A stretch of 64,000 bases of DNA from Eledone cirrhosa. Its lineage: Eukaryota. Each line of letters opens with the position of its first letter. The stretch's first letter is position 1. The stretch lies in assembly GCA_964016885.1 (NCBI GenBank), contig OZ024742.1, positions 288,052,001 to 288,116,000 on the forward strand, read 5' to 3'. This document shows positions 1 through 64,000 of this stretch, one piece after another. The notes under the pieces were generated by a model. The model was not told the DNA's origin. It did no database searches and saw only the letters and a program-made list of their open reading frames with translations. Position numbers and translations under genes: made by a program.

Positions 1-1083
1 TAATCATCATCATCCCACTGAGGTTAACTTTGTCTTTCATCCTGACGGTGTCGATAAAATAAAGTACCAGTAATGTAATGGCATAATTGCTGGCCTTGTG
101 CCAAAAGTAGAAACAATTATCATTACCTTCAGGCCTACTCACTGCTGGTTGATCTTCAGGGGAGATAACTCGTCAACAGCGTCACGTGCCTTTCTTCCTC
201 TAGCAACATCTACACATGTGGCTTGGTTATTTTCTTGTACTACCAACTAATCTTCACCCCATAGATGCTGTAAAGGACATTTCCTCTACCAGAAAAGAGA
301 GGAGGAAGGGAGGGACCCTTGGACATGCTCCTCCATTGGAGTTTTCTTTACCCACTAACCTTTCCATTTTCCATGGAAAAAGGTTCTTTGCAGCATATTC
401 GGAAGTAAGACTAGTTGGTAGCACACAGAAAAAAAAACGAAGGAAAAAGAAATGGCAAAGAAAACTCACAAAGAAGTGAGCATCCATGGTACTTTTACCT
501 GGCACAAATCTGAACTGCATCTTAGCTAGGTTAATTCGATCCCTAATCAGTTCTACAATGACTCTTTCTGTAAACTTTCATGACCTGGTCCATCAATTTG
601 ATGCCTCAGTAGTTTCCTCTGTCTAGTGCATCACCTTTGACCTTGTAGCAATTCATGATGATACTGCTACATCGGTAATTGGATATAGCACCATTTTGTA
701 TTACTTGATTTACAATATGGGTGGTTATGGTGTGGCCTACCATCCCAGATGCTTTCAGCATCTCAGCAACTATTCCCGATGGCCTGGGTGCTTTGCTTTG
801 TCTTCATATCCTTAACTGCCTTATATACTACACTGCCACTGACTTGTAAAGCTGGTGCCTCTGTTGGTTCTACTTGGGGCAGGCTATCTTCCTCCCACAC
901 AGTCTCCTTCTTCACCAGTCATAATGACAGCTGCAAGATATATTCCAGTTATACTACAAGATATATCAGTAAACAGTAACTACAAGATATATTGCTATTC
1001 CTTGAATCAAATCTGTCCTCTATTTTCTTTTTTTATCTTCTATCTTCCATTCTATGTTTGGGTTCAACGTAATCCTGTCATAT

Positions 1084-1168
1084 AATTCTGCAAATAACAC
1101 CTGATGATGCATCATAATCAAATGATAGGACTTGGCCATCGAAATATGTATAGTGCTTTCGCAGAATT
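1084..1168 (+). ncRNA. Hammerhead ribozyme motif (solitary pLTR-like remnant)
   Basis: aattctgc..cac-CTGATGA(1101-1107)...GAAA(1141-1144)-tatgta-TA-gtg..gcagaatt; stem I has an internal loop; stem II base is non-canonical. Confidence 0.7.
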
Positions 1169-1725
1169 AAAATGTCCAGTCAGGCCTTCTGTTGTTGTTT
1201 TAATGAATACTTAACTCTTTTCCTACACTAGCCATGGGATACCACCGTTGAGTGTTTTAATTAATTCATTGCACCATCATCTACCAACCCGAACCACCAG
1301 TTCTACCCATTGGTAAATAGCCTAACATAAATGGCAACATATATATATATATATATAATATACATATATCAGCTCCAAAGTAGGACCTTATTACAAGAAC
1401 ATCCTAACCTTATATGATCCAGACAAACCAGAAACAATATTCTCCAAGTTAAACCATGTCATGGAAGTCTTTAAGTTTAAGTTTTTATTCAACAAGATAT
1501 AAGGGTAGCAAGGATAATAAGAGATTTATAAACACAGTCAATTAAAGATTAACATTTATTATAGCAATCAACTCCACTTTATTGGAGTTTATAACTAATT
1601 CTTGTTCCACTGTAGGACAAATTCTGCAGAGCAGTGGCTCTCAAGTTGTGTAGCAGTGGATGGCTGAATAAATATGTACATGTGTAATTTAGTGACTGTT
1701 TGCAGAGAATGATTTACCACAGATG

Positions 1726-2550
<825 letters not shown>

Positions 2551-3719
2551 TTAGATTTTCTTCTTGCCATACATATATTTATAACTAAATGTCCATCAAC
2601 TGTGATCTCCTCTGTAAATGTGTCCCAGTTTAATTAGAATGGAAAATTGTCTTATAAAACATTCCAGACAATGAAGTAGAGAAATGTTAATAATCTCACG
2701 TAGATGAAATATTTCTCGCACAGATTTATATAAACAGTGTTATATCTATTGTTTATAACATCTTCCCTTAGTCTTTAAAAGATGAGAAATATTGGTGATG
2801 AATCTTAAGTAAATAATTCTGTTATGCCAATGTCGTCTGATATTCTGAAATGATAAAGAAACAGTATAAAATATAAATGATAGACACAAACATTTATCTC
2901 ACGATTGTTTAACATTATAACAAAAAAAAAGACATACTAAAAGTAAAGGTATATCCCAGTATGGCCACAGATCATTGACCGAAACCAGTAAACAAATAAA
3001 GGAATGCATAAACATATAGATAATGTTGTAGTTTACGTTCTTAAAATATAAGAGTGAAATGCTAGGTTTTCCTTGCCAGTCAGATTATATTATTTACATA
3101 TATGACAGTCGCAACGAAGTGGGCCCTCCATTTGGACTATACCATATAGCTATATCTATGCCGCAACCTAACATATATTGATTACTAACTTGATCTGCGG
3201 TTTTCCTGGTCTCCAAACCATAAAAGCTTTGTATATACATACAGTATATCATAAACTAGCCGAAGCCAAGCAAAGAGAGAATGAAATATCTCTGGGAGAT
3301 GATGATCAGGTAAATCTGTGTCGTGTACGGAGAGATTGCCGAACACTGACATATAAAGTGAAACCTCAATGGGATAGTTCCCATGTTCTGAAATAGTCGC
3401 ATAAATACTGACTTTTAACCTGTCAGCAAAACTTAAATAACAATTATTTTGTTTGAGCTAGCGCTGTCGCGTACCAGACTTACAAACTCACTCTCACATA
3501 GGGTATACATACATAGACAATGTTTATTATATATATATAAGAATTGGATTCGCAATCGTGAGGTTGTCCTTCAGCGTTGCTTCTTCTGTCTGTATTTGCG
3601 ACGACCGGCAGATAGTATTAGCAATTGGAAAGACAAATGGAAACATTGTTTCCTCGGTCCGATTTGACGAGCTCCATCCCACTCATTAAACGATCGACTG
3701 TCGAGATATATCACGAATG

Positions 3720-4240
3720 ATGAAAGGCAGGAGGCTGAATTGAGTGCAAGTATTGTAGCTTCAGCATTCGGTAATCAGAAGTGAAGTAAGTGTAAAAGCC
3801 AAAATCGCTATCTTCAATTCAGTATTCGTGCCAACCCTTACCTATGGTCATGAATATTGAGTAATGGTCGAAAGAATACGATCGTGAATACAAAAATTGG
3901 GTTCCTCCGAAGTAACGTTTCTCTATAGAGTGCGTAGCCCGGAAATCTGAGTCACTCCAGGTCGATCCACTACTTCTCCAAATCGTGAGATCACAGCTCC
4001 AATACTATGAGCATGTGGTTAGAATGTCTCAGGAAAAAATCGCTGGACAAATTTTTCAGGCAAAACCAACAGGCAGGCTGCCTAGGGGTCGACTCCGAGC
4101 AAGATGGTTGGATAACATTCATGAACTCGGCTGGCTTGATTGGGGATCCAACCGAATCAGTTGCTTCTGACAGGACACGCTGGGTGAGTGTTTGAGGACT
4201 CTTCCACTCACAACTCTCATGAATAAGTGGACGAAGAGAA
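3720..4240 (+). mobile_element. RTE-clade LINE 3' fragment
   Basis: Decayed C-terminal peptide (FNSVFVPTLTYGHE...SQLQYYEHVVRM...GRLPRGR..RWLDNI); related copies at ~14350-14730(+), ~16190-16500(-), ~21945-22265(-). Confidence 0.75.
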
Positions 4241-6259
4241 TATATATATATATACAGGAAGAAACGAGAAGGGCTTAATCAAAATTTCTTTTTTATGGAA
4301 CCCACCTTCAGACTAAGATTGTTAAAAATAAAAAAATTTAAAAAATAAAGAAATATTTACAATGAAAAATACAGGTAACTCATTTTCGTTTATTTAAGTG
4401 TCTGCTATTTTACGTCGAGATTCTGATTGAAGTAAAATATCTATTTGGTAATTCAGTATATTTCTATTACCTACATATCAATGAAGTGGAAATGTTGGAG
4501 CATGTGAAATTGATGTCGGCGAAGGCTGTGAAAAATATCCATAAAAATAACTAGTAACTACAGAATAATATATATACATATATATATTAGCACTAGCTGT
4601 TTATAATACATAAACATACTGTATACGGGTCCGAGTACGTCTCTCTCTACAAATATTTTGATGCACTTGTTTGGCAAGAGGTTTGATCTGAGAGACCGTG
4701 TTTTGAAACTGAAGTGACACTGCCATGTCTTGGCTTGTCTCAAAAATGTTTAGAAGGCAACATCAGCATTCCCTGTTATAGTGTGTAATGAAGGGAGTGT
4801 GTCATCCCTTCTCAACCTTTGTTTTCTTTCTCTTTCTGTTGACAATTTGTCTATCAACCTTCTGATAGAAGCGTTGAAATATATATATATATATATTGGA
4901 TTTTAGTCTTCACATTTATTATTATTACTATATATATATCAAATAAGGCTCAGATTATATATATATACATATAATCGTTTTAAGGTGATCATTTACTTAC
5001 TGGCTACTCAGAGATTTACGGTAACTCCAGGAACTCCCAAGGCAAAAAGTTGAATGGCCTAAACTCAAAATATTGCCCCTAATAAATACTAAGCGGAAGT
5101 TGGATAACTTGACTTTCCATTAGTCAGCTTTGGTCATGTGATGAAGCGTATAGCAACGTTTGTTATTGTTTTACCCTAATGTCAGCTCCAATTCAGTAGA
5201 CTTATAAAGACGTTCCAGCCATGACCAACACTCGCCTTTTAGTATATTGCCAATGTATAATACTTTTTACAACTCTAATTCATTGTAAATCACCAATGGA
5301 AAACTAAATGTTTCGCTTTTCACATTATAGTATTATGGTTTCTAATTGAGGCATAAGACCAGCAATTTAAGAGTATAGAAAAGTCGATTAAATCGACCCA
5401 GTACTTGACTGGTACTTTATTGCACTTTAAATATTTATCTTGAAATTTCCGTCCTCCATCCATTCCGTGAAATTAACTTGCAAGTGATGAGCATTCCACA
5501 GACTTGCACTCTTAAGATTCATTGTGGCACAGTCTGTGAGTGGTTGAGCATTTTAGAGACACGTGCACTCTTAACGTGGTTCTCAGGGAGATTCGGTGTG
5601 ATAGTGTGTGACAAGACTTCCCTTTTGAGGTACAACTCATATTTTTCCAGCTGATTTGGAATGTGAAATAAAGTATCTTGTTCGAGGACAATGTACCGTC
5701 AGGGATTAAAACCACGACCTTACTATTGTGCTTGTCCTAATGTTCAGAGGTGGTGAAGCTCTTTACACTCTGGTTTCAAATCCCGTTGTGGTTAATTTTG
5801 TCTTTCAAACTAAAGTACCAGTCAAATACTAGGGTCGATTTAATCGACTTTCCAATTTCCCCAAATTGCTAACCTTTTGCCAATGTTATAAATCACTTCT
5901 CATCCCGAGCGGATAAATTGTTTGCCTTTCACTAATGAATTCGTTATTATTAACACTTCTCATACACCCCACTCTCCAAGAGGAAGCTAGAGTTAACTCC
6001 CCTGATACTTTATAGTAGAAACCCCCCCCCCCCCCCCTCATCACTTACTGTTGTAACACAGCTGGCACTGCGGGAAAATCTCTGTCAACTGTTCACTAGA
6101 GATAGAAATAATTTTGTCACTTACCAACAAAAATAATTCTCCCGTACACCATATATTTATACAAATATGTCTCTTCTTTAATTAACGATTCTGCACATCT
6201 TAACACTCGACGAAAACTGACCAACGAAGATCAAATAATTCGATTTCTGCGGTTGTCTT

Positions 6260-6552
6260 TATACCGGAAATAACTCATGTTTGCATATTTTACGTTGAAC
6301 TTCGAAGAGGCAATTAAATCAATGCAGTTTCCTTGTACCATATTACCTTGACTCCCAGAAAAATATTTATTATTTCTACATAATACAGACCTAATTCTAA
6401 ACACAATATATATTTATCTATAATATATATTTACGTCCATCAACAATAGCTACACATAAAGGAGCTACAACAATTGTGAGGTTACAAAAGATAAAGACTT
6501 TCCACCAATTCAGCTGTAATCATTTACTGAACAGTATATGTTGGAGGTAATT
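6260..6552 (+). promoter_or_regulatory. Putative upstream non-coding exon of ZNF-2 with splice donor
   Basis: CCGGAAAT (Ets-like) near 6264; ends ttggag|GTAATT (GT 6547-6548); homologous block on the minus strand at ~30835-31200 upstream of ZNF-4. Confidence 0.55.
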
Positions 6553-8789
6553 GTTTAGATAACGTTGTTAATGCTTTTCAATCAGACGTCTCTTCTTCGT
6601 TCATCAATATAATATTTTATTGTCTTTTTTTTGTTTGATCTATTTTGATGTTCGTAACAGCCCTGAAACAATCTTTGATCAAAGAACTGTTCGGTCAAGT
6701 TGACCAGGGGTTAAATAACTGCAACCAAGACGCCGAGGATGCGTCTATGTCAGTCAGAGGCAAACTGCTGTCGTTTGGCTTTCTAATCACGCTAATCAGA
6801 AATTACCTTGAACCTTTTTTTAGGAGTGCGGCCCGCCTTATTATAAACTCCAGCTCATGCGGCCCACTGCTTGCGAAAGGTTGCCCATACCAGATTTAGA
6901 TGATCACAAATAACAGCCAATTACAACTTTCAACCCTGAAAAGGGTAAATATGGATAATTTAGTGTGGTTAATACAATCACCGTCATTAATGAGAAAACT
7001 AAACGATAACTTGGCTCTCTTGAATTACCGAAACAAATAAAACCCTCACCAGCATAAAAAAACAGGCACACTCCAGAATGTCAGACATCACTCACCCACT
7101 TGCTCTAAGGTCATTCCTATGATCCAACTGTCAAGGACACTGAGCACCCTAGTTTTGTAATGAGGTAGTGCTGGTACTATGATAAAATGTACCTAGCCCA
7201 CCCTGTAAAGTGTTAGTGCCAGTACCTCGATGAAATACACCCAGTCCACCCTGTGAGGTGGTAGTCCTGATGCCATGATGAAAAGCACCCAGACTACCCT
7301 GTAAGTCAATAAAATCCTTCCAGTACATGCTGTAGTGGTTGTTGTTAGGTTAGTCATCAGTAGATAGTAGAAACCATGCTCCCATTACATGCAGTAAAGT
7401 GGTTGGTGTTAGGAAGGGCATCCAGCCATGGAAACTAAGCCAAAACAAAGCATATGAGCAGGATCTAGTTGGCTAACCAGTCTGGCCTCAGAACATGAAA
7501 GCCATCTAACCTATGCAAGAATAGAAAATAGAGATATGTATGTTTGGAGCTATTTCTAGTACTTCTTATGGACTGTCCTGTTATATCTGCCCTTCTGATA
7601 AACGCTATTTTAACACCATGTGGAGAACATTTAAAATTTCTTCCCATGGCAGGTAAATAGTATTATTGTCCAGTGTGATATATATATAGAAGACTGAATC
7701 CCTACTGAGGATTAAAATCTTGGTCTTAAGATGCTTATTACCAAAATCAGTAATTGGTGATTGATATTGATTACTTAAATCGATGGTTTGCTTTATTCTT
7801 TTGGTCTTATGAAACATCTTTGTAGAGGGGTGTACGCTTGTTACCACATTGAAGTATGTATATTTTCTTACATATTATTTACTTTGTATATATGTTCAGA
7901 ATACTAATTGTTTTTTAATTGATATATAACTTTTTTTATATATCACTTAAGCGAGAGCTACTCCCACTGTTGACAACAAAAGGTTTCTCCCAACATACAA
8001 AATGACACCTGTGTGCAAAGAGCAATGCTGCATGGAAATAAGCCATGGGTAGTGACTGCAGAGAAATGTAGTAACCATGCTTCATTGGATGTACAATGTA
8101 AGTGTGAAAGAAAGGCTTGGATGAACTAAGGGGGAAACTGGGTTCAAGAGGAATCCAAAATTCCTAAGTGGTATGCAAGAGAGAAGGCTGCATTAGTACA
8201 GACATGTGATGAACGCTGAGTGAAGAAGAGCCAGGAAATCCCAGAGGAATGAAGCCACAGTAGATGTAGACCAAGGAAGACTTGGGCAGAGATAGTGAGA
8301 GCTGATCTCAAATCACTGAGATTCACAAAGGAAATGATGAAGGAATATGATGAATGGTGAAATGCTGAAGAGGACCCGTCTAACCCATGGAAAAATGGAC
8401 ATAAAAATGTTGATGATGACGAATATTCACAAAAATGTGTTTGTTTTCTCTTCCCATTACATTTAACATTGTAGGCTGTAATATTTGTTAACAGGCCATG
8501 TAATCGGTTCCCTCTGCTCAGCAGTTAGTGGTGGTGTCCAATAAGGGCCTCTGGCCATTGAATTCTGCTTCAAAAAATGTTTTTCACCTTTTGATAGTGT
8601 GGCAAAATATGTTAAACCGATGAAGAGCAACACTATCATTGTCTAAGAAGACATAAGTTTGTGACAACCTCCAAACACTGTAGTTTATATAACCATAACT
8701 ATATCTACATTCATGAGATCCTTTTGTTCGGGTAAATGTTTATCAATATAGAAATATAGTAAAATTTCTACTGTTGAATCTCTTTATCT

Positions 8790-9173
8790 TCTATATCTTA
8801 TACTGTATCTTTATTATTTCAGAATATCAGATGACATGGACATAACAGAAAATTTTACTTCAGATACATCTTCAATATTTATCATCTTTTAAGGACTGGA
8901 GGAAGATGTTATACAGAACAGATATAACTGTCTATATAAATCTATGGTAGAATTACTGTGAAATATTTCATCTAAGTGAGATAACAACATTTCTCTACTT
9001 CACTCAAAAATATGTACAAATAATATTCCATTCTAATTAAACTGCGACAAATTTACAAAGGAAATATTGATAGAGATCACAGTTGATAAGGATATAGTAG
9101 TACAGATATATTGGTTAGGAATAAATTATAAAAACAAAAACAAGTATTTATATGTAGTGTGAAAAGAAAGGTT
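8790..9173 (+). promoter_or_regulatory. Conserved 3' splice acceptor and non-coding leader of the ZNF coding exon
   Basis: tttattatttcAG|aatatcagatgacat (AG at 8821-8822). Homologous acceptors at 2845-2846(-), 17906-17907(+), 27429-27430(-), 33015-33016(+), 46560-46561(-), 53283-53284(-), 63851-63852(-). All three frames of this leader contain stops. Confidence 0.7.
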
Positions 9174-11465
9174 ATGGAATTAGAACTAATTGATAAGCAG
9201 GTTGAATCTAAAACAAAGCCTATAGGGATTGATTTTCCTGATAGGATACTGAAAGTGATTAGAAATCCACCATACAGCTGTAATATCTGTAAAAGGTCAT
9301 ATCCTAGTAAAAGTAACTTGATTATTCACAAACGCATTCATACAAGAGAGATGCCATATCGCTGTAATGTTTGTGATAAATCATTCTCTCAAAAAGGTAA
9401 TTTAACTAGACACAAACGTATTCATACAGGAGAGAAACCACATCAGTGTGATATCTGTGGTAAATCATTCTCCGAAAAAGATTCTTTAATAACTCACAAA
9501 CGTATTCATACAGGAGAGAAGCCATATCGATGTGATATCTGTGGTAAATCATTCACAGTAGCAGGTAAATTAACTGGCCACAAACGCACACATACAGGAG
9601 AGAAACCATATCAATGTGCTATCTGTAAAACATCATTCGCAGAAACAGGTCACTTAACTGCTCACCAGCGAATTCATACAGGTGAGAAGCCATATCACTG
9701 TGTTACCTGTGGTAAATCATTCGCTCATGCAAGTACCTTAATTCTTCACAAACGCAGTCATACAGGAGAGAAACCATATCATTGTGATGTCTGTGGTAAA
9801 TCATTCTCAGGAAATGGTCAATTGACTCAACACAATTTCATTCATACAGGAGAAAAACCATTTCACTGTGATATCTGTGGTAAATCATTCTCTCGAAATG
9901 GTGACTTAACTAAACATAAACGCAGCCATACAGGAGAGAAGCCATATGATTGTGGTTTATGTGGTAAATCATTCTCTGAGATAAGTAGCTTAACTACTCA
10001 CACGTACATTCATACAGGAGAGAAACCATATCACTGTGATATATGTGGTAAAACATTTCCTCATGCAGGTCAAGTAACCAAACACAAACGCTCCCATACG
10101 CAGGAGAGGCCATATGACTGCGATATCTGTGGTAAATCATTCTCTTATAAATGTATCTTAACTACTCACAAAATTACTCACACAGGAGAAAAACCATATC
10201 ATTGTGATACCTGTGGTAAAAAGTTTTCTAAAACAAGTAACTTAACTACACATAAACGCACACATACTGGAGAGAAACCATATCACTGTGATATCTGTGG
10301 TAAATCATTCTCTCAAAAAGAAAACCTAACCACTCACACGTACATTCATACAGGAGAAAAACCACATCACTGTGATATTTGTGGTAAATCCTTCACTGTA
10401 AGAAGTACGTTATTTAACCACAAACGTATTCATACAGGAGAGAGGCCATATAATTGTGCTATCTGTGGCAAAACATTCTCTCATGTAAATAGCTTATATG
10501 GTCACAGACGCACTCACACAGGAGAGAAACCATATCACTGTGATACATGTGGTAAATCCTTCTCTCAAAAATCTATCTTAACCAGTCACAATCGTATTCA
10601 TACTGGAGAAAAACCATATCATTGTTATATCTGTGGTAAATTATTCTCACATGGAAGTAGCTTCTATAAACACAGACGCATGCATACAAGGGAAAAACCA
10701 TATCACTGTGATATCTGTGACAAATCATTCTATCATGAACAAAGCTTAGTTAGGCACAGACGTAATCATCCAGGTGAAAGACCATATTCTTGTAATATCT
10801 GTGGTAAATCATTCTCTAAATCAAGTGATGTAACTGTACACAAGCGCATTCATACAGGAGAGAGGCCATATAACTGTGACATCTGTGGTAAATCATTCTC
10901 TCATAAAAGTACTGTCATTAGCCATAAACGTATTCATACAGGAGAGAAGCCATATCAGTGTGATATCTGTGGTAAATCATTCTCACAAAATAATAACTTA
11001 ACTAAACACAAACATACTCATACAGGAGCAAAGCCACATAATTGTGATATCTGTGGTAAATCATTTTCACAAAAGTATCGTTTAACTAAGCATAAACACA
11101 TTCATACTGGAGAGCAACCATATCATTGTGATATCTGTGGCAAATCATTCTCTGAAGGATTTATCTTAACTAGACACAAGCGTTCTCACACTGGAGAGAG
11201 GCCATATCACTGTGATATCTGTGGTAAATCATTCTCAGAAAAAGGTCACCTAACCAAACACAAACGCATTCATACAGGAGAGAAACCCTATCAATGTGAT
11301 ATATGTGGTAAATCATTCTTAGATAAAGGTCACTTAAAATCTCACAGGCATACTCATTCAGGAGCAAAACCATATCACTGTCATATCTGTGGTAAATCGT
11401 TTACTGAGAGAGGTAATTTAAATAGACACAGTCGTATTCATACAAGAGAGAAGCCACATAACTGA
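9174..11465 (+). CDS. C2H2 zinc-finger protein, subfamily A, 26 fingers (ZNF-2)
   Basis: Uninterrupted ORF; ATG at 9174 (MELELI); 26 counted C2H2 units with TGEKPY-type linkers; short N-terminus with no recognisable effector domain. Confidence 0.93.
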
Positions 11466-12420
11466 AATCTCTTGAAGATGATGAACCAATCTAGATCCCA
11501 AACATCACTGATTCTCACACAAACTCCACATTATATTCTTCTCCAAGACAAATCACTGAACCCGTGTATAGTACATCTTTGATCTTAAGTCTACACTGGC
11601 ATTCACTCTCCCTGCCACATACATCTTTCACTTGGTTATCAGTAACAAAGAACTTCAGTTCCTTTGGCTGTCTCCTTTCCACTCCTCTAAATTCATTTAC
11701 TCTATATTCCTCCATCCAACTCTTCAGTTATACATCACCCCTCTCTGAAGTCAGCTTCCTTATTGTCAACCTTTTTGTGATAAGAATTTGGAGGGATTTA
11801 CTAAAATTCTTATTTCATTATTAAAATGGCATTTAAAATATTCTCATATCAAATTACCTGCAACTCCTGTGTACCTTGAATCTGATGTTAGGTGGGCATA
11901 TTGCATAAAGGTGCATTGCTGTGATTGTATGAAACTCAACTGTGTTCACTACAATAATGCAGGGTATAATGGAACCCACACATCCTTGCCATGACTGAAG
12001 CTGGCCCTGTCAAAAACAAGAGGTGGGACCCCATCTAGCTTTGATTGATGAAGAAAAAATTGTCCCACCCTTGCAAGCAGGGAAAAGCAGACGTAAAATG
12101 AAATGAAATGATGAAATGAATGCAGACAATAAGGAGGTGCTTTATTTTTATTTTATTGTTATTACTATTTGTCTGCTGTTGTGGTAGTTATTGCTATTGT
12201 TGTTGTCATAGATGTAGAAGCAGCAGTAGTATCTATCTGTTCAGACATTCACTGTCATCTCAGACAATATGAGGAGGAAATTGTATATAGTGATTAAACC
12301 CAATCAAATATGCTCATGCACTGGTTGGATAGCTTGTAAACAGGATACTGGCTATATATATATATATATATATACAATGTCAAGTGCCCTGGAGATGCAA
12401 ATATTCTGATTTCAGTTCAC

Positions 12421-12507
12421 ACGTCTGATGAGTAGATAGATAATGAAGTCAGGTCTGTTACATCAATAGAAACCTTGAGCCAATCATCTGTGATACATAT
12501 GTAATGT
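12421..12507 (+). ncRNA. Degenerate hammerhead motif (GAAA changed to GATA)
   Basis: acgt-CTGATGA-gtagat...atctgt-GATA-catatg-TA-atgt; lies between two (TA)n tracts; related to 22562-22650 and 29451-29537. Confidence 0.6.
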
Positions 12508-14984
12508 TTGATATAAAATAAAAACATTTTAAAGTGAAACTTTGTTATCTCATACATGATATATATATATATATAAATAAAAGCAACATCAAAATAAGTT
12601 CAAGACAGGAGAGGAAACAGGAAAATCTGTAAGAGGAGAGTTTGGGGGCTTTATGTTAAGTATAGGTTCAGGATAGCTTTACATGAGGGTGATCTGTTAG
12701 TGGAACAGCACAGTAGATTGAGCCAAGAGACAGGCGTGGAAAAATGGAGGCAGCAGAAACCAGTAGCTAAAAGAGGCTAGGCAACGTATACACAGCTCTG
12801 AAAGAAGGATGTTTGCCAATGTTTTGTGATGTGAGATGTTCTGCATTGCAAGGCATATATATATACACATATGTACATGTATATATATGACTTCCTAAGC
12901 TATGCATATTAATTCCAACATGATTGCAGGTTCCTGTCATTGATGATCCTCCAATACTGCAGTGAAACAAAGGAACACTGGCAAAGCACCTGGGAAAGAT
13001 AGCATGATAGAAATAGAACAACATATACCACCAAGTGTGGTTGAAGGATACAGTCCCACAGAACTGGAAGAATGCCATTCTCGTCTCCCTCTTCAAGAAA
13101 CGACCCAAAGATGTTTGTGACAACTACCTTGGTGTCTCTTTACTATCAGTTGTTGATGCAAGAAAATGCGATCTCATCAGGTGTCATTACTGAATATTTT
13201 TGTTGTTTAATACTCAAGATATATTTAATAAAGTATATTAGATGTGGCTGGCAATTAAGAACTGGAGCAGCAGTGTAGTGAAAAGACAAGTAAAATTTGT
13301 GTCACTATGAACTTTTTACATTTCTTCTCTTTCAATATTATATATATTCTTCACTCACTTATTCCTGAGAGTGTCATGGGGGCAGGTCCTCAAATAATCT
13401 CTTCAGCTTGAGGAGATCCATGGGGACATGCAGAGTGGGTATAGAGATATGTAATATCTCGACCATGGCGGCAAGTTGAACACACAAGCCGAAACCGCTT
13501 GGCGCCGCGGTCGGGATGTAATCTCTCTCTCTCTCTATATATATATATATACTTTTACTGGGTTCAGTTATAAGACAGGCACCACCTAAGTGCTGCCAAT
13601 AATGACAAAAACTTCGTTTTCAGCAGTTCGACTACCTCTGAACGTCTCGAATGCTACAGGGAGAAAAATGTAATTTACCTTCCTAATATCATGATCATCG
13701 TTTAACGTCTTCCACGCAAGCATGGGTCTGGACGGGAATTGTCCCACTTGAGGCAAGATTGGTTGTCTTGCTCAGGACTGTCTGGCGGGTTTTCTACGGC
13801 TGGATGCCCTTCCTAACACCAACCACGTTTACAGTGTGGACTGGGAGGTTTTTACCGTGTTATCTACACGGCCACATAACAGCGTGGACTGTGTTTTTTT
13901 TTTTTTTGTCGTGACACCTACACGACCTCATTTATTTAGGACTGGATGTTGTGGTACCAACATAGCTTTACATCGAAATGGGTGGTGTAGTGGGACGGGA
14001 TATTCTATACAATCATATTTTATACTTCAGATATCGGTCTCGATTTAATATTCCAATAACGCACACAATGTGTTACGAGTGTAATTGTAATAGTTCATAA
14101 TACTGATTTGCTGTTTGTTTATATCCCGTAACTTAGCGGTTCCACGAAATAAGTTCTGGGGTCAATATAATCAACTAAAGTCCCTTCAAGGCTGTAGTTA
14201 AATGACTAAAAATCAGTAAGGATGAAAGAATTACATATCCCCACCAACTCCACAAAAAAAAATAAGCAAAACAATTTAATTATAACACCGTAAAAGGAAA
14301 AATCTCTAGCAGCTGGCAAACACATACTCTGATGTCGGTTTTAATATTTCCGTAATGATATCTTCAATTCGGCATTCGTCTGAAGGGTCTTTAGAGTAAC
14401 GTTACTCAATATAGTGCGTAACTCGAAGATAGAGAGTCACTCCAGGTAGAACCGCTACTTCTCCAGAATTGAGAGATCACAGCTTCTATATTACAGACAT
14501 GTGGTTAGAATGTTTCAGCAAAGAATCGCTGGATAGATTTTACGGGCTGAAAATAACCGGCAGGAGACCCAGGAAGATGGTTGGATAATATTCATGAGCT
14601 TGGCTGGTCTCGATTGGGGATTCAGCCGGATCAGTTGGAGACGGTTACTTCTGAAAGGATCCGTTAGAAGGAGTGTTTAAGGACTCTGCCCATACGACCC
14701 TCTCAGGAAGATGTTGAATGGAGAAAATTATATATGTATATAAATGACAATAAGGAAACGAAAAAGAAATCAAGCAACGAAAGAAGGGTCAAGTGCAGAT
14801 GGAGCTATAAACAATACAGCCCTATTTGAGCGGTGTGCTTCGACCAAGTCCCGCGGATATAATTGCAAAAATGTGTGTTCCATTCCATATTTTGTATATA
14901 ACATATACGCATGCACAACATGAGTGATTTCCTGTTCCGTCTCGTAGTTTGCGTTTCTGCTTTCTTTGGAATTTACAATATTTC

Positions 14985-15480
14985 ATAACAACATTTCTTT
15001 TTATTGCTACAACAACCAGATCTCAGCTATATCAACATTATCTTTTATAAAACATTACTAAACCTTTCTCAAATACCAGAGCCAGTTATAACAACACCAT
15101 ATTGTTATATGTCAATTATAAACAATTTCTCTACTGCCAATCATATAACAATGTCATTTATAAACATTTACAATAACAATATCATTTATACACAGTTACA
15201 ATAACAATATCATTTATAAAACATTTCTCAATTATCAGACACAGTTACACTAATAATATCATTTATCAACCTTTTCTCAACTATCAGACACAGTTGATCC
15301 TTGTGGTGTGCAGCCGATTATGACACTTGGTGGTGAATTGATGTTTGTTTTTTCTCTCGCTGTGATCATATATTTTTGTGCATTATATTTGTGAGGTTCA
15401 TTGCAATAATTAATTGTAGTTACAACAATATCATTTATAAGACAGTTCTCAACTACTATATGTAATTATAACAACAACAG
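14985..15480. repeat. Degenerate ~50-bp tandem repeat
   Basis: Recurrent acaacaatatcatttataaaac...ttctcaa.tatcagacacagtta units. Confidence 0.6.
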
Positions 15481-16521
15481 CGTGATATGACCGGAGGCCC
15501 TATCTTTAAAACATCCAAGAAACCTCATGAGATACACTCTCATAGGAAGCCAGATAAACTTACTGTAGTGTCAGTTGTTATAGCATAACAATATGTTTTT
15601 AAAACCAGCAAACACGATCATAGGAACAATATTTTCCAATTTTCCGGAGACAAATTTTTAATTCCAATGTTTTATTAATGTAAACAGAGTCTGTGTTGGA
15701 ATGTTTTTGAAATTTCCATTCATCCAGTCACTTCACCAATCAATTTGACCAAGCTAAGGTTATTATTTCCATATTCCATTAAACATAAACTCTATACTAC
15801 CTGATTCTCTCGTATTTAATTCTCAAATATTTGTATACTAATACATTTTTATTTGTACCAATTTTCAAAAGTAAACTCTGAAAACAACTTCTCGGAAATC
15901 TTCCCTATCCAGTTAATCAAAGTTCATAAAAAACACTAGTTAAGATATTATTCAGTAACATCTGCTATTATATGATCAATTAAGACGTTGTTTTGTCGCA
16001 ATTGTCATTATGCAGTCCCAACTGTCATTAATTGGTAAATTAAGACATTATCAAGTCACAGTTGTCATTATATAGTGAATTAAGACATAGCTGTCGTTAA
16101 ATAGTTGCAATAACTTAAGACATCGTCCAGTCACAACTGTCATTAAATGGACAATTAAAGCATTGCCTGACCATAGCTGTTATTATATTGTCTTCTTCTT
16201 CGCCCACTTTCCTGAGATGGTCGTGGGGCAGAGTCCTCAAACACTCCTTCCAGCGGGTACTGTCAGAAGCAACCCCACTCCAACTGATCCAGCTGGATCC
16301 CCAAGCGTGACCGGCCAAGCTCATGGATGTTATCTAACTATCTTGCGCTCGGAGTCTACCCTTGGGTCTCCTGCCGGTCGGCTTTACCATAAAATATGTC
16401 TAGCGATTCTTTCCTGAGACATTCTAACCACATGCCCATAGTATCGGAGCCTTGATCTCTCAATTCGGAGAAGTAGTGGCTCTACCTGGTGTGACTGAGC
16501 TCCCAGCCATTAAATGATCAA

Positions 16522-16800
16522 TAATTTAAGACGTCCAGTTACAACTTTCCGCTAATTTAAGACGATGTCCAGTCACAACTTTCCACTAATTTCAGACGAT
16601 GCCCAGTCACAACTTTCCACTAATTTAAGACGATGTCCAGTCACAACTTTCCACTAATTTAAGACGGTGCCCATTCACAACTTTCCACTAATTTAAGACG
16701 GTGCCCATTCACAACTTTCCACTAATTTAAGACGGTGTCCATTCACAACTTTCCACCAATTTAAGACGTTGTCCACTCACAACTTTCCGCCAATTTAACT
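16522..16800. repeat. 34-bp minisatellite, about 8 copies
   Basis: Unit taatttaagacgatgtccagtcacaactttccac; more degenerate related units at ~15975-16170. Confidence 0.9.
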
Positions 16801-18079
16801 CACCGATGAAATTGTATTAAAGGTATTTCTTTGTTGTTTTGTCACATCAAATCAATCGATATTTCTTCGTTCATCATCATCATCATCATATAACGTCTGT
16901 TTTCCCTGCTAGCAAGTATTAGAAGGATTGTCACAGACTAACTCAGTACTTATTCGGAGGCATTGATCTCTCAGATGGACTAGGGCTGCATCTTGCTTTC
17001 ATATATTTACACACTTTACAGAGTGTACTAGGTGCATTTTATCGTATCAACAGCCCTAGGGAAGTTGTTATGTGATTGACATAAGAGTCCTTTCTACCAA
17101 GTTTTCTATGACTGGGTACCTTTCCTATCATGAATTTGTAACATTACTTAAAACAATCTGGCTTTGATCATATGCCTGTTCACTCATAGCTGGCTCAAGG
17201 CTATATAACAAGCCACCAAAAAATCCTCTATGTGATTGCTCGACCAGCTAGAAATAGCAATCAAATTACTTCCATACATTAGATAATGCAGTCCTAGATA
17301 CACAATCTCTGAGAGAATGAGTTGATGGTCATAGCTGGGATGGCTTTTATCATAAGTATGCTCAGTCAGTGCTGACCTTGGACTAGATAACTACAAGCCA
17401 CTGAAGAAGCTGCTACATGGTTGCTTGATCTGCTAGAAACAGCAGTCAAATGACACTTAACATTCATAGAGAGAAATATTTAGACTTCCTATAATGTTGT
17501 ATGATGTGATTTTAATAACGATAAGTAAAGTTCAATTGTTCTGGTGCTTCACCTGAGACACATGCACTGGTACAGCCATGTTAAGCGTAGTGAGAGTTGG
17601 ATCAGCAAAGTGATGAATGTCAATCCAGAGGCATTAGAGGCTCAGGAAGACCAAAACAGACTTAGATGGAGGATGTCCATCGAGATGAAGCTAGGCTTGG
17701 CCTGACCCAAGTGAGACTGGCGGACAGAAACACATGCAGCAGGACGCTAAGGAGCACTGTCAGGCAGGACCCACCCTACTTAGGGATTAATTGTGTCCTG
17801 CATAATCAAAAACTGGATGATGATGATTATGTAGTAAAAGTTTCCACCGTTGAATCTCTACATTTTAAGTATCCTCTATATCTTATACTGTCTCTTTATT
17901 ATTTCAGAATATCTGATGACATTGCCATAACAATTAATGCTGTTTATATAAATCTAAAGTAGAATTACTATGAAATATTTCATTTAAGTTAGATTGTTAA
18001 CAACATTTCTCTACTTCACTGTGGAAATATTTCTTATGAATTACATAGAACAAAATATGAAAAATATCCCTATATTGTG

Positions 18080-19564
18080 ATGAAAGAAGAAAACCTATGG
18101 AAAATGAATGATGTAAGAATAAGTTTAAATGTAATTAATAATGATATGCTGAGAGATATCAGAAAAACATTGCACCACTGTGATATCTGTAAAAAGTCAT
18201 TCTCAAAAAAAGGTAACCTAAACACTCACAAACGTATTCATACAGGAGAGAAGCCATATCACTGTGATATCTGTGGTAAATCATTCTCTGAAAGAAGTAA
18301 CTTATCAAAACACAAATACATTCATACAGGAGAAAAGCCATATCACTGTGATATCTGTAGTAAATCATTTTCTCAAAGAGGTCACCTAACTACTCACAAA
18401 CACATCCACACAGGAGAAAAGACACATTATTGTGATATCTGTGGTAAATCATTTGCTGAAGGAAGTAACTTAACTAAACACAAGCGTATTCATACAGGAG
18501 AGAAGCCACATCACTGTGATATCTGTGATAAATCATTTTCTACAACAAGTAGCTTAACTACACATAGGCATATTCACACCGGAGAGAAGCCATACCACTG
18601 TAATATCTGTGGTAAATCATTCTCTGCAGCAAGTAATTTAACTACACATAGACAGATTCATACTGGAGAGAAGCTATATCATTGTGATGTATGTGGTAAA
18701 TCATATTCTGCAGCAAGTAATTTAACTATACACAAACATATTCACTCAGGAGAGAAACCTTATCACTGTGACATCTGTGATATATCATTCCCCCATAGAA
18801 CTGCTTTAATTATACATCACAGATACATTCATAAAGGAAAGAACCCATATATATGTGATACCTGTGGTAAATCATTCTTTTCAAGAAGTAAATTAAATAT
18901 ACACAGACATATTCATACTGGAGAGAAACCATATCAGTGTGATATCTGTGGTATATCATTCTCTCAAACAAGTCACTTAACTACTCACAAACATATTCAT
19001 ACAGGAGAGAAGCCATATCCCTGTGATATCTGTGGTAAATCATTCTCTCAAACAAGTCACTTAATTATCCACAAACGTATTCATACAGGAGAGAAACCAT
19101 ATCAGTGTGATATCTGTGGTAAATCATTCTCTCAAAATAGTGATGTAACCAAACATAAACACATTCATATAGGAGAAAAACCATATCACTGTGACATTTG
19201 TGGAATACCATTTTCTCATAATAGATACTTAAAAAAACACAAACATCTTCATTCAGGAAAGAAACTATATCACAGTGATAACTTTAATAAATCATTCTCT
19301 GTAAGTAGTAAGTTGATTAACGAGAAAGCGATTCATACAAGAGATAAGCCATATCCTTGTGATGTCTGTGGCAAATCATTCTCTGTCACAGGTCACTTAA
19401 CTACTCACAAGCGTGTCCATACAGGGGAGAAACCATATCAATGTGGTATCTGTGGTAGATCATTCTCTCACACTGGTAACTTAAATAGACACAAATATAC
19501 TCATACAGGAGAAAAACTTTATAAATCTGATAGGTGTAGTCTCTCAAAACAGTCACTAAACTAA
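18080..19564 (+). CDS. C2H2 zinc-finger protein, subfamily A, 15 intact fingers plus 1 degenerate (ZNF-3)
   Basis: 495-aa ORF; finger 14 is degenerate (SDNF...EKAIH). Start codon uncertain: the ATG homologous to the ZNF-1 start (ctATGgaaaatgaa, ~18097) is out of frame and closed by TGA. Confidence 0.85.
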
Positions 19565-19682
19565 ACATGCATGCATTTATTCAAAAAATAACTTTATCAA
19601 TGTCTAATTTCTCTTTTTAAAATATCTTACATAACCATAAATGTATATAGATCATCATATATATAGATTAAAAGAGAAAGTT

Positions 19683-21130
19683 ATGGATGAGAAAACACAG
19701 CCTGAAAATAGTGATTTATCTACTGGCAAACAGAAAAATACTTTTATGATATCTATGAGAAGTTATTTACGAGGAAAGAATTTGATTCAACATAAAATAA
19801 TTCACTCAGACTTCAAACTTCATCACTGAAATTTGTGGTAAACGTTTTACTAAAACGTTTTTTTTTTTTTTTATCTCAGCACATGCATATCCACACAAGA
19901 GAGAAACCACCCCCCTCTGATATCTATGATGAAAAATTACCACATAATTTTAATTTAACTTCCCACAAATGTATTAATACAGGAGACAAAACTTATAACT
20001 GTGACAAGACAATCTCTCAAATTAGGTGTTGGTCTTCCCATAAACATCCACACAGGAGAGAAACCATTCCATTGTGGTGTTTATGGTAAGTTATCGTCTT
20101 CCCACAAACTTACACTGGAGAGAAACCATACTATTGTAATATCTTGATATCTGTGGTAAAATGTTCTCTAAAAATATTACTATCTATTCATAAACATACC
20201 CTCACGGGAGAGAAACCATACAACTATGATGTCTGGTAAAATATTCTCTGACAAAGGTAGTTTGATTTAACATAAACCCGTTCATACAGGAAAGAAACCA
20301 GACCACTGATATCTGTGGAAAACATTTTCTTGGAGTAGATGTTTGTTTTCCTACAGTTGTATTTATACACGATAAAGACCATACTTTGTTATTTTACTTT
20401 TATCTCTCCATAAACATATCCATACTGAAGAAAAAAAACCCATACCACAGTGATGTCTGTGGTTAAAAACTCTCTCACAGAGGTATTTTATTTTCCCATA
20501 AAACTATTCACACAAGAGAAAGGCAATATTCTTGTGATATCTGTAGTAAAACATTTTTTCTCAGTGCTAGTTTGTCTTTCCACATACGTAGACACACAGG
20601 AGAAAAAACATTCTATTGTGACATTTGTGGTGAAACATTCTCTCTGAATAGCAGTTTCTATTCCCATATACATATCCATACTAGAGAAAAACCATTCCCC
20701 TGTGATATTTATGATTATATATTTTCTAAAAATAGTAATTTATCTCTCCACAAACATATCTATACAGGGAAGAAACCATATCAGTGTGATATCTGTGGTA
20801 AATGATTCTCATATAGTGATAATCTACCTGACTACAAACATCCATACCAGAGAGAAACTATATCATTGTAATATTTACAGTAAAACATTCTTTCAAAAAT
20901 GAATGCTTAGCTTCTCACAAACATGCACACAGGAGAGAAACCATACCACTGTAATATCTGTGGAGAAACATTCTCTTGAAATAGCACTCTAACTACTCGC
21001 AAACGTATCCACATTGGAGAAAAACCCTATGCCTGTGATATTTGTGGTACAACATTCTCTTGAAATAGTATTTTATTTACTCATAAACGTATCTACCCAT
21101 GAGAAAAAACATACTACTGTGATGATAATG
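19683..21130 (+). pseudogene. Decayed subfamily-B C2H2 ZNF pseudogene
   Basis: Begins MDEKTQPENSD like the B paralogues. Finger/linker remnants (ggagagaaacca...tgtgatatctgtgg) are broken by many frameshifts and stops. Followed by B-type 3' flank (21130-21420) homologous to 45060-45330 and 51560-51850 (reverse strand). Confidence 0.88.
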
Positions 21131-21592
21131 TATGATGGTTACAAAGTAAAGTTAAAATTTAATGTGAACTGGTGACATTTTGATAGGTAACAACTGGTGA
21201 CTGACGTCAATAATAAAGAAGTCCTATATCTAATAAAATATATCTTTTTTTCCGTGCTGACATAGGTCTATGTTCCTGTGTATTATCATTCTTCTTCACT
21301 CTGTGCCATATTGTCTGTAAGGTACACCATTCTCAAATCAGATCTCACTTCTACCTTGGTCTGTTTCCACCATGGATACCACTTCCCACATAGCTCTGGG
21401 ACTCTGTCTTTTCTGTTTGTAACGATTGATGCAATTTATATGGCAAAGCAGTTAGAGAAGTACAGGGACTTGAGGAAGAATTTTTCTTTTGTATGATTGT
21501 TGATCTGGAGAAACCTTTTGATTAGGTTCCACATGAAGTAGTGATATGGGCATTGAGAGAGTCCCAGTAGTTTTACATCATAAAATGAATAA

Positions 21593-21770
21593 AAATAACC
21601 AGGATTAAATTACATCAAATTATTTAATAGATTTACAAATGTTTCTTTCACTACAGTAGGAAGTACATTTTATTCCTCCAGTACAGAGGAATAAAATGGT
21701 ATTTCCTACTAGTGAAAGAAACGTTGGTAAATCTATTAAACAATTTGATGTAATTTACTCCTGGTTATTT
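21593..21770. repeat. Foldback with ~85-bp arms and 7-nt loop
   Basis: aaataaccagga...ttttattcctc / gaggaataaaat...tcctggttattt. Confidence 0.9.
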
Positions 21771-22561
21771 ATATATATATATATATGTATACATACATGC
21801 CTGTTTCATCACCACGAGAATACTCTTATCTGTGAACACTACATTTAGCAACCTGTTGACCAAGTACTCTCTATTATATCAAACCTTTGGCATATTCTGG
21901 TTGAGCTATATTTTGCTATCTGGTGTCATTGTATACCATAGTATTCTTCTTCGCCCACTTATTCCTGAGGGGGTTGTGGGGGAAGAGTACTCAAACACTT
22001 CTTTCAGTGGGACCTGTCAGAAGCAACCCTTTCCAACTGATCCGGCTGGAATCCTAAGCTTGACCAGCCAAGCTCATGGATATTATCCAACAATCTTGCT
22101 TGGGGTCTACTCCTGGGTCTTTTTCCAGTTGGTTTTACCTGTAAAATCGGTCCAGCAATCTTTCCTGAAACATTCTAATCACATAGTACTGGAGCTGTGA
22201 TCTCTCAATTCAGAGAAGTAGCAGCTCTACCTGGAGCGAGTCTCTGATCTCCGAGCTACGCACTATAGCATAGTACAAGTATACATACAAATTAGCAGTT
22301 TTGGTTTTCTTTGCTGGTCTGTGTCCGAATTGCTTTTCAACCATACAATCAAGATGTAAAACACCACCTATACTGCTAAATATATATATATATAAACAAG
22401 TATATCAATTGAAAAATCAACTACCATTTAGAAAAATATATTTATTCCATTACACATTTCAAAGGAATTGTACAATTACGTACTATCATATATAATCCTC
22501 TACTTTCCTTTGAGCATTGTTTATATATATTGTTTGCTATATATATATTGTTGAATCACCA

Positions 22562-22650
22562 AAGTTTGACGAGCAGATCAATGCTGGAGTCAGGTTCATA
22601 GCTTCCATAGATGACCTTGATCCAATCATCTGAGAGACGTACGTAACAGG
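22562..22650 (+). ncRNA. Degenerate hammerhead motif
   Basis: TTGACGA-gcagat...atctga-GAGA-cgtacg-TA; aligns by eye with 12421-12507. Confidence 0.5.
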
Positions 22651-23779
22651 TTGATAGTAAATAAAAACATGTAAACGAAACTTCATTGTTTTTTCTCAAT
22701 ATATACACTGTGCTTGTGTATTGAGGGCTCACATTGGTGCCACCAATATATATATATTATTATTATTACTCGACATTATGCTTTGTGGCATATAGTTACA
22801 GCCTTTTATGTTTTGAGTTCAAATCCTGCTGAGATTAGCTTTGCCTTTCATCTTTTCAGGGTCGATAAAGTAAAGTACCTGTCATGCACTGGGGTTGATT
22901 TAATTAACTTTCCCCTCCCCCCCAAAAAATTGCTGACCTTGTGCCTAAATCAGAAACCATTATTATTATTAAAACAAGTATTCATATTGAAATATTTGTA
23001 AAATTATTAAATGGTTTAAGAAATATATATATATAATATGAAGTATCCACAGTGTGATGACCGGAAAATTACAAATCAGTACTGGATACATGATCAGATA
23101 CAGAGTAGGTGCAGTTAAAAGATGTAATTCTCTCTCTATATATATATATATATTAGATATACAAAGCATAAATGAACAGAAAAAGTGAGTTTAAGACGAA
23201 TCAGAAGTACTGTATAAGAGAGAAGACTGCACTGGTGATGATCTTTGGGCAAAAAAAAGCCAGGAAATACCAGTTGAAGGAATCTAGAGTAGAGGAAAAC
23301 CTGAGCAGAAGCAGTGAGAACTGTTCTCAAACCACTGATGGCCACAGATGACAAAGTTACACAACAAATGGAGACTGAGCCTCAGGGAAACACAGATAAT
23401 CACACCCCATGGTAAGTATCAGTTGATAGTGAGGCTATAGTGTTAAGGCAGGCACCACTGTGGAGTTGGGATTTAGATAAAAAAAACATGCCAGATAGTG
23501 CTGATCAAGCTGGCATACAAGGCTGTTTGAGCCCATGTCACACTGGATTGCATCCCATTTACTTAGGGGGGGTATTGAACATTTACAGAGAGGAGGGTAT
23601 TTGTTCGTCTATGGAGCAGAGGCCGAGCTAGTTTGAGTTTGTGTAGGCCACCTTGTTTTCTCTGATCACCCTGACTCTTGGCTTTAATGGCTCTATCCAC
23701 TGTGCTGTTCTCCCACCAGGTCATCCTCTGTCTGGCTGGTGCTTTGCTCTTGCCACAAGTCTCATCAGTAGTTCACAAC

Positions 23780-24565
23780 AGGGTGTCACATAAAAATTTC
23801 CAATCGTCATATGTATTTAACTTGTCTCCCCTCTTATAAAATACATCCCATAGGGCCTTTCTAAACCTTCCATCTCCATATTTTCCTGTGTATCTTGCTT
23901 CGTCTTTTGTTTATTCTGATGTCAGTAATAACTAACTTCCCTGTGGAAGGCCTTAGCATTCATTACTGTCAGTCTATCTCATCTTGCAAGTAAGAAATCA
24001 ATCTGGCATGTGTTCCTCTAATTGATATGTAACCAAGTGTGGCTGGCTGCTTTCCTGAAAATTGTGTTGCAAATGGTTAGTTCATTTGCATCACAGAATT
24101 CCAGGAGCCCCACTCCCTCTTCATTTCTAGCTACTGTGAACTCAGGTACTGTCCAACATGTCCATTGAAGTTGCTTGCCAAGATGATGAGGTCTCTTTCA
24201 TCAGTAACTGAGGTTGTCTGCAAAAGTTCCTTTTAGAACATGTCCTTATGTTCTTTACTGTCCTGCCTGTGGTAGATGTAATTGTCACCATTCTATTTCC
24301 TACAGCTATTCTAAGGTTGATAGTTCTCTCACTTGCTCTATCCATTTCTTAGCTAGTAAAATGTCTACACCACCAGCCCAGTTATCATTTGCTATACAGA
24401 AAAGTTTGTATCTATGTTGTTTGCCTGTCAGTAGTCTCACTGAGGCACCACTCCATGTCACCTGTTGTACACAGCATACATTCACTTCTCTTCTCTCTAA
24501 CAGTTCCATAATTTTACCTGATTTATCTTTCAAGGTGCCAAAATTGATGGTGGCAGTCCTGAAAT
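23780..24565 (-). mobile_element. RTE LINE AP-endonuclease fragment
   Basis: ATINFGTL...VNVCCVQQVTW...GGVDILL (APE N-terminus), then RNEEG..LLEFC..NELTICNTIF and IDF-like remnants. Confidence 0.75.
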
Positions 24566-25678
24566 GAGTAACTTGGCAGTGGTTAGTTCCTTGAGTAGCA
24601 GTTCTTTGAATGTTGAAGGGAAAAAGGCTGTGTGATTGCTTGATGACAGTCAAGAGGTTCTTGCACATGGCTACTCTAGCCACCCTACTACCATGGGCAG
24701 CATTAACATGACTAGTGTTAGCCCTGCATATGCAATTAGTGGGAATCTTATGTGTTGTACTTTCCATAATTTTGGCAGGATTTTTTTCAGCTGGATGCCC
24801 TTCCTATCACCAACCACTTCCTAGTAACGGTGATGATGATACACAAACACATAAAACTTATTTTTCTTACTATACTATACATGAGTTTAAATTCCAGCAT
24901 CACATTGTGGTCTTGAGCAAGATATTTCACATTTTACTCAACTGGCAAATATGAGTTATACCTACACTTGTCATATTGAATCTCCGTACATTTATTCAAC
25001 TGGTATTTAGAACATAAATTGATCTTATTTTAAAATTATGTTGAAAGATTTAAATATGAACATTTTTAAACATGAAGTCTTGTATATAGAAAAAAGAGGT
25101 GTTGTCAGGTGGATTGATATCAAGAGTTAACTGCTGTAGTTTTAAAGATTATATCACTTCCTCTGTAATATATTTAATCTTGTATCTTGTTGATCCCATA
25201 GAAACGACGGCCCCACAACACCCAATGTTTTGCCTATTCCATTGTATTTCTCTTTAGAACTATTTTTTTCACAATAACATCCCTTATATAAATATACTAG
25301 ATGTAATATATATAGATATTCTGTAGACATAGTGGAGATTAGATAATATAGGGTACTGGAAGTTTGTTATCACCCACTGTTGTATCTTCTTTTATGTAAA
25401 TACGTTTATAGTTAGATAACGGTTTTTTGTTTTTGTTTTCATAGAATGAGAGGTTTACTCACTTCTATAAATACATACATATAGAATTAGATCACTTTTT
25501 TACAGAATAATCTACATTATATCAGCTGCATAGCTTTTCTACTGAATGATTCTTTGTTTGAGAGAATGATTTACCACAAATATCAGTGATATGGCTTCTA
25601 TCCTTTATGAGTACATGTGTGTAGAATGACTTTTTTTGAAAGAACAATTTACTATACCAATTAGTTATATGATGTTTC

Positions 25679-27091
25679 TTATGTATGAATGTTTTTGTGT
25701 TTAGTTAAGTCACTATTTCGAGAGAATGCTTTACCACAGGTATCACAGTGATATGGTGTCTCTCCTGTATGAATGTGTATGTGGTGAGTTAAGTTAGACC
25801 TTTGAGAGAATGATTTACCACAGATATCACAGTGGTATGGCTTCTCTCCTGTATGAACACGTTTGTGAGCGTTTAAGTCATGATTTCGAGAGAACGATTT
25901 ACTACAGATATCACACTGATACGGTTTGTCTCCTGTATGAATACGTATATGGGTAGTCAAATCACCATTTCGAGAGAAGGATTTACCACAGATATCACAG
26001 TGATGAGGCTTCTCTCCTGTATGAGTCAGTATGTGGCTAGTTAAACTAGATCTTTGAGAGAATGATTTATTGCAGACATCACAGTGATATGGCTTTTCTC
26101 CTGTATGAATACGTTTATGAGTAGTTAAGACACTTCCTTCGAAGAAGGATTTACCACAGATATCACAGGAATATGGTTTCTCTCCTGTATGAATGCGTTT
26201 GTGAGTAGTTAAGTCATGATTTCGGGAGAATGATTTACTACAGATATCACAGCTGTATGGTTTGTCTCCTGTATGAATACGTTTGTGAATGGTTAAGTCA
26301 CCTTTTCCAGAGAATGATTTACCACAGATATCACAGTGAAATGGCTTCTCTCCTGTATGAATGCGTATGTGAGTAGTTAAGTCACCTGTCCGACAGAATG
26401 ATTTGCCACATATTTCACATTGACATGGTTTCTCTCCTGTATGAATAAGTTTATGTTTAGTTATGTGATATTTTCGAGAGAATGATTTACCACAGATATC
26501 ACAGTGATATGGCTTCTTTCCTGTATGAATGTACTTGTGATCAGTTAAATGCTCATTTCGAGAGAATGATTTACCACATATTTCACAGTGATATGGTTTC
26601 TCTCCTGTATGAATGTGTATGTGTACAGCTAAAGTATCATTTCGGGAGAATGATTTACCACAGATATCGCAGCGATATGGTTTCTCTCCGCTATGAATTT
26701 GTCTGTGTCCAGTCAAACCATTTCTTTGCGCAAATGATTTACCACAGATATCACAGTAATATGGTTTCTCTCCTGTATGAATCTGCCTGTGTACAGTCAA
26801 TTTACCACTTTGAGCAAATGATTTACCACAAATTTCACAGTGATATGGCTTCTCTCCTGTATGAATTCGTTTGTGTATAGTTACGTCACCATTTCGAGAG
26901 AATGATTTACCACAGATATTACAGCGATATGGTTTCTCTCCTGTATGAGTACGTTTGTGAGTAGTTAAGTGACCTTTTTGAGTGAATGACTTTTTACAAA
27001 TTTCACAGTGGTATGGCCTTTCTATCTCCTTGTGTATCTCTTCAGGAAAATCAATTGTTTTGGATTCTGTTTTACATTTAACATTTTCCAT
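25679..27091 (-). CDS. C2H2 zinc-finger protein, subfamily A, 16 fingers (ZNF-4)
   Basis: 470-aa ORF, 16 C2H2 units, many with SRNxDL helices; decayed finger remnants continue past the stop (~25400-25680). Confidence 0.92.
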
Positions 27092-27889
27092 AATTTTTCT
27101 CTCAACACAATATATGGATATATATATATATATATATATATATTCCTTTTATGTATTATTGATACTGATATATTTCCACCACCCGTCACCTTTGTCGATG
27201 CTTAAAGATGTAAATTAGTCCCAGTTTAATTAATCATCTTATACACATTCCAGACATTGAAGTAGAGAAATGTTATTCATAATCTCAGATGAAATATTTT
27301 AAAGCAATTCTATCATAGATTTATATAGTGTGATATCTTTTGTATAACATTCCTTTAGTCTTTAAAAGGTGATAAATATTCATAATGCATCCAAAGTAAA
27401 TTCTGTCATGTCAATGTCATCTGATATTCTGAAATAATAAAGAAACAGTATAAGATATAGAGGATACTTAAAATGTAGAGATTCAGTCGTGGAATGAAAG
27501 ATTCAACAGTAGAAATTTTACTTTATTTCTATATTGATAAACTGTAGACATTTACCAGAACATTTAATTTGTTATAAAATCACATCAAACGAGCTACACA
27601 TCTAAATTGTCTAACATTATATATATTTTAAACTACAGCTACATTTTTGTTTATTGCTATTTGCTGGATTGTTCTCTGCTGTCATCAGATTTTAACTCAG
27701 CTTGGATTGTTTCAAAAGCAGCTTCATGTGATGCCATCAGATTGTGTGTATGTCCTGTTTTTCCTCCCCTTCTGCCTCATTTCTGACAATGTGGGTTTTA
27801 CTTCTGTTTCCATTCATTATTCATTTGTTTTTATTTGTTCTCCTGCTATTGCTGTCTGTTTCTGTTTATATCATTAGATATATAAATTA

Positions 27890-28165
27890 GAAAATTAGAG
27901 ATAAGAGGGATCAGATGTTGTTTACTCGAGAGAAGGCTACGTTGGTATGGACACGTGATGCGCATGAAAGTCGATAGCTGTATAACAAAGTGCAGGGCAA
28001 TAAAGATAGACGGTAGCCACGGAATAGGCAGACCTAGAAAAACCTGGGACGAGCTGATAAACTCCGACCTCACACACTTACACCTCTCCAAGACAATGTC
28101 ACTGGACCGAGACCTTTGGCGGTACTCAGTAACAGAGAAGACCCGCCTTGCCAGTAGGCATCTCT
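27890..28165 (+). mobile_element. RTE-clade LINE 3' fragment (second family)
   Basis: RRLRWYGHVMRM...GRPRKTW..DL; relatives at ~8130-8420, ~17555-17790, ~23200-23350, 43803-44088. Confidence 0.75.
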
Positions 28166-28199
28166 AACAAAATACACCCCCGTCCCGCCACCACCCCCA

Positions 28200-28525
28200 C
28201 CCCATCCACACCACCCCGTTCTATGTAAAGTTATGTTGGTGCCGCGCCATCCAGGCCGAAACAAATGAGATCGTGTAGGTGTCACGACAAAAAAACACAC
28301 AGTCCACGCTGTAATGTGGCCGTGTAGGCAACACGGTAAAAACCTCCCAGACCCACACTGTAAATGTGGTTGGTGTTAGGAAGGGCATCCAACTGTAGAA
28401 AACCTGCCAGACAGTCCTATGCGAGCAAGACAATCACTCTTGCCTCAAGTGGGACTACCCCCGTCCAAACCCATGCAAGCGTGGAACACGGACGTTAAAC
28501 GTTGATGATGATGATGATGATGATC
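28200..28525 (+). mobile_element. SINE family 3 (RTE-like tail ending in (GAT)n)
   Basis: Near-identical copies at ~13690-13990(-) and ~48298-48583(-); partial copies ~7140-7450(+), ~59070-59190(-), ~53420-53470(-). Confidence 0.75.
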
Positions 28526-28764
28526 ACTCCTCTTCCCCAGAGGCTTTGCTGATCTTATAACAAATGATCTCTGGCTGGGAATGTTGTATTACAAGTAATC
28601 CAATGCGTGTGATTCAAATGAATTTGTTGAGCAAATTGTAAACAACGATATCTAAATCACTGGATATCGATATAAACACTTATTTTAATTATATCATATA
28701 TATATATATATATATATATACAATGATATTAAATAAATGGAAACTATATTTATAAAACTGTATT

Positions 28765-28825
28765 TATTCTATTATATATATTTCAAGGGTACCAAAACTT
28801 TGGTACGCTTTCATCAGATAAAATA
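28765..28825 (-). ncRNA. Hammerhead ribozyme motif
   Basis: Minus strand reads tattttat-CTGATGA-aagcgtacca/aagttt/tggtaccctt-GAAA-tatata-TA-atagaata. Confidence 0.82.
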
Positions 28826-29450
28826 CAAAGTTTGTTTTATAAATTTTGACATAACCAAGAAAAGATACCTTAACGGTTCAAGTTTTCCTTGGATAGTAAT
28901 ATCATTGAATATTATACTCCAGAAAATCTGTTGAGTGCTCTGAATCAGTTATAGACATTTATATTTGTTGAATTACCAACAAATTGAATATCCCTTTTGC
29001 TTATATATATATATATATAATGTTTTGTGTGTAACGTTTAGTTCCAGTTTGAGCAATCAATGCTAATATTTGGGACACCATAGTCAGTAGCTTTAAGAGG
29101 CAGAGTGTTAATAATTACTTCTACTTTTGGTACAAGGCCAGAAATTATACCAGTGCATTACTGGTAATTTATTTTATCGACCCCGTAAGGATGAAAGGCA
29201 AAATTAACCTCGGCGGTTAAATTGGCAGTATCGGTAGAGGGTCGAACGCCATGCTTTTCAGCATAGTTACGTCCCTTTACGGTCTGAGTTTAAATCCTGC
29301 ACTGGGATAATTGCTAGCCTTGTGCCAAAAGTAGAAACAATTATTAGAGTGTTAATAATAATAATAATAATAATGATTTCTTTATTTTAATAATAATGAG
29401 TAGGAACGAAGTATCAATATGCTTATTCACACGTGACGTCTCAAATCCAG

Positions 29451-29537
29451 AAGTCTGATGAACTATCAATTCCAGACTCGGGCGTGATCACTACTAATCA
29501 TACCTTGAGCTGATCGATCGCAAAATGCATGTCACTT
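29451..29537 (+). ncRNA. Degenerate hammerhead motif inside a foldback
   Basis: aagt-CTGATGA...GCAA-aatgcatg-TC-actt; shares accttgagc with the 12421 copy; flanked by inverted repeats 29388-29437 / 29531-29590. Confidence 0.5.
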
Positions 29538-29624
29538 GTGAATAAACAATGATATTATATTGATACTTTGTTCCTGCTCATTATTATTATTATTATCATC
29601 ATCATTAGTGTGTGTGTAGATAGC

Positions 29625-29800
29625 AATAATTGTTTCTACTTTTGGCACAAGGCAATTATTGCAGTGTATTACTGGTACTTTATTTTATCGACCCTGTAAG
29701 GATGAAAGGCAAAGTTAACCTCGGCGGGATTTGAACTCAGATCATAAAGGGAGGTAACTCTATGCTTCAAAGCATGGTGTCCGACACTCTACCGATACCA
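29625..29800 (-). mobile_element. tRNA-derived SINE family 1 (inverted copy)
   Basis: Reverse complement of 29846-30030. Confidence 0.8.
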
Positions 29801-29845
29801 CAGATAACAATAATGTTGATGAAAGTTTTTGAAGAAGGGACCATA

Positions 29846-30030
29846 TTGGCAGTATCGGTAGAGGGTCGGACGCCATGCTTTGACGCATAGAGTTACGGCC
29901 CTTATCATTCTGAGTTCAAATCCCGCCGAGGTTAACTTTGCCTTTCATCCTTACGGGGTCGATAAAATAAAGTACCAGTAATGTACTGGTGTGATTGCTG
30001 GCCTTGTGCCAAAAGTAGAAACAATTATTG
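29846..30030 (+). mobile_element. tRNA-derived SINE family 1 (full copy)
   Basis: A-box-like tggcagtatcggtaga, B-box gagttcaaatccc, core ctttgcctttcatcc..ggggtcgataaaataaagtacca. Other copies: 14-120(+), ~5340-5420(-), ~5770-5895(+), ~22805-22965(+), 29112-29216(-), 29221-29345(+), ~47010-47085(+), ~49700-49905(-). Confidence 0.8.
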
Positions 30031-30344
30031 TCATTACTGAATATTTCAATATTTCCGTTCGTTAGCGCTTTCATTTATTGGATACTTTCTGTTTTTGTAG
30101 TAATAAAAACAATTTTTTTTAATTATGCCTTTCCATTTCATGTTGTTAATGAATAATATCATACATAGACTTTTGTTCTACGGGAACGTAAACATTTCTA
30201 CAACTATAAATCGCAAAAAGAAAAAAGAAAAACAATTTTAAACAATATTTCGTAATCATAATCTACACTTTTCAAAATGCATCTCTGAAAAGTTACATTA
30301 AAAAAGTATGGACTATTAAGAAAGTTGAGTCATGACTAAAGTAT

Positions 30345-30700
30345 TGCTGCTTATTAAACGATTTAAACATTCAATTATATATAGTAAATTCACTTTCATT
30401 TTCCACGTATGAATAACGAATCATTACTTCCACATATAGATTCCTAACAATAATTAATTGTATTTATTACATGTGTTTATATTTTCATTTTATTATTATA
30501 AACAAATGTGAATAATAAACATATTTTGCTGTTTATTAAATGATTTAAATATAGCAAATTTACCACGTATCAACAACGAATGATTACTTCCGCATATACG
30601 TTCCTAGCAATAATTAATTGTATTTATTATGCGTTTATATCTGTTTATATTTTCATTCTATTATTATAAATAATTTGTAATGTTATTGATACAGCTGTGA
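30345..30700. repeat. ~180-bp tandem duplication
   Basis: ttattaaa.gatttaaa...ccacgtat..a.aacgaat.attacttcc.catata..ttccta.caataattaattgtatttatta occurs twice; part recurs at ~51245-51350. Confidence 0.65.
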
Positions 30701-30834
30701 ATAGTAAAAATATATATTTCCCAGTTTTCATTTCGGTTTTATATTTTATTTCTGAATTTGACGTCCTAGTAAAATAAGGAACAATCACAAAAAGACAGAT
30801 TAAAGACTGAATGAAAAATCATAACATCAACAAA

Positions 30835-31200
30835 AATTACCTCCAACATATATTGTTGAGTAAATAATGACAGTTGAATTGGTGGAAAGTGTCTTGGTGT
30901 TATCTTTTGTTACCTCCCAATTGTTGTTTCAGAAATGTAGTAGCTTCTTTACGTGAAGCTATTGTTGGTGGACGTAAATATAAAGTGTTATAGATAAATA
31001 TACATTGTGGATGGAATTATGGAATTAGGTACAAGAAAATTGTTCTGGGGTCTATATTATGTATAAATAATAAATATTTTCAACTGTCATATGTAGTAAT
31101 AATAAATGTTTACATAGAGTCAATTGTTTTGTGTAGAAATAATAAATATTTACTGGGAATCAAAGTAATTTAGTAAATGGGAACTGTGTACAAAAAATAA
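30835..31200 (-). promoter_or_regulatory. Putative upstream non-coding exon of ZNF-4 with splice donor
   Basis: Reverse-complement homologue of ~6320-6550, with the same ttggag|GTAATT donor (30839-30840); implies an intron of ~27429-30840. Confidence 0.55.
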
Positions 31201-32350
31201 ATATTTCCAAGTAATCGAATAAGAGGAAAATGGCGAAAATTCTGTGATTTTGGGATTATTGGAGACGCTGGGGTGGAATTATTGGATTTCCATTGGTCAG
31301 TTTTGGTCAGGTGATAAAACATACACACTAGTGTGTGCATGTGTATGACTATATATATATATTACATATAACAGCTGCAATAGGAAATAGTTGAGTGGCT
31401 TTTCGACCGTGACCACCCAGTCAATGTATCATCGTTTAGTGCAATGAGCAAATATGTTTACAGAGAGCAAGTGCTTTTTGTAGCGTTACAATAGGGGAGA
31501 TAACTCTCAATTCTCTGAGACAATGAGAAGTGTCTTGTTATCATTCCTTTTATCCATAAATCTGATGACTTCGTATTAATGATTCCAGTCATTTTTATAA
31601 TCAAGGTAGCTATTCTATGTCTTATGAAGTTCTGTTCTTCTTATGCCAAAGAATTTTAAAAGCGCTATTATTCAAATAGAACTCGAACTGTTGCGTTTAT
31701 TTAGGCAAAGAGACACGTTTTGGATTATCCTCGAGGTATTTCGTATAATCTTGGATATAAACATTGTCATATGATGTATCTGTTCTGTTTGTTATTGTTT
31801 GTGCTCTAGATTTCATATTGTGTTTTTATTTCTCAGTTTCTATTGTTTTGTAGAGATCTGGTGTCTATTAATTTGTCTTGATAAATAAAATAATTCAACA
31901 AACATTTCAAAAATTATTTGTTCTCGTCATTTTAAACATACGATAAATTATATAAAATATATTAGTCAAGATTAAGTTTCAATGTATTTCAATCGTATTT
32001 ATTTTCTTACAAAAATACAGATAGCTTCAAAATACAATTTTAAAATAATATTATTGATAATACAATTTCTTCTTTTAATTTTAAACTATTTAATGGGTAT
32101 GTAGTCTTACCACACATCCCGGTTTGGGAATGTCCAGCTTGAAAATTATGGTAAGCCTATGCATGCGTGGTCTTTTGTTAGTCATCAATGTAAATTACCA
32201 ATAAGAAGACTTCTTTTAGAAATAATCCTAACAATAACATGAATACAATTGTTTTTCGTTTGTTTTAACTGAATAAATATTGTTATCTCTGATCGAGATG
32301 AAGCGAGAGTGTATTTGAATTCATATAAAAATGAACAGCCATTAAAACAA

Positions 32351-32588
32351 CCAAATGCTGTCAAGGACAGCGATCGGCAAAATGCCTAGAGGGCAGAGAC
32401 GAGTGGCCAATGGTCGGCAGAGAGACAATCAACGAGGTGGGCAACAGGCAGACGAAACATCCTCCTCTTTTAGTCTTCTATGTTTCGTCTGCCTGTCGCC
32501 CATCTTGTGGATTGTCTCTCTGCCAACCACTGACCGCTGACCTCTGTCTTATGAGGTATTTTTCATTGCTCTCATTGACAGCATTTGG
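32351..32588. repeat. Imperfect foldback, ~110-bp arms, 19-nt loop
   Basis: ccaaatgctgtcaa...ggcagagagacaatc...caggcagacgaaacat / atgtttcgtctgcctg...gattgtctctctgcc...ttgacagcatttgg. Confidence 0.88.
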
Positions 32589-33444
32589 CTGTTCTAGCGA
32601 TGAGTTTGTTTTAACTTTTCAGTCAAGTTGAGAAGTGTAGTTGTTAAATACTCAAAACCGCAATGTAGTTAACATCTTAATATCATCAACTGATTGTCTA
32701 GTCATATGTGTGTATGTATGTGTGGAATTGTTGGGAATATATAGAAATAATTTTAGCATATTCTAGAAATATTCTATGGATCATGATATAGTAACCAGTG
32801 GTCAACTCTGAATGTCAGTACAGCATCTACATACAAAGCCCTCATCATCCATTTCCACCACATCTCTATACCAAAGTGTATTTTTTTCTGTAAATATCTT
32901 CTGATAGTTTCTTGCTATTCTAGCTTTCAATACTTCTGGTCAAATATCTTCTCTTTAATAATCTTCATGTTAATACTACATTATCCCTTATGTCTTATGT
33001 TGTCTTTATATTTCAGGTTATCTGAAGACATTGAGATAATAAATATTTCACTGAAGATTATCAACATATCAACATTTGAAGACTAAAAACAACTTCATGA
33101 AGCTGATGTCAGCCTGTTTCTACAATTCTGGTTGAGTGGATGTGAAATATTTCCTTGGAATTGAGATTATTTACAACATTACCTTTATTGATTACAAATG
33201 TATAAACTTAGAGATTTAGATTAAACTGGGATTATTTATCATGATGTTTTAACTGTCGTGTATATAAAAACTTCTGTATATGGAGATGTCTTGTTAATTG
33301 GAGCTAGTTTAATGATCTTTTAGTTGCTGGTTATTAATTACAACAGTCTGTCCTAAGAAATCCATTACAAGTTCTGTCTTAACAAACAAGATATCTTCAA
33401 ACTTTAACAAAGATTATCATATATATAGATTAAAAGAGAAAGTT

Positions 33445-34600
33445 ATGGATGAGAAAATACAGCCTGAACATATTGATTCATCTATTGACACACAGGAAAA
33501 CAGAAGAGGAACCACACTCTTGTGATATCTGTAAGAAGTTATTTACAACAAGAAAGAATTTAATTCAACATAAATTAATTCACTCAAACTCCAAATCATA
33601 CAAGTGTGAGTTTTACAATAAAAGGTTTACTAATAGCAATATTTTAACACGCCACAAATATATTCACACAAGAAAGAAACCATACCACTGTGATGTCTGT
33701 GGCACAAGTTTCTCGAGTAACAGTAGGTTAACATGTCACAAACGCATCCATACTGGAGAGAAACCATATTGTGATGATTGTGGCAAAGGATTCACTACAA
33801 AGAATTCTTTATCTCAGCACAAACTTATTCACACAGGAGAGAAACCATTCCATTGTCAAGTTTGTGGTAAAACATTTACAAGTAACAATATGTTAACTCG
33901 CCACATATGCATTCATACAGGAGAGAAACCTTTTCACTGTGATATATGTGGTAAATCATTTTCTCATAATAGTAGTTTGTCTTGCCACAAACTTACTCAT
34001 ACCGGAGAGAAACGATATCACTGTGATATCTGGTAAATCAATGTCATGCAATGCAACTTTAACTGCATACAAATGTATTCACACTGGAGAGAAGCCATAT
34101 CATTGCAATATTTGTGGTAAAGCATTCTCTCAGAAAGGTTCTTTATTTTACCATAAACCTGTTCATAGCAGAGAAAGACAATACCATTGTGATATCTGTG
34201 GTAAAACATTCCCTCACAGTAGTGGTTTGTCTACTTATAAACGTGTTCATACAGGAGAAAAAACATACCATTGTGATATCTGTGGTAAAACTTTTTCGCA
34301 GAGTAGTAGTTTGTCTTCCCACAGACGTATACACACAGGAGAAAAGCCATACAAATGTGATATCTGTGGTAAGAGTTTCTCTCAAAATGGTAATTTATCT
34401 GCCCACAAACATACTCACACAGGAGAGAAATCATACCACTGTGATATCTGTGGTAAAACATTGTCTAGCAACATTACTTTAGCTAACCACAAACATATTC
34501 ATACAGGAGAGAAGCCATATCACTGTTACATCTGTGGTGAATCGTTGTGAAATAGTACTTTATCTACACACGAACATATTCACACAGGAGAGAACGAGTG
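33445..34600 (+). pseudogene. Frameshifted subfamily-B C2H2 ZNF (possible truncated product from ATG 33449)
   Basis: Canonical ATG 33445 (MDEKIQPEHIDSSIDTQENR) is shifted by a 2-nt loss near 33500. A second 2-nt loss near 34031 (gatatctggtaa) gives W-stop, and fingers continue in another frame to 34550. Confidence 0.82.
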
Positions 34601-36695
34601 TGATGGAAGTTAATAAGAAAAAATAATGTGTGATGGTTATTAAGTTAAAATATAAGGTGACCTAGTAACATTTTGGAACTTTTATTGCAACTCTTTAATA
34701 TGAAATAAATTTATTGAAACAATAAAGAAAAGTTAGTGATTATTCATTTATCAGTATTAATGATGTTTGTATCTGTAATTTCTAAGACTGTAGTTGTTTT
34801 TTAAGGTAAGTAGTCAGAGAAGATGTATAGCTTGAACTTTGTGAGTTATCAGAAAGTTGGATAACTCGCTTGTTCTGACATAGAAGATAAAAATTTAGTT
34901 GGTTCTAACTGGTTGACAACTGGCTTCAGCTTGCAATTCAGACCGTGACTTATGGTATTTTTACAACAAAAATGTGTGTACTTGCTGCTGTTTCTACATG
35001 TACAGTACAAAATGTGTTTGTGTGTGTGCATGTCTGTTTTTATAATTTGCCCTCCACAGCAGAGGTAATGGCATATTATTCTTACCTACAACTTTCTGCA
35101 TATCAGTTATCGTCACTTCTAATTTAATGGTGTCTTGTCTTCTTTCCTGTTAAAACCTTTGTCTTGTCTTCATTTACTTTGACACCTCCACATTTAGATT
35201 TTATTCTCTAATCTTTCTACACTGTCTGTTATGAGAACTAGACAATTGACAAACAAAGTTCCCATGGACAGTTAGTTTTATCCTCTGCTTTTATGACCTG
35301 AGGAACTATAATAAACAGGAAACAAGAGGAAGTTGAGAACTGAACTTTGATGAACACCTATCTGCATGCTAAATTCTTTGCTGAACTCTAGAATCATAGA
35401 ACCAGGGATGGTTTGAACCAGACAGCTATAAGTTTCAGTAGCTGGTACTCCTGTTGGGTCGAATTGTGATAGTTTCTCTTTTTTTCCAATCATTCTCTTC
35501 ATTTTTAACCTTTCCTAATAGTATTACCGTGCATCTTTCTACTCAACATCAATGAAATTGATTGCGTTGCTATCTTCATTCATCTCTCACCAACACTGCC
35601 CTCATTCATTGATTCAATATTATGTGAGATAAAGCCTTTACCACAAAAATACAATAGTAAATATAGAGTAATGTAAATGCTAACGGATTAATTCAAAGAA
35701 CCAAGTTATGTGGCACACTGAATCTCCCTGAGAACTACATTAAAGGAATACATATTTGTTGAACGCTCAGCCAATTGCATATTAATTTCACAAGCAAACT
35801 ATCCCATTAATCAACCAACTGGAACACTTATCATTGGAACTGACGAGGTCCACTGATTACTCATCATCATAATTGACAGAAGTACAACACAATACACTGT
35901 AATGAGTTAGTAATAAATCTTTCATTACACGTAATTATTACTGACGACAGAAATGTTATCAATGACAATATTTTACCATATATTTCATAGTAGTATATCT
36001 TGCAGAGAAGACACGTAGCTTTATGATTCGGGGATTGGGTTCACAATCATAAGGTAGTGAGTTTGATTCCTGGACTGGATGGCAGGTTTTTTTTCCGTGA
36101 CACCTACACGACCACTTTAAAGTGTGGGTTGAGTGCTTTTTTGCTGTGGCACCGCCACGACCACAGTGGGATGATAGGGACCCCAGTCCCTATCATCTCA
36201 TTTCTTCAACTGAGTAAACTGGAGCAATGTGAAATAAAGTGTCTTGCTCAAGGAAACAACACATCACCTGGTCCAAGAATTGAACTCACAACCTTTCGAT
36301 TGCAAGCCCCAATGCTCTAACCACTAAGCTATGCGCCTTCATGTATGTGTATGTATATATATATATATGTATAAGGGATAACAAGTTACCGTTATAGGTA
36401 ATCCAGTTAGAGGTTGTGAATACTCCGTATTGTGGAAAGTTTTAGCGTACGCCGTTGTTTCACTCAACAAGAGGTTTCTTTAGGTAGCGAGTATATGAGT
36501 TCTCGGGAGTTCCTATGTAAGTTAATCTTGGAGTAATAATAGTGAAAGAGTGAAGAATACATTGTGAAAGAGTGAAGCATACATCGTATTTAAAATTGAG
36601 TGACACAACTTCAAGTGATTAGCAATTTTAAGACAACTTAACCAATGAAACAATTGTTAATACTGTAAATAAAACCCTTTTTGTAATGTTGACCA

Positions 36696-37310
<615 letters not shown>

Positions 37311-37643
37311 ATATATATATATTTAAAAGTTAAACAAGGTTCAATGAATAAATCAAAGAATGAGTTTTACAATAGCACTCAACAGTAATGGTTTTCCAGA
37401 GTTATTAATATTAATTCATGCTTTCCTTTCTTTCCTCTTTCTTCAGTGATTTAAATGTTTTAACTGTTATATTGATGCCATGTATTTTTTAAGCTGTATT
37501 ACACGCACCTCTCTATTGCATGTATTATATATTTTTCTCATGTTCTCAATATTAAGGTATAAATATTGAGTTTGTCATATATTACTCACTACCATGACTG
37601 AATCTTAACCATCTACTATGTCAGGGTATGTCATGCATCATCT

Positions 37644-37710
37644 TATTTTATCTGATGAGGACGTACTGTTGAACTTAACTCAGTACCTCTGAAATATGTA
37701 TAATAAAATA
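37644..37710 (+). ncRNA. Minimal type I hammerhead ribozyme in the 5' pseudo-LTR
   Basis: tattttat-CTGATGA-(gtactg/cagtac stem II)-GAAA-tatgta-TA-ataaaata; stem I perfectly complementary; predicted cleavage after 37702. Confidence 0.85.
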
Positions 37711-40700
37711 TACTTGATCACAAGAATATCTATTTTGTTAATATTTTGAATTAATATTAATAACTCTGGAAAACCATACTGTTGAGTGCTTCCAATCTAT
37801 TGTAAAACTCATTCTTTGATTTATTCATTGAACCTTGTTTAACTTTTAAATATATATAGCTCCCACCAGGTTGAGCGCTTTTTTCTACAATAGATTGCAT
37901 ATTTAATAAATTATGGAATTCTTCACCTTCCCGGCATCTCTCAAAGATATACATATACCATCTAATGAAGACTACATGGGAAACTTATAGAACAAACAAA
38001 CTCTTTTATAAGAAGAGTGAGATGGCGCGCATTTCATTTCGATAATAAAGAAGCTAAAAGAAAAACCAACAGCAATTATTTTGAAACTATCTTTAAATCC
38101 AGAATGAATCCTCCATCCAACTAACTCCTGGAGGATTTTGAAACTGAAATGCTCAATATACTTAAGAAAATTAAATTCAGGAAAAACCCATATATAGGTG
38201 ACCAATACCTTAGAACTTTAAAAGAAAAAATCTCGGATATAAAAAAAGTTAATAAAATATTGGTAAAATCTGACAAAACAAATAATTTATATGGGATAAA
38301 TAAAGAAGAATATAATGATTTGATTTTAAAAGAACTAAGGAAAAATTATAAAAAAAGCCCCGGCTGAAGATCTTACAGACATCAATAATGATGCATATAA
38401 ATTAATTGCAAAATTGGGAATTGAAGGAAGAACCGAGCCTCTTATACCTAGACAGCTGAGGATCAATTTTAAAGATCACAAAAGAAACTTTGAGGAAGAC
38501 CTGCCAGTTAGACTGATTGCTCCATCCAAATTGGATATTGGAGTAATCAGTAAAAATATTATTGATAGAATTCTACCTATTTTGAAATTGAGGTCTAAAT
38601 TGAGCTTGTGGAAGGATACAAATGAAGTGATTGATTGGTATAAAAATATAGATGATAAGAAAAACCATAAATTCATCCAGATGGACATAACAAGCTATTC
38701 CATTACGCCTAACCTACTAAATAAGGCTTGATCCTACGCTTACAAACATACAGATCTAACTACGGATGAAATCGATATCATATTAACTGCTAGAAGAACT
38801 CTAATTAATTTCAACAATGAGTATTGGACCCGCTCAGATAGAAATAGAAACTTCGACATTACCATGGTATCATCGGACTCAGCGCAAGTCATGGATCTGC
38901 TGGGGATTTTCATCTTAAATATGATAATAGAAAACTGCCGGAGATTACCGGTGGTTTATATAGGGACGATATTTTATTTACGGTTGTTAAACACAACAAT
39001 ACAGAACTAAATAGGGTAAAGAAAAATATAATTGAATTCTTTAAAAATTACAACCTTAAATTAGACGTAGAAAGTGGTACCAAAATAGTTAATTTCCTTG
39101 ATGTTACTCTTAACTTAAACTCTGGTTTTTATTACCTTTTCCATAAGCCCAATGAAAACTTAAATTATGTTAGTTATTACTCTAATCACCCTAAATCTGT
39201 GAAAAATGCAATTGTAAATAGTGTACAGAAACGCATAACTAGAATATCTGCCAATAAATCAATATTTGATGAAAAAGCAGGATATTACAATGATGCGCTA
39301 AAAAAGGCAGGTTATAAAAATAATATTGAATATATAGACAATAATGATCCGAATCTTAATCCTGATAAAAATAATAGTAATATGACTGGCATATATAAAC
39401 GAAATTCTAAAAATTCTAAAAATTATAATTCAAACACCTGTACTGTGAATAAATCGGAGAAAAGAACCAGAACTAAATCAGTTATATGGTTCCCCCCCCC
39501 CCCGCTTATGTAGCAGTAAGAACACCACTAGCTAATCTATTCTTTAAGGCTTTAGATAATTCCTTCCCTAGTCAACATAAATACCATTCCATATTTAATA
39601 GACACACAATTAAGCTTTCTTATTCTACAACTATGAATATGGTCCAAAACATCGCTAAACTAAATAGTAGAATTCTAAACCAAAATCAGTATAATGCTGT
39701 TAATAATAGTGTTAATATAAATAATAATAAATCGAAATGTAATTGTAGAAATAAACCAGATTGCCCTCTGCAAAATAATTGTCTGGATAGAAATTTGGTG
39801 TATAAATGCACCGTAAAAACAAATAACAACACATACAACTACATAGGCGCAACTTCTTCGACATTTAAATCGAGATTTGCGAATCACAAATGCTCATTTT
39901 CGAATTTTAATAGGAAGTCTTCGACTTCTTTATCGCAACTTATATGGTCATTAAAAAACAAAAATTTAAAATACTCGATTTTTTGGACGAAGCTTTGTAA
40001 TAGTAAAATATACTCGAACTCGTCTATATCAACTAACTGCAACCTCTGCACAAAGGAGACCCTATTAATAATTACTAATTATGAAAACTTAATTAACAAA
40101 AAAAGTGAATTATTCTCAAACTGCCTTCATAAAGCTTTGTCTACATTCAAAGCCTTGCAAAAAGTCAGGAAAAAACACTAAATAAACATGCTTTAATTTT
40201 TGACGTCTCTTATCAACTGTTGGACCTAAAAAGTTATAACAGTTTATAAAACTTTAATAATACTTTATTTTCTAATCATTTATGATAGAATTAATGTTAG
40301 CATGAAGGATCCTTAACATATTATTTGGTAACTTGTTCACTTGATAAATATGCACACCTTAGGATTATTTTAGATATTTATAATTTAGATTTGGATCTTT
40401 ATTTATCTGTCTCTGTTTTAAATATATAATTTGGATATTTAACTTGTAAAATTACCGGTTATAATTGAACTGTAGATCAGTCATGCATTTGCATATTTTA
40501 CTCATTTTGGGTATGTTTTGGGGACTCAGAAAGTTAGATTTGCACTTACATATTTTTATATATATCTAGGTATAAATATAACAAACCATACTAGTCGACA
40601 AACTGAATTGGAGGTAAAATTACAATTATAGCATTACTAATAATGATTATAAGTATTTATTTATTAAATGTATATCGTTTCATTAATACTTATAATACTC

Positions 40701-42072
40701 TCTCTATATAGTTGTACAAATATGTTTATCTAGTGTAATAGCATACTCGTAGTTACATTTATAAATAATTTAGATACTCAAATGACTCTCTATTGTTATA
40801 AGTGTTAGATATTCCCTGGATGTTCGAAATTATATAATGATTATTACTTAATTTAATATAATTTAATTTATTTTAATTAAATTTAGATTACCTTCGGCTT
40901 TTTCAAGTCTTTAGCTCCTCTTTCTATCACATTCGCTGGAAATTTTAGAAGTATCTTTTGTCTACTATATATTAAAATCCTATTACATTTTAAACTATAT
41001 TTTTAGTATTGGGCATTTTTAAGTTTCGCAAACAATCCATTATTTTTCACTTTTTATTTTTATATTTATTTTGTATCTAGCCCTTATCCTTAGAACTCAT
41101 GTAGTTTTGACATATATTTATAGTATATATCAACTAAATGATCCTTTTACAATAATTGATATAAAACATTAATTTTTAACAATATTTTTTTAACAATATT
41201 TTCAGTAACTTATTTACTATATTGTATTATTGTCTTATGTTATGTATATTTGAAAGGTATCACCTTAAGTCTTTAGACAATATAATCCTTGTATATTTTT
41301 TGATTAACACATTAATATAATTTAAAATTCAGACTTCTTTAAGTTTAATTATAAGGCCTGTTGATCCTTTAGGCACTCAAATTGTTAATCATAAATTCTT
41401 TAATAATTATAACTATAATTATTTTATAAATTATATTATATAAACTGTTGTCAATATTATAAATAATTTTGGTAAAGTTTACCTTCGTGAGGTTATAAAA
41501 ACATTATATTTTCTTTCTCGTGTTCGTAAATCCTTTAAATTTGATTTCATAAAATTTGAATTTTAGAAATTAAACTTGATAGTATACTATAATATTAATA
41601 CAGATACCTATTAACTTTTAAAACCTAAAATATTATTCATTACTCTGAACTAACTTAAATTAAATATTTTGAATATTAACGGTCAACCAAATAAGTTTAG
41701 ATATATATTGTATATATGGATAATTGTCTACAAACTTGAACATAAATTATTCCCATTTGTCTCTTTCTCTCTCTTTAATCATCTCTCATTTGTCTTTCGA
41801 GGCACCTACTAACTATATTATCCCATCAGCTGTTTCTTCCTCTATGCTTTCCTTTCTTTCCTCTTTCTTCAGTAATTTAAATTTTTTAACTGTTATATTG
41901 ATGCCATGTATTTTTTTAAGCTATATTACACGCACCCTCTCTATTGTATGTATTATATATTTTTCTCATGTTCTCAATATTAAGGTATAAATATTGAGTT
42001 TTGTCATATATTACTCACTACCATGACTGAATCTTAACCATCTACTATGTCAGGGTATGTCATGCATCATCT

Positions 42073-42139
42073 TATTTTATCTGATGAGGATGTACTGTTG
42101 AACTTAACTCTGTACCTCTGAAATATGTATAATAAAATA
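42073..42139 (+). ncRNA. Minimal type I hammerhead ribozyme in the 3' pseudo-LTR
   Basis: Same motif as 37644-37710: CTGATGA 42081-42087, GAAA 42120-42123, two stem II substitutions. Confidence 0.82.
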
Positions 42140-42470
42140 TACTTGATCACAAGAATATCTATTTTGTTAATATTTTGAATATTATATATATATGAGCAAG
42201 GCATGGTCAGCCGACCAGACACTGCCCACAACAGGACAACCTATCTAACCCATGCTAGCGTGGAAGAACGGACGTAAAACGGTGATGATGATGATGATGA
42301 TGATGATGATATATATATAATAATAAGGGTAGACGGACCCAGCATATTTATCAATGCCAGTACCGGTTGTATCTCAGCGCACTCAATGGGCAATGTAAGA
42401 TACATCACCAGAGTATACACATAGTTATTTGCCTCAACACAACACACGTAAAACGGGTGCCTATAAGGTT

Positions 42471-42580
42471 CCCGGACTCGAGTTTCTGCTGCACTAATGC
42501 AGCAGTAAGGTGCACTGCACCATCTGTCTGCATATATTATGCAACAATGCACAATCGGCTTATGCGGCTTCATCAGCGGG
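42471..42580 (-). ncRNA. Hammerhead ribozyme motif with long stem II insert and GUC cleavage triplet
   Basis: Minus strand reads cccg-CTGATGA-agccgca...tgcagca-GAAA-ctcgag-TC-cggg; stem I cccg/cggg; palindromic stem III ctcgag. Confidence 0.72.
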
Positions 42581-43321
42581 TATCGCCTAATCAATAACCA
42601 ATCGATTGACAGAATCCAAACACCGGCCCATGCCGGTCATGAATGTTTGTGACAACCGACACGGTAAAGAGATTAGCATCTGGCAACCGATAGGACTCTA
42701 TCTCTCAACCAGCCACTGATTTACAAATTTTACGTGGGGACGGGAAGCTAAAAAGAATCAATCTTTTAGTTCCTGTCAGAAGCTCTCAGCCAACGTGTCT
42801 CACACACAAATTATCAAGGGGTAAAAAGATGGCTATTAGAAATAGCAGTTCACATTGATATAAAATAGAATGGTTGCATTCAGTTCATGTCTCCAAGCCC
42901 CATGGCTAGAGGAAAGCGATGGTAACAATGGTAATGTCAAGTACCTTTAACGGACTTTAAATGCGATCATCCATTATATAACAATATAGTAGCGAGCTAA
43001 AATGTGTCAGCCACATGCGTAGATAACCAGTCTAATTCACAACTTAAAAGAGTGAGACAAAATTATATATATGTTGTAATGACACTGGTGCGAAGCTGTA
43101 TCAGCCACTGCCTTACCCTTGTACAACATCGGTGTCATAGAATGGTGTAACTGGCATGCATGGGCAATTACTGGTCTTCCATAAAACATCTTGCCTGGGT
43201 TTTGAGAGGTACTTTTCAAGTACAAACCCATGGACAATCATAACTGAAGGGGGGGCCTATTTTTTTTTATATATCTCTCTCAGTAATTCTATAGTCTTTT
43301 GTAGCAATGTTTCAGTATTGT

Positions 43322-44198
43322 TTAACCTATTAATTACCATATTTCTAATGAAAGGCACTGTCTATGATTTTCAAATAATTTTGAAAATAAACAGGAATTT
43401 GGAGGGATTTAATAATATAACTAGCTTTCTCATTATTAAGCTGGTGTTTGGAAAATAACTTGACAAAGGTTCTTACATGCAATTGTGATAGCTTTTTAGA
43501 TAAATATAAACACTTTAAAACAAACAACGTTCTATCATAGAAATTGAAGCAGATTCAGGTGCTTTGGTATCAAAAGGATTAATATTTTAACCATTTTAGT
43601 ATTCACCTGCCTGAGACCACCTTTTGTTCTGTCATAAAATTGACTAGTAAATTTGTTTAGTTAGTAATAGTTCATCTCTTTTGATACCATATTTTTAATG
43701 AAAGACATTGTTTATGATTTTCAAATCAATTTGAAAATAATCCAGAATATAACTAAATTTCTCATTATTGAGCTAGTGTTTGAAATATAACTACGGTTCT
43801 TAAGAGGAATCTGAGGTGGTGTGTAGGAGAGAAGATTGCATTGGTATGGACATGTGATGTGCATGGACAATGATCAAAGGGTGAAGAAGTACCAGGAAAT
43901 GTCAGTGGAAAGAAGCTGCACTAGAGGTAGACCAAGAAAGACTTGGGCAAAGGTTGTGAGAGTTAACCTCAAATCACTGAGACTCACTGAGGAGATGACA
44001 AAGCATCACGACGAGTGGAGAGATGCCAGACTGAGGACATGTACAACCCATGCAAGCGTGGAAAAACGAACGTAAAAATGATGATGATGTTCTTACATAA
44101 AGTTATGATGGAAAGCTTTTAGATAAATATAAATGTTTTAAAATAGTTTTGTATTGTAGGGCTAAGGATGACTTCAGGTGGTTTGGGAAAAGGGTTAA
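43322..44198. mobile_element. Two adjacent TTAA-bounded MITE-like repeats (piggyBac-like)
   Basis: ttaacc...aaaggattaa (43322-43582) and ttaacc...aaagggttaa (43587-44198) share internal sequence; a fragment recurs at ~54400-54530. Confidence 0.5.
43803..44088 (+). mobile_element. 5'-truncated RTE insertion with 7-bp TSD
   Basis: HWYGHVMCM...RGRPRKTW; (GAT)n tail; GTTCTTA on both sides (43796-43802, 44089-44095); splits a MITE-like repeat. Confidence 0.75.
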
Positions 44199-45333
44199 TG
44201 ACCAATGACTATTCATCTGCATGTTAATTAGTTTTTCCCACATATAATAAAAAAAAAAACACAAGATCAAGGCAAGGAAATTATGTTTCTATTGCTGACA
44301 GTATATGTTGGTTACCAAAGTAGCACTGATTTTATTGACAGGTGTCAGAATTTGAACATAATGCGAAGCGCCAGAACAGATAATATTTAACTCTTTAACA
44401 ATTGCACTAATTCATCATCCCTGGTCAGTTACTTTATCTATTGATCTTGAAAGGGTGAAAGGCTAAGTTGATAGAGGAATTTCAACTCAGTGTAAAAGAC
44501 CAGAATGAATACGAAAGTATTTTATCTGCAGCTTTAATGACTCTGGCAATTTACCACAACATATAACAAGCAACAAAAGACTAAAATGCTTTTGACCTTG
44601 AGGATAGGGGGTAGAATTTTATTACTCCTAACAGTGATTCTACGATGGCAAACCTAGGAGGTTTCACACTTGAAGCTATAGATCTTCTCAACCCCTTCCT
44701 GTTTAATTTAGTTCTCCAAGCCATAACAGAGATGTTAAAGACAACCAGTTAAAGTCAGTTGTCAACCAGTTATAACAACCAAATCCAAATCTCCTGTACC
44801 AGAAGAAAACAAATCTGTCCAACTTACTAATAACTTGCAAAGTTCAAGCTATACATCATCTGAGACTATCTACTTAACAAGAAACTACATAGTCAGATAC
44901 AAACATGATTAATACTGGTCAAAAAATAATCACTAACTATTCTTTATAGTTTCATTATATTTATTTCATTTGTTAAAGAGCTGCAGTAAAGGTTCCAAAG
45001 CTGGAAGAATGGTGTAGAGTAAGAAGATATAAATGTCAACCTTACAAAGATCAAAGTACAAGTTAGTAACAGAAGACAAAATCCCAGTTCTATGTGGTAA
45101 GTGGTTTCCATGGTTGAAACAGACCAAGGTAGAAGTAGTGAGATCTGTTTTGAGAATGGTGAACCTTACAGACAATGATACAGGGTGAAGAAGAATGGTA
45201 ATACACAGTAGCATAAGCCTATGTCAGCATGGAAAAACAGATATAATTTATTACATATAGGTTTTCATTATCATTGACATTAGTCACCAGTTGTTTCACA
45301 TCAAAATATTACCAGTTCACATTGAATTTTAAC

Positions 45334-46131
45334 TTAATAACCATTATACATTATCATTTCATGTTGTTTAACTTTCATCAGTGTGGTGTGGTTCTCTTGT
45401 GTGTGGATTCGTTTGTGGGAAGATAAATACCGATTCTGAGAAAATGTTTTACCACAGAAATCACAATGATATGGTTTATCAATTGTGTGAGTATGTTTGT
45501 GGCTTGATAAATTATGACTATGTGAGAATTTTTTACCACAGATATCACATTGGTGTGGTTTTTCTCCTGTGTGGATATATTTGTGGGCAGACAAGCTACA
45601 ATTTTGGGAAAATGATTTACCACAGATACCACAGTGATATGGTTTCTCTCCTGTGTGGATACGTATGTGGGAAGACAAATTACCACTTAGAGAAAAAGCT
45701 TTACCACAGATATCACAGTGATATGGTTGCTCTCCTGTGTGTATATATTTGTGTGAAGATAAATTACTATTTTGAGAGAATGATTTACCACAGATGTCAC
45801 AGTAGAATTTTTTCTGTCCTGCGTGAATATGTTTGTGAGAAGTTAAATAACCACTTACAGAGAATGTTTTACCACATACATCACAGTGATATGGTTTCTC
45901 TCCTGTGTGAATAAGCTTGTGTTGGCATAAAGAAGTGTTTGTATTGAATCTTTTACTACAAACTTCACACTTGTACAGCTTGGAGTCTGAGTGAAGTACT
46001 TTATGTTGAATTAAATTCTTTCTTGTTGAAAATAACTTCTTATAAATATTACAAGAGTGTGGTTTCTCTTCGCTGTTTTCCTGTGTGTCAGTAGATGAAT
46101 CAATATATTCAGGCTGTATTTTCTCATCCAT
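45334..46131 (-). CDS. C2H2 zinc-finger protein, subfamily B, 7 intact fingers plus 1 degenerate (ZNF-5)
   Basis: 265-aa ORF starting MDEKIQPEY; first finger CNIY lacks the second Cys. Confidence 0.85.
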   Translation of the reverse strand: MDEKIQPEYIDSSTDTQENSEEKPHSCNIYKKLFSTRKNLIQHKVLHSDSKLYKCEVCSKRFNTNTSLCQHKLIHTGEKPYHCDVCGKTFSVSGYLTSHKHIHAGQKKFYCDICGKSFSQNSNLSSHKYIHTGEQPYHCDICGKAFSLSGNLSSHIRIHTGEKPYHCGICGKSFSQNCSLSAHKYIHTGEKPHQCDICGKKFSHSHNLSSHKHTHTIDKPYHCDFCGKTFSQNRYLSSHKRIHTQENHTTLMKVKQHEMIMYNGY

Positions 46132-48679
46132 AACTTTCTCTTTTAATCTATATATATGATGGTCTTTGTTAAAGTTTGAAGATGTCTTGTTAAGACAGAA
46201 CTTGTAATGGATTTCTTAGGACAGACTGTTGTAATTAATAACCAGCAACTAAAAGATCATTAAACTAGCTCCAATTAACAAGACATCTCCATATACAGAA
46301 GTTTTTATATACAAGACAGTTAAAACATCATGATAAATAATCCCAGTTTAATCTAAATCTCTAAGTTTATACATTTGTAATCAATAAAGGTAATGTTGTA
46401 AATAATCTCAATTCCAAGGAAATATTTCACATCCACTCAACCAGAGTTGTAGAAACAGGCTGACATCAGCTTCATGAAGTTGTTTTTAGTCTTCAAATGT
46501 TGATAAATATGTTGATAATCTTCAGTGAAATATTTATCATCTCAATGTCATCAGATAACCTGAAATATAAAGACAATATAAGATATAAGGGATAATGAAG
46601 TGTTTTGAGAATAAAATAAGAGACTACTTTGTAGCATCTTAACTATTGGCCATCAGAAGTGCATACTGTATGAAGCTGTAACCGTGAGTGGTACTAAAAT
46701 ATTTGCTGAAATTTCTTTCTTCTTATGTGCCAGGACTCCACTGGATAACAATAACTAAATGAAACTCAACAGTCATTTAATAAAATGTATTTCTCATAAC
46801 GATATTTGCAGTGCCTGAAAAAACTCCATTGAAATGAACTTTCACTTTGAATTCCTTCAATGGAACTGGCTCAACCCACCCAGGGTGAACGCCGCCACAA
46901 ATGCAAGTAAGCAATATATTTGCAGCCAATTGGTTCATTCTAGAATTAGGTAGCAAAGAGTCATTAGAGCATTGTATTAAATGCTCCTGTGCTTGTTCTT
47001 GATTTCTGCTCTGTGTTTAAATCCCACTAAATTCAACTTTGTTTTTCATCCTTGCTGGGTCAATAAATAAAGTACCAGCCAAGCAGTGTAAATTGGCGGA
47101 AATGTCAAAAAGTTGCATAGGATGCTCATTTGGCTTTGTGTGTTCTGTGTTCAAATCCAGTCTCTTTCTGCAAGGAGTTGTGACCAGCAGATAGTATCAA
47201 CTATGAAAAGACAAATAGAAACATAGTTTCCTTGGTCGAATCTGATGATCAGCTCCTCTTTTAGCAATACCCAACACAGCATATCCAGCTATAAAACTGA
47301 CTTATTTTAATTCTGGTTTGTGTTTCTTATTTGGTGACAACAGCACACCCACACGCTCAAACAAAGGGAGGGGGCTTGAATGTTTTGTGTTAGGTGTCTA
47401 AAATGTCAAACAAGAAACTGAAAGTGAATTAAAATGAAAGATACTTGCTTTTTCTGTTGTAAATCTTCACCTTTTGAATTTTATTATAAAATCTATAACT
47501 GGAAGATTTATTGGTGAAAAGTTTTAGAATGATTTATTTATGAATTTTTGTTTTAAAACCGACCTACTCCCTCACAACTGAGTGTTGGCAGTCACTGCCA
47601 CCCACCAATAAATTAGCTCAACGGTAAGAGTCAGGCACGAGTCCCGGAAAAGAAAGAATCTTCCCTAAGGCAATTATAACATTTGCACATTTCATTTTAT
47701 TATTTGATTATAATTTTTCATTTTAATTCACATTCAATTAATATCATTTTATATACCTAAAGCAAAACATCAATACAAAAATGATTCTATCGTAGCCATC
47801 ATACAAACTAAAACACAATAATAACTAATAATAATAATGATTTCTTTTATTTGCCACAAAGGCACCAAATGAAAAGATATTACAAAGATAAGTTACATAA
47901 AGTGTGGGAGTTTACATAGAAATTGGATGAGGAATAAAAAGAATTTCATATATATACATATACATATATGTTTAAACACATGCACATATATACAAATAAG
48001 CAAATAGGACCACCAAATACATAAACCTGAATGCAGATATACCTAGAACAAACGCAAAGTAATTATAGAATGCCCTATATTTAAATAATACACTCAGAAA
48101 ACAAAGCCAACAATAAACAAGACATCTTGTGGACAAGACCATCAGATTCCAAACTCATAAAAACAAAGCCAATCATGAACTAAATGTCTATATTAAAACT
48201 AAGACATCCTCCATATTCCTAACACAATAACATTATACATATTGGTCACCAATATACATAATATCTCAATGGAAAGATGTTCTCTCTCTCCCTCTTATCA
48301 TCATCATCATCGTTTAACGTCAATCTTCCACGCTAGCATGGGTCTGGACGGGAATTGTCCCACTTGAAGCAAGATTGGTTGTCTTGCTCGGGACTGTCTG
48401 GCGGGTTTTCTATGGCTGGATGCCCTTCCTAACACCAACCACGTTTACAGTGTGGACTGGGAGGTTTTTACCGTGTTACCTACACGGCCACATTACAGCG
48501 TGGACTGTGTGTTTTTTTGTCGTGACACCTACACGACCTCATTTATTTAGGACTGGATGTTGTGGTACCAACATAGCTTTACATTATAATCATTATATAT
48601 ATATATATATGATGATGATGATACATCCTACTCATACAGAACCTCCAAATAAGGACAATTGGGGAACCACACAAGTCTA

Positions 48680-49450
48680 CATTCTTCCTGTTTACCACAG
48701 GTAGGTGCCCTCTTCCAATTTTCTTTCTTTGATCTACAGGCTCATGCCTGTAGATCAAATAATGTAGAACCATTCACTCATGTCCTTTTTGCTCCAGTCA
48801 CCCATCTTTTATAATTTCACTGGAGGAGAGAACCTCCACTTTTACCTTTCTTTTCAAATAGAATTTGGAAAATAAATCGATGTGAGCTTGACCAAAAAGA
48901 GGAGTGTATACATCCTCATTTCTCTCAATCTCACCCTTTTGTTATTGCTATCAGGCAAAAAAAAATTTTCCATCCTTCCTGTGACATAACCCCACAAGTC
49001 AGTGATGCCCAGACACTTAACAAGTGCATGCAAAATGGTTTAATTGTCCTGCACACATCTCTGACAGACCCGTCTCACGGCACCACCATGCCTGTAGTTT
49101 ATCTCGAACTGATAGTGCTTCTCGGTAGCCCAGCCAGTTCAGAGACTTCTGGAAGTTGTCCATGGAAGTCTCTGGTCTGAAAGTCCTCTGTAATGGACCA
49201 GCCAGTCCACTTCTGTCAAAGCCCAGAGCTTTCCCAAGATATCATTATTCTTCCCCACCACGAGTAGTCTATAGGCTGCTGGTGTGAAACTTCCACCGAT
49301 TGAATTACCAGACTGGTAGATGATGATGAGCACCTTATGACATTCCAGATGCCAATCGCGGTCTTCATTTGACCATATACGTCCGCCGTCAAGGAATATT
49401 TGCAGGTGCTGCAACCTCAGTGCATGCCTGCACATTAATAGTCATGGCAT
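48680..49450 (-). mobile_element. Probable L1/Tx1-like LINE ORF2 C-terminal fragment
   Basis: Decayed peptides RHALRLQHL and YREALSVRDKL followed by Cys/His remnants; read by eye across frameshifts. Confidence 0.5.
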
Positions 49451-49919
49451 GCCTAGTCATTCACGCACAAAAATTAGTACAAACAAAATAAAATATATTT
49501 TCTGAAAACGACAGATTTTGATGAAGAGAGAAATTAGAGACAATGAAGAAATATTTAAAAAATGAAGACAGGATCTTACAGGGAGCATTAATGGTGTAGA
49601 TAACTTAGAAATATAAATATAAAAGATAAGAATTTTCTATAAGCGTGTCAAATACATGAATGATACTTACATAATAATGTAGTTATAAGATGAAATTATG
49701 GTTTCTGATTTAGGCACAAGGCCAACAATTCCGGGGAAAGAGGAAGTCTATTAAATCTACCTCAGTGTGCTACTGGTACTTTATTTTATCAACTCAATAA
49801 GGATGAAAAGTAAAGCTAACCTCGGCGGGATTTGAACACGGGGCGTAAAGGGACAAGACTCTATCCCGCAAAGCATGATGTCCGACGCTCTATCAATTCT
49901 ACTGCCAATCCAAATGAGA

Positions 49920-50190
49920 GATATACTAAAGTAATGTCACTTAAAATTGATGAAGATATTAATAGATTCAGCAGAACTTTCAACTACTTCTTTTATCTCT
50001 ATTTTCTTCTGGTTAATGAACAATCTCTTAAGTTAATTATTACAGTTAATTATTACTATCACAGTGGAAATAAATGTAAAATAATATATCTACAATGTTT
50101 ATAGATTTCGTGAGGAGTGTGGAGGTCATACCGGAAGTATCGTAAATGGTATGGAAAGAATGTACCTCTAATCACTAGAGTGTGCAAAGC
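49920..50190 (-). promoter_or_regulatory. Putative promoter/first exon of ZNF-5
   Basis: CCGGAAGT Ets-type motif at 50131-50138; block homologous to 54850-55100; candidate donor at|GTAAGT at 49665-49670 beyond a SINE insertion. Confidence 0.45.
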
Positions 50191-51852
50191 AGTTCTCAAA
50201 ATGGTTTATTTTTGTAATTTTTTTACCCCTTTTACTAACGATAAATTCATCCAAATAGTAAGACATCAGCTATAACTTCTTCATTTCTCTAAAATATATT
50301 TTTACTGAACCCTACGTTCTTACATTTGTATCATATAGGAAATCTCGTCCTACCGGTGAACGAAAATAAAGTCCTTGATAAAAAGTCACTTCGATATCAA
50401 AAACAAAAATCTTTAATTAATTGCAGTATTTATAGTTATCTCCCTTGTTTTTTTTTAATTCTATACATCACCAAAGATAGCATAGCCCAATGTGTTCATT
50501 TCTAAGAGGTGTGCTATGATTTGAAGGAGAATGGCTGCTGTTTCTAGCAAGCAAGTTAAGATAACTTCCAGTATTTGCTACAAGACCTTTTTGCATTCTG
50601 AGTTCAAATCCCTGTCACCTGCCTGATAGATGTAGACTACCATATAGTCCTTTAGTGGAGTCAACTCAGTAGCAAATATTCAGACCAGGTCTATGGTTTC
50701 AGAATAACTTTTCCCCTCATTGCAGCTCTTTAACCAATGAAATTAATTTATTGAAACGATAAAGAATAGTTAGCGATTGTATTGTTTTAGTCAACAATTA
50801 GGCTTTATATATTAATGATTATATATAGAACATCTAAATTGTTTATATTTTCTCTAAAATGGTTATAAAAAGTTCCTAAAACGGACTGAACATAATAGAA
50901 TCAAATTCCCAATGTCACTGCCTCTGTCTTTCTCGCTCTTCTCATCTCTCACTATTATAAGCAAATAGGGGCCCACGCACTGGCAGACAGAATAGAGAAG
51001 GTGTTTCCCTGGAGGAAGATGAGGCAGATGCATTGGAAGAGCTATTCCAGCTTGCAAGGCTCGCACCTGCAGGTAGCCAACTTTGTGCCAATGGTGGTGA
51101 GTAGAGAGGTGGTCCTAGGGCCAAGGGCACCAGAAGTCTGCACTGTTAGTGATTATTCTTTGAGTAAACTGTTTGTTCCCCCCCCCCCCTTTTTTTTTTC
51201 TTTCTCTCACTTTGATCATATATTTTGGTGTTATATTTGTGAGGTTCCTAGCAATAGTTAATTGTATTTATTATATTTATATGCATTTATATTTTCATTC
51301 TGAAAGAATTGTTGAACAATTTGTAATGTAATTTATACAACTGTGAATAAAAATGATGTAAATATAAATGTTGATCAACAAGATATAAACACCCTCGTTG
51401 GTGTATCAACAGGTCAGTTAAAGCCAGCTGTCAATTGGTTTTAACCAACTGAATTCAACACTTTTGTGCCATAAATATACAAGTTGCCCAAATATCTAGC
51501 AACTCTACAAATACTCTCTAACTACATAATCACATTTAGACTTTACAGATACAAACATGGTTAAGCCAGAGCTAAGTGGGAAGTGGTATCCATGGTGAAA
51601 ACAGACCAAGGTAGACATAGTGAGATCTGATTTGAGAATAATGGACCTTACAGACAATATGATACAGGGTGAAGAAGAATGGTAATACACTGTAGCATAA
51701 GCCTATGTCAGCATGGAAAAACAGATATATTTTATTAGATATAGGTTTTCTTTATCATTGACTTTAGTCACCAGTTGTTACACATCAAAATATCACCAAT
51801 TCACATTGAATTTTAACTTTACTTTGTAACCATCATACATTATCATTTCATG

Positions 51853-52854
51853 TTAACTCCCATTCTCTCCAACATGAATCCGTTTGTGTGTATATAAACA
51901 ACTATTGCGAATAAATGTTTCACCACAGATGTCACAGTGATATGGTTTCTCTCCTGTGTGGATACGTATATGGGTTGATAAGCTGCCACTTACAGAGAAT
52001 GATTTACCACAGATATCACAATTGTAGGGTTTCTCTCCTGTGTGAGTATGTTTGTGTGCAGATAAATTGGAATTTTGAGAGAATGTTTTACCACAAATAT
52101 CACATTGGTATGGTTTTTCTCCTGAGTGGGTAAGTTTATGGGAAGCCAAACTACTACTGTAAGAGTAAGTTTTACCACAGATATCACAGCAGTGTAGTTT
52201 CTTTCCAGTATGAACAAGTTTATGAGTATACAAATTACTACTTTGAGAAAATGTTCTACCACAGATATCACAGTGGTATGATTTCTCCCCTGTGTGGATA
52301 TATTTGTGGGTAGACAAATTACGTTTGTCAGAAAATGCTTTACTACAGATATCACACTGGTATGGTTTCTCTCCTGTGTGGATACGTTTGTGAGTAATAA
52401 AACTAGAACTATATGAAAATGTTTTATTGCAGATATCACAGTGATATGGTTTGTCTTCTGTGTGAATACGTTTGTGGGAAGTTAAATTAGAAATATGCGG
52501 AAATGTTTTACAACAGACATCACAGGAGTATGGCTTCTCTCCTGTATGGATAGTTTTGTGGTAAGATAAACCACTATTATGAGAAAATGTTTTATCACAG
52601 ATACCACAATGGTATGGTTTCTCTCCTGTATGAGTGCGCTTATGAATAGATAAGGAACTGCTTTTAATAAAACCTTTACCACAAACTTCACAGTGGTGTA
52701 GTTTAGTGCCTGAGTGAATAAATTTATGTTGAACTAAATTCTTTCTTGTTGTGAAAAACTTCCCACAGATATCACAAGAGTGTGGTTTCTTTTCTCTGTT
52801 TTCCTGTGTGTCAATAGATGAATCAATATGTTCAGGCTGTATTTTCTCATCCAT
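51853..52854 (-). CDS. C2H2 zinc-finger protein, subfamily B, 11 fingers (ZNF-6)
   Basis: 333-aa ORF starting MDEKIQPEH; 11 C2H2 units. Confidence 0.9.
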   Translation of the reverse strand: MDEKIQPEHIDSSIDTQENREKKPHSCDICGKFFTTRKNLVQHKFIHSGTKLHHCEVCGKGFIKSSSLSIHKRTHTGEKPYHCGICDKTFSHNSGLSYHKTIHTGEKPYSCDVCCKTFPHISNLTSHKRIHTEDKPYHCDICNKTFSYSSSFITHKRIHTGEKPYQCDICSKAFSDKRNLSTHKYIHTGEKSYHCDICGRTFSQSSNLYTHKLVHTGKKLHCCDICGKTYSYSSSLASHKLTHSGEKPYQCDICGKTFSQNSNLSAHKHTHTGEKPYNCDICGKSFSVSGSLSTHIRIHTGEKPYHCDICGETFIRNSCLYTHKRIHVGENGS

Positions 52855-54835
52855 AACTTTCTCTTTTAATCTCTATATATGATGATCTCTGTTAAAGTTT
52901 GAAGATATCTTGTTAAGACAGAACTTGTAATGGATTTCTTAGGACAGACTGTTGTAATTAATAACCAGCAACTAAAAGATCATTAAACTAGCTCCAATTA
53001 ACAAGACATCTCCATATATGGAAGTTTTTATATATAAGACAGTTAAAACATCATGATAAATAATCCCAGTTTAATCTAAATCTCTAAGTTATACATTTGT
53101 AATCAATAAAGGTATTGTTGTAAATAATCTCAATTCCAAGGAAATATCTTACATCCATTCAACCAAGAGTTGTAGAAACAGGCTGACATCAGCTTCATGA
53201 AGTTGTTTTTAGTCTTCAAATGTTGATAAATATGTTGATAATCTTCAGTGAAATATTTATTATCTCAATGTCATCAGATAACCTGAAATATAAAGACAAC
53301 ATAAGACATAAGGGATAATGTAGTGTTAACATGAAGATTATTAGAGAGAAGATATTTGACCAGAAGTATTGAAAGCTAGAATAGCAAGAAACAATCAGAG
53401 AAAAGGCACCCTGGTGTAAATCATCATCATCATTATCGTTTAACGTCCATTTTCCACGCTAGCATGGGTATGTAATGTATATGTATGATGAGGACTCTGG
53501 ATCTGGATGGAGGAGTAAAGACATTCAGAGATGATCACTGGTCACTATATTTTAGTCTACACAATCTTTCACATGATTCCAGTAAACCAAAATACATATC
53601 TACACAGAGAGAACGTAGATTTACTTTACTTGGCCAAAATGTTGGTTATCTGCCTCTCCTCAGATATATCTCAATCAATTCTGAATAAAGCATCATTGTC
53701 TTTTATATTAGTTATTGTAGTTGTTTCTCAGATAAAATAGGACAAATTATTGAACATTTTTTTCCATTCAGAGGTAAAACAATAAAAATAATCTCAAGAA
53801 TGTTCATATTATCAAATAACATGGTACATTCTCTATTTTATACATGGTGTACATATAAACACAATTTGTATAATATATATATATATGATTTATAAAAGAA
53901 ACAAACCAATAGAAATTAATCAGAGAAGTCATTCTCATTCAATTACACACTATAACAGGAAATGGTGTTTCCCTCTAAAGACATTCGTGGCATAGTGAGG
54001 ATGGAATAGCAAACACCCTCACAGGTATCACCTGATATTTCAGCCAAGCATCCCCATCTGATACTTCAGTAAGATGAGCTGCTAACTACATACATTTGAG
54101 CTTTGTATATATAGTTTTACATTTGCTATATATATAAAACATGATTTGACTATGGGCCCTATTAAAACAAGCGAGAAACTTCCCGCGAGATACACCCTCG
54201 TAAGAGTTCAGTTAAAACTGTATAGGTGTGAGCTGTGTTTATTTCTTTCAAAGAGCATCCTTCAACTTTTGGTCATAAAGAGTTTTCATGTAGGATATCT
54301 TGTTTTGTCTATAATTACAAATGTTATAATTTAAAAAAAAAAACTTGATTAAATACAAATATTCGAAGTATTATTATGCGAGTTAAAAAAATATACTGCC
54401 TATGATTTTCAAAGAAAAAAATAAAAATTGAGTTAGTAATATAACTAACAGTGTCATAATTAAGTTGGTGTTTGGTACCGTGGACGGTTTTTACATAGAT
54501 ATAAACACTTTAAAACAAATAGATTTGTAAACAACTGTATATATAAACTATGGAAGGTCTGGGTAATGTGAACCCGATTTTTTAGGCTATTATTTATAGC
54601 AATCGATTGTCTTTCCGACGATTGGGATTCCTACATTTTTTACAAATAAATTTGTATCGTAGAACAAGGGGCGGTTTAAAGCTAATGTAAAAAGTATTGT
54701 CTCGTTAGTGTTTGTATTTTCACTTTCGCTTACGACCGTAATATCGACGAAGTAAAAATTATGTAGATGAAATGTAAATCTAAATATAAAATAGGTAAGT
54801 TTTCAATAAAAGAAATGTGTAAATCTACAATTGCT

Positions 54836-55100
54836 ACTTACATAAGATGACGTACTGAAGTAATGACACTTGAAATTGACGAGGCATTGCTAGATTGAGC
54901 AGAACTTTCAACTACTACTTCAGGTTAATAAACAATCTCTTAAGTTAATTAGTTATTATTAACACAGTGGAAATAAAAGTAAAGAAATACTAATATATCT
55001 ACAATGTTTATAGAGTTAGTGAGGAGTGTGGAGGACATATCGGAAGTGTGGTAAATGGTATGGCAAGAATGTACCTCTAATCACTAAAGAGTGTTATAGT
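54836..55100 (-). promoter_or_regulatory. Putative promoter/first exon of ZNF-6
   Basis: CGGAAGT at 55041-55047; homologous to 49920-50190; donor at|GTAAGT at 54836-54841. Confidence 0.45.
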
Positions 55101-56838
55101 TTCTTTTCGTTTTAAATCTCATTTCTCATTTTATCAAAGATTTTACAGCCCCATCTCATTTTCGAATATGTCTGTTACTAACTTACCCATCTGAACGTTT
55201 CTTGTTGTTTATTCCTAGATCAGTTCTAATAATGTAGAACTTTTACTCAAAAACGCTGCAGCGGCACTGCCATCTCATCTTCTCTGTCGATTTCAATGAT
55301 GGCTATTCAGTTGTGCAATCAACTGAACCTCCGACTTGCAAATTAATGTGTAAGTGGTTGAATATTCAGCAGACACGTGTACCTTAACATTTACGACACT
55401 CCTGATCTGCCTTCCGCACTCCTCACGAAATCTGCAAACATTGTAGATATATTATTATTTCTTTACATTGTAGATAGTAATAACTAATGTGATAGTAATA
55501 ACTAATTAACTGCTGTAGTAAACTTCAGAGATTGTTCATTAACCAGAAGAAAATAGAGATATTTTATAAGTAGTTGAAAGCTCTGCTCAATTTATCAATT
55601 TCAAGTGATACTACCTCCTCGTGTGGCAGGTAAGCAGAAATAAAGTACTCCAACAAAATAGTCACAGTTTTAGCAGTAAATAAAAAAAACCTATTGATTT
55701 GTTACTTTTGTGAATTATATTCATTACATACTACTACTTGTATTTGTGGAGGTGTTCACCCGGGGTAGGTTGAGCCGGCTCCATCGAAGGAATTAACCGT
55801 GTAAGTTCATTTCAGTGGAGTTTCTTCAGGCCATTGGTTTTACAAGCGGTGCCCAATATATACACATTAAGATAGTGTAATCCAAGCATTACGTCGGTTA
55901 TAACGCCGAGCTCTTTCGCTTTCACGCTCAACCTAATTTGGTGAAGCCAGTGCCGCGACATCGACGCATGGGAGGGAGTTTGGCCGGTAGGGGTGATACA
56001 CACAACCTATTTGAGCCATTTTGTAAGCCAGTTGGAGCTCATCCCACTACCTAGCTCAGGTACATCAACCCTCGACACCTATATATTATAGAGTATGCAT
56101 ATGTACAAGATGCAATAAATCCCCCCAAGCTTCTCGTTTCCGAATGTAAAAATTAGGAGGAAGAAATACCAAGGATCTTTTCTGTTTGATTCACAGGGTC
56201 TCATTTTATAATAAATTTCTACAAAGTTGTAGTTTGTTCTTACTCATACCATCGGTTTTTTACTCGTATATCGTCTTATGTTTTGATAGATATTTTATAC
56301 ACAGATATACATATATATACTATAATCTTATAGAAAATATACATGAAAACAGACATATACACACATATAGTAACATGTATAGACATATACACAAACACTT
56401 TGTATAAAACTACAAGTGACTATCTCAATTAAAACCAGTTGTCAACCTATTATAGCCAGTTAAATCTATCTTTTCTGTGCTGAAATAAACTATCCCATTA
56501 TCTGATAAATCACTAATTTCAGGCAATACATTTCAAGCTGCCTCCTATTTATTATAGTTCTCTAAGGCCATAACAGAGGTGTTTAAGACAATCAGTTTGA
56601 ACCAACTTAACACAAACTTTTTTGTGCTACAAATAAACAAACTGTCCAACTTTCTGATAAGTCACAAAGTTCAAACTATACATCTCTAACTACCTATCTG
56701 ACAAACAACTACACATTCTTACTTAGACGTTATAGATACACAAGTGGTTAATACTGGTCAAAGAATAATCATTAACTATTCTTTATAGTTTCAATATATT
56801 TATTTCATTTGTTAAAGAGCTGGAAGAATGGTGTAGAG

Positions 56839-58423
56839 CAAAGGTTCTCAACGGGGGGCGTTTCGGAACTCCGGGGGGGGGGGGGGGGAAGCAAGGTCGC
56901 ATTAGGGGGGCGTTTGGAGCTTGAGGGGAGGGGGGGGGGGGCTAGGGGGCGTGGAAGACTCTTTACTTTGTAAGTTTTATAAGCCATATTTGTATGTCTT
57001 TGAGACAGCCAGTGTGAATGCATTTGAATGAGCTTGCAGACAGCATAACTATAGTCTGACCACAGCTGTGAGCAGGTGTTTTCTAGACATTAACCGGTAA
57101 TTGAGATCCTAAAAATGAAAAAACCCACAGCCATCTGGGTCAAGGACACTTTCCTTCACCGATAACAATGTATTTCATGTCTGAAATTATTGACTCAACC
57201 GTAACGAGTTAACACTATGTAGATCTATTTTATTCCCTATTGTATAAATAATATTACAAAAAAAAACACAGAAGCGGGTAGCACACACATCTAGGACCAC
57301 ATACAACACATAGGCAGGTAATACACATATCTAAGACCACATACAACACATAAGCAGGTAATACACACATCTAGGACCACATGCAACACATAAGGAGGTA
57401 GCACACACATATCTAGGACCACATAAAATACACAGACAGGTAGCACACACATCTAGGACCACATACAACACATAAGCAGGTAATACAAACATCTAGGACC
57501 ACATACAACACACAAGCAGGTAATACATACAGCTGGGACCACATCAATACATAAGCAGGTAGTACATACATCTAGGACTACATACAACACACAGGCAGGT
57601 AATACATACATCTAGGGCCACATACAACACATTGTATCGTGCTACGGACGACGCAAGAGCAATGGTCGGCTAACAAGAGCTTCGTCACTTCTGAAGAGAG
57701 AAAATCTATCTGTATTTCCTGTTCATTGTGTCATTCATCGACAACACTTGCCTGAGAAGAAATTTAGCAAGGCTCTGAGCAAGTCCTTGCAGGTGGCCAT
57801 TGATGTCATCAATTTTATCAAACGGCATTCCCTCAATGAACGAATTTTCCAGCAACTGTGCCAAGATAATGAGGAAGAATTCGTCAAGTTGCTCCTTCAT
57901 ACTGAAGTGAGGTGGCTTTCAAAGGGCAAGTGCTTTACTCACTTCTTTCAACTCTTCAACTCTATCATTGAGTTTCTGCGAGGACGCAACACAGAACTGT
58001 ACAAGAAAACCCTCGATGTGAGGCAAGACTGCGCCTACCTCACCAATATCTTCGACAAATGCAATAGCATCATTTTGGCTTTGCAGGGGAAGAAGATCAC
58101 CTTGCTTAAAGAAAGGAATGCTGTGAAAACATTCCTGGCCAAATTGAATGTCATCGAAAGGAATCTTTGTTGACGGGTATTCTATAATTTTCCTAGTGTC
58201 GCCAATGTTCAAAACATTGTAAGCGATGACCAACTCCAAATTATACCACTCACCGCCGTGCACTACAAGACAACATGAGAGAACGGTTTGTCGACCTTTT
58301 GCCGATGGACATCCCAATGTGGATAGCAGATGCTTTCATAGCTAACGTTGACGATTTGGCGGGGGGTTCGTGATTTCAAGGGACAAAAGGGGGCGTTTGG
58401 CCTAAATGGGTCGAGAACCTGTG
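56839..58423 (+). mobile_element. hAT (Buster/Charlie-type) DNA transposon, internally deleted
   Basis: TIRs caaaggttctcaac / gtcgagaacctgtg; TSD GTGTAGAG at 56831-56838 and 58424-58431; transposase remnant 57748-58173 (INFIK..LNERIFQQLC..LLLHTEVRWLSKGK). Confidence 0.9.
57275..57632. repeat. 40-bp minisatellite, about 9 copies, inside the hAT element
   Basis: Unit gcaggtaatacacacatctaggaccacatacaacacataa, head to tail. Confidence 0.9.
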
Positions 58424-58849
58424 GTGTAGAGTAAAGGTTCTCAACGGGGGGGGGCATACGCTCCCCCCTCCACGGGGTGGGGGCGTTAAACTTTGAGGGA
58501 GCTAGAAGCCATTTTAGTTTGGTAAGTTTTATAAGTCATATTTGTACGTCTCTTAGACAGTCAGTTATTTGAATGAAGAAAATAAATTAAAGAAGCTTGT
58601 CAACGAATTCCCTAGGGAGATAAAAGAAATCAAAGAGAATGAAGGTAAGGACTACTTCAACAGAAATGACAAGAAGAAGCAATGGTGGTGAACATACACA
58701 CACACACAGGCCAGCATTAGTGTTTGATGAAGTTGAGAACCTGGTCAACTTTCAGCCTGAAGTGTGGTATTTAAACTCCCTAGGTAATAAAATCTGGCGA
58801 CAAAAATTTCTCCTTACCAAACAAACATCCTTACACACTTAAATATAAA

Positions 58850-59340
58850 TGCATGTATATATACAAATGTATAAATGCATAGCTATATACATACGTATAT
58901 GTATGTATGTATGTAGATTTATATATATAAATCTACATACATATATATATATAAATATACATATATAAATATACATATATATATAAATATACATACATAT
59001 ATAAATATACATACATATATATATATATAAATATACATATATATATATATATAAATCTACATACATACATATCATCATCATCATCATCGTTTAACGTCCA
59101 TGTTCCATGCTTGCATGGGTTTGGACGGGAGTTTTCACACTTGAGGCAAGAGTGGTTGTCTTGCTTGCATAGGACTGTCTGATGGGTATATTTATATATA
59201 TGTATATATATACATATAAATCTACATACATATATATAAATCTACATACATCTATATAAATCTACTTACATACATTTACGTATGTATATATACATGCATT
59301 TATATTTAAGTGTAAGGTATATATATATATGTGTGTGTGT
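58850..59340. repeat. AT/ATAC low-complexity tract interrupted by a SINE tail
   Basis: Directly visible; SINE tail fragment at ~59070-59190 (-). Confidence 0.85.
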
Positions 59341-59451
59341 AGAAGTTCTATTTAAATTGTTGGGATACAACAAGCAAATATTTTTATAACTGATATAAAG
59401 CACTCAACAAATTATTGGAGTAAAAATACGATATATTTATAAAGCCATATT

Positions 59452-59516
59452 TATTTCATTATACATATTTCAAGGACACCAAGTCAAATTATGGTGCGCT
59501 TTCATCAGATAAAATA
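59452..59516 (-). ncRNA. Hammerhead ribozyme motif (left arm of inverted repeat)
   Basis: Exact reverse complement of 59639-59703. Confidence 0.82.
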
Positions 59517-59638
59517 TAATATAGACCAGTTTTATAAATAAATAAATATTGACATACCCTTAAAGAATGCGACCATTTCTGTTGGAAGCTCGAGCTTCCA
59601 ACAGAAATGGTCGCATTCTTTAAAACTGATCTATATTA

Positions 59639-59703
59639 TATTTTATCTGATGAAAGCGCACCATAATTTGACTTGGTGTCCTTGAAATATGTATAATGAA
59701 ATA
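59639..59703 (+). ncRNA. Hammerhead ribozyme motif (right arm of inverted repeat)
   Basis: tattttat-CTGATGA(59647-59653)-aagcgcacca...tggtgtcctt-GAAA(59684-59687)-tatgta-TA-atgaaata. Confidence 0.82.
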
Positions 59704-62355
59704 AATATAGTTTCCATTTGTTAATATATCGTAATATATATATATATATCATCATCATCATTTTACGTCAGCTTTTCTCTGCTTGCAAGGGTGGGACGGG
59801 AACTGATTCTGGCTTGATTTCTACAGCTGGATGCCCTTCCTAACACCAATCTCATTTACAGTGAGTGCTGGGTGCTTTTTTTCCGTGACACCTACACGAC
59901 CACTTTGCGTGGAATGATATGGACCCCAGTCCTATCATCTCATTTCTATAGCTGAGTAAACTGGAGCAATGTGAAATAAAGTGTCTTGCTCAAGGAAACA
60001 ACACATCACCTGGTCCGAGAATTGAACTCACAACCTTTCGATTGCAAGCCCCAATGCTCTAACCACTAAGCCATGCGCCTTCATGTATATATATATATAT
60101 GTATAAGGGATAACAAGTTACCGTTATAGGTAATCCAGTTAGAGGTTGTGAATACTCCGTATTGTGGAAAGTTTTACGTACGCCGTTGTTTCACTCAACA
60201 AGAGGTTTCTTTAGGTAGCGAGTATATGAGTTCTCGGGAGTTCCTATGTAAGTTAATCTTGGAGTAATAATAGTGAAAGAGTGAAGAATACATTGTGAAA
60301 GAGTGAAGCATACACGTATTTAAAATTGAGTGACACAACTTCAAGTGATTAGCAATTTTAAGACAACTTAACCAATGAAACTGGAGCAATGTGAAATAAA
60401 GTGTCTTGCTCAAGGAAACAACACATATATGTATGTGGAGGTATATGGCTTAGTGGTTAGAGCATTGGCCTTGCAATCGAAAGATTGTGAGTTCAATTCT
60501 CAGATCGGGTGATGTGTTGTTTCCTTGAGCAAGACACTTTATTTCACATTGCTCCAGTTTACTCAGCTGTAGAAATGAGATGATAGGGACTGGGGTTCAT
60601 ATCATTCCACTGTATAGTGGTCGTGGAGGTGCCACGGCAAAAAAAGCACCCAGCACTCACTGTAAATGAGGTTGGTGTTAGGAAGGGCATCCAGCTGTAG
60701 AAATCAAGCTAGAATCAGTTCCCGTCCCACCCTTGCAAGCAGGGAAAAGCGGACGTAAAATGATGATGATGATATGTGTGTGTATAATATATATATTATA
60801 CACACACACACACATATATATATGCAGTGTGACAAGAAGCTTGTTTCCCAACCACATATTTCCGGGTTCAGTCGAGCCAACCAAAGCCCAATGCTTGTTG
60901 GTTTGTTGACGTCCCCATAACTTATAGCTTCTCAATTCATTCCTTACTACTTATTTTACTACGAGGTATATTATTTTGCAAGGTACTATTTTTCCTCTGA
61001 GTTTGTGATTTCATATTTTGCATCTTTTGTATTTTGACTTTGCAGTTTCAATTGTCTATCCACTCAAAATATTACAACAGCTAACAGTGAAATATAGAAT
61101 TTAAAAAAAAAGCTTTTTCGACTGAGATCAAATGTTTTTTTTATTTCAAAAATATATAATTTGAAATAGCTTGCTTTTGTTTTGGACTGAAACTTTTTTG
61201 TATGAGTATCTTTTAAAGAATCTAAGATAACTTGATTTGGCCCAGTAATCTACTGATATCAAAATCAGTAGTATATCTAAAAATGGAAAAATAGGGTAGG
61301 GGGCGTTTCGTGATTTAGAGGGGCAAAAGGGGGCGTTTTCCAAAATGGGTTGAGAACCTTTGGTGTAGAGTAAGACGACGAATCTCAGTCCTATGTGGGA
61401 AGGTTGGTTACTGAATATGTAACATTGAAATTGTTAGATACATAGTAGTGAGTAGTCGGTACAGTGGAGAATGAAGTCAATACACAGCAAGAGATACACT
61501 GTAGAGCATAGTCAGTACAAAGCAAATGATTCACACACAAAAAAAAAAAGACTACAGTGAGATATGATAGACAGAGAATATGAATTTTAGATTTGCCAGA
61601 TGTAGAGAAATAGCAACACAAACCAGATGTAGAGAAATAACAACAGAGACGCCATGAAAGGAAGTCTATATCCATTGCTTGGCTTGTTAAATGTTGTAAC
61701 AATATTTGAGGTAGAGTGAATTGCAAGGATAAGCATATTTTCTCACTAACCTCCAGAGTAATGCATTCTTAAATGTAATAATGTTGGAGGTAAAGTGTAT
61801 ATACATATAAGCATAGCTCCCATACTGTCCTTCAGGGTAATGCATTTGCAATACTGTCTGCTGGGACAACGAGGCTACATCCACTTGAGGTTTTGCACTT
61901 AAGATACAAAACAGGGGAACAAAGGAATGTGACAATTTTTCATGGGTTTATTTGTACTGTAACCATATATCACTATTTTTTATATATACATACATGCATA
62001 CATATATATAATATACTTCCTTTTCTTACTAATTATACACATACCCTGCTTCACTACTTTTTAAAAAAATATTTTACAAGTAGTTAAAATAAGAATGTGA
62101 TGCATTTAACAAACTTTACATCTGAACCTCTACATGGCTGTTCTTCAACATGTCAGATATAACAACCAAATGTCACACTACTATCTTTTTAAAAAGTACA
62201 TATTGATTAATGTAACCCAAAGTACATAATGTCTGAAATGTCTTCCATTTTTTTTATTTCATTCCATAAAATGTCACCAGTTCACATTGAAATTTAACTT
62301 AGTAACCATCATATATTATCATTTCATGATAAATATGATTATAGTAGTATAGCTT

Positions 62356-63429
62356 TTAGGCTGTGTGGATACGTTTGTGGGTAGAGAGATTATAGCTATG
62401 TGAGAATGTTTTACCACAGATATCACAGTGATATGATTTTTCTCCTGTGTGGATATATTTATGGGCAGACAAACTACCATTTTGGGAAAATGATTTACCG
62501 CAGATATCACAGCAGTATGGTTTCTCTCCTGTATGGATACGTATGTGGGAAGACAAATTACCACTCAGAGAGAATGATTTACCACAGATATCACAATGAT
62601 ATGGTTTTTCTCCAGTGTGGATTTGTTTGTGAGAAGATAAATTACTATTTTGAGAGAATGTTTTACCACAAATATCACAGTGGAATGGTCTTTCTCCTGA
62701 ATGAGTAAGTTTATGGGATGTTAAACTACTACTGTAAGAGAATATTTTACCACAAATATCACAATGATATAGTTTATCACCTGTGTGGATATGTTTGTGG
62801 ATACTCAAACCACTTCTTTGAGAAAATGTCTTATCACAGATATCACAATTGTAAGGTTTCTCTCCAGTGTGAATATGCTTATGAGTAGACAAAGTACGAC
62901 TGTTAGAAAATGTTTTATCACAGATATCGCACTTATATAATTTCTCTCCTGTATGGATACGTTTGTGGGAAGTGAAATTAGAACTATTAGAAAATGTTTT
63001 CCCACAGATATCACAGTGGTATGGTTTTTCTCCTGTATGAATACGTTTGTGGGAGGGTAAATTAAAACTATGTGCAAATGTTTTACCACATATATCACAG
63101 TGGTATGGTTTCTCTCCTGTGTGAATACGTTTGTGGTAAGTTAAACTACCAGTGTGAGAGAATGTTTTACCACATACATCACAGTGATATGGTTTCTCTC
63201 CTGTATGAATGCGCTTATGTAGAGATAAGGAACTTTTTTTAGTGAAACTTTTGCCACAAACTTCACACTGGTACAGCTTGGTGTCTGTGTGAATTAATTT
63301 ATGTTGAATTAAATTCTTTCTTGTTGTGAACAATTTCTTACAGATATTACAAGGGTGTGGTTTCTCTTCTCTGTTTTCCTGTGTGTCAGTAGATGAATCA
63401 ATATATTCAGGCTGTATTTTCTCATCCAT
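62356..63429 (-). CDS. C2H2 zinc-finger protein, subfamily B, 12 fingers (ZNF-7)
   Basis: 357-aa ORF starting MDEKIQPEY; 12 C2H2 units, colinear with ZNF-6. Confidence 0.9.
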   Translation of the reverse strand: MDEKIQPEYIDSSTDTQENREEKPHPCNICKKLFTTRKNLIQHKLIHTDTKLYQCEVCGKSFTKKSSLSLHKRIHTGEKPYHCDVCGKTFSHTGSLTYHKRIHTGEKPYHCDICGKTFAHSFNLPSHKRIHTGEKPYHCDICGKTFSNSSNFTSHKRIHTGEKLYKCDICDKTFSNSRTLSTHKHIHTGEKPYNCDICDKTFSQRSGLSIHKHIHTGDKLYHCDICGKIFSYSSSLTSHKLTHSGERPFHCDICGKTFSQNSNLSSHKQIHTGEKPYHCDICGKSFSLSGNLSSHIRIHTGEKPYCCDICGKSFSQNGSLSAHKYIHTGEKSYHCDICGKTFSHSYNLSTHKRIHTA

Positions 63430-64000
63430 AACTTTCTCTTTTAATCTCTATATATGATGGTCTTTGTTAACGTTTGAAGATATCTTGTTAAGACAGCACT
63501 TGTAATGGATTTCTTAGGAAAGAATGTTGTAATTAATAACCAGCAACTAAAAGATCATTAAACTAGCTCCAATTAACAAAACATATCCCTATATGGAAGT
63601 TCTTATATACAAGACAGTTAAAACATCATGATAAATAATCCCAGTTTAATCTAAATCTCTAAGTTTATACATTTGTAATCAATAAAGGTATTGTTGTAAA
63701 TAATCTCAATTCCAAGGAAATATTTCACATCCAACCAAGAGTTGTAGAAACAGGCTAACATCAACTTCATGAAGTTGTTTTTAGTCTTCAAATGTTGATA
63801 TGTTGATAATCTTCAGTGAAATATCTATTATCTCAATGTCTTCAGATAACCTGAAATATAGACAAGATAAGACATATGGGATAATGTAGTGTTAACATGA
63901 AGATAGTGGTTGTTTTAACATTAGTATTCAGATGTTTGTGTTTTGGTCATTTAGAGTGTTTTAGTTGTTCATACTTTACAATGATTGGAGAATAGATGAT

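Follow-up and report, generated by a model that had tools for sequence, protein, structure and literature searches.

Head-to-head hammerhead motifs in Eledone cirrhosa: a doubly truncated Hydra-clade Penelope-like insertion, likely primed from both target ends at two fixed sites on one RNA

Two hammerhead ribozyme motifs of opposite polarity face each other across a perfect palindrome in a 64,000-nt stretch of the Eledone cirrhosa genome (assembly GCA_964016885.1, contig OZ024742.1, positions 288,052,001 to 288,116,000; hereafter, the window) and lie inside a hAT-type element, which raises the question of what put them there. An earlier note, made from the sequence of the window, had traced the pair to Penelope-like elements, but had also read it as a non-autonomous retrozyme-like or viroid-like unit that the surrounding hAT element might re-mobilise. 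Here, we argue that the pair is very probably an insertion, truncated in both copies, of a Penelope-like element of the Hydra clade, and that the two ends of the cut target likely both primed reverse transcription from the same RNA, at two fixed start sites.

The dimensions recorded earlier were reproduced: a 64-bp perfect palindrome centred between 59591 and 59592 with zero spacer, and 88-bp arms (59447–59534 and 59621–59708) that differ at one of 88 positions. These sequences stand, but their supposed layout, with arms placed around a palindrome, does not: there is a single head-to-head duplication at 59340–59733, which appears split into a 64-bp core and 88-bp arms because the right arm lacks 28 bp of the left arm. 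Read from its sequence, this insertion of about 400 bp is two 5′-truncated copies of an end repeat (pLTR), set head to head in (TA)n (Table 1). The two arms share their first base, which lies 77 nt upstream of a 54-nt core (−77). Compared with other copies, the left arm has gained 4 bp and lost 19 bp, and the right arm lacks 14 bp present in most. On the minus strand, the left arm runs from its 87-nt tail into (CA)5 and then (TA)n; at these insertions, target duplications are unreadable within the microsatellite flanks. An identical 14-bp deletion between short repeats recurs in L012, L017, L019, L021 and the window (at 59708), affecting a single arm wherever the arms are paired.

Table 1. Features of the head-to-head insertion and of the hAT-type elements around it (window coordinates).
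Feature	Position	Strand	Remark
Left arm: 5′-truncated pLTR copy with tailed (long) 3′ end	59340..59591	−	halves aligned
Right arm: 5′-truncated pLTR copy with short 3′ end	59592..59733	+	halves aligned
Perfect 64-bp palindrome: blunt head-to-head junction, shortened by right-arm deletion	59560..59623	.	
Apparent 25-bp spacer: family sequence in left arm only, deleted in right arm	59535..59559	−	compare L069
87-nt tail	59340..59426	−	in full-length L069, same sequence continues into 5′ UTR, ~50 nt before ORF ATG
Left target flank: (TA)n, then (TG)5 touching tail end	59318..59339	.	
Right target flank: (TA)n directly after short end	59734..59749	.	
Type I minimal hammerhead motif	59631..59710	+	N17 = 59695; predicted cut after 59695
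Second hammerhead motif, opposite strand	59445..59524	−	predicted cut after 59460, by mirror symmetry
hAT-type element B, older, non-autonomous	58432..61362	+	terminal inverted repeats; host of insertion only
hAT-type element A, in tandem with B	56839..58423	+	same 8-bp site

Palindromes are prone to assembly fold-back, and no piece spanning the stretch appeared among two contig sets and two RAD runs, the reads coming from many copies. However, one substitution and several indels separate the two arms, whose outer ends and flanks are also not alike, and dozens of other loci repeat the same design with other junctions; an assembly artefact is thus highly improbable.

As had been reported, each arm holds a complete hammerhead motif, with CUGAUGA, stem II, GAAA and the AUA triplet all present. 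The build, which runs from a long stem I through CUGAUGA, an internally mismatched stem II and GAAA to a stem III of 2 bp with a self-complementary loop, shows the structural features given for type I minimal hammerheads in PMC4209133, namely the core, stems I and II and a short self-complementary helix III. A search against Rfam, whose RF00163 model the earlier note had suggested as a check, came back without a hammerhead, both at the gathering score across the whole window and at E ≤ 10 for 59300–59850; Rfam gave only hairpin-driven microRNA matches, far under threshold. The hammerhead call therefore rests on the core sequence and on covariation. Across 17 related motifs, selected by eye for similar build from 92 distinct regular-expression candidates in 791 kb of loci, pairing holds in 95.4% of cells and 31 changes are two-sided; none of 500 shuffles reached that level and all slid controls paired at 41–56%. 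As the rows are related and the structure was taken from one of them, these figures serve as support, not as a probability.

Folding of both strands placed stems I and II in the minimum free energy (MFE) structure of each arm (z −2.44 and −2.21). The catalytic monomer fold is calculated at −11.7 kcal/mol, against −16.2 for the MFE, and the helix III octamer can pair with itself (−2.2); self-pairing of helix III is described for dimer-type minimal hammerhead motifs in the portion of PMC4209133 used here. The rod-like fold that had been expected to bury the ribozyme is also predicted, at −205.7 kcal/mol when free, compared with −103.3 with the ribozyme stems enforced. On either strand the ribozyme comes after its own antisense, so a read-through RNA is predicted to be ribozyme-silent. 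Hammerhead motifs of other subfamilies also occur in the window, at least four besides the pair (1101, 28817 on the minus strand, 37652 and 42081).

Exact matches to the 54-nt core number 191 across the 3.0-Gb genome, against none for a control. A sample of 100 of these (contigs C1–C10) yielded 83 sites, every one of which was examined; one site (L090) repeats another (L089) and was dropped, leaving 82 independent sites. A divergent hammerhead pair occurs at 39 of these 82 (40 of 83 with L090), although more widely spaced pairs may go uncounted, because 5′-side flanks reach only ~0.7–4.5 kb. The two-arm structure, for which the earlier note had proposed a genome-wide search, is therefore no single-locus accident, and the palindrome in the window is one ordinary Penelope-like insertion among dozens alike. 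At 51 of the 82 sites, an inverted piece lies within 60 bp of the 5′ end.

The parent of these fragments was reached by a search with a coding fragment from L031. One full-length copy (L069) runs from pLTR through 5′ UTR, ORF, long 3′ UTR and second pLTR to the tail, with its cores 4226 bp apart; L068, L071 and L073 have a similar layout, with two same-strand cores 3.7–4.2 kb apart, and L068 has one inverted core as well. The ORF begins ~240 nt after the first base of the core and is broken at all 16 loci examined. Its motifs comprise RWR (RIRWRA), DKT (SDKT), YRDD, CxCX5C, CxxC ahead of E, and a terminal CxH; its protein lacks a cysteine pair inside GIY-YIG. YRDD together with IVY..YVG in L069, L074 and L068 points to a reverse transcriptase followed by a C-terminal GIY-YIG domain in a single ORF. 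Among 27 aligned rows, DKT or DKS is found in all 27 and DKG in none, while CxCX5C is found in 22, CxxC..E in 26 and CxH in 24. The ORF protein has 63 homologues, the best, from Argonauta hians, being 39% identical, which along with the zinc-finger arrays of the window points to a cephalopod host; Atlas neighbours of a homologue carry GIY-YIG and RVT_1. Pfam returned no family for five ORF fragments and, for five homologues, one sub-threshold match to GIY-YIG, and a PDB profile search with the ORF gave no matches, so that motifs and look-alikes are the basis for calling the reverse transcriptase and the nuclease.

Features listed as diagnostic for the Hydra clade are RWK, DKT rather than DKG, a CxCX5C linker, CxxC, CxH, no CCHH and a (TA)n target (PMC8557442, section 11). 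Our family resembles this clade, as described in the parts of that paper on which we draw here and below, in its RWK-like motif, DKT, CxCX5C, CxxC, CxH, lack of CCHH, C-terminal GIY-YIG, (TA)n target and end-repeat hammerhead, and differs in its 4.2-kb size, long 3′ UTR and 87-nt tail. Hydra elements are generally <3 kb (PMC8557442), a tendency that the parent, at 4226 bp from core to core, does not follow. Hammerhead-bearing pLTRs, direct or inverted, are present as in Penelope-like elements at large (L069, L068, L071 and L073), with covariation behind the motif. The family, its full-length parent L069 and the ORF motifs together bear out the Penelope-like origin, minimal pLTR hammerheads and inverted 5′ end claimed earlier, and we hold with high confidence that the motifs and layout place the insertion in a 4.2-kb family of the Hydra clade. 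The supplement of PMC8557442 lists Hydra-1_Obim, from Octopus bimaculoides, and Penelope-13_HM; the hammerhead here is unlike the sequence listed for Hydra-1_Obim, which indicates a different family, and Penelope-13_HM itself has an inverted 5′-truncated copy with a hammerhead on each strand.

Viroid-like RNAs combine a rod fold with ribozyme motifs in both polarities, the former predicted and the latter seen at our locus. A non-autonomous unit of retrozyme or viroid-like type, transcribed with ribozymes of both polarities, circularised and re-inserted whole, would fit these two intact motifs and the rod-like prediction, as well as the clustering of 28 of 40 pair spacings, across the 83 sampled sites, between 92 and 264 bp. 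Yet the spacings extend over 92–4298 bp, which means that no fixed unit is being copied, and junction positions vary from site to site; with a single hammerhead on each strand, no unit-length monomer can be released, and short tandem arrays occur at none of the 83 sites. The sole repeated pair among sampled sites (L089/L090) repeats together with a neighbouring older pair, in the manner of a segmental duplication. Animal non-LTR retrozymes are defined, in the part of the preprint cited here, as tandem repeats with one hammerhead per unit (bioRxiv 10.64898/2026.07.22.740005); our family shares their type I hammerhead, but has no tandem unit, no fixed unit boundary and one ribozyme per strand. 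With a full-length parent in existence as well, this part of the earlier interpretation falls away, and we consider it very improbable.

Nesting within the hAT element is confirmed by terminal inverted repeats at 58432 and 61362 with GTGTAGAG on each side; this 8-bp sequence occurs three times (56831–56838, 58424–58431 and 61363–61370), bounding the tandem elements A and B, and element A retains a transposase-like remnant (57616–58173) with look-alikes in the FAM200/ZBED5 group. Carriage of the hammerhead pair as cargo spread by the hAT, as had been suggested, would accord with its position inside terminal inverted repeats that look intact and are bounded by matching 8-bp duplicates. However, hAT ends are found at none of the 82 other loci, and ten other copies of element B, inspected from about 2088 candidate places, share the ends and an inner microsatellite but have no hammerhead unit. 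The hAT copies are 83–92% alike, compared with 191 exact matches for the core, which makes the Penelope-like insertion probably the later arrival. Cargo status is thus scarcely credible, and the hAT is likely a bystander into which the Penelope-like element later, and incidentally, inserted.

How the insertion arose is best approached through its ends. The family has two fixed 3′ ends, 87–90 nt apart, and 38 of the 39 sampled pairs combine a short with a tailed one; the exceptions to this rule are L050, with two short ends, and L147, with two tailed ends, the latter missed by the core scan. Inverted 5′-truncated copies and one-sided tails are typical of Penelope-like elements (PMC8557442, in part), in which tails of 30–40 nt are reported, against 87 nt here. 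(TA)n adjoins 59 of 64 short ends. Among 133 5′ ends, 56 fall within 20 nt (−90 to −71), with a mode at −86 (11 ends). At four sites (L047, +103; L048, +93; L129, +101; L096, +131), the inverted piece is tail-only, duplicates no hammerhead and ends at or near the short-end site (+103). Cleavage by the ribozyme was considered as a source of the 5′ ends and rejected, as the cut lies at +50 and just one of the 133 ends (+48) is near it. In two copies (L069 near 7640–7680 and L031 near 5024–5060), a motif that we take to be octamer-like and an AT-rich box lie 15–35 nt upstream of the −86 edge, and are a possible promoter.

Sequence variants link the two arms of a pair. In 43 pairs (39 from the census sample and four additional), ten private variants are common to both arms and 156 are unshared; the mean expected number of shared variants is 1.35 (maximum 6), and none of 2000 re-pairings reached ten. 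The regularity of the pairs suggests that both halves were likely copied from one RNA in a single insertion; as a counterpoint, the unshared variants far outnumber the shared ones, which could stem from gene conversion between arms. ATTT repeat counts, being nearly invariant, were uninformative.

In LINE-1 twin priming, a 5′ inversion arises through a second primer on the same RNA. Products of that kind resemble the tail-only sites described above; here, by contrast, the second site is fixed, and overlap between the arms usually leads to a duplication rather than a simple inversion. In the course of events that we propose, the endonuclease would cut both target strands, and the two DNA ends would prime at different sites of a single RNA, one using the tail end and its partner the short end. 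Both cDNAs would extend towards the RNA 5′ end, which DNA ends suggest to be a likely transcription start lying ~86 nt upstream of the core; the trailing polymerase would either halt at the second site or displace the leading cDNA. The cDNAs would run off near the RNA 5′ end and be joined there, either bluntly or with the help of a short stretch of homology, with subsequent deletions between short repeats breaking the symmetry of the arms. Ribozymes in two polarities would then be a by-product of insertion.

An Anolis Penelope-like enzyme offers a precedent (PMC11167929): it cuts and extends both strands, begins at two internal sites that delimit the tail, has been modelled as a dimer and can do without ribozyme cleavage. 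The Poseidon element PAc of Anolis resembles our family in those two start sites, an AT-rich target and ends not set by the ribozyme cut; it differs in that its ORF starts inside the hammerhead rather than ~240 nt after the first base of the core, and in that its choice of start site did not depend on the strand in vitro (PMC11167929), whereas our pairs combine one site of either kind. We see roughly even chances for a stricter version of our model, in which a dimeric enzyme would invariably start one cut end at each fixed site of a single pLTR-initiated RNA, with the trailing polymerase displacing the leading cDNA. If true, the stumps would record in vivo the unsolved step by which Penelope elements insert, one priming rule would account for tails on one side, head-to-head inversion, tail-only pieces and the common 5′ edge, and each such insertion would be predicted to create a double-stranded RNA hairpin silencing its own ribozyme.

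The inverted arm might instead have come from snap-back of the same element, in which a single copy folds back and is recopied, or an antisense template primes its own synthesis; the Discussion of PMC3846280 interprets the Penelope elements of rotifers in this way. It would suit the 9 of 51 junctions that are symmetric within 2 nt, several of them centred on short natural palindromes, and the private variants common to both arms. On the other hand, the four tail-only sites duplicate 0–10 nt and thus cannot be snap-back copies, the longer arm is the tailed one at some sites and the short one at others, and the junction at our locus has no loop. We regard snap-back as possible but rather unlikely, and lean towards twin priming as the source of the inverted arm; both processes may be at work.

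Published head-to-head insertions offer the closest parallels. Junction palindromes of this kind are abundant, according to the portion of PMC3846280 cited, and our family shares with Penelope of Adineta vaga its head-to-head inverted pLTRs, junction palindromes and tail on one end only; it is unlike that element in consisting mostly of end-repeat-only stumps, in its high number and in having no readable target duplication. Insertions of this kind are already known, since inverted Penelope ends are in print (PMC3846280; PMC8557442). In a search judged by title, with subscription literature outside its scope, neither twin priming in Penelope elements nor this family turned up as the subject of a paper.

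Taken singly, the locus carries little weight, as there are dozens of like insertions and opposite-strand hammerheads are already tabulated for a Hydra element (PMC8557442). The origin of inverted ends in Penelope-like elements is called undefined in that source. This young, homogeneous family supplies countable rules by which twin priming can be told apart from snap-back, namely the pairing of a short with a tailed end, a sharp 5′ edge, inverted pieces of tail only and variants common to the arms. These rules are testable in the existing in vitro system, which makes the origin of inverted Penelope ends testable too.

Several further arrangements were noted among the sampled loci. L089 and L090 (C1:211.60 and 211.66 Mb) each hold two nested head-to-head pairs of different ages, as an inverted duplication 62 kb apart; these are the sole convergent neighbours in the sample and, like the same-strand neighbours at L134 and L120, involve more diverged copies. 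Divergent hammerhead pairs are also present in older related subfamilies (L089, L120, L131 and L015). Inner 3′ UTR or ORF sequence is inverted without a second hammerhead at L103, L032 and L107, resembling LINE-type 5′ inversions. The templated CA at the tail end has grown to 2–30 repeats at 8 of 36 ends (including L031, L032, L034, L110 and 59330–59339 in the window); telomerase-like (CA)n addition was considered for these ends with ≥2 CA and set aside, as microsatellite slippage explains them equally well; the expansion may date from slippage during priming or from growth of the microsatellite afterwards.

Within the window, C2H2 zinc-finger ORFs flank the region on the minus strand (51853–52872 and 62356–63447), and the palindrome lies ~2.6 kb downstream of the latter, so read-through is possible. 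Beside the palindrome are two opposite copies of a tRNA-like SINE (59732–60106 on the minus strand and 60425–60796 on the plus strand), which are 94–95% complementary and would form a second long hairpin if transcribed.
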